Positions 1 through 62,775 are shown, counted from the first letter of the whole stretch. The stretch is 62,775 nt of DNA, filler included, from Rhabdomonas costata (GCA_019059605.1; 30 parts of 30 records of this genome joined end to end with filler, not necessarily neighbours in it), one strand, 5' to 3'. Program-made: numbers and translations. The notes: generated by a model from the sequence alone, not told the origin.

Positions 1-123
1 AAGGAAGATATACATTGTCAGTCTTGTGGTAAAAGAATTTGTACAGACTGTATTTATAGACTTGCAAATGTTTATGATTATAGATGCCCTATGTGCAGAC
101 AAGACCTTTTAGGAAGAGATTAA
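1..123 (+). CDS. 3' end of a RING-finger protein (5'-truncated; putative giant-virus gene)
   Basis: Frame 1 reads KEDIHCQSCGKRICTDCIYRLANVYDYRCPMCRQDLLGRD*, with CxxC..CxxC...CPxCR spacing typical of a RING C-terminal half. Absent from the supplied ORF track. Confidence 0.8.
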   Translation, partial: KEDIHCQSCGKRICTDCIYRLANVYDYRCPMCRQDLLGRD

Positions 124-173
124 ATGTATAAAAATTTTTAATTTTAATTTTTCATGAAAAGTTTTTTGAAAAA

Positions 174-227
174 TATATAGTAAAATTTACTTAAAGAAAT
201 AAGTATATATTTACTATATAGAAAAAA
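174..227 (+). promoter_or_regulatory. Intergenic hairpin/promoter cassette, copy 1
   Basis: TATATAGTAAA (174-184) pairs with TTTACTATATA (210-220); inner TACTTA (188-193) pairs with TAAGTA (200-205); 189-227 matches 1261-1299 at 38/39 nt. Confidence 0.7.
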
Positions 228-253
228 TTATTTTCTTAATAAATAGTATAGAA

Positions 254-1225
254 ATGTCAGTTGTAATTGTTAATTCAAATGTTGTAGTAACAACTTCTTA
301 TACTTTTGATATATTATATGATACCAGTGTATCAATGGAACTTAATCAAAAGTCACATTTTATAAAAAACTGGGAGATTGATGAATACATAATTGATGAT
401 TATCTTATATCTAGATTTGAGACTAGTGAACACATGGACAATTCTGAATTCAAAAATGAAAATGAAGAACTACTTTTAAAACATAAACGATGTGAAAAAA
501 TACGTAAATTGTTACCAGTTGATACACCGAATGGTTGGACTGGAGAAGAAGGTTTTGTGTATGATCATAGTAATACGATTGAAAAAATGTTAAGAAAAGA
601 TTACGAACATAAAATGATACAAATAAATGAAAAACTGAATCCATTTTTAAAATCATCATTCGATAAATCATTGGAAATTTTTGATTTAACAAAAAAATAT
701 TTTGAAGAAATTGAACCATTAGCTAACGAATATAATAAAGTTGTAAAAAAATTAAATAATAAAAGAAGAAAAATTTTAACCTTACATTATATATCAAAAA
801 AATATACTTTTAAATTTGGTAAGTATAAGGGTCAAAATATGAAAAATGTGTGTGAAGAACACGGTGAAAGATCAATAATTAATTATATTAATTGGTGTTA
901 TACACAATTATCTTTATTTGGGAAAGATTTTGAATACTTCAAATTAGTAGACAAATTTAATAAAATATTCCCAACAGATGAAGATTTGAATAAGGCTAGA
1001 CTATATGAAGATTTAAAATATCATCGTTGTTATAATAATGATGATGTGTATTGGCAATTTGATGAATTAAATCAACTACAACAACTACAATACAAATATC
1101 AATTATACAATATTTTTTGTAAAAAGTATTTAGAAAAAAAAGCAATTTCAAGTGCATTTTACATACTAAATAACTACTATTTAGTTCCCTATGACATCAC
1201 AAATCTGTTGAAAAAATATTTTTAA
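254..1225 (+). CDS. 323-aa hypothetical protein with an FGKYKG...YxxW module (exodeoxyribonuclease X-like C-terminal / DUF3820-type); putative giant-virus gene
   Basis: Long intronless ORF in very AT-rich DNA; motif YTFKFGKYKGQNMKNV...NYINWC follows a coiled-coil-like stretch. Confidence 0.8.
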   Translation: MSVVIVNSNVVVTTSYTFDILYDTSVSMELNQKSHFIKNWEIDEYIIDDYLISRFETSEHMDNSEFKNENEELLLKHKRCEKIRKLLPVDTPNGWTGEEGFVYDHSNTIEKMLRKDYEHKMIQINEKLNPFLKSSFDKSLEIFDLTKKYFEEIEPLANEYNKVVKKLNNKRRKILTLHYISKKYTFKFGKYKGQNMKNVCEEHGERSIINYINWCYTQLSLFGKDFEYFKLVDKFNKIFPTDEDLNKARLYEDLKYHRCYNNDDVYWQFDELNQLQQLQYKYQLYNIFCKKYLEKKAISSAFYILNNYYLVPYDITNLLKKYF

Positions 1226-1228
1226 AAA

Positions 1229-1299
1229 CTATATAGTAAAAATATACTTATAAAAAAAAGACTTAAAGAAATGAGTATATATTTACTATATAGAAAAAA
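1229..1299 (+). promoter_or_regulatory. Intergenic hairpin/promoter cassette, copy 2
   Basis: CTATATAGTAAA (1229-1240) pairs with TTTACTATATAG (1282-1293) with inner ATATACT/AGTATAT; begins 4 nt after the stop at 1225. Confidence 0.7.
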
Positions 1300-1325
1300 A
1301 ATTTTCTCATATAAAAATATACATA

Positions 1326-1997
1326 ATGTTTTCAATAAAATCTAAGCTTAATATAAGTGACGGTGATATGAATAGTATTAATAAAAACACACTTGAATTT
1401 AAAAAATTATTAAAACCAATAGCACAACAGATCAAAGAAAAAAATAAAATTCAAAATGAACAACTTAAGGAATTACGTAAAAATAAAAAAGATATATCAC
1501 AGAAACTTGTTGAAGAAAGAAAAAAATTAAAAGAATTACATATTAAAAATACAGATTTAACAAATGAACTAAAAAATAGAAAGAAAGAACTACAAAATGA
1601 AATAAAATCACATCCTAAATATATTTCTGATCAACTTAAAAGACAGAAAAAACGTACTAGAGATTTATATCAGGAAAAGTTACGAAAAAAATTAGAAATT
1701 CAAAAAAAACGAAAAAAAGAAAAACAAGAAAAAAGACAAAAAAAACAAGAAAGAAAAAAGAAATATGAAGAAAAACATGGGTCAAAACAGACAGAAGAAG
1801 ATTTATATTTTCAGATGATGCCACCACATGATCAAGAACTACATGATGAAATAATAATACCAAACATAAATTATATTCGTACAAAATATGCAGATCAGAA
1901 TATAGCATTATTATATGCGAATAAAGAAAATAGCGTTAGAAATACAAAATATTTCACTCAAAAATACAAAGATATCACATCTATATTTTTTAATAAT
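1326..1997 (+). CDS. Lys/Glu-rich coiled-coil hypothetical protein, 3'-truncated; putative giant-virus gene
   Basis: Open from ATG 1326 to the contig end with strong K/E/Q bias; preceded by the same upstream cassette as ORF 254. Confidence 0.8.
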
Positions 1998-2097
1998 NNN
2001 NNNNNNNNNNNNNNNNNNNNNNNNNNNNNNNNNNNNNNNNNTTAATTAATTAANNNNNNNNNNNNNNNNNNNNNNNNNNNNNNNNNNNNNNNNNNNN
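1998..2097. other. Artificial contig spacer N44-TTAATTAATTAA-N44 (first of 29, recurring every ~2.1 kb up to 60682-60781)
   Basis: Identical 100-bp block with stops in all six frames separates 30 segments of nearly equal length; composition and gene content change abruptly across it. Confidence 0.99.
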
Positions 2098-4196
2098 CCA
2101 GTGATGGCCACATTACCTCTTAGACATCTGCCGCAAAGCACTCATATAGACTCCCAAACACCACCCTCTTCAACCCACCTCAGAAGGGGTCAGGCACCAG
2201 TTGGAACATGCACCAACATCAACGTCTGCTTTCGTATAGTGGTACCCACAACCGCGGCAGAGACTGTGCTCGGGCACCGACGGCGCTCAAAGAGTCTTCA
2301 TATTGGCTGGGAAAAACGCTGTTTACGTGGGTTTCTACCTAATTCCTCCGGAAGCAATGTGAAATGCTGAGGAGTTTCAGTCTCAGTCTCAGTCCGCTCG
2401 AAGGCCGATCTCAATAACACCCAAAACAACCCATTGTCCATCCAAACGCACCTTTTTGCGAAGAGCCAGCATGCTCGTAGAAGTATCGGGGCCCGAGGGA
2501 ATCCACGAGGGACCACTCCGGTGAACAGAGAGGCACCTTCATCGGAGCCGAACGGTCGCCTCAAAAGATAAAAACAAGGTTATCTGTTCCTCAGCCTTCA
2601 AGAAGAATAGAGTTACGGGGGATGCTGCTCCCCTCACAATACGTATTGAGAGCAATGGCAAGCCTGCCCTTTGATGACGCTTTTAAAAGGTGAGTTTCTG
2701 AACATACGTTGTGGTTGCCGTAGATAAACCCTCCGAAGATAAAAAAGGAAGATCCGCCAGGGGGCAAGGGCGGGTTCCGGCCTGAGGGTGCAAGGACCAC
2801 CACGCAGCGTTTCGTGAAGCCCACTGTGCATAGAAAAAATCCCAGCCCTGCTTCGCCCTGCCCTCCAAAACTGTTAAACTGTTGGGTTCCTTGTTGGTGT
2901 TGGTGGTGGTATCGCTTGTGCTGCAGTGGGTTCGTCGTGCTGTGGTTTCGAGTGCTGTGATTGGGTTTACGGGTGCGCGGGTTTCGGATACGGGGTTGGC
3001 CTTCACATTTATGTGTTTGGGGTTGGACATGAGGGTTCGTGCGCTGGATCTTTGTGCTATGGGCGCTGCTCTTCCTCCTTCTTCCTCTGTCACATTTTGC
3101 GATGTGAAAAAGGTAACAAAACGCAATATTCCTGGCCCTTGCCGATTTCCTTTCCCACATTTAAGACCTCCTGTGGTGTCACTTGAGTTGAAAGCGGTGT
3201 CGGTGTTCCATATTTGTGAAAATGAAACCCCCGCTAGAGTTTCCAGGATACGATCAATTTGTCTCCATCGGTGTGCATTTTATCTTATCGCTCTCTCTTC
3301 ACTCCTCAAATGCTGCATTAAAACTCATGATGTACGGGAGAAGGAGGGGTCACGGGACGAAGACACACAGACAAAAACACACCTCGCGAAGCGGAGCTCC
3401 CTCTGCAGGGCAAGAAAGAAAAGCCTGTATCCGTGGTCTCGTGGGCGCGCTTGACCTGAGAGGTAATAGGTTGGAACCACAACTGATTCCTACCAGACTT
3501 TAAGGAGCAAACAAAAGTCGCTAACAATCGCGAAAGGAACAGCAGGATCCTGCAAAATATTGAAACAACCAAAACGAAGAATAAAATACCTTAAGCCTAA
3601 CTTCACTGCCAGAACCCAAAACACTGTCAAGTTTCATCCACCCGTCAGACCGCTGTAAGACAAAAAAAACCAGAAAAGATCTTATGGCGTTTAAGCCTGC
3701 GCTGTCCGCTTAGACGATAGGAAATCATAACCCTTCTTCTTTTTACCCTCGCCTGGCACTCTCGAAAAAGCATCCAACTCGAGACCGCACGGAGACATTG
3801 AACACCGTCTAGTGCGATGCAGAGATGAAGAGCCCATCTTGAAGGATGCGGATGAAGCCAAAAAGACGTATTCTATAATCAGTCATGGTTGCATTTTCGC
3901 AGAGAAACAGACAGGACGGTTGCCCAGCACGGGCCCGCAGTCCAGGCTATTTAGACAAGTGGCATCCAATTTTCTTCGCGTAGGAACACAGCCACACGTA
4001 CTGCCACCTCTTCGCAGAGAACAAGGCACTCGGTCTCCAGCTTTTCGGCGCGCTCTCTGTGAACGAGGCCCTTACCCGGCACTGCACCCACACANNNNNN
4101 NNNNNNNNNNNNNNNNNNNNNNNNNNNNNNNNNNNNNNTTAATTAATTAANNNNNNNNNNNNNNNNNNNNNNNNNNNNNNNNNNNNNNNNNNNNCC

Positions 4197-5926
4197 CCGA
4201 AGACCCTTCCACAGCGACCAGTTGCAGATACGTTGGAAGATATTTTCAGACAGCTGAATTTGGGTAGGGGACCGTTGGTGGAATCTCACAGAGGATGTAA
4301 TGCACAGCAAGGGACCTGAACCACAATGACAGGGGTTTTCATAGCCACGCCCTCGACTTCCACAGAGAGTGCAGTGCCCAAGGCGGCTCCAGAGGCAGTT
4401 CCTAATTTGAGTTCGTCTTGTAAATACCCAGTGTTAGACAATCCAGAGAGTGTTATGGTGATTAACATGGAGTTTATAAAATGCTCGAGTGAGGTTTTTG
4501 AATCCAGAGTTCCACATGATCAGGCCGTTACATGGATAAAGGCAGAGGAGCTGTGTACATATGGAGTACTTTGAATTATCCGCGTGCGAATTGGGACTCG
4601 CTTTTTTGGTGTGATAAGAACTTCAGTAACACAAGGCAAGGGTGGACTTTTGAGCAGTTTGTTTCTCTTGCAGAGTACCATATGAGTGGGAAAAAGCCCT
4701 GTTGGACAGTGATGTTTCCGAGAGAGTGGGTGTGGGTTTACAGTGTTCCAGAGGGAGATAACGTTTACTTTGCCGTCTACGACGTGCACCCCATGATCAG
4801 TGCGAAACATTACCTGTCCAGACCCTGGTTTGATGACCCATCCAGAGTGATTAACGAGGTGGACCGGAGTTGTTGGTGGTACGCAGAGAACAACGTTCAC
4901 CAGTTAAGATACAGTCCAGGAGAAGCGGGTACAACTTTTGGGCAGTTTTTGCAGAGATTGAAGTCGAAGGTGCGGACGATGAAGCCGGATAAGTTAATGG
5001 TTAAGAGAAATCCAGAGGAGGAGGAGTTGCTGAGCAAATATTTCTAGTTGGTAGGACTTCCAGACCATCCGCCGATAGTGGTATGCCCCAGAGTAAGAGT
5101 GAAGCAGCCAGGTGCGTTGTCTTCAGAGGTCCAGAACAAAGTGTTGCATCCATTCAAGTTTGCTGTGAGGACTACAAACCCATGTCACTTGGTACAGCAT
5201 GTGGAGAATTCACGTTTCCAGACAGAGGACAAGGTGGACAACTGTGCCGTTGTCGAGTGCTTGTATTACTCAGTGTATGGGTTGCCAGGTTCCAGAGTGG
5301 TAAGTTTCACAAATGACCGTTACCCGACGTTTATCAGACACTTTGCCCTTGACGAGAGGAGGTCCATTCCACAGAATCCAGGGAGCGGAGAAGACTTGCT
5401 GAGCAAGTGCCTAACATATTTTGGACCCCCACCTGGTTGAGGTTCTAGAGAGTTGCACAGAGCCGGAGAGTTTCATAGATAGAAGATCCTTTCCACAGAT
5501 GGTGTTGATCAGAGCTGAGGTTTTGCGACCGTTTCCAGAGATGTGCTATGCGGATTGTGATTACAGATGTGCGTGCGGTTGGGTGGTGTTTCCAGATGGT
5601 ATGTGGCGTGTTTCCAGAACTTGTTGCGTGATGTGATGTCTTTCCAGAGGGTGTGTTGTCCGCGTGTTGCAAAGAGAGTGAAGGAGATCTGGTGGAGAGA
5701 TGTTCCATGGGACGATTTTACACAGGTGATGTTCAGAGCTGGACCGTAATGAGTGATCCGCCGTCGCCCGTCTGTTGGGACGTTCTCCGTACTAGCAGGG
5801 GAGCGTGTAACGGTCCAGGTCACCAAGGTGTTCCTCATACCAGAAGAAGATAGCCATGACATCAAGGTGTTTCAAGAGACTAGTTTCCAGAGGTTTCATA
5901 CAGATTCCAGAGAGCCGACAAGGTGA
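4197..5926 (+). pseudogene. Decayed intronless coding region of unknown family (candidate endogenous viral or mobile-element remnant)
   Basis: Consecutive + strand ORF pieces (4197-4574, 4532-5047, 5048-5440, 5421-5636, 5567-5749, ~5753-5926) link through single in-frame stops or short frameshift overlaps; no exon/intron pattern; TCCAGA-rich. Confidence 0.45.
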
Positions 5927-6292
5927 GCGGAGACGGATCTCAGCCTCTCGTGAGCCAGCTCCTGGCCAAGCGCTAGGTCAGGCTACCTATTCACAGCTGG
6001 GCAAGAGAGCAAAGCAGATTAGGGCCAGGTGAGAGATGGATGGCCGACAGAGTGACAGTGGTGGAAGACCCAGGGTGAGACAGAGAGCCAGGCCACGGGA
6101 GGGAGGCCGCATGGAAGGGGAATGCGTGCACACAAACCGACTGCAGCGATTCAGGTGGTATGTTTTCGGAGTTTTTCAGAGGAAGAAGGATGNNNNNNNN
6201 NNNNNNNNNNNNNNNNNNNNNNNNNNNNNNNNNNNNTTAATTAATTAANNNNNNNNNNNNNNNNNNNNNNNNNNNNNNNNNNNNNNNNNNNN

Positions 6293-8289
6293 GGGTGTGT
6301 GGGGGAAGGTGCCGATCCCAAGCTGAGGACCCACACACAACGTCAACACGTCAGCAAGAGGGCCCAGATGTTGGGATGTTCCCTGCGCTGCCTTCCACCA
6401 CCTTGATGCATGGTACAGTAAGATGTTTTTGCCCCCCCCCCCTTGCCTTTACAGGTTTGGTTTTGCCGTTTTTGCCTGCATGTGTCTATGCCTACGCTTG
6501 GAAGGTCCACTTTTTTTTCTGCACTGGCTTTAAATCGGGCTTGGCCTGGAACTGTGGGTTGGCACAACGTCCGCATTGTATATGTTGTTGGTTGACTTGG
6601 ACAAGATGATACGCAGCGAAATTAGTGGTGGTCAGCCATTGGAATAGGTCATAGCCGTGTTAGCCCATTGGTGGTGGTGGTGGCGGTACTATATCGTATC
6701 AAGAGGGAACTCATGGATGACGTCACTAATTGTATGAGGATTGTTTGAAATGGTGCATCAACATTTGCAGCTGCACAGAATCAGATTGTCAAGGAAGTGT
6801 AATGTACAAACCAGTTTTCTTATTGTTCAGAGTCGCCTTGCTTTCAGTGGTTCACTTTTTTCTAGGAGTGGGGAGGAGAAAAGCTTGCGCTTTTGGTACA
6901 GTTTCACATTTGAAACATTTGGCTTTATTTTTCTTTTCCAATTGTTGCACCGTTTCAACCGTTTGGTTACCACTGGTTACCATCTTCGCATGCCTCCATC
7001 ATTTCCCAGGAAACACAGGTGAAGCGTGATCCCGTGCAGGCCTGCCCTTCGCCCGCCTGTGCCCGCACGGTCCAGCGGCACCCCGACCTCCGGCATGCTT
7101 TTCAGCGCGCCCTAAAGGCTGTTGTAAAGGATTTGTGGGTGAAGGGGTTGAGGTCAGAAGAGCTGGGATTTTCATAGCATGTTCCGGCAGGCAAATACTC
7201 GGGTCCCGACGTGGTGATGGCGAGTCGAGAGGTGGGTCGTGGGTCGTGTGGTTGACGTCGGTGCTGCGTGGGGAGTGGGTCCGTGGGTCTGGGTTGTGTG
7301 TCTGTGGGTTGGGGTGACGTGGGCTGGTGGGTGACGGTGGAGGGTGCGTGCTGCTGGTGAGGCACGGTGAGGATGCGTGGCTGAGGGCGTTGGGTCAGGT
7401 GGTGGTGGTGTTGGGTACGGTGGGTTGCGTGGAGGGGCTCGGTGGTCGGTGGGTTCCTTGCGTCGGTCTTTGCATCCGGGGCCTGGGTTCGTGTCTTGGG
7501 GTCTGGGGTTCGTGTCTTTGCTTTCGGTCTCGGTTTCGGTCCATGCCATAGCCTCGCATCCATCACTAGGACTTTCCTCTGACGCCAAAATACGCCAGGT
7601 ATCTCACTGCTGCTCCTACGTTACGTATGGTCAGCTAACACGTGGTTCCAGGATCGCTGAGGTACAACGTGGATCGAGCGCCTCGGTTCAACTTCACCAC
7701 ATGCGTCCATGGGTTACTGACCTCGTGAGCATCTTCGTTCCGTACTTGTCACCGTGTACAAGTGTACTGTGGCTACAATGATCCGCTTCGATCGTGCGTG
7801 CAAGCTTCGGACCGCATCCTTATCGAGTCACGCCGTCTCAGTCGTTCACCTTCACCGTATCCTGCACATGGAGCTCTTTCTCGTTCGTCAGCCCGGTCTC
7901 ACTACTCAACCTCTCACGCTAGCGGTGGATCCTGATGGAGGTGAGCTGTCCCGGTTAACCACGCGTGGCAATGACCGACAGCCTCCAGTGGTTGGGTGCC
8001 CGAATGGTTCGTGGTGAAGGATACGGCCATGTGTTTGGTGACCGTACGCAGTGGGCTAAGGCCACTGCTGTATGCACTCCACTCTCCCCGCTAGGGTACA
8101 CTCCCTTCTGTTGGAGTTGGAGGGTAAGACATACGCGTAGACAACCTCCGTTGATGCTCAGGAAGGGTGAGTGAGGGAAGGTGCCGATCCCAAGCTGAGG
8201 ACCCACACACAACGTCAACACGTCAGCAAGAGGGCCCAGATGTTGGGATGTTCCCTGCGCTGCCTTCCACCACCTTGATGCATGGTACA
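6293..8289. repeat. Contig with ~125-bp terminal direct repeat (unit ~1872 bp; tandem unit or circle)
   Basis: 6303-6417 is identical to 8175-8289; the preceding 10 nt match 8/10. Internal GGGTC/GTG-rich low-complexity tract at ~7200-7545; no credible ORF. Confidence 0.85.
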
Positions 8290-10358
8290 NNNNNNNNNNN
8301 NNNNNNNNNNNNNNNNNNNNNNNNNNNNNNNNNTTAATTAATTAANNNNNNNNNNNNNNNNNNNNNNNNNNNNNNNNNNNNNNNNNNNNGTGTGTGGGTC
8401 AGAGAGGTCCTTTCTCCACGGGTGGTTATTTTCTAATACTGGAACTGTCGTGCAAGGCAAGTACGGGGCCGGCTTCTCATCACTTGATGGTTGCCACACG
8501 CATTTGTCTACCGACAGCCGGGTCCGCAAGCGGTGAGCTCGGCATTGAGCATCAACACGCTGCCCTTTTTCTGGAACAGATGGACCCATCACACGTAAGA
8601 ACAGTTCCACCGCGCAGCGCTCGCGGCATGGTGCGGGAGCGCTTGACCTCAACTGTACCTCAAACCTGAATACCTTGGGTAAACTGCGCCCGCAACGCAA
8701 AGACTGCCAAAAGCCATCCACACTGAAGATCCCATTCTTTCCAATACACTTTCATTTCGGCAAAATGCGCTGTCAGGATAAGCGCGTTACGTCTACCGGC
8801 ATTGAATGAGTTGTAAAGAAAAGACAGTAAAAGGAAAATTTGGACGTTACCACACTGGGGACTCCAGTTGCCGTGAAGGTGGCGTTCTTGAACATCGCAG
8901 GTGTAAAGGTTGAGCAGTCCTGTATGACGCAAGTTTCAACAATGATTCAAAAATCAGCGACCCTCCTTGCTTGCAGGGTGAACCAAACCCTCGAACACAG
9001 CTGCAGCACACCAATCTTGCGTGAAAGTTGCACTTAAAAAGGAATGACGGCATATTGAGAGCTTCGGTATGCTTCAAGGGCGCACTGCTGGTGTCCACCA
9101 TGAAAAAACCCCAAGATTCCATTGCCAGCAAGAACAAAACTGGAGGGAAAGGCTACAATGAGACAACGAAGGAGTATACCATCTACGAGTGATGTGCGTT
9201 GAGCGGCGATGTGTTGCACAGGGTGTGCAGCGCAATGGAAGCACATCGTTTTTTAGGCTCTTGGGACACAGAACAACTCAATAGGAAAGGATGAAAATCG
9301 GGGGGGGGGGGGCAGTCCTCACTTATGCACAATGTGAATGCATTATCGTGCCCTGGCGTGATTCCATTCGTCCACGATCAAGCGCACCCTTCGCACCCTT
9401 CCTTCCTGCATGCACTTAGCGCACCAACCTGGGAAAGCTGGAAGGTAAGTTGAGAGCCGGACTGGTTGGGGGCACCAACGATGAAGAGGAAAAGGTAGCA
9501 GAACGGCAAGCCGTTCAGTACCACGTTAGACGACGACACGGTGCACTGGTAGGAGCCGACAATGCTGAGGCTGGGATCTGCAAAAATAATGCCTGCATCA
9601 CAAGTCAGACGGTTCTCTTCGTGCAGAATTTGAACAAAAAACGCGTAAGATGTTGAAGGCACTGCAGTTGTGCGCCTTTTGAGACCGAATTGCGGCCTCG
9701 CGGCATTGAAGCCATCGTATTTTCATCGAGGGTAAAGAATAGCAGTGGAACCCAGCACCTCACCACCAGTGATGTACTGCAACAAAAACCGCGTCCAGAA
9801 TAATCGTTGCGATAATCTTTCCCATCTTGCTGAGGTTAATAAAACCGACCAAACACGTTTAAACCAAACAGATTCGTAGGGTTTATGTCCCTGCATACTG
9901 ATATGCGCGTATCGGTGGTGTGCGTTTTCTTTTCAGCAAAACGCAGCAGTATAGCTAGCTTTATGGATGCTTCAGAAGCATGAGGATCAACCTGCACACG
10001 GTTCAGGGATGGCAGTTCGGATTCACGGGGAAATGAAGAAGGAAAGCACAACTATTTTTCATGAGAAGCCCAAGCTGACAGCTGAGGGTAAAGTCGAAGC
10101 AGGCCCGGGGCTTTTCAATGTGCAAAAGGAACTCCTGAAACGCTATATAGCCATTCCCTTCACCCCCAGGCCGTGCTCTTTCTGTCCTGCCTAGGTCCTG
10201 TAGAGGAGGTCCCTGGACTGCCGCAATACCACGCCACGTTTGGTGGTAGGCCAAGATTGGAAGTCGTAATTGTAATCGTAAATAGAAAGGGAAAAGCTAC
10301 CCAGCCAGAGTCGGCGCAGAAATGAAAAACAACATGGCCCGCTTCACATTACAATGAG

Positions 10359-10385
10359 ACACAACAACCCAACCACACCCAACAC
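10359..10385 (-). other. Residual whole-genome-amplification primer (GenomePlex-type universal tail plus 10 G/T bases)
   Basis: Reverse complement is GTGTTGGGTGTGGTTGG-GTTGTTGTGT, one mismatch from TGTGTTGGGTGTGTTTGG (as I recall the primer), right at the contig end; second copy at 52273-52300. Confidence 0.8.
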
Positions 10386-10550
10386 NNNNNNNNNNNNNNN
10401 NNNNNNNNNNNNNNNNNNNNNNNNNNNNNTTAATTAATTAANNNNNNNNNNNNNNNNNNNNNNNNNNNNNNNNNNNNNNNNNNNNACTTCCTAATGTAAA
10501 AAGGGAAAGACATTGTTCCAGAGAAAGACCTTCGTTCACCCCAGGCGCAC

Positions 10551-12465
10551 CTTCGGAATACTGCGGGGTTGAGGGGAGGTAGCGGAAGATCGACTTCTGC
10601 CCAAATGGGGCCGCGGACTTGTCCTCGTCATCGTACTGCACGTCGGGCGCGCATGGGGGCAGTGCAGCCTGAACCCTCTGCGGGCGAAGAATCCCAAGCG
10701 GGACGCGGTATACCGTAACACAGGGCACCACTACCACAAAGAAAGAACTCCAATGCCGACAAACCGATTGCACTGGATTCTGGGCTGCGACCTGACGCTG
10801 GCTTCTTTATCACTCGCATGTCTCCCCGTATCTTGCGGAGGGCTGCGTTTCACAGACTTTCATAGGTTTTCTCTCTTATTCTCTGTCCTCTCTGGTGAAG
10901 TTCCTCCCCTTCTTCTGGGAAATTAGAGCAGAGAGTTCCAGGGCACACCAGGGCGATGGCGTCATCGGTTTCATAGGGCACGGAACGGGCGACTGAAAAA
11001 ATAAGGAACAGAAACGAATTACAGCACACTCACAGCCGCCAAAGAACGATTATGACAACCCCGAAATCGAGTAGCGCAATGGTTTCACAGAAAAAAAAAT
11101 GCGTTGAACATCAATGGGGGCGGGCACCTGGGGGACAAGGCAGGAAGTTGAGGGAGCAACCAACAACCGAACAAACGGCGTGGTCGATTGGGGTTTGGTC
11201 GGGATCGGGAATGGGAAATGAGAAGTGGGCTCGGGAGGCATCAAAGAACCACGACGCGATTCAGAATGCGATTCACTCAAGTATTCGTCAACCACCCAGA
11301 AAAGGTAAAAAGGAAAACGAGAAAAGAACAGGAAAAGAAAAGAAGGCACCCCATCTCCGAGAAGAAAAACAGAGCAACCTTTCTCCTTCACATACAGCTC
11401 TCGGACCAGGCGGTCGATCTCAGCAACAGAGGTGCCCCCGACGCAGTCCAAGGTCAGGTTTACGGCAACCCCTGCAATTGCAGCACGCCAAAACGTGGAG
11501 GTGCCACTGGAGGGAAAGAATGCATTGATATGTCAAGACACAAGAGCAGCCCATTAAAATCTGATTGTTGATTTTATACTCAAGTCCTGGAGTAACCAAC
11601 GATTTCATTGACATGGGCCAAAGAAACAGGAAACGATGCGGACGTCCTGCCTACAACCCTTTCCGAGGATGGAAGTCAGGTCTGGGAGAGGGAGAACATG
11701 CCCAACCCCTCCTTCATTACCATTGAATTATTACCATGACCATCACCACACAAAATTTCGGTGGGTCTGCAATGCGCGATGAAGACAAATTATTGAGCTG
11801 ACCGAGATGATTCGGAATCACTTCCGCTTACCTTTGTGATGGACCAACACTTTACACATACATTGTCGGGCTTAGATACACAGCTCCGGACTAAAAACGA
11901 CGCCCAGCCCATGGTCTAAAATCCCTACCCCATCACTCAGTGGTAGTGGCAACCTTACAAACCCGAGCATTGAAACCTATAAATGGCCAACGAATCCAGT
12001 TTTTAAGCTTTGTCGAGACCTCCTCGGTAGCGGCGGAACTTGACTGCGCAGTACGCCTTGGAATCGGCGACCAGCCCCAGACTGGTCAGAGTGGCCTGAG
12101 GCTGCACAGCATGCTCCGCATACCTGCCAAATCGCACGGCACACACTAATACTGCTGGCGGCGTAGAAGCGTATGAACGGGAATGCTGGTTAATAAATCA
12201 AAAGCCGAAGCATCGGTGATCGGTGTTACCCTGCCGGCAACACTCAGCAAGGATATTGCTGCAGAGAAAAGGACATTTACAAAAATATCGATTGATGAAT
12301 GCTCACAAAAAACTGGAAACATCTGTAACGCATGCAAATAGTTCTCATATTTGCACTCAAGGAAAAGGGAGCGCACCTGTAGCAGCGCTTAGCAGGGGCT
12401 TCTTTACCATCCACGAGGAATCGACAAAGATCCAGGTCCACCCCCATCTTCTTCCAAACGTGCTG
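10551..12465 (-). CDS. Multi-exon fragment of a protein with a ubiquitin/SUMO-like domain (span includes introns)
   Basis: Phase-compatible AG/GT exons give HVWKKMGVDLDLCRFLVDGKEAPAKRCYR|YAEHAVQPQATLTSLGLVADSKAYCAVKFRRYRG|GVAVNLTLDCVGGTSVAEIDRLVRE; further GC-rich exon at ~10551-10677; later junctions uncertain. Confidence 0.45.
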
Positions 12466-15400
12466 CGACACCCCCCCACACNNNNNNNNNNNNNNNNNNN
12501 NNNNNNNNNNNNNNNNNNNNNNNNNTTAATTAATTAANNNNNNNNNNNNNNNNNNNNNNNNNNNNNNNNNNNNNNNNNNNNGTTTGCGCTTCATACTTGT
12601 GGGTGGTTGGGTGCGTGTGCGTGCTGGGCGAGTGAAAGGATACTTTGGGGGCACAAATTCCGGGTAATGGGGTATATCTTATTATACTATAATGGCATCA
12701 TACAGGCCGTATTATACGCTACTATACAATATCACGATATTTTTGATATTGCCCGTTCCACCTCAAAACCGAGAGGTGGAAAAACGCTTCTACCTTTCGG
12801 ACTTAAACAGCGAAGGTGGATTTCCGCTTTTTCCTGTATTGTTTTGTGCAAGTGGATTGGGTGCCCTGTTTTTGGTGAAAGAAACCCCAGTGCTTCAGAG
12901 AACTTCCATATTTTCCTGACAGTAGTTGCTTCCTCATAATCTTGAATGCTTGAATTTTGCGTAGGAAAACGAGATGAAACGTGCCATGCTGAAGTAAATG
13001 ATATTATAGTATAGTGGCTATAATACCTCTTCCCTTCTGCCCCACGGGTCCCGAGCTGCTCAGATCTATGAGGCTCGTCCTCGTCCTTCTCTTGCTGAAA
13101 CGTACCTCTGGGCGTTTCCTTCGGGTGTGTAAATGGTGGGCAGAAAATTATCTGCCGGCGTTGCTGTGTCAGCAGATATTCGTCAGATGCTGGAATACTT
13201 TTTTTTTTTGGTAAACTTTAACTTTTTTGCCAGGCCAGCAACGTTCCCAAAGTGCCCAATAATTGCCTCTAGGGCAGGCTCAAACCGAAGAAGCATCCCC
13301 CCATTTCCAGGGGTGATTCCTGAAAACTGGTGCTACAGAGTCCGGTTGGGCTGGCCCCTGCCATTACTTGGCATCCACTCGAGGACCGACCCAGTGAGTT
13401 TGCCTCGAAAAGTGTTTCCATGGCACTTCAAAAATGAAACCCAAATTCCTTTGCCAGTTTCTTGACGCAAGTGAAAGCATTGTAGAACAGGGCCCAGAAT
13501 TTGGAGGCGTTTTTCTCCCGCGATAAACGGCATGTTTCAAGCGGAACAGGTCTGGGGGGTTGGGAGACTGGAACTGGGAACAAAGCACGCAGGATACCCA
13601 TGATGCTTTATACATAAAGCATTGCCGATTGGTCCAAGAAGTTGTTTCGGGGCGACAGTTATGTTCGGGTGCCGACCGGGTGCCAACCCACCTCCCTCCG
13701 ATACACAGCTAAAGTAAATCAGGTAAAGACTCATGGTGCCAGCCCCAAGGGAGAGGGCAGGAAGTGATCAGCAAGAGGCAGCAACGGAACCAAAAGCTGA
13801 TGTGCGTATGCGTAACTGAGCAGGCCGATGAGTGTAAGGGGCAGCGAGAGGGTGTGAGGAGAGTGACGGCAAGGGATTGATCACACACATACAGTAGAAG
13901 GGGAATGCTGCAGTCCGTGCAAGGAGAGAGGCTCAGGGAGATTCGCCATTGAGTTGGGGAAAGACGGCGAGAAAGACGAAGGGAGTGGGGGCCGCAAAAT
14001 ACAAAGTTTAGAGCGGGTCAACAGTACCACCAATACAAAAAAGTGCAAATACCCCCCGGGAACCTGGAGCCCTGAAAAAGGCGCCCCCAATCTCAAAAAA
14101 ACCATACAATCCTCACAACGCAGTGGGTCAGCCATGTGTAATTTTGGCAGGCTCCGTTCGATGTGCGCGGTAGTTGCGATGCAGGTATGGGGAGGTGCAC
14201 AGAAAAAAAGAGAGAAGAGACACAAAAAGCTGGCTTCCGGCGGCTTTGATTTTTATCCGAACATTTGAGTTGCAGCGATGTTGACCATCCAGTGAAAAAA
14301 GTTGGCGGAAACGGAAGCACGAACTCCCGATGAACCCATTAGGGGACCTCCGGTACGTGTGTGCGTGTGCTCCAATACTTACGACAGGTCTCCAGAGCAG
14401 ACAACAACACCGTGCGATGATGAGGAAGATCTCATTTCTCAAAGGCGTTTAAGCGGCAAAAGGCTCACATAGGCAGGACCAGGACCTCTCACCACTCAAC
14501 GTTGACTATCCTCACCGCACCCATTTGATTTCTTGCCCCCTTTTCCCCCATCTTTGAGTTGTTCTCTACCCAACACANNNNNNNNNNNNNNNNNNNNNNN
14601 NNNNNNNNNNNNNNNNNNNNNTTAATTAATTAANNNNNNNNNNNNNNNNNNNNNNNNNNNNNNNNNNNNNNNNNNNNTTGTGTGTGCCTTTATCTCTGAT
14701 ACTGAATTGCTCATTTCGACACAGCATTGTTGTTGGTTGTTGATTCCACCCTGCTGGGTGTGAATGAATTTTAGGTGGCTGTGATTTTATTGCTTCTATT
14801 TTGGCTCTTCTATTTGCTTCTGTTTGTCTTCAGTCACCGCAGGAGTGGCGCGTGTTTCTGGTTGCGTAGTTGCTTTGTTGTGGCCGTTTTTGTGTCAAGT
14901 TTCCACCCGTCACTGTCGTTTTCAGGTTGGAGAGGAAACGTTGGCATCGCTCAGGCGTTTGCAGAAGCTTCGAGACGGGGGAACCACAGGTTGAGCCTTT
15001 CTGTGCATTTTTGCTTTTCGGATGCCTGTGCTGCAGTGCTCCAGACTGTCAATAGCTAGAGTACCTGCGCCATCTTTGTACTCTATTCACCTATTCACTG
15101 TGTGCGTATGTGCATGGGTGGGTGTGGGTGTGGGTGGGTGAACCTGTGATGCCTTGTGGACGTAGTATGTGTGAACGTCGTGCCGAAAAGATAAACGATT
15201 GATAAACGAGACTGCCGTCGCATCCGTCAGTTCCCTCCATCGCACGCATTGAAGCAACAGTGTCCGCACATTTGAATATAGTTATGTGTGATGTACCTGC
15301 TTTGGCTTCAGGTTTCGGGGCAATGCAAACTTCCCCCAGCCCAAGCTCGGTCCGGAAGGTCAGCATGACATCGAGTTCGCCTTCCTGTGGGCGAAAGGCC

Positions 15401-16622
15401 TTCTCCAGCTCTGCCCCCGGAAGCCTCAAGCTGCCCTTTCTTCAGGGTGGTGCACTTCCACCTGCGGCCCAGCCACGAGACAGCAGGTTCCTTTTCGTTT
15501 GTGTATTTCCATTGGTTTTGTCCGTTTCTGTTGTTCATGTGTCCGTTTTGTTTGGCGCCTTCGTCACTTATTTGTCTGTACGTAGTGCACTTTTTCCAAT
15601 GTGCTGGAACAAAATAGGGGCCTTCTTGTGTGGGTCTGTCGCGTGGCGTTGCTGATCAGGAGGGAAAAGTTAGCTCAAAGTGCCGCCGGTTCCTTCTGTC
15701 ATTTCCATCTCACTGTAATAAAAAGCCTGCTTCCGATGTGTGCTGAACACTCCCAGATTCTTGCAGCTTGCAGAAAAGTCGACTGGAGTCATCTCTTCAT
15801 AAATTTCTCATCTCAAATTAGCATCATGCTTCTTCATGGAAGCTGGGCTTCCAGGTTCCAGGTTTCTAAAGACTCTTAAGACTCGTTTGTGCAAAGGGGC
15901 TTGTTTTTGGTTTCAGCTCTGCTCCGGCGTCCTCCACCCAAGATCCTGTCGCACGATTTGTGGTATCGCTATGACTTTCTCTCGCTGATGATGATTTTGG
16001 GAGGGTCATGGACGTTTGATTTGTGCCTGTGAAATATCAACTCCTTGTTTTTCATGAAAGTGTGCAACATGCAATTCCCATTCGACAAAGATGGCGTCTC
16101 TTTGGTGGTGCTCAAGGAAATCGCTTCCCGGTCGCATTTTGTAAGCCTACCCGAAACCTAAACTCTGCGTCAAATTCTCGCGAGGATGCACAAATCATCA
16201 CGAGAACAGAGAGAGAGAGATATTCAAATTTTAGCCAGGCCATATGCCGAGGCGCCGAAGCACCGAGGCAGCCCCCAAGAGGGAAAAATTTTAAACAAAG
16301 TTATGCAGAACACACCTGTCATTAAAAAACCTCGCCTTGGGTGAAGTTTGCATATCCACTCTCAGACGCTCTAAACTCCATGAAACGGAGAATCAAGGCC
16401 CGAAATGCGAAAATGCAGTAAAGCAGAAAAGCCAAAGTAACCCTTAAAGAAATAAAACAACAACGAATGTACCAAAGTGCACACTGGTTTCCCAGGAATT
16501 CGCGGAAAACATTCCAAGTCGAAGATGTACGCTGCCGCCCCATTTTTTCTTCACTCAGGCTCTCAGCGAGGAGGTGTCGCGCTTGCCTCCTCCGCTTGAT
16601 CCCGCGATGGTAGAACAGGTCT

Positions 16623-16624
<2 letters not shown>

Positions 16625-16661
<37 letters not shown>

Positions 16662-16678
16662 TCACTCACACCCGCACA
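16625..16678. repeat. (CA)n / (CACT)n microsatellite
   Basis: Directly visible tandem run at the contig end. Confidence 0.95.
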
Positions 16679-16894
16679 NNNNNNNNNNNNNNNNNNNNNN
16701 NNNNNNNNNNNNNNNNNNNNNNTTAATTAATTAANNNNNNNNNNNNNNNNNNNNNNNNNNNNNNNNNNNNNNNNNNNNGGTGGGTGTGGAGGAGTGCAAG
16801 TCCCAGGTGGAAATGTGAGTCCGGAAGTCAAACTTGGTCAAACTGGAAACCAAGGTTAGCGTTAAGTACGGTACTCAGCCACGCGCCCACGTCC

Positions 16895-17785
16895 TCACGC
16901 TTGTGGCTCACACTCTGCAACCTCACCTTGTCTCCAGCGTCGCACGCAAACGTTTGCTGTGCCAACTACTGTGAGGGGTTCGGAAGGTTCTAATTGCTTG
17001 GCTGCAGAGATCTCCGGCGGCTGCCCGTGGTGCTCTGTGGCTGGGGCTGGTTCACCCTCGGTAGCAGAGGCCAACAAGCCAATTTTCTTTGTTGAGAGTG
17101 CCGCTTTCAAAACCCATTCACAGGCCGGCTTTCCAACTGCACACATGGACCTCACAACCTGGGGTAGAGTGGCAGGTTGGGCGTGTTCAAGCACTCCAAG
17201 TCAAAAATTTGTTCCAACGCGTTCCCAGTGTCGATGTTAATTTGTATATTCCTCTTCTTCGGGAATGCCAGCAAAACGCGTTTGGTTAGGACCGGTGCAT
17301 GTGAACACAAAGATAGAACCTAAAAAATTTTGCAGGGGTTTGCAGCTACTCGTGGCCTCTGCCGCTTGTTGGATTTTTTTAGGGTGTTGCTGCACAAAAA
17401 TCGCTGCTCGTCATTGCACGCTTGGCCCACCTTGAAAAAAATTCTTGCCTCTTGGACTTTTTCGCGCCCCGGTGTGGGCTTGGGGTGTATCTCCACGCCC
17501 AAAATAACCAAAGGTGTGTTATGCACGATGAAAAGACGGAGCGCAACACCTGCTGCACCTGATTGCCCGGGGATGGGCTTTAAAGCAACGATTCTGCCAA
17601 TCATAGACCTCTAGTTTTGAGCAGCACAGAACATGATCGCCGTGCGTGTCCGTCGTGTTGTGGCACCCGGGACAAACAGCATCCTCCACGGGCGCCTTGA
17701 CGGGCGCCCAGCTGAAGCGGGTCCAAAGGCTCCAGGCGTGTGATAGGTTTGCCTCAAGGACTGAAGGCCTGGGCGCGTCCAGCAC
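16895..17785 (-). mobile_element. Degenerate CRE-like (RLE-type) non-LTR retrotransposon fragments including the CCHC zinc knuckle
   Basis: CPGCHNTTDTHGDHVLCCSK fits the CxxC..DxxGDHxLxC knuckle of RLE elements; weaker post-RT-like pieces PLVILGVEI and KAALSTKKIGLL; broken by stops and frameshifts. Confidence 0.6.
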
Positions 17786-17899
17786 TGGATTTTTTTAAAA
17801 TGTGCTGTAAATTTTCAAAGCGCTCCAGTATATTTTCTCAACTGAGGCATTAATTGGTAATTTTTATGGCGTGGACAATTCACTCGCGGGGGACTTTGC

Positions 17900-18150
17900 T
17901 AGCGTGGCAGCGGAAAGACGCGCTAAAGGTCTTCGAGAAGGCAGATCTGCGTCGGGGGCCGGGTGGGGTTCATTCCTTGGTCACCGAAACCACGGGCGCA
18001 TGGTGTATGAGCACCTTATCCTTCTTCAAACGGTGGGCAACAGCCACCAGCATGAATACAGGAGCTTCTTTAAGGACTGCTCATCTCTCACGTCGTCTGT
18101 CTTTCCTCGTTGTACAAGCAGTCACCTGTAATCTCCTGCGTTTCGGCTCA
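17900..18150 (+). mobile_element. CRE-like restriction-like endonuclease C-terminal remnant
   Basis: HSLVTETTGAWCMSTLSFFKRWATATSMNTG...LSRRLSFLVVQAVTCNLL fits the PLVxETxGAW...F..LA...RLSxxL tail of CRE-clade ORFs. Confidence 0.65.
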
Positions 18151-18938
18151 ACTTGTTCCAATGTCGTTGTACCCCACACACACGAGGCGTTGCGGAGAGG
18201 CATAATCTGAAGAAAAAAACTATCCTGACCACGTCCACCTCCGCGGTCACTCCTGTCTCAAAGGAGACCAAAGGGCGATTTCAATAACAACTTCTGCGTT
18301 CATTTTAACCTTAATTCTAACTATGTTTAACGAAAAATTTTCCCCTTTTCAAAGTGGAACTGGGCTCCTCACAGCTTCAGAACTCAGAAAATGGGATCAG
18401 AGGTAGAGGTAAGGTTTGAAAGTATACAAAGGAACGATGGAACAATCTTGCTTGGCCACACGATGAAAAAGTGTTGCGAGAAATCTTACATGCAGGGCTG
18501 GGCAGGCGATCCGCCTCATGCCTGAATTTTTTTTTGCCTTTTACTCGACCCGAAACATGGTCCCAACCCATTTGCAAAGCCAGGGGAAAAATCCACGTTA
18601 GACACGTTAGCCAACAATGTGAGTTTGTTCTACACACCAAGTTTTTTTTAGGGGTTTCAGCTAAAAAATCGGTTGCTTAGGCTTGTTGCGTGATTTTTTT
18701 TCCAGGAAAAAGGCGCCACTCTAACTTTTCCAGCGGACGTTTTGCGGTTTGCGAGTGCAGAAAACAGGTGTGGNNNNNNNNNNNNNNNNNNNNNNNNNNN
18801 NNNNNNNNNNNNNNNNNTTAATTAATTAANNNNNNNNNNNNNNNNNNNNNNNNNNNNNNNNNNNNNNNNNNNNTTTGTTTGGTCCTTCGAGTCTTCACAA
18901 TCCCCACTCTTCCAAGTCCACACTGCACGCGTTCTCAG

Positions 18939-19084
18939 GCACGGCAGGGCTTCCCGTTGGGGTGCAAGTCGTGGCCCTTCCGTACCGCGATGAGCTCTGC
19001 CTGAAGGCCATGCGAGAGGTCGAGCAAGGCGTGAAGTTCGAGTACAGCAAGGGCACCTTTGCGGATCCCAGGCTGAAGCTGTAG
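18939..19084 (+). CDS. Last exon of an amidase-signature enzyme (fatty-acid amide hydrolase-like)
   Basis: After TTCTCAG acceptor: TAGLPVGVQVVALPYRDELCLKAMREVEQGVKFEYSKGTFADPRLKL*; GLPVGVQ...ExCL is the amidase C-terminal signature. Confidence 0.88.
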
Positions 19085-20464
19085 AAAGTTCCCCAGCAGC
19101 GTCCGGCTTCCCTCTTGGCCCGAGCACCCCGACCAAAACTCTGAAACTTTACATGCTTAACCTCTTCCACTGTTTTGGAACGCTTCCGTAAAGAGACATT
19201 GAGCTCCCACTCCAAATGGCCTAATACTTCTGTCTTGGTAGCTTGGTAGTGGCTCAACCGCCCGTGTTGACTCCCCAAACCATTTCTTACCTAGCAAAAA
19301 TCTTGCCCTTCACCTCCACTCGCTTGCAGCTTCTGATTACGTTCTGGAGACATTGGGTGGTTTTTTCTCTTCTGGGTGACAATCTGCCCCAGCCTGCTTG
19401 CGTGGATGGTGATCCTTCCTGCTTTTGAGCGGTAAATGCACAATCGGGACTTGGGATGAGTTTCGGGGAAGGATCCCGATGCTCCGTAGAGTACTGGAAC
19501 TTTCCTGATATCAGGAGTTGCTCGACACATCGCGTTTTCTAGGAATCTCTCAGGGCATGACTGCAGTTTTTAAATATTCCCTGTTTTGTTTGGGCCCTAA
19601 TAAAGCCCAGCCACGGAGATGTTTTGAGGAGAACTGTTGAAACGCACATAAAGTCACGCTGTGCATGTTATTGCCGACCTTTTGCTAACGGACACGATAT
19701 GGTTAGACTCATGAGAGGGCTGCGGTGGTCATTGTGTCATGCCAGCTTTTGGTTTTGTGGAGCAAGTGTGGTGGCTGTTCTGCTGGACCCTTAAGTTCGC
19801 GGTTGGCTCAGGTATTCCAGTGTCTCAAAACAGGGGAAGCCAAAGGCTGTTCAAAAAGTGAAAACGACTGCTGGTGTGTGTCACCTTTTTGGTTCTGGCG
19901 GTTGGTGAGCAAGTCGGACCTCTGCACATGTGCAGTGCAGCTCCCCAGCTTTCGTCTCGTGGTTCTTTCTTGCTTTTGTGCTTGGCTAGCTCCTAGGGCG
20001 GCCTCTGTAGAATTTCCGTTCCCGTTGTTTTTTTTCTGAATGGAGTGAGGAGCGCCTTCTGAACGGGTGTTATCTTTGGGATTGGGCAGTGTAATGGCTG
20101 CCACCACCAGCTCTGAAAGGGTTGCGCCGGATGGCTCCCTAACGGTGAGCTCACTTCTCACACAACACCGCTGGCAGATCTTTTTCAAAGAACGTCATCA
20201 TGGTCTTCGGGTCATCAGAGGATGATTTGCCCCCTGAGTGTCTTCACAGGAAACATTCGGTGACCGTTTTTAATGTGAAAGAATTTTTCAAGCGTTGTTC
20301 CACACGTACCATATGATTTTTTGTCTGTATGGCCCAAAGCAACAATTCGATTTTTTTCTATTTCTCCGATCATCTGTTGAATTTTCTGTTCTTACCCGAT
20401 TTTTGATCGATTGTGTGTCTTCATGACCGTCACTGAGGTTTTCCGTGGCCTTGTCGTCTCTCAG

Positions 20465-20567
20465 GAGTTAGAGTGCCCGGTGTGCTCGTTGGTCTTTCGG
20501 GACCCTCGGATGCTGCCGTGCACCCACTGCTTCTGTCTGCTCTGCTTGCTTCGCCTGCTGAAGAACG
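20465..20567 (+). CDS. RING-HC (C3HC4) zinc-finger exon, TRIM-like; possible first exon at 20200-20259
   Basis: ELECPVCSLVFRDPRMLPCTHCFCLLCLLRLLKN bounded by CAG and GT; upstream MVFGSSEDDLPPECLHRKHS would join in phase 0. Confidence 0.85.
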
Positions 20568-20968
20568 GTGTGCGCGCGCGCCTGCACACGTGTGTTCGGC
20601 CAGAAATAATCTTAACCCAGGGAGGCGATACTGACGATACGGGAACCTTTTTGGCTTCGCAGTTATTTTTCTGTTTGAAAATTTAAAAGCTTATTGGGGT
20701 ATAGGATTTCTTTGTTGAAGAAAGAGAATACGCAATAGAAATGTAGAAAAGTTCGTTTATCATTGTAATTTTGATGGGGTAATAATTGCCTTTTTCCTCG
20801 GGCGTGCATGACCCTGGTTATGAAGCGATCCGGACTAATTGGATTGCGTCCCTACACTGCTTACCTTGNNNNNNNNNNNNNNNNNNNNNNNNNNNNNNNN
20901 NNNNNNNNNNNNTTAATTAATTAANNNNNNNNNNNNNNNNNNNNNNNNNNNNNNNNNNNNNNNNNNNN

Positions 20969-21020
20969 GTGCGGTGTGGTGTGGTGTGGTGTGGTGGTGT
21001 GGTGTGGTGTGGTGTGTGGG
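20969..21020. repeat. (GTGTG)n microsatellite
   Basis: Directly visible at the contig start. Confidence 0.9.
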
Positions 21021-22863
21021 TGTTGCCCTTTTCGCCTGCAGCGCCTAACTTTCAAGAAAGTTGCAAGGAAAGATGGTCGACATTTAGTCAGGTGGCCTTT
21101 GAGAGGAAAAGGGTGTGACAAGTGAACATTGAATAGGCGAGCGCCGAAGAGAAAGAAGAAAGGGCGGAGCGCAGGTATCGAGGACGACATGGCTTGAGGA
21201 CGCCTCTGTGGACAAGCGTGCTGTGGGCGAGGAGTTTGACGGGCACGCGGAGTCCTGGGAGCAGTCCCGGAGGGCGGGGCAGCGGAACGAGGAGAAGCAA
21301 GCAGAGTGCGTTTGAGGACGCGAGGCCACGGAGCGGGAAACCGATACAAGGCAGAGCAGAGGGACAGCGGGAGGCAAAAGCAGCGAAGGAGGCCGCCCCA
21401 GCCGAGGTAAGCCCAAAGGAAAAAGAAGGAAAGAAGGAAAAAGCCGTTAAGGCAGAGAAGTTATATACGGAGAAGAGTAAGGAGAGAAGGCCGACCCAGA
21501 GAACCACCGGTATGGTACCCGGCTTGCGCCCATGATCCGATCTTGCGCCTGACGCCATTCCGCCGACCCGGTTGTCGTGATACTCTCCAATTCAGTCCCG
21601 TTTGATCATCATGTGGGATCACTCTTCTGCTCTTTCTTCATTGTACGGAGTTGGGAAGTAGGGGAAGAGATACGTTCACACGCTGACAAGTCCAATACCC
21701 AAGCGGAAAGCTTCAAATGCCAACGCGGATCGGCAAAGACTCGAAACTAATAGAGATGCTAACAGAAAACTTCGAGGAGTGGCGCGAGGAAAAAAGAGAG
21801 AGGTCTGGGTGCAATTGTTGATTGTGGGCGCTGGGATGATTATGTGTTTGCTTAGCATCAGGCTGGAACAAAAGTTCATCAAGTGGATCTGGTGCATCCT
21901 GAATATGCAACGTTTGGAAGGGCGCGGGTGTCCACGTACAACCGCGGGTGCGGTCACACCAGGTAGAAACTACAAAGCGCTACCGGGGGGTAAAATCAAC
22001 CCCGAATGTTTTTCTCTGGGGGGGTCGGGCGCCTTGGTAAACACAAAAAAAAAAAGAAGCCCAAGCTTCCGGTGGGGGGGGAGCAATTATACCGCCTTCA
22101 TGGAACTACAGGCGTGCGTCAGACCATTTGCAACCAAGCAAATTGGAGCTTTCGGAACATTTAAAATTTAAAGTTGGACAAAACCACAAACACCGCAACA
22201 GGTTTCCGAAAACCACTAACTGCATATTTTTCCGTCAATCCCCTTATGGCAACACAAAACGGTTTCTGCAAACATCAACACCGACACCGACACCAACGTT
22301 AACTATCAAAGACCAACACCAACACAGTCGAAGGTCGAGGACAAGTGTGACAAATAGAAATTGACGGAATACTACCCAAGAAAACCCAGGGCGGTGACTA
22401 AGAAAATCATATGCAAACCAAACATTGGTAAAGGCCGAGCCGACCGATCCGAGATCCCAGTAATGTGTGGCAGGTTCCTGCAAACTAAACCGCAACACAA
22501 GCAGCGTGGGAGTGGCAGATGGTTGAATGCCAGCGGGGGGCAATCAAACTTACAGATTATACTGAAGCTTCCACATAGAACTAAGCAAAAATTTCGATTT
22601 TCAGTTGCACCCCCCCTTCCACTTTGAAGACTGTTTGCGTCACCGCACATGGAATTATCACTGGGAAAACTCGCTGTGTGTACTGTTCATGCAGTTTCAA
22701 CTCAGCGGACAAAACCAGCATTTCGTGACCTAGCCCAACCTGCTCTCCTGAATTTTCAGCTATAACTTTGCATCCGGAATATTCGGTAAAAAGTAGGCAA
22801 AATAGCTCAAGTAAACGCACCCAACTCATGTATACAAATAGTCAATTAAGGGTAATAACCATA

Positions 22864-22937
22864 CCAACACCTCCTACACCAACCACACCTCCTACTCCTA
22901 CACCAACAACACCACCTACACCTACACCTACACCTAC
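22864..22937. repeat. Degenerate (CCTACA/CCAACA)n tandem repeat
   Basis: Directly visible hexamer/trimer repeat; reads as Pro-Thr repeats but has no exon support. Confidence 0.8.
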
Positions 22938-23597
22938 AGCAGAAGAGAGAAGCTGCACAACAACANNNNNNNNNNNNNNNNNNNNNNNNNNNNNNNNNNN
23001 NNNNNNNNNTTAATTAATTAANNNNNNNNNNNNNNNNNNNNNNNNNNNNNNNNNNNNNNNNNNNNTTTTTGTGTTTGTTCAGAGTAGATTGGAGCTTCGG
23101 GGAATCTGAACGGAAAGAGTTTCCTTTTCCTTTGGTTACTGTGAGATCAAAAGTGGACAGAACTGTTTTGGAGGGTCAAATAAATTCATCTGGTCGCATA
23201 ATTATATTTAAGTTACACCCGGAAACTCAGAAAATGGTATGTGAAGGTTTTCTATTCGAAGTCTTTTTGGCGTATAGAAATGCCGTTGTCTATGGACAGG
23301 TTATGTGATGAAACCGGAAAGTTTCTTTGTGGTGGACCTAAAAAGCAGTTTGAAGAGACCTGTGCGCCAAAGGAGCGATTTTCCCCTGATTCCCTGCCTG
23401 TGTTGATCTTTTGAAGCGAATTGTGAATTGTGTAACTGGCTGTTTGTGGGGAAAGGTACGTAAAGATATGGTTAAACCCAGCCATGTGTTGCGGTGCGGT
23501 TCTGAGTTTACGATGTAACGTACTTTTTAAAGAAGCAACCACGCCACGGTTGACAGCAGACGCGAGTGCTTCCTTCATTTCCCCAAATGGGCCTCAG

Positions 23598-23927
23598 GCC
23601 ATTGCAGAGGTGGAAGCGGTGGTCAGTACTGATTACCACTTTGGCGCGGACATGGCCCGGATCCGCGTGACACCCGACCTCTGCGGGAGAGCTACGGTGG
23701 TGTGCGTCGACCTCTCCGCCCCGAGCAGCCCTCGGGTACTGGTGACCATTCTGGTGGTGGTCCCCGAGAGGCTTGCAGATGAGGTTACCACAGTTGGCAG
23801 GGCAATGTTCTCCACACCGCAGTCCCGCCTCCCACTTTTCGAGGCCGTGGAGCGGCTGCTGGTGGCTGTGCCCGCTTTGGCTGCGGTGCTGTCAACCCAG
23901 GACGTCGGTGAGGTCGCAGGGCCGTGA
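23598..23927 (+). CDS. GC-rich exon of an unknown protein (possibly terminal)
   Basis: After CTCAG: AIAEVEAVVSTDYHFGADMARIRVTPDLCGRATVVCVDL...VAGP*; high-GC3 codon usage like the recognised exons; no family recognised. Confidence 0.5.
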   Translation, partial: AIAEVEAVVSTDYHFGADMARIRVTPDLCGRATVVCVDLSAPSSPRVLVTILVVVPERLADEVTTVGRAMFSTPQSRLPLFEAVERLLVAVPALAAVLSTQDVGEVAGP

Positions 23928-26900
23928 GGGATCCATCCAGTTTCTTATCATAGCTACCGCTTGGATGTGATCGGTGGCAAGCAGTCCTCCCTATGGCATT
24001 TTGGCATTGGTGATGTCACCACGCCGGCGTGGATGTATTTTGTGGTGGTCGGTACTGTTTACATTGTCAGCTGATGCAACTTTCATCCTGTGAGAAAAAC
24101 AAAAGTGTGGTTCCGGTTCGCAGGTGGTTTTTGTTTAGGTGAGAGTGGGTTTTCTCGACGTGGCAGTGTGTTATGTATGCTCCATGGTCAGTCAGAGACC
24201 TCGCAATTAGTGAGAGTTTATTGGTGATAAAGTTTTTCAAGATGCAACGGCCCTGCGGCACAGGCACAAGAGTTCGTGAAGAGGTGCAACACTTAAAAAC
24301 AAACAAATTACAAGAAGGAACGCGAGAGAGATCTGCAGGGGAAAATTAAACACAAATAAAACAAAGACTATAAAGCACAAAATACATGTAAGACTGAAAC
24401 AGGAGAGGTATGAAAGGGTGACAAAAATGGCATTGGTGGAGGATTGTTTAAAACGTCAGGGGACAAAACGGAGCAGAATTAGGAAGGAAAATGAGTACGA
24501 CAGTAGGCTCCTGAGGTAGGGCGGAGCAAAGCGGTGTGGCATCGGCGAGGCCCTCGAGGCTCCCCAGAGCTTCAAAATAAACTTGCATCACCTGATATAA
24601 AGCAAGGTTAACGCCATCTTCAATGCAACGAACAAAAACGATGCAGAGTCCCACAAAACGCAGCTTTCGCAATGGATGATAGTGTTGGAGCGAAACACAT
24701 ATGAATCAGATTTTGGCACAAATGCGTGCGTAGAGGTGCAAGCAACGCCTTTTTTTTTCGCTTTGTTTTGCTGGGATTGCTTATCGATGCTTCAGGTTCA
24801 AACTGCCCCAAGATACCCTTCGGGGCCATTTTGGGGTCCTTTTGGGGATTCCTGAGGGTTGCCGCCTGGCGAAAATGAACTCTACGTTGACTGCCGCTTA
24901 CACCGGCAGCCGGCGTGCAGCTAAGTGGACGGCGAGCCAGGCATCAGTTCTTTCTATTAAAGAAAAGAGTGAAATCAATCCGCGAGACCATACATGCTCT
25001 AACCATAGACGTTCCAACACCCCTCTAACAATCGCTTATCGGAGGGGCTACCCCCCCCCCNNNNNNNNNNNNNNNNNNNNNNNNNNNNNNNNNNNNNNNN
25101 NNNNTTAATTAATTAANNNNNNNNNNNNNNNNNNNNNNNNNNNNNNNNNNNNNNNNNNNNACAACGGTAAACAATGGTGAGACTCTTTGTTTACCGTTGT
25201 TCGCTGTGTGATATTGTTGCGGTTCCACATGCGCCGCCACCATTAAGAGTGATGTGTGTGTGCTCACTTCGCGTGGCTCTACGATGGTTTCTGCAACTTA
25301 CACAATGTGTTTTTTTCGTTCGAGAGAGATGACTTTTACCCAAAATTGTCAAGGTTCGCTTTAGATTGGTTTGGTTTGCGAACGACATGAACTATTTGTT
25401 TCGTCACACCTTTTGTTTTGTTCCTTTTCCAGAGAATGGGATGTTTCATCACCATCACCGCCACGAGGGTGGGCGTCACGGCGATGCAGACCGTGCCGCC
25501 GGTAGACTCTTCTCGATCTCCGCCTCCGTCTTGGACTGTATATTGCGATCAACGCCGCTTGCAAAAAGGTACAAAATAACGGCATTGTAGTCAAATTTTG
25601 CAAAATTCAACAGGGTTTACAACAGACTTGAGTGTGGTGCGTTTGAAAAGAACCTTTTTGCATTTTCTTTTGAGTTTTGGTTGTATGTGTTGAGTTTTTG
25701 GGTGAGGCCAGTTTTGTGATGGTTTTGAAGGCGAGGCCATGCCTTGATTATTGCTTTTTCTCTGTCGCTGTGCTCACCAGGGTTCTTCGCACAAGCCTCT
25801 AACAGGGAAATATGTGTAAGGACAAACGGCAAACTCACACCCACCGAAGCGCGCGTGACATTTAGAAGTGGCGAACCCAAGCACACCACAGGCATCAGGA
25901 AGTCAAAAGCAAACCCTCCACGCGGAAGGGCGGCCAACCCGCAGGCAATTTGCCAAGATGTTTGCGTTTTGGAGTTGAAACACTCGCGGGGCACTCCCAC
26001 ACCTAAAAGAGAAGAAAACACCACAATCGTTAGGTGAACGCGGAAAAGCAAGAGTTGCGAAGGACCACGCCTCGTGCCGCGAAAGGCGGCCGAGCGTAAT
26101 AAAAGCCAGTTTTTGGAATTACCAATCTTAAAATCGGAAACAAAATAATCTCCACCGGCCCGGCCCACCGTTGCCCGGAAAAACAGCACATGCCTTCACA
26201 CCACTGCCTTCCAACAAAAGCAAAAATGGCCAAATGGACTTTCCGCCCACTCCCCCTTGACCCTTGCTACTGTCTTTGTCGTGCACATTACCGGTTGTTT
26301 TTTTCTTGCTTTTATTCACACTTTGGGGTTTCATTTGGGTCCTGGGCTTCTCCGCCAAAAACCACTTGGTCACTTGACCCTGCGGTATATCAGACAAACT
26401 TTCCTTGAGCGCAATGCAAGGTTCTGGAAAACGGGACATCTCACATTTGGTTGGTGGGCTTTGGTCTTTTCTCTCGCTGCCAGCGCCTTGGCGCGAGACC
26501 TGGGGCACCACCCGGGCCGCCTGTTTCCTCCGTGTTCCCCGTTCCTGTAAGGCGCACTTTCTTGAACGCATCCTGGCGCAACCTTTGTTGAACATCCGTT
26601 CCCCGCACACCGAGCAACGCAAGTCACCGTGGCGGGCGGCGGTCAGCTAAAAGTCAGGTTGGTGGGTCCCTTAGGCGCGACAAGGCAAACCGGAAACGAA
26701 GAAGCGAGAGAACTTCTTCGAGAAGGTCCCAATACTGGAACGTGGTATTAGGGAAACGCGCGTTGGAGGGGCCAAAGCAACCAGTTGGGGCAAAGGGCTC
26801 AACGCAAGGGGAAGGGCTTCGAGGCAGCAAACGGGCTTAAAGAATTTCGGTTTGAGCGCGGCGGAGCGTCATTTGCCGTTTGCAAACCTTGTCTCTTAGG

Positions 26901-27255
26901 GGACACGGGCGTGTCGTGCAAAGCCGTGAACGCCCAAAGACTATCACCCTTCCGAAAGAGAGAACGTCGTGACCCACCGTGGATTCGGACCCACCCGAAA
27001 ATGGGAACAGCTCTTGCTTTTGCTTGCACGACGGGTTACCTTACTAATCAACAAAAGCACAAGCCACACAGTCAGGCTGGGCGGCGGCCCAGCAGAGCAG
27101 TGCGTGGACAAACAAAACAAACAGGGAGACACACAGCAGCGGAAGACCCAACCACNNNNNNNNNNNNNNNNNNNNNNNNNNNNNNNNNNNNNNNNNNNNT
27201 TAATTAATTAANNNNNNNNNNNNNNNNNNNNNNNNNNNNNNNNNNNNNNNNNNNN

Positions 27256-29251
27256 CTGAGGTTGCTCTCTTTCGAGCCTCAACTCACAGCTTTTGAACTA
27301 GCTCAGCGGTTCGGCGCTTGCCTCGTACCTATTATTTTTACCATCTGTTCTGTCTGTTCCCATATTGACCAAACGAATTATCGAAACGAATTATCCCCTC
27401 AACATGTTTCCGAACTGAAACTGAAGTTTTTGAACGCTCTAAAAACTCATCATGATAAGTAAGTTGAACCTATTTTTATCTCCGCCTTTTTGAAGAGTTT
27501 TCGAAGGATGTTTATTTGTGCGACGTTTGCCAGAACATTTCGCTGCGTCTCTGCAAAGCCCCTACTGGCTTATTTACTCAATGGAGGCGATATATCACGA
27601 AAAACAAGGTATTTTTTTCTTGGTTTTTCTTTTTACCATGAGTACAGCATCCGAAAATGTGTTTACCATTGTGTACCACTACGTACAGTTCTTCGATGAA
27701 ACAGTTTTCCTCGAAAAATCATGGGGCAATTCTTCGGGCAGTGAGCGCACACAAACAAAAACAACAGCCCTTTTCAGCGTTGCGCCGACCAGCAAGTCTT
27801 TTTGTAACCTGTCCCTCTGCTCCATACCAAGTGCCACGGGGCGTTCTTTGGGGGCTTGAAAGTTTGCACCTTTTAAAATTCAGGTGAAGCCCCACCTGTG
27901 CAAAGCGGTCACTCTAAAAGGCCAGCGCGGAGAGAACCGCGTCCTCGTCCCTCTTCAGTTCACCGTCGTGAGGATACCCGGTTCACAAAAGCTCCGGAAG
28001 AACAGGAAGAGAGTTGCAGAGTTGATAGTCTGCGCCGGAGCGAAAAACGCAGAGCCTAGAAGGTCGTCAGGGGGCTGTACTGCTACCATTCTTGGGCAGA
28101 GTGAACACTCAAAAAACCGAGCTTTTGTGAACCGGGTATCCTCATGGCACCAAAAACAAATCTATCTGAACATACCCGCTGGCAAACAAACTGTGTGCAG
28201 TTCAATGTTAAAACCGCTGACGAGGTGACAACAGCGTAGTCCCCAATACGAAGCACCCCCACTCACCCGTTCACCGAGGGCAAAAACCACAGCGGTCGCT
28301 GTGATTGGAGCCCGAAGTGAAGCGCGAACACCGCAGACAGAAAACCCCTTAGCAACCTCAACCGTCACTGAAGCAGAACGGAAGTGCTGATATTCAAGCA
28401 CTCCTCCTCCAGAAGCTGGCGAGAGGTGGTGCAGCAAAGCCGGTGCTCTTCCAAAAATCTGTTGGTCCCGTAGAAGTTGCCGACTTCCTGGCCAGTTCAA
28501 CCTGGCAAAAACCGCTAACACGTCAAACACAAACGTTTGGTGGCTGAAAACCACCGGAGAGGTTTCTCTCTCTTTCACTTTGTTTTTCGGCGGTCCACTA
28601 AACTCGTGGCGGCAAGAAATTAACCAGACGCATTAAGTCGAGGGCCACCTATTTATGCTTTGCGGTGGTTGGTATTCTGGCCTTTCACTTTTCCTCCATC
28701 AATCCGCAAAAGAAAACGTATCAGTTTTCGCAACTCTGTGGGAGAGTCTCTCTTGGACTCCGGGTGAGGCGGGAAGCCCCCTCCCCCCGCTAACCCTGAG
28801 TGAGCAGCAGACCGCTGTGTCTGAGCTGCTTCGCCCTCCGAACCTACTTCTCGGTCCCGCCCCCCTCGCACTGGACTTCTCACTCGTTCACCCTCTGCGA
28901 CGGCTGGGAGTGCAGCTGAGAGGCGCCAAAGAAAAGGAGAGTGAGTCCCGGGAGGTGTGCCGAGCGGTTGGGTGGGATTATCAGTGTCAGGCTTACTGAG
29001 GTGTCTTGTCAACGTGGGGTTGGATTTCTCGTGTTTAGGTTTCGAGTTCTGAGTTCGGTTTTGGGGCTTCTTGGGTTCCAGTGTGTGAGTAGGCCTTTGG
29101 TGCTGCTGATGTGGGTAGATGCTTCTGAGGTTGCTCTCTTTCGAGCCTCAACTCACAGCTTTTGAACTAGCTCAGCGGTTCGGCGCTTGCCTCGTACCTA
29201 TTATTTTTACCATCTGTTCTGTCTGTTCCCATATTGACCAAACGAATTATC
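27256..29251. repeat. Cyclic contig with exact 127-bp terminal overlap (unit 1869 bp; circle or collapsed tandem array)
   Basis: 27256-27382 equals 29125-29251 exactly; 127 is a standard de Bruijn k-mer size; no G/T primer tails at the ends. Confidence 0.9.
28800..29200 (+). mobile_element. CRE-like restriction-like endonuclease remnant inside the cyclic unit
   Basis: LLRPPNLLLGPAPLALDFSLVHPL...KEKESESREVCRAVGWDY resembles RPADxL...ALDxxVxHP...K..C...GWxF; the PD-equivalent Asp appears replaced and a stop follows. Confidence 0.65.
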
Positions 29252-29865
29252 NNNNNNNNNNNNNNNNNNNNNNNNNNNNNNNNNNNNNNNNNNNNTTAAT
29301 TAATTAANNNNNNNNNNNNNNNNNNNNNNNNNNNNNNNNNNNNNNNNNNNNAATGGATCTGCGACAGAACCTGCCAACCTGTGGATTGTCTTGAGTAGAA
29401 GAATGGAAAAGAGGGAGTGGGAAATCCAACAAAAGAGAGGCGACGCTAATGAGCACGGGAAGCTGCTGAAAATGTCATGGGGCAAACCTTTCTCTTCTCG
29501 GAGTCTGCTACGCGCACAACCTGTAAAAAGTGTTGGGTATAAAAAACGGGTACCCATCCAGGAAGTGGTCGCAGAATCCATTTTCCGGTACACCTCGCGA
29601 CATTTTCTAAGATGGTGAGTGAAGCCGAAATTTGGAGCTCAGGTAACCATATATGACAGAAAGCTGGAGAATTCCAAGGGCATTGCGCAGGTATTTCGGT
29701 TTTGAGAGTTGAAATCCACAGACCTTCAATGGGCATTGCAGACTCCGGGGCTTGCACCCTTCCTACAGATGGAGAAAAAGGTACTCAATGGGTTTCACAC
29801 GGCATACAACACTGTCCGCCCTGGGGGGGGGGCGAGGTGGTGGAGCAGAGTGCCAGCTTGCTGAC

Positions 29866-30600
29866 TCCGTCCAGGCTCTGCCCGTGCATGGAATTGATCG
29901 CGGCCTGCGCCGCCGCGGGATCGCTGAACCTCACGAAGCCACACTTCCCCGTGGGTGAGCCCCGTTTGAACAGGAAAACGTCCACCAGAGATCCGAACGG
30001 AGCAAACAGCGTCTGCACCCAAACCCCCTCCCCTCAGAAACCCAATTGTATTTCATGTCAGGCGGATATTCAGCTCTCTTTGTAGTGGGGTTCAACGCCT
30101 GACCGAACCTCCTGACTGTGACTACAGAGGCGGCATTCACCAGCAGCTCGGAGGTTTTCAAACAAAGTTCATGAGTGCCCTGAATGGAGACAGTTTCAAC
30201 CTTCCCTCTGATGACTAATAAAGCCTCAGCCTCAGCCTTAGCCTTCTTTCAAAAGAACCAGCGTCCGTAACTCCATAAAGCGCACCCGAAAGGAGAAAGG
30301 CTTGCTCAGGGCAACCCCCTAGATGAGCAGATCGTGCATCAAGCATATGACGTTTCAACGCAGTGCCAGAAACACAATATTCATATCCAAAGCATAACAC
30401 ACAACTGAAGACAAGGACGACGCCCAGGAAGACACGATCGCGCACACACGTACTGTCAGGATGTCCGGGGAGGACTCCAGGGGAAGGTTTCCGACAAATA
30501 GCTTGACCTCCGAGCCCACCGGCGCCGCTACTCCCGCCAGAGCTGGGGCTCGCACAGGGGCTCCGGTGGACGCACCCTTTTTGTTGTCGGCGTACCTAAC
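29866..30600 (-). CDS. RRM RNA-binding protein, CELF/Bruno/FCA-like (exons 30600-30454 and 30012-~29866)
   Basis: VRYADNKK...KLFVGNLPLESSPDILT|TLFAPFGSLVDVFLFKRGSPTGKCGFVRFSDPAAAQAAINSMHG: RNP2 and RNP1 joined by a phase-0 GT-AG intron. Confidence 0.88.
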
Positions 30601-31600
30601 CTGTGAACCACCGCAGGAAACACGCCAAGGAACCGCCGGAGCGGGTTCACAGAACAGGTGCAAGCTGGGGGAAAGGGGGTTGACATGAGGTTTTCAATGC
30701 AATTAATATCACAAGCGAAGTAGAGTGTCCGCATCTGCGTCATGAACTCGTGACTAAAACAAACAAATAGAAACACGAGAATACTCACGCCATTCAGACA
30801 AAAATATGGCAAAGTGGAGCAAGGTCTTTCAAGCAGATACAGGAGGACTGCTATGCGACTGAGCCAGAATATAAGGCATGTGCATACAATCACCTGGGTC
30901 ATCGCATAAAGAAATCCAGTGAAGGCTGAGGCTACCGCAACATGTGTGTTTGCTCTCCATCTCCTCTCCTGTCGGACAAAACGCCCACAGACCTGCAAGG
31001 GTTTCAACGACCCAGGGAGGCCATAGCCATGCATACTGGCAATCGCCGCATCCGCAGATTCCCTTATACAGCATAAGGGAAAGAAGTCCGTGAAAAAACA
31101 GCAGTCTCAGAGGGGTACCTCGAAAAAATAAAGCACACATTCTCGCAGCAGAGGCAGTTCCCATGATGCATGCGTCACCGGAATACTAAGGTGGACGACA
31201 TCCACTCCCCCGTATACAAGTATTCAAGATAAGGCGAATCCAATACTCGGATAGCATTGTAAAATGATCATCCCCGTCCCGCCGATTCCGACCTCGACCA
31301 AACCATGCTCTCTCATTCCCATATTCCCCATTGCAACCCCCCCCCCNNNNNNNNNNNNNNNNNNNNNNNNNNNNNNNNNNNNNNNNNNNNTTAATTAATT
31401 AANNNNNNNNNNNNNNNNNNNNNNNNNNNNNNNNNNNNNNNNNNNNGGGTTGGTTGTAACTGCCCTAAAGGCCGATGTTGGGACTTTCAGGGGCATTAAT
31501 TCGTCGACAGGATATAATCCCTCTTTTTTTGTTCTCGCGGTTTATGGTCGCTGTCCTTCTGAAACGAAGCAACGGCGAGCACCCAAACAATGCCCGGCAG

Positions 31601-32915
31601 GTACGTGCGGCAGCTGTTCCCGCTGGGCATCCACATCTCTGAGAAACACTTGCAGGAGATTCGCCAGCTCAGCCAGGCCAACCGCCCCATGGTTCTCGTA
31701 CCCACCCACAAGTCCCACATGGACTACGCCATCGTGCACTTCGTTGCCATGATCGGTGTTTCATCCCTCCCTCGAGTCACCTGCCTGCTCCCGATAGCGC
31801 CGCGTCATACCATGACCCCGCACCGTTGTGCGAAAAACTCCAGGAAAGCTTGTCAAGATGGGCTGCCCACCCTGAAGCATACAGATACCGGCCAAGGGTG
31901 GAATGACCGGCGGACATCGATTTTGTGCAGCAAGCCCCTAAAACGAAAAACGGTAGGGGCCACAAGCAAGAAGCCGCAGAGCCCAGTGAGAAATTTTTTT
32001 GTGGGGAAACCGTTCTCATCATTCCCAGCGATCATTTCCCACGATCTTCGTTTTCGGGCAGAATCTTCCCACCACAACCTCCGAAAACAGAGCTTTATGG
32101 GAAAGGTGCTGTGGTGAAAACGATTCTCGGACGACAGCAACTTACATTCCTTTCTTCAATCGTTGCCAAAGAGGAGCAAACCTTGCTTTTTTTTTTAAAC
32201 CCTTGCTATCTAAAACACTGCGTTTTTTTGTAGCCTTTTGTTTCCCTTTCTGAGTTTCTCTTGCAGTTCTTGGAGTAAGCTGATGTTACCAAAGGAAAGT
32301 GCATCTTTCGGTGCTTGGATCCCAAGGGCCTTCATCAAAGATTGCCAGGCCTCTTCGCGGGATAGCTGCACCTGCTGTGCTGAAACGATGCAGTTTGTTT
32401 GGCCTCAAGTCTGGCGTGCATGTCCCATCTTATACACCCACCCATCATCGCACTGCCTTCTCTCTCATCGCACAGAGGGTCTGAACGTCCCCTACGTCGT
32501 CTCCGGCGATAACCTCAACATGTTCATTGCGGGTATCCTCGCACCCTCGTTCGTACGCGCCGAAATGGCTTGCATTTCATGCCCTCACAGTGAACCAGCG
32601 TACTCTTTACTCCTCTCAGGGCATACCTTTTTGGGGCGCAGTGGCGCTTATTGGCACACCTGCGGGGCCTTTACCCATTTTTACATTTTTATGTTTAATA
32701 GCAAAAATGGTGTGCCACTGGTAACCGTTACAATCCCCCCCCCGTCAATAATACTGGAAAAGTGGATACGAGAGAGGCACGGGAAGCGCTTGAGTCTTTT
32801 CACCACCGCTCTCCCGCCTTGTGCACAGGACCTCTGCTGCGGCGATGTGGGGCGATGTTCATTCGGAGGTCGTTCAAGGGCGACCCTCTGTACACGGCGA
32901 TCTTCAACGAATACA
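31601..32915 (+). CDS. Glycerol-3-phosphate / dihydroxyacetone-phosphate acyltransferase (exons 31601-31755, 32476-32532, 32829-32915)
   Basis: Spliced ...[71 protein letters not shown] contains HxxxxD, GDNL and GAxFIRR motifs; all junctions GT-AG and in phase. Confidence 0.92.
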
Positions 32916-35819
32916 GTGCGGCCGCCACCCCTTTCCTGATTTCACCTCTACGCTCTTTTTCGGATAGGAAGTACGCAAAAAAAAAGTTGGGGCTCCTTGT
33001 TTTCCGGTTTCGGGTATTTTGTGCAGCTACTTCCCCCACCGCTTCTACTCTTTTCTGCATCTGCAGTGGTATGTTTGGGTCCCATTTTGTTGACAAGTAG
33101 CTCGACATTTGCTTGAATCTGAGGGACTCAGCCGCAAAGCTGTTGTGCTCCTCTCTCACATTCTCACTCTGAAACCTTCTCCATGTGACTTTCCATTTCG
33201 TACTCCCATCTTTCCCGTTGGGGCTGAAAAGAGTTTCTCCGCAACCTGAAATGAAGGCGAAAAAAGGCGCAGGAAGGGGCATGCTGAACGCCAAAATAAA
33301 GGGCACAGATCAATCTATGGGGATGAAACAAAAAATTCAAACACTCTCATACCTTTCGGCTGAACCACTGCCCCCATCTCTGCTTTGCGCTCTCACGCCT
33401 CATCTCTTTCTGAACCCTCTTCTGCGCCCGCGACAGTCACGNNNNNNNNNNNNNNNNNNNNNNNNNNNNNNNNNNNNNNNNNNNNTTAATTAATTAANNN
33501 NNNNNNNNNNNNNNNNNNNNNNNNNNNNNNNNNNNNNNNNNAACCTCCCCGTCATCGGTGCGGTGTACCGCGCGCTGTGTGCTGCAAGCACCTCCGCAGC
33601 GGCCAGCGCCTCTACCATCGCCACAAGCAGACGTGGTGGGGGTGCAGGTAGTCGCCCAGAAAGCCCCACCCCTCGGTCTCCCGACAGCGACTTGGGGGAT
33701 TGATTGTTTTCGATGAGCGATGAGCGATGGGGGCCGGGGGAGCCTAAAAAAATCATCATTAACCAGGCGCGCTGCTCCTGTAATTTGTTCATAATGGATG
33801 TGTGTTACAGCGGGGTAGGGATGCCTGTGGCTCCTGTGCCTATTCTTTTCAAGCTCCACAGCCCTTTCTTGACATGTGGGGAAGGGCGAAAGGGTTCTAT
33901 GACCTGTCTCCATGTTGTGATGTACCGGTGGGTTTTGTGGATTGTTTTAGTACTTGTATGTGCATTACTCTGCTGGCAATACCTTGTAAGGGAATACTTT
34001 ATGTGGTGTGGTGGTGGCTCCCTTCCGCTGTTGACCGTTAATTAGTGAAATGTGGTAGCTTCTCAGCCCGGACAGAGGATTTTAATCTTGAGCCCAAGGG
34101 TACATTACAGGAGTGAGGCTGCCCATTCCAGGGCATTGCAGCAGTGTCCCAGGTGGAGAACTTAGCAGTTACATGGTTTTATTCTTTTTTTGACTTTTAA
34201 CCTCCTTGGTCGCTGTTCAGTTTCCCTCCATATAACCAATACCGGGTTAAACACGAAAGAAAAAATGACACCACACGTCCCAGTGAAACGAAGCTGTCAT
34301 CAACCCTCCTCTTTGCCTACTGCTCCTCAAGGCAATGCTTCATGAAAGATTCCCGGGGCGTGTTCCAAACCAACCTCACAAATCTTACATCCTTGTGCTG
34401 TGCCTGTGCCCGGCCATTTATGTTCCTGTTCTAAGGTGGTGCGGTCAGCGCAGATCAATTCTGATTCATCTTTTTGCTTTTTCGGTTTGTTACCTGTTAT
34501 TCAAGTGTGTTTGATGCGGTCGGCCACCCCGGACCAACAACGAGGACCGAGAAAATTTCCCATTGATTTCCCCAATTCTTCCGCCCAATCGACCCCTCAA
34601 CAGAGATCCGGGAAATACCGATTTTTCCGATCGAGGACCATGATAGAACGGGATAGGCCGGAAAAGAAAAAAATCCCCTTCCATTTTTACCGCTTTCAAA
34701 AGAGAATCAAGGTATGCCACCTTTTTGTGCGATAGCTTCAAATTTCATGGGAAAGAGTTGGGATAAGGGGCTGGAAATATAGAGGGAAAATCGGGGATCA
34801 ATCGATGCCCTCGTTGCGGAGTTACCGCACCGGGTTATCAAGAGCCTTTCCCCCACCCAAGTGCTGTTTTTGAATTGTCTCCTTCCTTACTCCCTTACTT
34901 CCGAAATGCAACCAAATTTTGTTCTTGTGTAGCAGATGATCAAGGCACAGAAAACCAAACGAGGTGCTGGTGCCTGCCTTTCCCTTCTGCCATCCAGGTT
35001 CCGGCATAAACTTTTCAACCCGAGGTCCCCCTGGCAGATTTTCCATTGGGATTCGCACATAAAAAACACCTAAGAAGTCAAACCGGAGCATCAAAAACTG
35101 CCTCCGGACTGAACCGATAAGTCGACAGGGGCGGAGAGGATCAATCGACATACCCAGCTCACCTCTCACGTCCGTCGTGCTATCCGATTGTGAAGATGAC
35201 CAATTTGTGGTGTATGCATTTCATTGCGTCCAAACTGAGAAAATCAGGAAGCTTATTAAAAATTCACGACAAGGTGTTGTGTTTCGATCGGGAGGTAATT
35301 GCGCTTCAGATCCAACCCTATCCATCTAAAGAGACGCTCCACTTTCACTTCCAGTGGTGGAAAAATGCATTGGATTTGTACTCTCGTTGGCCTCTTTGGC
35401 AACCAACTGTGAAGGAGCTGCCTCACAAATAATGTTCACGTGACGGCCCTAAGATTTCTTTGATGAAAAAACTGGATGGAGCAGCAAATTCCGAGCTCCG
35501 AGTTTGTTGCAAGAGAAGTCGCCAATTGATGGGACTNNNNNNNNNNNNNNNNNNNNNNNNNNNNNNNNNNNNNNNNNNNNTTAATTAATTAANNNNNNNN
35601 NNNNNNNNNNNNNNNNNNNNNNNNNNNNNNNNNNNNAGATCTTCTGTCGTCTCCTTAGGGACACGTGCATCGTCATCTGAACCCTGCAACATCTTTATTT
35701 TGTGGTGGGGGGCATGTGAATCGCCAACTAATCCCTTGCAAGATGTTCCAGTTTGTTCCAGGAGACCTCCGTGGCAACCCCCTTTTCATCCCTGCTTCCT
35801 CACAGCTTAAGCTTCTTAG

Positions 35820-36070
35820 CTTCCACCAGATGGGCTGCGATCGCCGCGAAGGCGGAGAAACCGTCAGCCCTGATATCACGGGATCCCTGGGATTCCAATA
35901 GAAGATTTGCAGGGTGTTAGGCAGCGATACACGTGTCTTCAGCAGCAGAGGGGGTCCAGGAGGGGCCTAGCCCCCCGGGTACGTGGTTAGCTACAACATT
36001 CCTTCGAATCGAGAACATACGTACGTGTAGCAGTTGGTTGCTGGACTCTTGGGGGCTCTGGAGCCTTTTC
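35820..36070 (+). mobile_element. Highly degenerate CRE-like reverse-transcriptase remnant (antisense, in an ABCG intron)
   Basis: FHQMGCDRREGGETV and SAAEGVQEGPSPPG...WLLDS echo QLGVG..GxE, SxxGVQQGDPLGP and WYLDD in the correct order but in broken frames. Confidence 0.4.
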
Positions 36071-36439
36071 ACCTTCACCACTTTCACTATTGCGTCTTCT
36101 TTCTTGAAAAGCTTACCTGACGCTTCCACCTCATCTTCTGGTTTATTATCTTTTTTCCACCGGGAGAATATTCCGTCTTTCGAGCCATTCAAATAAAACC
36201 TCTCCTTGTAAATGGTGACGCATTCTTAAAGAGAGGGAGACGCAACATTTCCTGATCAGGGGGGCGTACAATTGAAGTTTGCCTGGCTCACTTCTCCTAT
36301 AAAAAGTAATTTGTCGTCCCCTCCATCTTATTATTCGGGTACGGCGAGTGTGCTCGTAACAACGTTCACAGTAGTTCGGCGCGAAGTTCAGCCTCGTCAA
36401 ATTTTCGCCGATACCCTTTCTCCATTCGTCGGGACACAC

Positions 36440-37257
36440 CGATCAAACTCAGGCACGCCCCCGCCGGACTGGAAATGGGTGACCAGGTTAACCGCTTCGG
36501 GGCCGAGTTCCCCGAAGAACACCACCTGCCCACCCTTCCGTAGCAGCAGTAGGCTCTCGAACATGCTGAACAGCATCGTGCTGGGCTGGTGGATGGTGCA
36601 GATCACGGTGCGGCCCGTGCGAGCCACGTTGGTGATTGCCCGCATGACCATCAGCGCCGCCTTGGAATCCAGTCCTGATTGGGGTTGGGGTGCGGAAGAA
36701 GGCTGCAATGGCAAAACGAAAGATCCAAACAAACAAATGGCAACTGCCATATGACAATACACAGGTGCCAAACGATGGGAGGTGAAATATTTCGTACCGC
36801 GATGAACAGCTGCGGGGGGAGCGGGAGGTTGGGAATCCGCAGAAATAGAAATTTGATCGTGAATGTCACATTCCCAGAAATGCGACATTGCTGTCACTTT
36901 AAAATACCCATGGCACACAATAGTACCTAAAGGCCGATTAACGCAAAACAACTGCACATGACGACAGAAATGGCTCGCAAAGAAAGCCGAAGAAGAGCAA
37001 AGGAAGCACAGGAGCAGGGGGAGCAGGAGCAGGAGGAGGGTGGTGCGCAAGCGATAGCACAGGAACCACTGGTGGGCTCGTCCAGAAACAGGATCGAGGG
37101 GTTGGTCACCAGCTCCACCCCAATCGTCACACGCTTCACCTGCTCCACGCTCAGCCCCGCGCCCTTCACCCCGATCAGCTGGTTCGCCAGTGGCCGCAGC
37201 TCCAGAAGGTCCAGCACTAGCCTCACGATGTCCTCCTTGGCCTCGTCGGAAACGGTG
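36440..37257 (-). CDS. ABCG/PDR-type ABC transporter, second nucleotide-binding domain (exons 37257-37067 and 36674-36440)
   Basis: [62 protein letters not shown]...[14 protein letters not shown]; LSVEQxKR is characteristic of PDR NBD2. Confidence 0.95.
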
Positions 37258-37735
37258 CTGTTTTGAGGAGTCGACGATGCTCACCGCGGCGCGCCAAACC
37301 CAAAGACTCTCTAACAACCATACCGCTCACCTTCCCCGGACAGCTTGCATGTAAGCAAAAGCGGCTGTGGGCGGTGCTTTGTCTACATTAAGGGTGCTTC
37401 TTTGTTTGATTCAGTTTCTCATCTCTGCAGTTCAGCTGTTCGAGCACTGAGCACTGCACGGGGCGGCAGTGGCACAATCTAAAATCAAAGTGAGATAATG
37501 TAATGAATCGAGCAAATCGAATGGGAAAGAAGGAGATTACACAGGGAGATATGTAACAGACGATGGCAGCTTCTGGTGTTTCGATGGCAGTTTCGCTGCC
37601 TCCCCGCAAAACGAATTGCGTCTCACCGGCGNNNNNNNNNNNNNNNNNNNNNNNNNNNNNNNNNNNNNNNNNNNNTTAATTAATTAANNNNNNNNNNNNN
37701 NNNNNNNNNNNNNNNNNNNNNNNNNNNNNNNGGGG

Positions 37736-37914
37736 TTTGGTTCGATGTTCTCCATCCCCACATACATCATACTCACACGCACACAAACTTCCTGCGCCTT
37801 TCACTCATGCTTTATACGTCTTTTATCGCCACCTCTCCGCCTCAAGTCAAAGGCGCAGGAAGTTTGTGTGCGTGTGAGTATGATGTATGTGGGGATGGAG
37901 AACATCGAACCAAA
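37736..37914. repeat. Perfect 66-bp inverted repeat with 47-bp spacer at contig start (probable amplification fold-back)
   Basis: 37736-37801 is the exact reverse complement of 37849-37914. Confidence 0.9.
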
Positions 37915-38467
37915 GAACATGAAGTTCAGCAACTGGAGAGAAACGGTGTTGATAAACCAGTGCCAGGACCGCGCCCTGGACGAAAGCTCCGGAACGAAGC
38001 CATGGGATATCACGGCCCATTCAAACAGGGGCTGGTCCAACGCTACCAAAGTCGCCACCACGGCCATGCCCACCAGAAAGGCGAGAACCCCAACCGAGGT
38101 CTTACGGGTAATGCAGATCCAGATCAAGGGCGAGACAGCGGCATAGTGCGAGATGTAGCCGGAGTTGAAGTACCCTCCGCATACAATGGTGACACATGTG
38201 ATGGAAAAGATGGGCATCACAGTGATGATCCAGGTGGGAAGCTGCACAGTGTGGGTCCTGCAGTATATCAGGAAGGCCAGGATAACAGGCATTGTGGCGG
38301 TGAAAAAAGTCGCCGCGGCGGCCCATGGCATTCCGCTGATGAGGTAGAGCAGGATGCTGATCATGGGTCCCCCAGTGGAAAGCCCAACTATGATCAGCAG
38401 AAGCACCTGCTTCTGGCGCACGAGTTCCTCGCTGTCACACTGCGACACGCCAATGCTGAGATACTTT
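37911..38467 (-). CDS. Large exon encoding a ~6-TM membrane domain resembling the N-terminal anchor of bacterial-type adenylate/guanylate cyclases
   Basis: LSIGVSQCDSEELVRQKQVLL...GGYFNSGYISHYAAVSPL...LDQPLF...WFINTVS: several hydrophobic helices with an IG...DxEE...K and GGxxNSG...PL pattern; catalytic domain not in the contig. Confidence 0.55.
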
Positions 38468-39989
38468 CTAAAGTATGTTCGAAGAAGGGCACACATTGGT
38501 ACATGAAATGCAGGCGGAGCTGCCACAGAAGGAAGCGTACAAAAAAATGCACGCAGATTACTGTACTGTAAAAAAAAACTGAAAGTAAAACGCACACGAA
38601 TGCAGAAGAACGTTCATGCATTCCAACTCGAGAATGTCCTACTGCAATTAATCATTCACTTCATCTGTCGGGTCCTGAAAGACGGCAGGGCCGGTTCACC
38701 TCCAATCCAGTACCCACCTGAGTACCCTTACTTTTCTTTCCTCAAAATCTTGTGCAGCACCTTTCCCCAGCACAACACAATTAATACACATTATTCACAA
38801 CCCTGCCCAAGCCATCGTGTGTCCCCGCGAAATGGCCATCTGATGTCCACCAAATCACGCTGTTCTAAAGCTTAGTTCAGGAAGAGGACTTACATTGTCG
38901 CGGGGGTTTAGGAGGCAACGCTAACTGCCGTTCGGGGTCGGATCGGGATGAAAAAAGCACAGATACGGCAGTGGTCTCCGTATCCACGTGTGTAAGTCTC
39001 AGGGGGGTTGTGCGGGTGGGGGGGTCACACATATGTTACGATCACGAAATGTTTCTTTTCGGGAATGCACAGAACGCCTGCTTTGGGTTGGCCCTCCGCC
39101 GTCGTGTATTGAAGCATCATTACTGATCATTTGAGTTTCGACCCGAGGGTGCTGAAAATCGGGAAAGGACCCGAACAAAGGGTTTCCCCAAATGATCACG
39201 AGAAGTTTCGATGGGCTGCGGTTTACCATCACTGACCAGCAGGATGCAGGGTTCCGTAGCGACAAGGGAAACGAATGCCAACAACCCCACCACTGCTCCT
39301 GCCAACCCAGCACCACACCCCTGCTCCTACCAACCCAGCCCTTCCACGGCATAACCACCGCTACGGAAATGCCAACACCGAACCACACCTGAAGCTTGTG
39401 CGCATTAATAAGACAGCTCACCTCACTTACCGAGTCTCCTGGGATGCAAAGGGTTCAAGCTCTGGGGGAAACCCCTGGAGGGTCCGCCAGGCCGAACGCA
39501 CCCCACAACGAAGGCATGACAGAAGACTATCCAGGGGGACTTGCGGGAGATCCGAGGAGTGACGAAGTGCTGCACAGTGGGCAGCGATAAAGCCCGCGGT
39601 GAAGCTGTCGCCTTGGAGGGAAAACAAAAATGGGAACTAAAAGGAATGCAAGTGCAACGGCATAAAGACGCAAAGTGGACAGTTGATGGTCGAAACAAGA
39701 AAAGTGGACAAGAGTTTCACCAACANNNNNNNNNNNNNNNNNNNNNNNNNNNNNNNNNNNNNNNNNNNNTTAATTAATTAANNNNNNNNNNNNNNNNNNN
39801 NNNNNNNNNNNNNNNNNNNNNNNNNGGGTGAGGGTTTAGGGATAAGAATTTAGGGCAGACCTGCCGCCAATTTTTTTGAACTCCACTCAAGCCTAACCGT
39901 TGGCTCTTCCCCTTCCCAGTGATAATGGGTTTGACAGACGACGGACTCTGCTGGTGGGAACCCGGACGGGGCACAGACACCCAGGCAGA

Positions 39990-41820
39990 CCTGAGCTCGA
40001 GAGTGGAGGGCACGGGCTCCTGCTGAGGATACTGCTCCAGAAGATCCCCTGCAGTGTGGATGAGGTCCCAGTACAGCCATGGCAGCCCCAATACGAAGAA
40101 CACCACCACCACGGCGGCCGCGGGGAAGAAGAACTTCCGCATTGCCGCGCAGTCCACGCCGAGGTTCTGCCGCAGCCGCAGCCCCGTGACCCCGGGGCAG
40201 AGCTGGACCCCCAGGGAGGACGGTGTGGTGGCGGAGAAGGCGCAGACTTGACATGACTTCTGAGTCCCTGTGGGGTGGTGGGGGAGATAATGTGGTGAAG
40301 GAAAATGATGAGTCACGTCACACAAAGTGAAAGAAGGCAACTTCGGATGTGCCCTTCTTGAAAGCAAGGGTTGGGATCTCTGTGTCCTGCTGCTGCTGGA
40401 GGGGGAATATTGTCACCTCAAAATGACACAACAAAAGTGTTTTCACACGGTTTCGCACTGCATATCGGTTAAGGTTGTTCAAACTGTTCTTTTTGCCCCC
40501 TTACTGTTATCTCTTACTTCTGAGGTGACACGGGAATTATGAGAAAACCTGAAATGCAGGAGCAGCTTGTCACTCGATGGGGTGCTCAGCAGGTTCGAGC
40601 AAAAAGGCAGACGCCCTAAAACAGTGCCAGTGACAACGTGGGGAGCTAAGAGGAATAGTCTACACTCACATAAACCTAGGGAGAGCGGGAAGGGAAGCAG
40701 GGGCTCCAGAGGCAGATAGAAGAAGAGTGCAGAGGCGGAGAAGGCTTTCTTCATGTGCCTGTGATGTAGGGGTAGCCCACGTCGTCTGGGAAGCGGGTGC
40801 CCGCGGGGCAGGTGAAGTCGGCGCAGTTGAAGGCGCTGATGGTGTTGCCCACGACAGGCATGTACATCAGGCTGAGCACCAGCAGGAGCACGCGGAGGAA
40901 GTTGCGGCTGAGCAGCCGCTTGGCCTTCCACAGGCCCCGGCGCCCGCACCGGAACAGCGTGACCACCAGGTATATCAGTAGTAGCACCCCGCACACGAAG
41001 CTGGTCAGGCCCAGGGGCACAAAAAAGGCCCCCCAGCTGTAGGCCTGCATCACCAGTCCCAGGGAGGACAGCCACCCCGCCAGAAACATCCCCACGACCA
41101 CCAGCCCCAGACCAATCACGAGCTTCAGCAGTGTGCTCACCCTGAGACACAGGCCACACCCAAGTTTGGCGAAGATCTACGAAATAAGAAAAACGGAAGT
41201 GACAAAAGCAAGCTAAACATGCGCTGTCTCGCAAGTGGGTATTTCCAAGAACTGCATCGAGATGCGAAACATGCCAATGCGGACAACCGTCCATCCCTAG
41301 CAGGATCCTTTCACACTCCATGCTCAGGAATGTATGTAGACCGAGGGCGTGTGTGCGCGCGTGCGCGCAAAAGGGGTGCTTGGGCATCGGAATCCCGTGC
41401 GTTTCCTGACAACACTAGCGCAGAACTGGGGGGGGGGGAATGAATGACAGTTATTCAGTTATTGGGTGCTGACGTATGTTTAGTTGTTCTGGTGAAACAA
41501 CAATGTGTTCGACATAAAAGGAACTCAAACCACGAACACAAGGAAAAGAGACTCGGCGCCAATACGAAGCTGTACACAGGCGAACACAGGTAGGGGGGCA
41601 TGCTTCTTGAGGTCTCTGGTTTCCTCCTCGCACTTGTCCTTGCGCGATTTGATCCTCTTTGCGAGGTTCTGCCCCACCCCCGGTGTGCCTTCCTTGTACA
41701 GGTAGACCCGGTGCAGCGTCAGGTAGGCCAGAGCGAACACTACCGCGGCGCCCGCGCCCACCCCCAGGAACAGCACGTTGGCATCCGAAGAGATGAAGTC
41801 CGACCGAGAGAACCACACAA
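39990..41820 (-). CDS. Multi-pass membrane protein fragment (exons ~41820-41604, 41141-~40759, ~40267-39990), protist 7TM/TRP-C-terminal-like
   Basis: GC-rich exons with TM helices and the LxxMYxPV...SAFxC...LxxNLGVDC...LGLP pattern; exact donors ambiguous. Confidence 0.65.
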
Positions 41821-41926
41821 NNNNNNNNNNNNNNNNNNNNNNNNNNNNNNNNNNNNNNNNNNNNTTAATTAATTAANNNNNNNNNNNNNNNNNNNNNNNN
41901 NNNNNNNNNNNNNNNNNNNNGTGTGG

Positions 41927-42088
41927 GGTGACTTCAGTTGCTGTGGTGGTCTCCTCTGCACTGCTGACGTACCCACTCACCCGAGTACACACACACACAC
42001 CCTGCATAAAAGTTCCATCTGCTGTGCAACTCGGGTGAGTGGGTACGTCAGCAGTGCAGAGGAGACCACCACAGCAACTGAAGTCACC
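41927..42088. repeat. Perfect 60-bp inverted repeat with 42-bp spacer at contig start (probable amplification fold-back)
   Basis: 41927-41986 is the exact reverse complement of 42029-42088; it duplicates an exon/intron junction. Confidence 0.9.
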
Positions 42089-42380
42089 ACGCACAGGATG
42101 ATTACCACCAGGATCAACATGGCTCCGAAGCGCCGGTTGATTTTTTCTAGCAAAACATCGCTTCGGACAAGTTGAACAAGGACCCACCTGGAAAAAAGAA
42201 GAGGGTGTGCTGGCGGAACGAATTATTATGCGGGATCATTGCCGATTCCTTGAGCTATAAACTTCCACGGAGAAGTACAGTACGGAAAATAGCGACAAAG
42301 AGGGCCATCGCATAATAGTCGCCGAGGGTTCTGAAGCGAGTCTCGCACTTTCCAAGTCCAGTAACAAAAGAGAATACATA
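42047..42380 (-). CDS. Two exons of an unknown membrane protein
   Basis: Phase-compatible join CILFCYWTWKVRDSLQNPRRLLCDGPLCRYFP|WVLVQLVRSDVLLEKINRRFGAMLILVVIILCVVTSVAVVVSSALL. Confidence 0.4.
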
Positions 42381-44931
42381 CTGAACGGCGACACGCCCCA
42401 CCACACAATGGCCCTTTAATGGCCTATAAGCAGCTTTTAACCGATGCATTCTGGCACACTCCGGTGTCAGCATGAAGCCCTTCTGGGCCCCACCACTAGG
42501 TATGTTTAGCAGGCAAGTTTACGCTCCGTATGCAGACCTGAAAAGATCCAAAAAGGGTATCCCAAAGGCCAAGGAAATACGAGATCTAAATCGAACAGGC
42601 ACCCCAATGAACCCGTCAAGATGCCATCACCACGCGCAGAGATGCAACGGTTGGAAAGCTTCCAGCTCAACCTCAGCACAGTAGTACTGCAATACAACCA
42701 GCTTTGAGACCGAACGGGTTAGTCTCACTAAATACCGCGATACCCGTGACAGATTTCGGGTCTGCAGGTCATTCAAATTATAGTTTTGCACCTCCACCAA
42801 CTAAATGAGGGTGTTAATTTTTTAGGGCACGCGTGAACTATCAATCATCGGAATTCGCACTGCGTAAGTTGGGGAAGGGTGAGTTTGGGCAGATTCGCTG
42901 GTGCAGTTGCACAGGGCGTCTAGGGGAGTTAAACAAAGAACCGTTGGCCGACAATAGCTCGAGGTTCCGCTCGACAGAGCCGAGTCCCCCTCCCTTGGAG
43001 GACAAGGTCTTGTCAATTTCTACGGTATTTGCTTGGCAGGGCTAACCCCCGGAGAAGCGGCAGTTTAGCGAGGGAGGGGCTGGACTCGGCCTCGCTATTC
43101 TCGGGCTCAGAGTCGGGAGGCCCGGAGAAGAGGATAGATGTGTTCTGCTGGAAGACCCCCGCGTGCGACAAAACACAACTGTAACCCACGTCATCACGTT
43201 ATAGCACGAACACACAGACGCACCGCAGGTTCTTTTCGACCCGATTCGAGGTGGTGACAGACTGAAACCCAGCAAAGTACAGCTCTCCCTTGACATACAG
43301 CTGCGCCATCACTTGCTCCCCTTGGAATCCAATGGAATCCCAGTTTCCGACAACACTCTGCCAAAGAAAAAACCACACCAATCCATCTGGAACGATGTCT
43401 CACGTAATGAAAGAGCCTGGCTTGCTGTTTTCTTGGCTAAAACAGCAGGTGCCACCGGAACGGGGTGAAAACAGGAGGAAAAACGTAACCAAGGAGAACA
43501 CATTCAGGGGACAGATTTCACCGTTACGCAAAGCTCGCAGCTTCAAAGCCTCACCGTCATTTCTGTATGTGCGGTGGATGGATGGGGAAGGAGAGAGAGG
43601 TCAAAAAGAAACGAAGGCAGGAGTACCCACTCACCACACCCGAGTCGGAATGCCGTGATTACATTTCTCGGATGGATGGAAGGTGTGTTCCGGTGCAGTC
43701 TAGGCACTATGCAATTTTGGAGAAGAGGCGCTGGGAGGCGCTGTGGCGTGTCGGCTGCCGCGGGGCCTTTCATCTGTCCTCTATATCACAGAAAACAAAC
43801 AATACCGTTCAACTAACACACGCTGGAAGAAGAAGTAAAAGAAAATGAATGAAGACGCACCGGAAGGGCATGGCAGAGGGCCGGGACGATTGGGGACGTG
43901 GCCTGAAAAAAACCANNNNNNNNNNNNNNNNNNNNNNNNNNNNNNNNNNNNNNNNNNNNTTAATTAATTAANNNNNNNNNNNNNNNNNNNNNNNNNNNNN
44001 NNNNNNNNNNNNNNNGGGTTGTGGGGCAGCAAATTCATGGTACCCGACAAAATATGAACCCCCCACCCACATATCCACCTATCCAATGTTGAGCACAGCT
44101 GATGCTTGAATGTCTGTCTGAGTGCGACTCAAAGTATACATTACTATTACCTGAGCGACAGCAAATGAAAGTGAGAACCTTCTCCACTTCGCTCCTCACC
44201 CTCCCTTTGGCCCTCCTGGGCTAGTGCTCACCGACTGCCGCTCCTCCGCCATACTTTCCGCCGACGGGCAACTGTTCCCACCCAAAGGACGATCTTGTTG
44301 ACGATCTTGATCTTGGAGTCCACCAGGGCACAGAGAAGTGTCCACCAAGCTGGGCGAAGATGGAGGCTGAGCGTGGTCATGGCTAGGATTGGGCGGGGGA
44401 CAGCCTGGAGGGATAGGAGCAGTTCCCAGAGAGAAGTCATGCTCCTCCTTCACGGAGGCCAAGGAAGGGGAAGGCTGCTGTACGTATGGTCACTCAGGTG
44501 GGAGGGCATCAGGGAGCAAAGGACCCGCGCGTCGGAACCATTATCCTCCCGGCAGCGTGTTCAACTTCCTGCCTAGGTTTACTGCAGCGCTTTTCAAACC
44601 TTCGGACAAGCCGTTTGAAGAGAGCCCAACCCTCCCAACCCATTCAACAGCTGACACTCATTGAAACCGAGTGAGTCATCGTGGGATACTCTGGGGCGAC
44701 TTTTAGGGGAGGCCCTTACCAGCAAGAAGCCCAGGACGCCTATGGGGTCTGCATATGAGGTCTCCATTCCAATTTGGAGAAGCACTGGTTAGAGGATACG
44801 CGATATTGGCAGTTGGCATCGGTATTGACTACCTCTGACCGGGGGAGAGAAGAGGAGAAGAGTTGGAACTTCCCTGTTCCCTGAGACCCATTGCCACCAG
44901 AGCGACCAGGAAAGCTGGGAACCAGGGGGAC

Positions 44932-45773
44932 CCCCTTCCTCCTTCCTTCCCGCAGGGGCCACATCGTCCTCGTCCTTCACCACCGTCCTCCGTGGCACGC
45001 ACTTTTCCTGTTGCTGCTGCTGTTGCTGCTTCACAGCCGTGGTGGGGACAGGGGATGGCGCGCTGGCCCCAGAGGGCTTCCGGGGAGCCCTCTTTGGGGT
45101 CTTCGCCCTCTGAGGAGGCTCCACCTTAACCTGAACATCTGAGGCAGAAGTAGAGGCAGGGCTGAGCTTGGGCTCGTCGTCGGCCTCGGGCTTGCTCAAG
45201 TCCACCTTGGGCTTGGGTTTGACTTTGGGCTTGGGGCGGGCCTTTGCGGCCCTGGAGGTGCTCCCCGCCGAGACACCTGCTGGGCCTTCTCTTCCATCCT
45301 AACGAAACCACCACACCCACAGGAAGTCCACAAACCCCACAACTTGGGCGTCAGCGGAGGGCGGAGGTTTGTCGTGTGTGTGTGTACCACTAGGATCCTC
45401 AGCAGCAGCTGCGTTGTTATATTGTCATCGGCCACAAAAAAGGCTTGCAGGGCTCTCGCGCTGAGTGTTCTGTGATTCGTCTTTTCAGTGGGTTTTCGTC
45501 GCGTTTCAGGTGAATAAACGTTTGGATTTAAGGTTCATAAGCTATGCCACTCACACCATTTTTTAAAGAGCTAAAATACTCAATCACTTTATCCGGGGGG
45601 GCTTTCTTCCCCAACCCACTAGGGTGAACCCCTTCCCCGGTCTGGTATGCTGCGCACACCGTGCTCCTGGGTATGGCAGGGCGCTCCTGCCCACAGGCAT
45701 CGCAGATCCCCGCCGAGTCTGGGTTCACCAAGGTGCACGTCGGGCACTCCCACTTCAAAGGGTTTCGGGCCGC
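44932..45773 (-). CDS. RanBP2/NZF-type zinc-finger exon (45773-45660) plus low-complexity Pro/Lys/Gln exon (~45298-44932)
   Basis: KWECPTCTLVNPDSAGICDACGQERP is a canonical WxCxxCTxxN...CxxC finger; the next exon joins in phase 0. Confidence 0.85.
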
Positions 45774-46577
45774 CTGTTTCACATACACAAATGCGCACAC
45801 GCACACACACACACATCACTCACTCACACAAGAGCACACAAACGGGCAAACAGGTGGCCCGTTCACTGACGAAAATGACCAGAGAAAACGAATACGCAAT
45901 TAGCTGACACTTGCGCGAAGCCACAACTTGAAACATAAGAGAAAAAAGGCTGCAAAACCTGTCGACCTTGCATGCATCTCCTCTTCACAAAAAACCACCA
46001 CACAACCCCNNNNNNNNNNNNNNNNNNNNNNNNNNNNNNNNNNNNNNNNNNNNTTAATTAATTAANNNNNNNNNNNNNNNNNNNNNNNNNNNNNNNNNNN
46101 NNNNNNNNNGAGAAACGAGGCGAAGGGGACTTTGAGGAGACAAGGGAAAGGCTGTGCCAATGATGGTGTGGGGGGTGAGACCATGAAAAGTCTGATTGGG
46201 CCTATCGGAACGTCCGGCGAGGAAACAAATGGGTACACTGAATTGAGGAACGGGGAAGGTGGTACAAGGGGTACAAAGGCAGCGCAACTTCAACAGGTGG
46301 ACAAGAAGTTCGTTTTCAATTATGCAAACAACCAAACGTATAAGGCGAGAACAGAAAATAAGGAGCAGACAGCAAAGTTATGACAACCAAACGATGGAAA
46401 GAGCACTTGCCACACACAATTTTGGCGCCAAAGCCTCAGGAAAACTGCTCCGTCAGCAGTATATTATGCTGCAGCTTTGTGGTAGCAGTGTGGTTTGCAG
46501 TGTGGCGAACTCAGCAGGAAGTTCATATCTTACATCGAAAAGTGACGCAAAGTGTGGGTTGATCCGGGCAGAAAGAC

Positions 46578-46764
46578 CTGCTCGTGGGGGCCAGTATGTC
46601 TTCAAGGTTGATTTCGGCAGCGGCGCCGTGAAGTTGTGGTGCAGTGCCTCGGAGAGAGCGGGGGTCTCCACTTGGGCATAATGCGCCAAGGCCAAGACAA
46701 GCGTCATCATCCCGGCGGTAGCAACGCCGCCCAGCAGCCGCACAGCGCATCGAACAGAAGCCAT
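46578..46764 (-). CDS. Probable first exon of a signal-anchor/secreted protein
   Basis: MASVRCAVRLLGGVATAGMMTLVLALAHYAQVETPALSEALHHNFTAPLPKSTLKTYWPPRA followed by a GT donor; hydrophobic N-terminus and GC-rich codons. Confidence 0.5.
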
Positions 46765-47790
46765 GAAATGCTGCATCAGGATCAGTACCGGGCCATTCAA
46801 AAACTCCCATCCAAAAAGTTGTCCTTCTCTAAAGCACTGCTTGATGCGTTTCTGATCTACATTTTCCCGTGTACCTTCACGCGTACAATAATCCAATAAT
46901 CTAATGATCTTAGTTTATAATTGGCAGAAAGAAATTGAGTGCCCCTTCTATGTCACAGGGGGGCCCATGGGCAGCCGGAAGTGGACAAGCCCAGAAAATT
47001 TTCGTCTGGTTATTGTCGCACTGGTTTGTAGTAGTTGTCTTTTTTTTTCAGTTTTGTTTGCATAAAAAAGTGAGGGAAAGACCAACTAAAAGTGTCTGAG
47101 TTCCGATTTCTCCACTCAAGAGGGAGAAAACCCTACACCCACAAGCCAAAGAACACGCGTGTTGCCAAGCAGCAGTTCCACTTTTATATTTTTGCTATTT
47201 TGCTATTTTCAATGGAAAGGCGCTGACCATTTTTATGTATTGATTGGACAGTGGGACTGCGCATTTCGTGGGTGTGCCACAGCTACAAAAATAACGTGGT
47301 GATCTCCAATAAGGAGAGAGGGGTAAAAGGTAAAAGGGGTAAAAGCCGTCGGGAAACTGATTGTGGAAGGGGGGGGACCAATGGCAACTGACTGTGCGAG
47401 CTCAGAAACCCAATACAACACTGTTCCGACAGGCTCGTGCCTATACTCACACGTTCAAGGCAAAGAGCCGTTGCTCGGCGAAAAACTACAGCAAACGCGC
47501 GGGAGCGCGTTAAGACCCCAGAAAACGCGGACTGTGCTTCCCAGCGTACGGAGTCTTCGCTCCCCACGCACAACAATGCACTTAATACAAGAAGGAAAAT
47601 CACAACTATCTACAGGATGGGGAAACAAGGCATGGGACATCTCGGCACATCAAGCGACGCCAGTCCAGGCAAGGAGATAGCACACTCAAGCAAAGGCTAC
47701 AGCCACTCAAATCCAAACGCCTCAAAAGAAAAAAATTCTCTTCTGCAAAAGCTGCTGCTGCTGACAGCAATCGGCGATTTCGCTGGTGAA

Positions 47791-48000
47791 CTACCGAGCT
47801 TTGTGCGGCTCTTCCTGAAAGGCCTCAGCAATCCTCTGCCGCACCCCCGCACTCAGGGTCTTGGGGAATACCACCTCAGTGAAGAAGAAAAGGTGCCCTC
47901 GGGGCTGGTCCGGGGCGCCGAGCTGGGGGACTCCCCAGTGGGGCAGGCACAGAACGGGCTCATTGGTGCTGGGGCCGATTACCCCAACCTCAGCGGGAAG
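47791..48000 (-). CDS. Last exon of a DnaJ/Hsp40 protein (C-terminal domain)
   Basis: VIGPSTNEPVLCLPHWGVPQLGAPDQPRGHLFFFTEVVFPKTLSAGVRQRIAEAF fits GxP...RGxLxxxxxVxFPxxL. Confidence 0.8.
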   Translation of the reverse strand, partial: LPAEVGVIGPSTNEPVLCLPHWGVPQLGAPDQPRGHLFFFTEVVFPKTLSAGVRQRIAEAFQEEPHKAR

Positions 48001-48017
48001 CTGAACACAACCCCCAT

Positions 48018-48048
<31 letters not shown>

Positions 48049-48110
48049 AACAAACAAACAAACAAACAAACAAACAAACAAACAAACAAACAAACAAACA
48101 AACAAACCAA
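48018..48110. repeat. (CA)n-(AAAC)n compound microsatellite in the DnaJ intron
   Basis: Directly visible tandem runs. Confidence 0.95.
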
Positions 48111-48210
48111 NNNNNNNNNNNNNNNNNNNNNNNNNNNNNNNNNNNNNNNNNNNNTTAATTAATTAANNNNNNNNNNNNNNNNNNNNNNNNNNNNNNNNNN
48201 NNNNNNNNNN

Positions 48211-49894
48211 CAAGTGTGATCACCATGTTTGACACCGGGGTCCCCGCCGCTGCGCACGGGCTCTTGGGCTGGGACATCTTCACCACGGCAACCTCCCCAC
48301 CCTCCACCGTGACCTGCTTCCGTTGCCCCGGTGAGGTCTTTGAGAAAATCCGGCCCCCCCTCGGAGCGGTGCCCCCGTTTATAGGGGCGATCAACTCGTC
48401 GCAGGCCGAGGTCTGGGTTCACAACCCGCACGTCTTGACCCCCCCTAGACAATGGGCCACCCAGGGGGTTCCTGCAGACCACCTTCGAGGGGTTCCCGCG
48501 AAAGATCTGGAGACAGTTCTTCGCGACGTTCTTTTGGTAGCGAGCGAGCAGGCCCAGGGCAGCCGCCCACGCCGGGCCCCAAAGCAGATTCACTTTGTGT
48601 ACTCTGACGAGGTGGATAGTGCTCTGCACGAGCATGGGGCCCTCTCTCCAGAGGCCCTGCTGCTGACCCAAAAGGTTGATATTCTGCTGGCGAGCTTCAT
48701 GCGGTCGCTGCAGGGCATCCCGCGCTCCGGGCGCACCCTTCTCGTGGCCACCGCCGACCATGGCCACGTCCACATCACCCCTTTCGTCCACGCGGCCGCC
48801 ACGCCTGCCACCCTGGATTTGTTCCGAGGCGTGATGAAGGCCGGAGAGAACCGCTGGGCGAAGTCCTGCACCCTCCCACTCTGGGGCACTTCCCTTCCAT
48901 AACTAAAACTCATAAATATAGAGCCCGGGACTGTTTCCCGGAAATTTTGGGGAAAGTGGGGTAAATTTTTAGCTGTCTCAGACTCGTTCTGCTGAAACTT
49001 GACCTTTAGTTTACCGTGTAAGCTTTTCGCTCCCTCAGACCCCCTCTCTTCATTTCTACCCTGCGGTTCGCCCTGAAACCTGTACACACCTCCCATCTCC
49101 CATCGGAACTCCAGGAAAACGTGTTCCACCGTTTTCCCCTTGAAATCCTGGATTGGTACGCAAGGTTAACCTGACTCTGTACCTTCTCAAAATGAGCTAT
49201 TCCTGGGAAAACGGGCAAGCTTTGCCAACCACCGTGGTAGATGGTAGAATATTGTCCCACTGGTTGTTGTTGTTGGACCCCATCTGTACCCTTGAGTCCT
49301 TTGGGGACGACGATTGGGGTGGGTGGGACGGGGGAGGGGGTTGCAAGAACCTTGGATCCCGGTTGTTAACAGATCCAGAGCAGTTTGTCAGTCGAATGTG
49401 TTGGTTGTTAACATTATTTGGCCGCTGCACGGGAAATGGTTCCTTCGGTGGGCTGGGTTTTCCTCGGTTCCCGGTAAGCTTCTTATTTATTATCGAAAGG
49501 TTAGGCTTTACCGACTAAATTCTCAATTCCGGTTATCTTAGTGGAGTGCAGTGCTTGGAAGGGGCCGGGAGTGTGCCGTTCCAAGCCCCAAGCACACAGC
49601 TTTGTTTTCTTCCGAGTCGCCCCTGAGGCATCGGCAGCCTTCGCGGCGGCGTTCCGAAAGGCCTTCGGGAGCCACTTTCTCCTCCTGACGGTGGAGGAGG
49701 TGGATCAGCTGCGGCTGCTGGGGCGGGAGCGTCTCTCGGCGTGGTCCCGCGATCACCTAGGCACCCACCTGGTGATCGCCATTGGGCAGGCCGAGGTTTT
49801 TGTCCCGCTCAGGGCGGGGGAGCATGGGGGGCTTTCCCCGGACGAGATGCACGTGCCACTAATCGTCGCTTCTGCGTCGGGCCCTGGGGCTTGA
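48211..49894 (+). CDS. Alkaline-phosphatase-superfamily nucleotide pyrophosphatase/phosphodiesterase, 5'-truncated (exons <48211-48862 and 49600-49894)
   Basis: TGxPxxHGLLGW, YSDEVDSALHEHG, TADHGH and C-terminal GEHGGLSPDEMHVPLI motifs; a phase-2 GT-AG intron restores the frame. Confidence 0.88.
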
Positions 49895-50304
49895 GCTTTA
49901 TTAAAATCACGCTGCCGGTCCTCGCTACCACGCAGGGGTTCTGGAGGAAATCGCACCCATGAGGTTTTCCGCGCATGCATGGATGGCACAGCGCTCGACC
50001 TCTCTCCACAGATAAACCAACGCACCGACGCACACGGAGCTTTGCTGCTGCGTCGACGCTGTCTTTGTTCGGTGTTCTGCCGGCTGCCTCTAAACGCACA
50101 TTCTTGGGTTTTTATTTGTGTCATGTTGCCGTTCTCTCTCCCTTGTGGTTACTCTGAGTCGCCCGATACTTTTGGTTTCGCAGCTTCGCTGCAGTCAAGG
50201 ATCTNNNNNNNNNNNNNNNNNNNNNNNNNNNNNNNNNNNNNNNNNNNNTTAATTAATTAANNNNNNNNNNNNNNNNNNNNNNNNNNNNNNNNNNNNNNNN
50301 NNNN

Positions 50305-50994
50305 GGGGGGTGGGTCTGCTGTGCGAGGATGTCGTCCGAAGGAACACAGCGCTGACCATGCTCAACGTCTGCCGCAATCTGATCAACGGAATCGACGGGA
50401 TCGCGGGTCTTCCCAGAAATCTCTCCCTGTTGAACATTGCCTTCAACAATGTGAACGTTCCTGGGGCAGTTAAGGTGCGTCGTGGCTGAGAGATTTACCG
50501 CGTGAGCTCGCGTTTTTGTGCCCCATTGGAAAGTTTGTGACATGTGGTATGAGATTGCGGTGGTGCGATGCTTCGGAGGTGTGCTTTGCGACACCTATTG
50601 GGGCTGAAGTTCACCGCATCCCCCGTCCGCTTCCTTTTGTCCCATTTTGTGATGTCTTGTGAGTGAATGTCTTGCGCGTTAAACTTTTCCGAAATGGTGA
50701 AGTTCGTTGGCATCGGCAGCAGTCACTGTGTTTTGTCACTTTTGTCGCACCGCTAATGAACGAGCCCTTCGCGAATTCCTATCCTTCTCAGTATTACCGT
50801 TAACGTGCGGGGCCAGCAGCGACGATTCTGGTGTGTTGGGGATTGGGGATGCCCCTTATGCTCCCTCTCTGTCATAGCTTTCGGGATACCTCGAGGACCC
50901 GAACTCCAAATTGCAGGTGCTGTACTTGCAGCGCAATCTGATCGGCGACGACGGAGTCTGCGTGCTGTGCGACGCACTGAACAGCAACACAACG
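50305..50994 (+). CDS. Leucine-rich repeat protein, ribonuclease-inhibitor-like (exons <50305-50474 and 50878-50994; more exons likely to ~51739)
   Basis: NTALTMLNVCRNLI...LSLLNIAFNNVNVPGAVK|LSGYLEDPNSKLQVLYLQRNLIGDDGVCVLCDALNSNTT; missed by the ORF track. Confidence 0.85.
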
Positions 50995-53372
50995 GTCCCT
51001 TTGCTATATTTCTGACAAGGAGTACCCTGACTGCTCTCTCGAAAGGAAGTGGTTGTCGGTTCGGGAGAAGAACCAGCACCAAGAGAGAAGGCGAAAACCA
51101 AGGGTACGATTTCGTGAACCGTGAACTGTGGCGACACCGGTGGAGGCGCCCACACTAGCTCGTCGGAGTGCTTTTTCTCAAAAGGTACAACCACAAAACG
51201 GAAACCTTTCGGCTCGTTCGCTCAAGTGTCGGGACATCGTTTTATGAGGTTTGCTTTTAGACAGAACGCGATTTCAGGGTACAGGGCAGAGTTTCCCGAC
51301 CTGTTTGCGAAAAGCTCTTAGCTGGTTACAATTCTAAGCGTACCAGTGGAGACAAAAACGTATTCTGTTCGGCTTCTGCCCCCCCCCCCCAATGTGAAAG
51401 AGCAAACTCTTTTCAAAAAAGTTATCTCTCTGGAAAATGGGAGCTTTCGCTGGAACTGATTCAAAGTGATTTGGGTTGCTTGATTTGCCTCTGCTTCTTT
51501 CATATACCCATTGTTTGTTCGGCAGGTTTTGGGGAGGATTTTGCAATAGTTTTCTACACGGCATTTTCTCATGCGCAGCGAAACCCGTGACGAAGGCAAC
51601 GCTCAGGCATGCACTGCTCTTCGCGACAAGCTTCCTGCCTTGTGCCGCTGTGGACCGGGCTCTGATGAAACAGCTGAACCGCTTCTTCTGCTCCCCTTCG
51701 GCCTATGCCACCACTCGGGTTGAGAAGACTGACGTGGGGTGAGCCCTCGCCTTCCCCACCTCTATTTGCTTGGGGCTTGTGCCCTAGGCAAAAACTTTAA
51801 ATGGATATTTCTCAGTGATATCCTCGTTTCCCGAAGCCTCTCAAAGACGGTCTTTCCGGGCTGACCCAGAAAAACACCGCTGCCCTCCGAAATCTCACCA
51901 CATCGGTTGCAGAAACTCCATGTTGCCGCTGAAATGATACTGCCGCAGGGGCTGTTTGAAGTTGCCTCAGCAAGGTGCATTACATGCTGGATTGGGCAAC
52001 CCGCTTAAAAGGAATCGCACCTTTTTCCCTTCGCAAAGAAAATCCTCCTCCCATTTTGTGTTGCTGAACAGCTCTTGGTTGTAGGACTTTGCAGTGGATG
52101 CGGTGCTGAACTCCTGCTCTTACCTTGTTTTTCACCCCCGTCGACTTCCCCTGTATCTGCTCTTCAAATGTTTCAAAATCGCCAGCCCCAAGCCCAAGCC
52201 TACAAAAGACGTCAAAGGAAACGCAAATCCAGGAAAAAAACACTTGATAAAGTTTGCGTGGTCAAAATTTGCACCACCCCCACCAACCACACCCACCACA
52301 NNNNNNNNNNNNNNNNNNNNNNNNNNNNNNNNNNNNNNNNNNNNTTAATTAATTAANNNNNNNNNNNNNNNNNNNNNNNNNNNNNNNNNNNNNNNNNNNN
52401 GAAAATTTCAAACGCCTGCCTGTAGCAGAAAAACCCCACAACAGCAACGCCTCCCGCAGGTGTGTGGGGGGTGGGGCCACGACTGTACTGACGTGATGTG
52501 AGACCCCAGGTGGTGGGCAAACCCACTGCGTAAAAAAAGACCCAGTGGAGTAACAAGTGCCGGAGGGGGAGGTCTCTATACCTCGCCGTTGTGTTGCTGG
52601 GGTCCACGTCAGAGGTGCTCAGCGAAAACTCCACCAGGTTGCTGAAAAGTGCACATGGGAACGGCAAAGAGGATGCGATGACAGTGTGAGGGGGAGGGGA
52701 GGGGGTAACAAAGAGACCAGCCTTGCCTTCATCCTGCAGGAATTTCGGAAAACATGAAAAACAAGAATGTATCTTGTCTGAATGCACGATTGTATGTGCC
52801 ATCATCATGCGGGATGTGGACATCAAAGAAAGTTGTGTCGGATGATCCTCGACGACCCTTACCCATATCCCTCCCTATGAATCGACGGTCCCTTCAAAAG
52901 AAAGCACCACAAATATACACGCATCTCCTAGTTTCTCGGAAAGTAAGGGCAAAGGGGGCGGTGCACGTCCGAAAGACGCACACAAACCACAGGTCCATCA
53001 AGAAGCGCTGCTTCCCTGAGGCCTCCACCTGCCCGCGGCCTTTGAGAGACTTCGAAACTGAGCGAGCGCGTACTCATCCCACACATAGACACGCACTGGC
53101 ACACTGCCTGCGTGAGGCGTGGGTGTTGGGGAGGTCTTTCTTCCTCCCTCTGGATGAGGCAGGTGAGATTCATTGATCGATAGTCAGTCATTTCGTCCTC
53201 ACTCCAATTTGCACACAGCGGCCGGCGAGGACAGTCAGTTGAAAAGAGGCCATAAAAACCCGAATCAAGACATGCAGAAGGCACTGAGCTGAGCTCCATC
53301 ATCTGCTAAATAAAGGGAAAGGAAATGCAGCAAGGGGGAGGAGGCAAGGGAAGTCCAGAACAGCGTCCATAC

Positions 53373-54394
53373 AGTCCTCCAGGCGCTTCTGCAGCTTGAC
53401 GGCGGTGATGGCTTCAGGGAGGATCTTCGCCCAGAAGTCCTCGTCATTGAGGTCCACGTCTGGGCCTGCCGCAAGGGTTGGGGGATGGTTTTGGTGGTGG
53501 TTTTATCATTTCACTGCGGCCCACGTCAAAACTGGATGAGGTGAGCTTATGAATCTCTGTCTTCTGGGCAGAAGCATGAAATCCCGTCTAAAGAAATTCT
53601 AAAACGCCTAAAACTCTCTCAAAAACCACTGCGAACGATTTGTGGTAACAAGGACCATGCAACTACCATATGGAACCGAGACTTTACAATCATGAACCCG
53701 ATACAAAACCCACAGGAAAATCAAATTTTGGTAGTAGTTAGGTTCCTGAGGAGGTGGGGAAGGAGGAGGGTTTTGGGGCTATCCAAGACAATGTACCCAA
53801 CCCAACCGAGTCCCATGATCAGCATTTCAAAACAACTGCCGCTCGCTTCCTGGAACCAACAGTCTGTTCAGCGGTACCATGTGATGGCTCATTTCAGGAA
53901 CGAAAAAGTTCGAAGTCGATTAGAAAACTGTAACCAGGCGGCATTCAACGGAATGGGTTAGCCAGGAAAAGAAAATTCCAGGCCATGAATCTGGCAAACA
54001 AGACGGAATATGAGAGCACACAGGAGAGAGAGAGAGAGTGAGTGAGAGAAAGGGCTTGGGGCAGCACCTCCTTCGGTGGTGGCAAACACAGCGGAGGAAA
54101 AGGAGGCCAGTCCGGCCATGCCCACAGGAGACGCTGCGGCTGCCGCCGCCTCACTCTCTTCAAGTGAGACCTTCGTCGACCTACATCCCCCCCCGTCCAA
54201 AAAATGCAACAGGCACACACCACTCTTGGTGCACAGGGGCATATGTGGGGCATGTGAGCAAGCGCCTCCTCTCCACCTTGCCAATGACAAAAACAGAACA
54301 CCGCTGCAGAATCTGGTCGAGGTCCTCCTCAAGAAGCACGCGGTCATCCTCTTTGTCCGTGTCTGCAGCAAACACATTTACACAAACCCACAAC
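53373..54394 (-). CDS. CHD6-9/Kismet-type chromatin remodeller, post-helicase region (exons ~54385-54302, 54180-54068, 53465-53373)
   Basis: LLEEDLDQILQR|STKVSLEESE...SFSSAVFATTEG|GPDVDLNDEDFWAKILPE parallels EEDIDQIL...STFAKASF...DISLDDPNFW of CHD7-like proteins; junctions in phase. Confidence 0.75.
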
Positions 54395-54839
54395 NNNNNN
54401 NNNNNNNNNNNNNNNNNNNNNNNNNNNNNNNNNNNNNNTTAATTAATTAANNNNNNNNNNNNNNNNNNNNNNNNNNNNNNNNNNNNNNNNNNNNGTTGTG
54501 TGGGGAGGACTTGAGTTTCCATGGTGTAATTAAAAACACGTCAATACAGGGTAATGTTCACAGTTCGTACGAAAGGAAAAGGCAAAAATAAAGTTACTGT
54601 AGAAACTGTAAGATACAATGAAGAAAAGGCCAGGAGGTTTTGCATAACAGTGTGAGGTGCGTCAAACCGCACATCCAAGCAAAGAAGTCAACCCAACACA
54701 CATACACACATGCACAAACACACATACACACAGAAGGTAAAAAGCACGCGCGCATAGAGGATAGCAGAAAGGATTCAGTCGCACATACGGTGGTGGTTTG
54801 GCCCCTTTCGCCCTGCCGCGTAATTACCGCAATCCTTAG

Positions 54840-55940
54840 GGACGTCAACGTGTTCAAGCTGCTGGACCCCCCGAGCTATGCCCGGTACAACCTCTTCGCC
54901 TTTGAGGTGGGTGCCGCTGCGTACGGCGCGGTCGCCTGCCCGCTGCCGCGGTGTGGTAACTTCATGTTCCTGCCCCACGTCACCGGCAGCCTGCTGCGGT
55001 GCGGGTTTTGCCGGCAGTTCTTCTGCAAGCGGTGCCGCTGTGCCCCACTGGACTGCTCGTGCAAGCTTGTGGAGTCGGACCTCCCCCTGACCACCCTGCC
55101 CCCCGCGGATAGCGACGACGAGGAGGGGGACAGGGAGTGGGAGCTTCCCAAGGGGTGCGTTGCAGCCTTTAGCTCCGGATAGAGAGAGAGGGGCTCGCAA
55201 GAAATGGGAGATGGCGAGGTCACCAACGTACGGTTCAGCCATAACTTGGAAATAACAACAATGGTCAATTGCAAGAAGGAAACGGCATTTTCAAAAGCAA
55301 GATATGGGTGTTGTGTTCTGCTATCTTCTTCTTCTTTTGCCATCATATGAGCGCTGTCCTGTTTGTGTGGTTAGAAAACTTGCGTGCCTTCAAGGCTTCA
55401 AGGCTTTGTGGCGGTATTCTTCGCACCCTGCGCCGTTTTCTTGTGAAAATGACATGGAGACTAAAATGTCGGGATTCCTCAGGGCTGGCGACGGTAACCT
55501 CAGCCTGTTTTGATTAACCAGTTAACCAGTTAACCAGTTAACATTCCGAAGGAATTCATGGAACACCCTTGTGTGCTGTGTGAGTTTCCCGATGAATGTC
55601 ACTGCATTCCGGTTCTTGCCCAACGCGGGCACGTCTTCCGCTCTACCACCACAGCCGGCGCCCTGCTCTGGTGCAAGTGCGGTTCCAGGACAGGGGCACG
55701 GAGCTCTCCGTTGGCGAGGACTGCTCTGTGCGGGAGGTGCTGCGGGCTCTGCGGAAGGTGTGGGGGGTCCGGATGCGCGAGGGCCACCTCTTCTTTGCGG
55801 GGAAGTGGTTGCCCCCGGCCTCCACGGTTCGTTCCCACGGCCTCAGCAGCGGGGCGGTAGCCTACCTGTTGCCCAGGGTGGCCCAGACGGGGGACTCTGC
55901 TCGTGAGTCTGAGATCGACCTGGCGAAGTTCCGGCGATCG
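54840..55940 (+). CDS. IBR-like zinc domain followed by a ubiquitin-like domain (exons 54840-55154 and 55655-55940)
   Basis: YARY...CPLPRCGN...CGFCRQFFCKRC, then VQVRFQDRGTELSVGEDCSVREV...HLFFAGKWLPPASTVRSHGLSSGAVAYL; phase-2 GT-AG join. Confidence 0.78.
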
Positions 55941-56853
55941 GTAAGCGCCATCCCATCCCCGATATCTGGAGTTCTCTTTGTCTTTTGGTTGGTGCGGAGA
56001 GGCCTGCTGTCCGAACAACAAGAGTCCGCCATGGGTCTTATAGGGGTGTATTGCACGTGCGCTGCGACCGTATGTGGGGTGCAACGCTCGCCGTACCCTC
56101 TGTACGACCGCAAGCTTAATTTCTGTGCATACCACCAAACCACCAAAATGCAGCACCTAATGCTAATATCGGGAACCTTCCTCTCCGCAGGTGGCTCCCA
56201 GTGCGTGTTTCCGGATTCTGCCATCTTTTGCTTGGAAGTGTGGATTTCATGCGCGATCTTCCCATTTTCTGCGGAACTGCTCAACTTCAGGTGTATATTT
56301 GGATATTCACCCCTGGCTACCAAAATTCTACTTTGGCATTGAGAATTCTGTTGTTCCCTCTTTGTTAAGAACAATGCCCCTCTCCCCAGGCAACCTGTTC
56401 GGGAAAAGGTATATTTTTCCACTTTCTTTCTGTCTGTACTTCTTTCAAATCAGGTCGCTGCGGCGGGCTCCGAGCCGGGCAAGAATGCNNNNNNNNNNNN
56501 NNNNNNNNNNNNNNNNNNNNNNNNNNNNNNNNTTAATTAATTAANNNNNNNNNNNNNNNNNNNNNNNNNNNNNNNNNNNNNNNNNNNNGGGGGTGGGTCG
56601 CAGTCCGACGGCGACCCACCCAAAACCAGAGCCGTGGTCAGCCAACGGGGCCCCGTCGTGCCGGCAGTCTGTGTGGCGAACAAGCATAGGCCAAAGCCTC
56701 TGAGACCATCCGCTTCCCCCACAGCCACTGCAGCACCCTTTACAATCGCCGCATAGGTCCACATGGTCACCACCATCTCCAGTCCAGGGACCGTTTCACA
56801 CTTGAAATGAGGGAATGTGCAGGGAGTGAAGACACCACGAGTTGCAAAAACAC

Positions 56854-58563
56854 CTGCACAGCTCGGGCCCCGGCCAGAGCGACGTTGGCCAAAACCTTGT
56901 CCAGCATGGCGTCACAGGGCCCGTTGCACGGGGGCCAGTGCGAAAGTGCGGAGAAAACCTGGTACACGAAGGTGAGATAGAATCAAATATTACATCCAAC
57001 TAATGTAAAACCTGCCGGTACTCAGACACAAAGGCGGAAGCTTGAGTGAAGGTCGAGAATTTGGAACCACTCCCGGATTATCCTGAGCACCTTTCCTGTG
57101 TGCCCACGAAGACAGATAAGGGACACAGTGGTCCATCTTGCCTGCCATTCCCTCACCTTGCCCGGGTTTCCCTACTACCACCGACGCACCTGGGGTGGTT
57201 TGTGGTGGGTTGCGCCGGGCAGCTCCCGCATGGCAACTTCGGGGAATCCTCCGCTGGCAATGGGCAGGCCGCCAGCTTGCTCCTTGTGCGGATGCGGCAG
57301 TTGCGGCACCTGCTCTTCCGCGGGGAGGAAGGGGAGGTCAGGGGGTCCTCCATGGGCAAGGAGCTCGTAGGGGATCTCTGGCCGCACCAGGCGCTCATGG
57401 AGCTGCTCGTTGGAGCAAGGCGGGGGCTGTAAGTAGGAGCCGTAGGGGAAGGCACGACAACAGCACCACCGACACACCATCCCTACAACCATGTTGTCCG
57501 TTTCACTTGAAAAGTTGGAACTGTCCATGAGATGAGAGCATTTCGGACTCCAGTGAAAAAGGGTCGAAAAATGAAAACCGAACTCAGATGACCCCCCCCC
57601 CTGTAACCTGCCCACTTTGTTGCATTGGCGTTTCCCATTTTTCTTACTTTGGATTTCTACAATTTACTTAACAGTGAATCGGGTCATATCATACCACTCA
57701 CGGTTTTTCAAAGCCATACGACATATTCCTGCAGACGGTCTCCTTCGCCCCTTCGCCTCCATGGATGCCCCACTAAGCGGTGATGGGAAAGTTGACGTCG
57801 GTGTGGAGGGGTAGTTACATAAACCCAACTAATCAATCAATAGTAAAGCCCACCAACCTCGTAGTTCAGGGTACGGATGTCGCGGAAGATGGAGGAGATA
57901 TCCAGCAGGGCGGCGGCCCGAGACTCCCGGTCGACCAGAAAGTGATGCAGCCACCTCATGTGGAAGTCGTATACCAGGGCGTTGACGTGCAGGGGGTTGT
58001 GGACACTCATCACCTGTGTGGAAGTGGGTTTGCACATGTACGGGGTGGCAGGCGTGTGTGTGTGTGTGTTGGGCGCATAGCATACCGGCTGTTGCCTGAC
58101 TGGCTGTTGGTTGGTGACCACTGCGGACTGCCGGGCGCACGAGCTGTTGGCCACGTATGCTTGTGAGAGGCTCCTTCCGAGCGCGCAGTGCCGTGGGGTA
58201 CTGGCTTACCGCTGACGCCGAGCGTTCCACCTGAGGAAACCTCACTTCTGTCCCACGGATCACGGATCCCGGGCCTTTGAGGCGCAGCTACTTTTTCCGC
58301 ACGCTACTCGCGTGATCCGCTGATGCTCAGGTCTCTGAGGCTCCTTCCTCCTCTTTTCAAACAAAACGTGTGTGCTTGTGCGGCATTGATCGGTTTTTAA
58401 TCAGTGAAGGTCTGCACATCGCGTCTGTGCTTTTGATGTCACCCAAAAGCCACTTTGCCTCACGCTCGCTCCTCCCTCGAGCACACCTCTGCCACAAAGG
58501 CCTGAGAAACCTCAGCGGAAGAGGCCGTGGGGCGCGCAAGCTTCTCCGTTTCCCCTGGAGGAG
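56854..58563 (-). CDS. Probable SZT2 (KICSTOR subunit)-like C-terminal region (exons 58563-58487, 58013-57858, 57426-57190, 56958-56854)
   Basis: Four GT-AG exons joined in phase 0; AFVAE|VMSVHNPLHVNALVYDFHMRWLHHFL resembles the HVHSFSYDFHLR segment I recall from animal SZT2. Exon structure is solid; the name is tentative. Confidence 0.5.
58055..58350 (-). repeat. Dispersed ~300-bp intronic repeat ending in (CA)n, copy A
   Basis: Shares colinear blocks with 58805-59105: CAGAGACCTGAGC, GGCCCGGGA, GTGGAACG, CCCCACGGCAC, CGTGGCCAACAGC, CAGTGGTCACCA, CAGGCAACAGCC, ATGCGCCCAACACACACAC. Confidence 0.85.
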
Positions 58564-58804
58564 CTGAAGGACGGCGGGGAGGNNNNNNNNNNNNNNNNNN
58601 NNNNNNNNNNNNNNNNNNNNNNNNNNTTAATTAATTAANNNNNNNNNNNNNNNNNNNNNNNNNNNNNNNNNNNNNNNNNNNNATGTGGAACGTTCGGCGG
58701 TGAGGTGCTGGCACGGCGACGCCTGCAGATACCGGTGCTGCCCGTTCACCCATCCGAAAGAAAAGCTCCAAGGGGCGTTCCCGCGAGAAAAGACCCCAGC
58801 CCCC

Positions 58805-59105
58805 CAAGGAAGGAGTGTGGAATCGCAGAGACCTGAGCCGCAATGGAGCAATGCAGGTAGCCGCTGGAAAAGAGCAGCTGCGCGACAATGGCCCGGGACC
58901 CGTGGGGCAGAAGGGAGGTTACCAGATGTGGAACGTTCGGTGGTGAGCCGATTTCGGTTCCCCACGGCACCGTTCGCCAACGGCACCTCTCGCGAGCACC
59001 CGTGGCCAACAGCGCGTGCGCCAGTCAGTCCCCAGTGGTCACCACCAACCAGTCAACCAGTCAACCAGGCAACAGCCAGCGCGCAATGCGCCCAACACAC
59101 ACACG
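58805..59105 (+). repeat. Dispersed ~300-bp intronic repeat ending in (CA)n, copy B
   Basis: Diverged homologue of copy A; ends about 8 nt before the acceptor AG of the rhodanese exon. Confidence 0.85.
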
Positions 59106-59112
59106 ATTCCAG

Positions 59113-59306
59113 AGAAGGTTCCGTCTGCGTGGGAGGAGAGTGGGCTGGAGGACAGCGTGGGGGCTCTACCCCCGAAGGACGCCGAGGTGGTGGTGTACTG
59201 CCATAGTGGGGTGCGGTCGGAGATGGTCGCGCGGCTGCTGCGGAGCTGGGGGTACACTCAGGTCCGGAACTACGCCGGAAGCTGGGCGGAGTGGAGCTCG
59301 TCATAG
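59113..59306 (+). CDS. Last exon of a rhodanese/sulfurtransferase-domain protein
   Basis: PPKDAEVVVYCHSGVRSEMVARLLRSWGYTQVRNYAGSWAEWSSS*: active-site CxxGxR loop and the YxGSWxEW signature. Confidence 0.92.
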
Positions 59307-60515
59307 GCGAGCCTGCTCTCCCAGCTACCGACTTCCCTCTGTCGTTCTATTGAATGACTGCTGCTGGGATGTGTGTGGGTGTCTGTATTTTTGGGTGAGT
59401 TTGAGCCGCCCGTCACACGGTGATGAAATAGTTTCTCCCGGTGCCGGGCCGCCAGGGTTTCTTCACTTGCAAGCAGAACCTTGCAGCGTGGATTTGTGGA
59501 CGTGTTGGTGGGTGCTTCTGTAGTGTGACCTGTTTGGATGGAACAAAGATCCCATAGGAATTTTTGGCTTGAGGGACTTGGCCCCTCTTCGGCTGCTGGC
59601 TGAGAGATAGTGCTCCTATTAATGCCTTGATTGCCCTTCTGGGCATAATTGGATGCATACAGAGAAAGCCTTATCAGAGATTCTGCCGTGCACATTCTCT
59701 AACTATCTGGTGCGGTCCAAATAAATACGTATTCAGTCTCTTCGGACATTCTACATGAGGATGGCAGATGTAAGCTGTTTGCTTAACTAGAGCGAGCTTC
59801 TTGTTCAGGCCGCATTCTGTTAACCTTGTTGCGTGCACTTTTGAGATGTGCTTGGGTGCCTAAGGGTGTCAGGAGCGGTGGCTTTCAAGGTTGGTATTAC
59901 TGGAGAAGGCAGGCAGGCATCCCGGTTTGGAAAGTGTTCACCGCGATCACTGAAATGTGCTCCGGAGGCTTTGTACACTGAAGTTCATTGAAGGTTTTGC
60001 TCTTCAGTTGGAAGTTGTTTCTGTTTGAACGGTTTTGTTGTTTCGTTGTTATCTGCCGTGCGGTATGTCTGCCGGGATGAGTGACTGGAGGGTTGCCCGG
60101 CCAAAGCCCCTGTCCACCCTTATAGTGAGTGTGGTCCGAGCCTTCGACCTGCCTCCGGTCCTTGCCTGCCCCCATCTCCCTCCATCCCCCTTCCCTCTTC
60201 CCTTGTACGGGGTTCTTTTTTTTTTCGAATTGGCCATGCCATAAGATACAAGTGAGGCAGACCCCTCTGATAAGATCTCAGAGCAATTCATGCTCTGCTT
60301 TTGGTGATGAAATCCAATTTTAGGAACCGCCCTCCTCTGCAAGTGCACAAACCCTGTCTTCCTACTTCGTGGTGCTAAGGCGGTGCGATATTTCCACTGC
60401 CATATCCCCGCCAGACTTGGCCATAAACGCTTGTTTGGTTCAGTCACCAGGCTGGTTTTCCACAACCCCTGTGTCCCCGCCTTTGTGGTCGAGTGTCATG
60501 TGTCCGGGTGCACAG

Positions 60516-60659
60516 AATGCCAGCGCCTTCGCGCGGGTGCACCTGCGGTGCGGGCCACAGAGCGCCTCGCAGCAGACGCGGTGCGCCGAAGGGCCTTCCC
60601 CACAGTGGGACCAGCAGCTTAGCTTTCCCATCGATGACCCCACCTCAGCCAGCCTGGAC
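60516..60659 (+). CDS. C2-domain exon
   Basis: ASAFARVHLRCGPQSASQQTRCAEGPSPQWDQQLSFPIDDPTSASLD fits T...PxWxQxxxFxIxDP of C2 domains; CAG/GT bounded, 48 codons. Confidence 0.65.
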
Positions 60660-60781
60660 GTGCGCCACTGCCCCAACAACANNNNNNNNNNNNNNNNNNN
60701 NNNNNNNNNNNNNNNNNNNNNNNNNTTAATTAATTAANNNNNNNNNNNNNNNNNNNNNNNNNNNNNNNNNNNNNNNNNNNN

Positions 60782-61752
60782 CTGGTGCGGAGCATCCCTC
60801 AGGAGCTGAACAACATCGCCCGCCTCAGCGCTCACTTCCAGCAGTTTGGGACCATCGTCAACGTCCGGGTGGAGCACCACTCTCGAAGCGCGTTGATCAC
60901 CTTTCAGGCGCCATTCCAGGTCTTCCCAAGGCCCAGCAGTGCCAAAAATGGGGCGTTATGCATCCCCACATGATAGTTTTTCAAAAATGAAATGAGGGAG
61001 TCCGCGTCAAATGTCTTGGAAGTCTCAAAATCTCCCCGCATCTTGGAAAACCCCGCATCCTGGTATTGTGAGCTACTGCTTTATACATATTGCAGTTTAT
61101 ATGTAATGGTTCATTTCGCAGGGTGGCAAGGCATTGGTCATCCGACATCCAACATCCTCTCGATCAGTTGTGTTTGCGATGTTGGTGATGTTTCGCGAAT
61201 TCCCTTCGGTAGAGATCAGAATTGAAAATGGGTGATGAAATGATGCGCCGCGACGTTGGGAATCAAACCTGTGAACTTCACTTATCAGCAGGCGAAAATA
61301 ATACCTCGCCTGGTTTGCAGTTAATATTCTGACTGCTCAGTGCTGCATTCTATGGATAAAGCATAAAGCCGTTCTATTAATGCTTGGTGCTCATCAGCTC
61401 TTTTTTGCCCTGCACCGCTTCCGCACGTTGCGCTGTTTGCTTGCTATTATTTTGTCGGTGCTTTTCAAGTTCACTTCTTCGCTTCTAAGAGATGTTTGTT
61501 CAAGGGGGAAACGTCATTTTAGTTGGGTGGGCATTCCATACCCAGTCCTACGCTCATCTTCTGAATTTCCGTGAGGACTTCTGTCGGGGGCTGCGCTCTC
61601 CCTGCAGGCCGCTGCCGCGATCAACTCCCCCGACGCCGTGTGCGGCAACCGCTTCATTACCCTTCACTGGGCCTCCAACAGCTACGGATTTGACCGAGGA
61701 GATCGCCCCCGGCGGGTCATGCACCCTCCCCATGGAGGAGGCCACCGAGGGG
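60782..61752 (+). CDS. RBM26/RBM27-like RNA-binding protein RRM (exons <60782-60919 and 61608-~61752)
   Basis: LVRSIPQELNNIARLSAHFQQFGTIVNVRV...SALITF|AAAAINSPDAVCGNRFITLHW matches the ELNNIxKLxxHFxxFG...AVxxNRFIxxxW signature. Confidence 0.88.
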
Positions 61753-62775
61753 GTTACCCCTCCCCCTCCGAGCTTCTCCAGTCCCCCACCTGCCGAAGGT
61801 CCGAGGCACTTTTCGCCTGTTTGTCGAACAACGGTTGACCACAGAGGGTTTATTGCACCGCTGCTCAGCAAGCTCTTCGATTCTGAAGACGCCAAAGATG
61901 TTTGGACGGGACCTCACACAAATGGTCTGTATCACTGTTCAGGCCTTCCTGCTCATGTATATTTTGCCCATGCTGCCCATTTACGCTCTTAATATATGGC
62001 CTTCTGTTTGACGGCAGGTGAGCGCTCCGCTGCCGCGGGGGCACTGCCCATTGCCGTGCCAGCCCGGCCTCACTCCCTTGCCCACACTCCACCGCATGGC
62101 CCGACATCCGCTGCGGTTTCAACGGGCACCCCTGCCGGAGGCTGGGGCGGGATTCTTACCCCTGCCGCCCGCAGCGCTGCTCCTGGGTTGCAGTGCAAGC
62201 CTCTCAGCTACGACCTGACTGGTGTGCCGAAACAAACAACACAGCATTTGAGGATGACTCCCTTGCTGTTGGCGGTGGGGTAGCCCTCGCTTTTGCTGTT
62301 TGTTCATCTCCGCGCACACCCAGGTGCCGCAGGTGCTCCCACCGAATGGGCAACAACAACACCTGCTCAGGAGGTGTGCGGGCGTAATTGTGGCAATAGT
62401 TTGCTGCGACAGGTCATGTGAGAAATAAGACAAGACAAGTTACACTTTCCATTTGTGAAGTTATCTGGCCACGTTGCGTCCCAAGAACGAATGTGCTTTA
62501 CTCTTCCTTTTTTCAGCTTGGAAGATAATGTGTGGCCCAGAATCGTTCACTGGTTGACAGTGAGGTTGACAAGATCAAAACTTGGAAAGCTGGAGCGAAT
62601 TTTTAGCGGAAAAGCCGAAAAATCACACTTTGGATTGGAAGATGTGCCAGTAGGTCCTCTTGCCATTGGGTGTGCGTTCTCGCAGAAGGGCTCTTCGGAG
62701 GACGCCGCCTGCCCTCTCGCGGACACAGTTCCCTATCGCCGCGCCGGGGCCCCTGCAGTGGACCCCCCACCAACC

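Follow-up and report, generated by a model that had tools for sequence, protein, structure and literature searches.

A six-base word, TCCAGA, recurs 17 times on one strand of a 1,998-nt contig (GC 0.50) from Rhabdomonas costata, across all three codon phases of a broken gene. The feature is real and unusual, and it lies on an unclassified family of elements whose other members have the same strand polarity. For its mechanism we propose, tentatively, a lineage-specific mark for a putative binding protein, selected on the single strand of the element while it was active; on the same reading, the contig would be a genomic copy, now dead, of an unclassified eukaryotic selfish element.

The window and its contigs

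The window, the whole stretch of 62,775 nucleotides that was analysed, is made up of 30 unrelated contigs of ~2 kb with N spacers between them. The TCCAGA feature is confined to the contig at 4195-6192, and the 29 other contigs were used as the host control. These contain pieces of eukaryotic genes, with Pfam matches to an ABC-2 transporter (E = 7e-6) and a phosphodiesterase (E = 4e-8), weaker acyltransferase and IBR matches below the cut-off, and GT-AG intron ends recognized by eye.

Some of these contigs have features of their own. Two exons of an ABC-G transporter, with a GT-AG intron of ~400 nt between them, lie on the minus strand at 36397-37213. Fold-back inverted repeats of ~180 nt at the starts of two contigs (37732-37914 and 41921-42096) are read as chimeras of whole-genome amplification. 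The contig at 1-1997 is AT-rich (22% GC) and intronless, with long ORFs at 203-1225 and from 1275 to the contig end and a near-identical ~70-nt element ahead of each (189-257 and 1261-1329, 87% alike); its appearance suggests a piece of a giant virus whose genes have a promoter in common, and its ORFs gave no Pfam match above the cut-off. Terminal direct repeats of 125 nt (98%) and 127 nt (100%) are present in the contigs 6293-8289, which has a G+T skew on the + strand, and 27256-29251; both are assembled as circles or tandem units of ~1.87 kb. An inverted repeat of 289 columns (74% alike), a dispersed repeat of the host, is shared by 58060-58337 and 58826-59104 in two adjacent contigs.

TCCAGA is in excess on one strand

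The words of the contig are located as follows.

4388, 4442, 4503, 4747, 4817, 4841, 5011, 5059, 5130, 5217, 5291, 5534, 5591, 5613, 5643, 5886 and 5906, + strand: the 17 exact matches to TCCAGA, spanning 4388..5911
4225..6181, + strand: the CAGA family, with 41 CAGA (2 TCTG) and 26 CAGAG (0 CTCTG)
5562..5567, + strand: TACAGA, a one-mismatch site that becomes an 18th TCCAGA if a single listed difference of other copies is applied

All 17 copies reported in an earlier note on this DNA lie exactly where it placed them, at a density of one per ~90 nt, and its statement that TCTGGA is absent from the + strand is true of the whole contig. The preferred context is T-TCCAGA-G, with T preceding in 10 of the 17 and G following in 11, and one-mismatch neighbours number 21 on the + strand and 6 on the − strand. 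Comparable enrichment or skew was found in none of the 29 other contigs of this window, where TCCAGA never exceeds two copies on the + strand.

The number of copies expected depends strongly on the null model, from 0.38 (order-0 Markov) through 1.3 (dinucleotide shuffles) and 3.7 (trinucleotide) to 8.8 (tetranucleotide), so that the earlier figure of well under one copy was too low. At each of the di-, tri- and tetranucleotide levels, however, 0 of 1000 shuffles contained any hexamer at 17 copies. The 10 sites within the gene are distributed 4/2/4 over the three phases of the homology-anchored frame, as the claim of all-phase placement requires, and are read as S-R (4), x-P-E/D (4) and x-Q (2). 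Codon and amino-acid bias had been discounted as explanations, and rightly so: shuffles among synonymous codons, with protein and codon usage kept, gave 1.6 copies compared with the 10 observed, and 0 of 5000 reached 10. Nor are the copies remnants of a decayed tandem repeat, since TRF finds no array in the contig, the flanks of different copies share 26% identity where random pairs share 25.5%, and 8-12-mers are not repeated in excess outside the motif. The spacing of TCCAGA is not even (CV 0.83 versus 0.92 in shuffles, P = 0.38), and no significant periodicity was detected, at 10.5 nt or otherwise.

A many-copy element and its relatives

4195..6192, + strand: the contig, a fragment of a many-copy heterogeneous element, with matching pieces and polar composition throughout
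4694..4725, + strand: the best-conserved DNA block, matched also in the relatives L001, L002 and L003
5441..6192, + strand: the downstream part, which has 6 TCCAGA and, in each of the three phases, short open frames; covered in the runs X1-X3

Pieces of the contig at 80-100% identity numbered 2037, 700 and 480 in the runs X1, X2 and X3, counts that give no copy number, since the pieces are short and amplification may distort depth. The three runs are one sample of one study and hold 0.16-0.28 of the sampled words. By identity, the X1 pieces divide into 405 at 99% or more, 661 at 95-99%, 675 at 90-95% and 296 below 90%; in all three runs the pieces show indels and rearranged joins, and 30 of 30 bins are covered. 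Among the datasets that carry the stretch, no RNA dataset is listed.

A phmmer search of 1.84 billion representatives returned eight remote protein relatives (E = 1.6e-19 to 1e-4), all singletons from JGI or ENA contigs of 544-1240 nt. Four metagenome loci, L001-L004, carry the same gene at a protein identity of 34-46%, with stops or frameshifts in all four. By sequence, the relatives P0001 and P0002 come from L003 and L002, respectively, and are therefore not independent of those loci. The pattern used in the DNA pattern search was verified to match the window and three of the four relatives. The downstream part, 5441..6192, could not be significantly aligned to L001-L004; a likeness of 5371-6192 to L001 and L004 that was seen by eye was not significant and was dropped.

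A 28-nt sequence is repeated at the ends of L004 at a distance of 2358 nt, with 26 of 28 positions alike, and the alignment of L001 continues over the L004 junction (355 columns, E = 5e-37). The unit is thus head-to-tail or circular, and a free circle fits the 2,358-nt L004 unit equally as well as a head-to-tail array. The 5′ flanks of L002 and L003 are foreign and differ from each other, which suggests integration, or possibly chimeric assembly. The foreign flank of L002 (L002:1-136) is non-polar (AG 9:CT 7) and abuts the element; it contains a reverse-transcriptase-like motif of 46 residues, which we take to be of the non-LTR type and which has no Pfam match. At L001:2140-2208, element-like DNA ends in (GAA)n followed by unrelated DNA, at a place where L004 continues; this is a possible 3′ tail or break point.

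No relatives were found in IMG/VR, GTDB genomes, phage sets or plasmid sets, and no tRNA in L001-L004. A word-index protein search returned none for the window ORF and, with alignment A2, three fragments that were already known; among longer proteins, alignment A5 returned none, which is weak evidence. In the ESM Atlas, the first ORF gave leads only, to unnamed clusters at 0.93 with a recognition of 2268, below the 2300 mark, and the second gave nothing. A literature search, with subscription journals, repeat databases and supplements outside its reach, yielded no description of the element or of the word; repeat libraries in the supplements of euglenid genome papers could include the family. 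The earlier suggestion of an unrecognised virus or mobile element holds in that the element is multi-copy and unrecognised; its viral half found no support: capsid, packaging ATPase, pPolB, integrase and Rep genes were sought, and none of these hallmarks was linked to the element. The family is seen as many broken copies with a common gene and one permuted unit, and its location is presumably nuclear.

The broken gene and its protein

4425..5440, + strand: a broken single gene, with a first piece in frame at 4320-4574, a main piece at 4520-5047 and a continuation at 5048-5440
5045..5047, + strand: an in-frame TAG, a sense codon here in P0003, P0005 and L001
4464..4472, + strand: N-M-E, where the relatives have D-x-E (L001, L004) or D-x-K (L003) and the X1-X3 copies differ at 4464
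5240..5257, + strand: N-C-A-V-V-E, where the relatives have H-C-A-L-V-E (P0005) or H-C-A-V-V-K (L001); ExoIII-like by eye only

The gene is frameshifted near 4537-4540, and its homology to the relatives is statistically supported for about 4408-5370 (L001-L004 extend back to ~4408). Since P0005 runs over the TAG at 5045-5047 into the next frame, 4520-5047 and 5048-5440 are one gene. What had been described as a decayed intronless ORF is therefore a single broken gene, and it aligns with its relatives without intron-sized gaps. An alternative genetic code was rejected because the stops align with differing sense residues in different copies. In the gene of L001, L003 and L004, silent changes make up 35 of 100 singletons where 24 would be expected (P = 0.01), an excess indicating that the protein was once under selection; in the window gene, 2 of 18 listed differences are silent when taken singly.

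Motifs resembling those of DEDD exonucleases can be picked out by eye: an ExoI-like D-x-E (N-M-E at 4464..4472 in the window), a second acidic residue after a hydrophobic strand, and H-C-A-x-x-E. They fall in the order ExoI-II-III in a forced alignment, with ~76 extra columns after ExoI and with the last D replaced by E or K. The protein has no Pfam match, and its best matches in PHROGs (E = 0.097; the search covered P0009-P0011 and P0013) and NCBIfam (E = 0.023) are not to exonucleases; the best PDB sequence match is at E = 0.7. Against a profile of 80 viral DEDDh-type proteins the family profile, which is shallow (Neff 1.9), scored 14.2 in hhalign, within the range of 40 controls (6.8-15.9); with the insert removed post hoc the score was 13.95 and 4 of 40 shuffles were higher. 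Two structure models, at pLDDT 34.5 and 37.8, are too poor to judge the fold, and the Foldseek search for which the earlier note had asked gave, with these low-pLDDT models, no match at E ≤ 0.001 in PDB or BFVD. From its sequence motifs, the protein may work like a DEDD exonuclease, a putative assignment. The N-terminal region of the family protein (L004:519-1340) is acidic and probably disordered, without a Pfam match, and includes two basic clusters that by eye resemble a bipartite nuclear localisation signal.

Strand polarity is shared by the family, the hexamer is not

The bias of the contig extends beyond the hexamer, with strand ratios of 31:6 for CCAG, 78:18 for CAG:CTG and, along the whole contig, 217:63 for AG:CT. 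CAGAG is spaced more evenly than in count-preserving shuffles (CV 0.52 versus 0.87, P = 0.001), as is CAGA (P = 0.008); the evenness of CAGAG is joint third among 27 frequent 5-mers, and in the relatives' words 0 of 5 tests of evenness were significant (P = 0.06-0.39).

TCCAGA itself is present at only 0-2 copies per strand in all four relatives, and is thus lineage-specific rather than family-wide. Their top words are GAAG, CAGAA and CCGAAG, in weaker excess than TCCAGA in the window contig. The dinucleotide tilt is the same, with AG:CT at 259:41, 101:22, 146:24 and 274:46 in L001-L004. The value of log2(rhoAG/rhoCT) is 1.12 in the window contig and 1.03, 0.99 and 0.89 in L001, L003 and L004 (−0.9 in L002, printed for the opposite strand), with the other 29 contigs of the window spanning −0.33 to 0.26. 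The AG-over-CT polarity is present in all three codon phases and runs without a switch all round the L004 unit. Complementary 6-mer pairs are at 0.77-0.90 of the shuffled level in the four family members tested and at 1.12-1.63 in all 29 other window contigs. Folding z-scores are near zero (+0.64 for the window contig, −0.22 for L001 and +0.29 for L004), and whole-region folds were uninformative.

TCCAGA has the properties of a polar word: an excess on one strand, independent of frame and above codon-aware nulls. The proposal of a polar nucleic-acid-level signal stands with respect to this contig, in that codon-preserving shuffles fail to produce it and the 29 other contigs lack it, and has to be narrowed with respect to the family, in which TCCAGA belongs to one lineage.

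The word is laid over codons

Identity to L001 is 29% for motif bases, 51% for the 9-nt flanks and 54% for the rest. With base and codon position taken into account, 23.1 of the 45 alignable motif bases should match L001, and 13 do (P = 0.0016); among the 23 motif residues, 5 are common to any relative where 11.9 would be expected (P = 0.002). One of the 10 in-gene sites spans an alignment gap and was left out of these counts, so that the divergence test uses 7-9 sites in a shallow alignment. Of the 15 CAGA sites that can be aligned, none has a counterpart at its position in L001. Statistically, TCCAGA appears to have overwritten conserved codons in the window lineage, at an amino-acid cost.

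Retention of the word was assessed on the best-supported 40 of 296 differences to other copies, where linked unlisted neighbours are possible. Within these best 40 of 296, none falls in TCCAGA (2.05 expected, P = 0.12) or in CAGA (2.76 expected, P = 0.05), and one TCCAGA and three CAGAG are added (0.48 expected for CAGAG, P = 0.012). The spared sites give weak support to retention of the word. Among 166 singleton changes in L001/L003/L004, CAGA, GAAG and CAGAA were not significantly protected. In these dead relatives the polarity is not being maintained: losses of AG number 52 (41.5 expected) and gains of CT 15 (16.3 expected).

Possible origins of the word

Since the word stands on one strand, apparently at a cost in protein sequence, that strand was probably once read by something, and in our tentative reading the word is a mark for this putative reader. 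The active element, which in a relative is a unit of ~2.4 kb, head-to-tail or circular, with all coding on one strand, would have passed through a single-stranded stage, as RNA or ssDNA. The single strand would have been selected to remain unpaired, with words present and their complements absent, and a short word every 50-80 nt would have been bound by a coating, packaging or self-marking protein, which most likely came from the element itself or from a helper element. From one lineage to another the word would have changed more quickly than the protein (TCCAGAG in the window contig; CAGAA, GAAG and CCGAAG in the relatives), would have been laid over codons at an amino-acid cost in the window lineage, and the polarity would have lost its upkeep once the relatives died. 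The polarity, the excess, the lineage-specific overwriting, the many broken copies and the one permuted unit are observed; the single-stranded stage and the reader of the strand are what the reading would add. Selection is favoured because rewriting of several bases, confined to the word, together with even spacing is hard to obtain by mutation alone. Against the reading, the searches turned up neither a binding protein nor a capsid nor an intact copy, all four relatives have at most two copies of the hexamer per strand, and TCCAGA itself is unevenly spaced. A bolder version, which we regard as distinctly unlikely, would have one-gene circular or tandem protist replicons of ~2.4 kb as an undescribed class, without a polymerase, integrase or capsid of their own, whose own nuclease-like protein reads the lineage word and in that way coats the strand or spares it, the word and its reader drifting in step.

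The main rival, itself unlikely, is a strand-biased, context-dependent process of mutation or editing during replication of the element, with no reader. A directed mutational process would also write the word over codons. TTCCAGAG is a chain of strand-favoured dinucleotides (TT, CC, CA, AG and GA high; AA, GG, CT and TA low), and would hence be a sink of such a process. The tilt common to the window contig and L001-L004 is consistent with it, tetranucleotide content alone yields 8.8 of the 17 copies, and the lineage-differing top words and their erosion in dead copies fit a process of the active phase. However, dinucleotide content yields only 1.3 copies, and the motif cores have diverged from L001 while their 9-nt flanks have not, so that several changes per site are needed. 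A memoryless process also predicts random spacing, whereas CAGAG is more even, and there is no clear context-specific change among the 166 singletons.

Host RNA processing, as an intronless transcript with few pyrimidine tracts and with purine-rich, enhancer-like or acceptor-like words or through the euglenid CAG-CTG intron code, is improbable. TTCCAG/A can be likened to a compact 3′ splice acceptor, and SR proteins have word preferences. The motif strand is the sense strand, CAG exceeds CTG on it, and pyrimidine runs of ≥8 on the + strand number 2 in the window contig and 0 in L001, L003 and L004, compared with 13-30 purine runs. On the other hand, many acceptors within one gene would cut the gene up, the pyrimidines before CAG are just 0.09 above background (equalled in one other contig, and absent in the relatives), and CTA, CTC and CTT, at 12, 12 and 20, are scarce to much the same degree as CTG, at 18. 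The nonconventional intron signal of euglenids (5′ N3-CAG with CTG-N5-6/R) was sought in the contig; with 78 CAG, 18 CTG, no TCTGGA and no long inverted pairs, the contig does not fit the CAG-CTG intron code. The CAG-CTG pair is needed for nonconventional splicing in Euglena (PMC12501133). The CAG × CTG product of the contig, 1404, is inside the range of the 29 other contigs (119-2560), which means no loss of pairing chances; only the relatives have lower values, of 610-824 per 2 kb.

Priming, in which the minus strand would template discontinuous synthesis and its CTG/CTCTGGA words would be putative primase starts, is quite improbable. DnaG and PrimPol recognize CTG and make primers that start with AG. 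In L001, L004 and the window contig, the + strand holds more CAG than its dinucleotide shuffles do (z = 2.4-3.6), the polarity runs unswitched around the L004 unit, and CAG was lost less often than expected among the relatives (10 losses where 16.8 were expected, P = 0.044; 19 words were tested). A spacing of 25-50 nt, however, gives more sites than a 2.4-kb unit should need, the lineage-specific 5′ TC and the relatives' excess of GAAG are left unexplained, no primase, helicase or Rep is linked to the element, and a literature search on a primase reading yielded nothing.

A Chi-like self-protection, which is very improbable, would have the element's DEDD-like 3′-5′ exonuclease stopped by the word, so that the strand of the element is spared and foreign nucleic acid destroyed, while word and enzyme drift together. 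This predicts polarity on one strand and lineage-specific words, and the acidic and His motifs come in the order ExoI-II-III in the forced alignment; but the DEDD assignment scores no better than shuffles, every copy seen is broken, and DEDD exonucleases are not known to respond to a stop word.

Ordinary host DNA, a decayed tandem repeat, codon bias or chance is largely refuted and hardly credible: the window as a whole, on both strands, does hold slightly more TCCAGA than shuffles (42 against a mean of 32.9, with 3 of 100 reaching 42), but shuffled and codon-preserving nulls fail, the copy flanks are unrelated, the region encodes a protein conserved in other samples, and clusters of TCCAGA in IMG/VR (a scan for triple TTCCAGA, at least 140 viral loci) are nearly all one-phase repeats, 0 of the at least 140 loci encoding a relative. 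Two IMG/VR loci among the matches listed, L011 and L068, have TCCAGA over all three phases (17:2 in 4.1 kb and 9:0 in 2.8 kb); they have no AG/CT skew and encode no relative.

Should a protein read the word, this would be a self-marking system in a eukaryotic element, with a protein outside all family libraries searched, and the turnover of the word between lineages would permit a direct test of the co-evolution of word and reader. If it is written by mutation, there would be a strand-specific process able to overwrite codons and to break the balance between word and complement, a balance that is broken in all four family members tested and in 0 of the 29 other contigs. Either way, AG-over-CT polarity combined with low self-complementarity gives an alignment-free handle for finding members in protist assemblies.

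Comparison with known systems

The sites of NS1 recur through the coding parvovirus genome and are bound there by the virus's own protein, over coding DNA; like TCCAGA, they are a short word of a small selfish genome. The words here are single hexamers rather than tandem tetramers, their reader is putative, and the copies are many and dead. For Protoparvovirus, the binding site is given as (ACCA)2-3 (PMC10194145). Unlike in a parvovirus, a gene for HUH or an SF3 helicase, a capsid and a terminal hairpin were not found; a HUH Rep with SF3 helicase and a capsid gave no Pfam match in the window ORFs, P0010, P0013 or L004:519-1340.

Terminons, Athena Penelope-like elements and rotifer LTR elements are described with coding in a single orientation, arrays of head-to-tail units, copies that are truncated and accessory DEDD or DEDDy ORFs (PMC6431247, PMC5408684). 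The present family may resemble Terminons and Athena in its co-oriented coding, its one permuted unit (L004) and its truncated copies, and the reverse-transcriptase-like scrap abuts L002. It differs in that the unit is 2.4 kb rather than 6-40 kb and the DEDD assignment is by eye only, and the passages on those elements mention no reiterated polar word (PMC6431247, PMC5408684). An Athena-type reverse transcriptase had no match in the translated parts of the unit, the 46 residues of L002 being outside the polar DNA, and hammerhead ribozyme and Rfam searches gave 0 matches in the window (gathering score) and 0 in L001-L004 (E ≤ 1).

Among eukaryotic DNA transposons, KolobokD carries an accessory DEDDh nuclease, and KolobokP forms multimers with proposed circular intermediates (PMC9587614). 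The likeness is of a eukaryotic element with a putative DEDD-like protein, or with a multimer or circle form; unlike in Kolobok, as there described, a DDD/E transposase and terminal inverted repeats were not detected in any locus, the true ends being unseen.

Decayed viral DNA occurs in Euglena (PMC12455990), and a decayed intronless foreign gene in a protist assembly recalls Polinton-like viruses and giant endogenous viral elements. The contig is 50% GC, with no viral hallmark and no relative in IMG/VR, and pPolB, integrase, packaging ATPase, double jelly-roll capsid and terminal inverted repeats were not found in the contig or in the translated parts of L001 and L004. All pieces are 1-2.4 kb, which leaves room for a longer parent element.

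Chi, KOPS and uptake sequences are bacterial words, oriented or frame-independent, that lie in genes chromosome-wide at kilobase spacing. The word described here shares with them the strand orientation or independence of frame and the writing into genes at a cost to the protein; unlike them, it belongs to a small element of a eukaryote, with a copy every ~90 nt, and differs between lineages.
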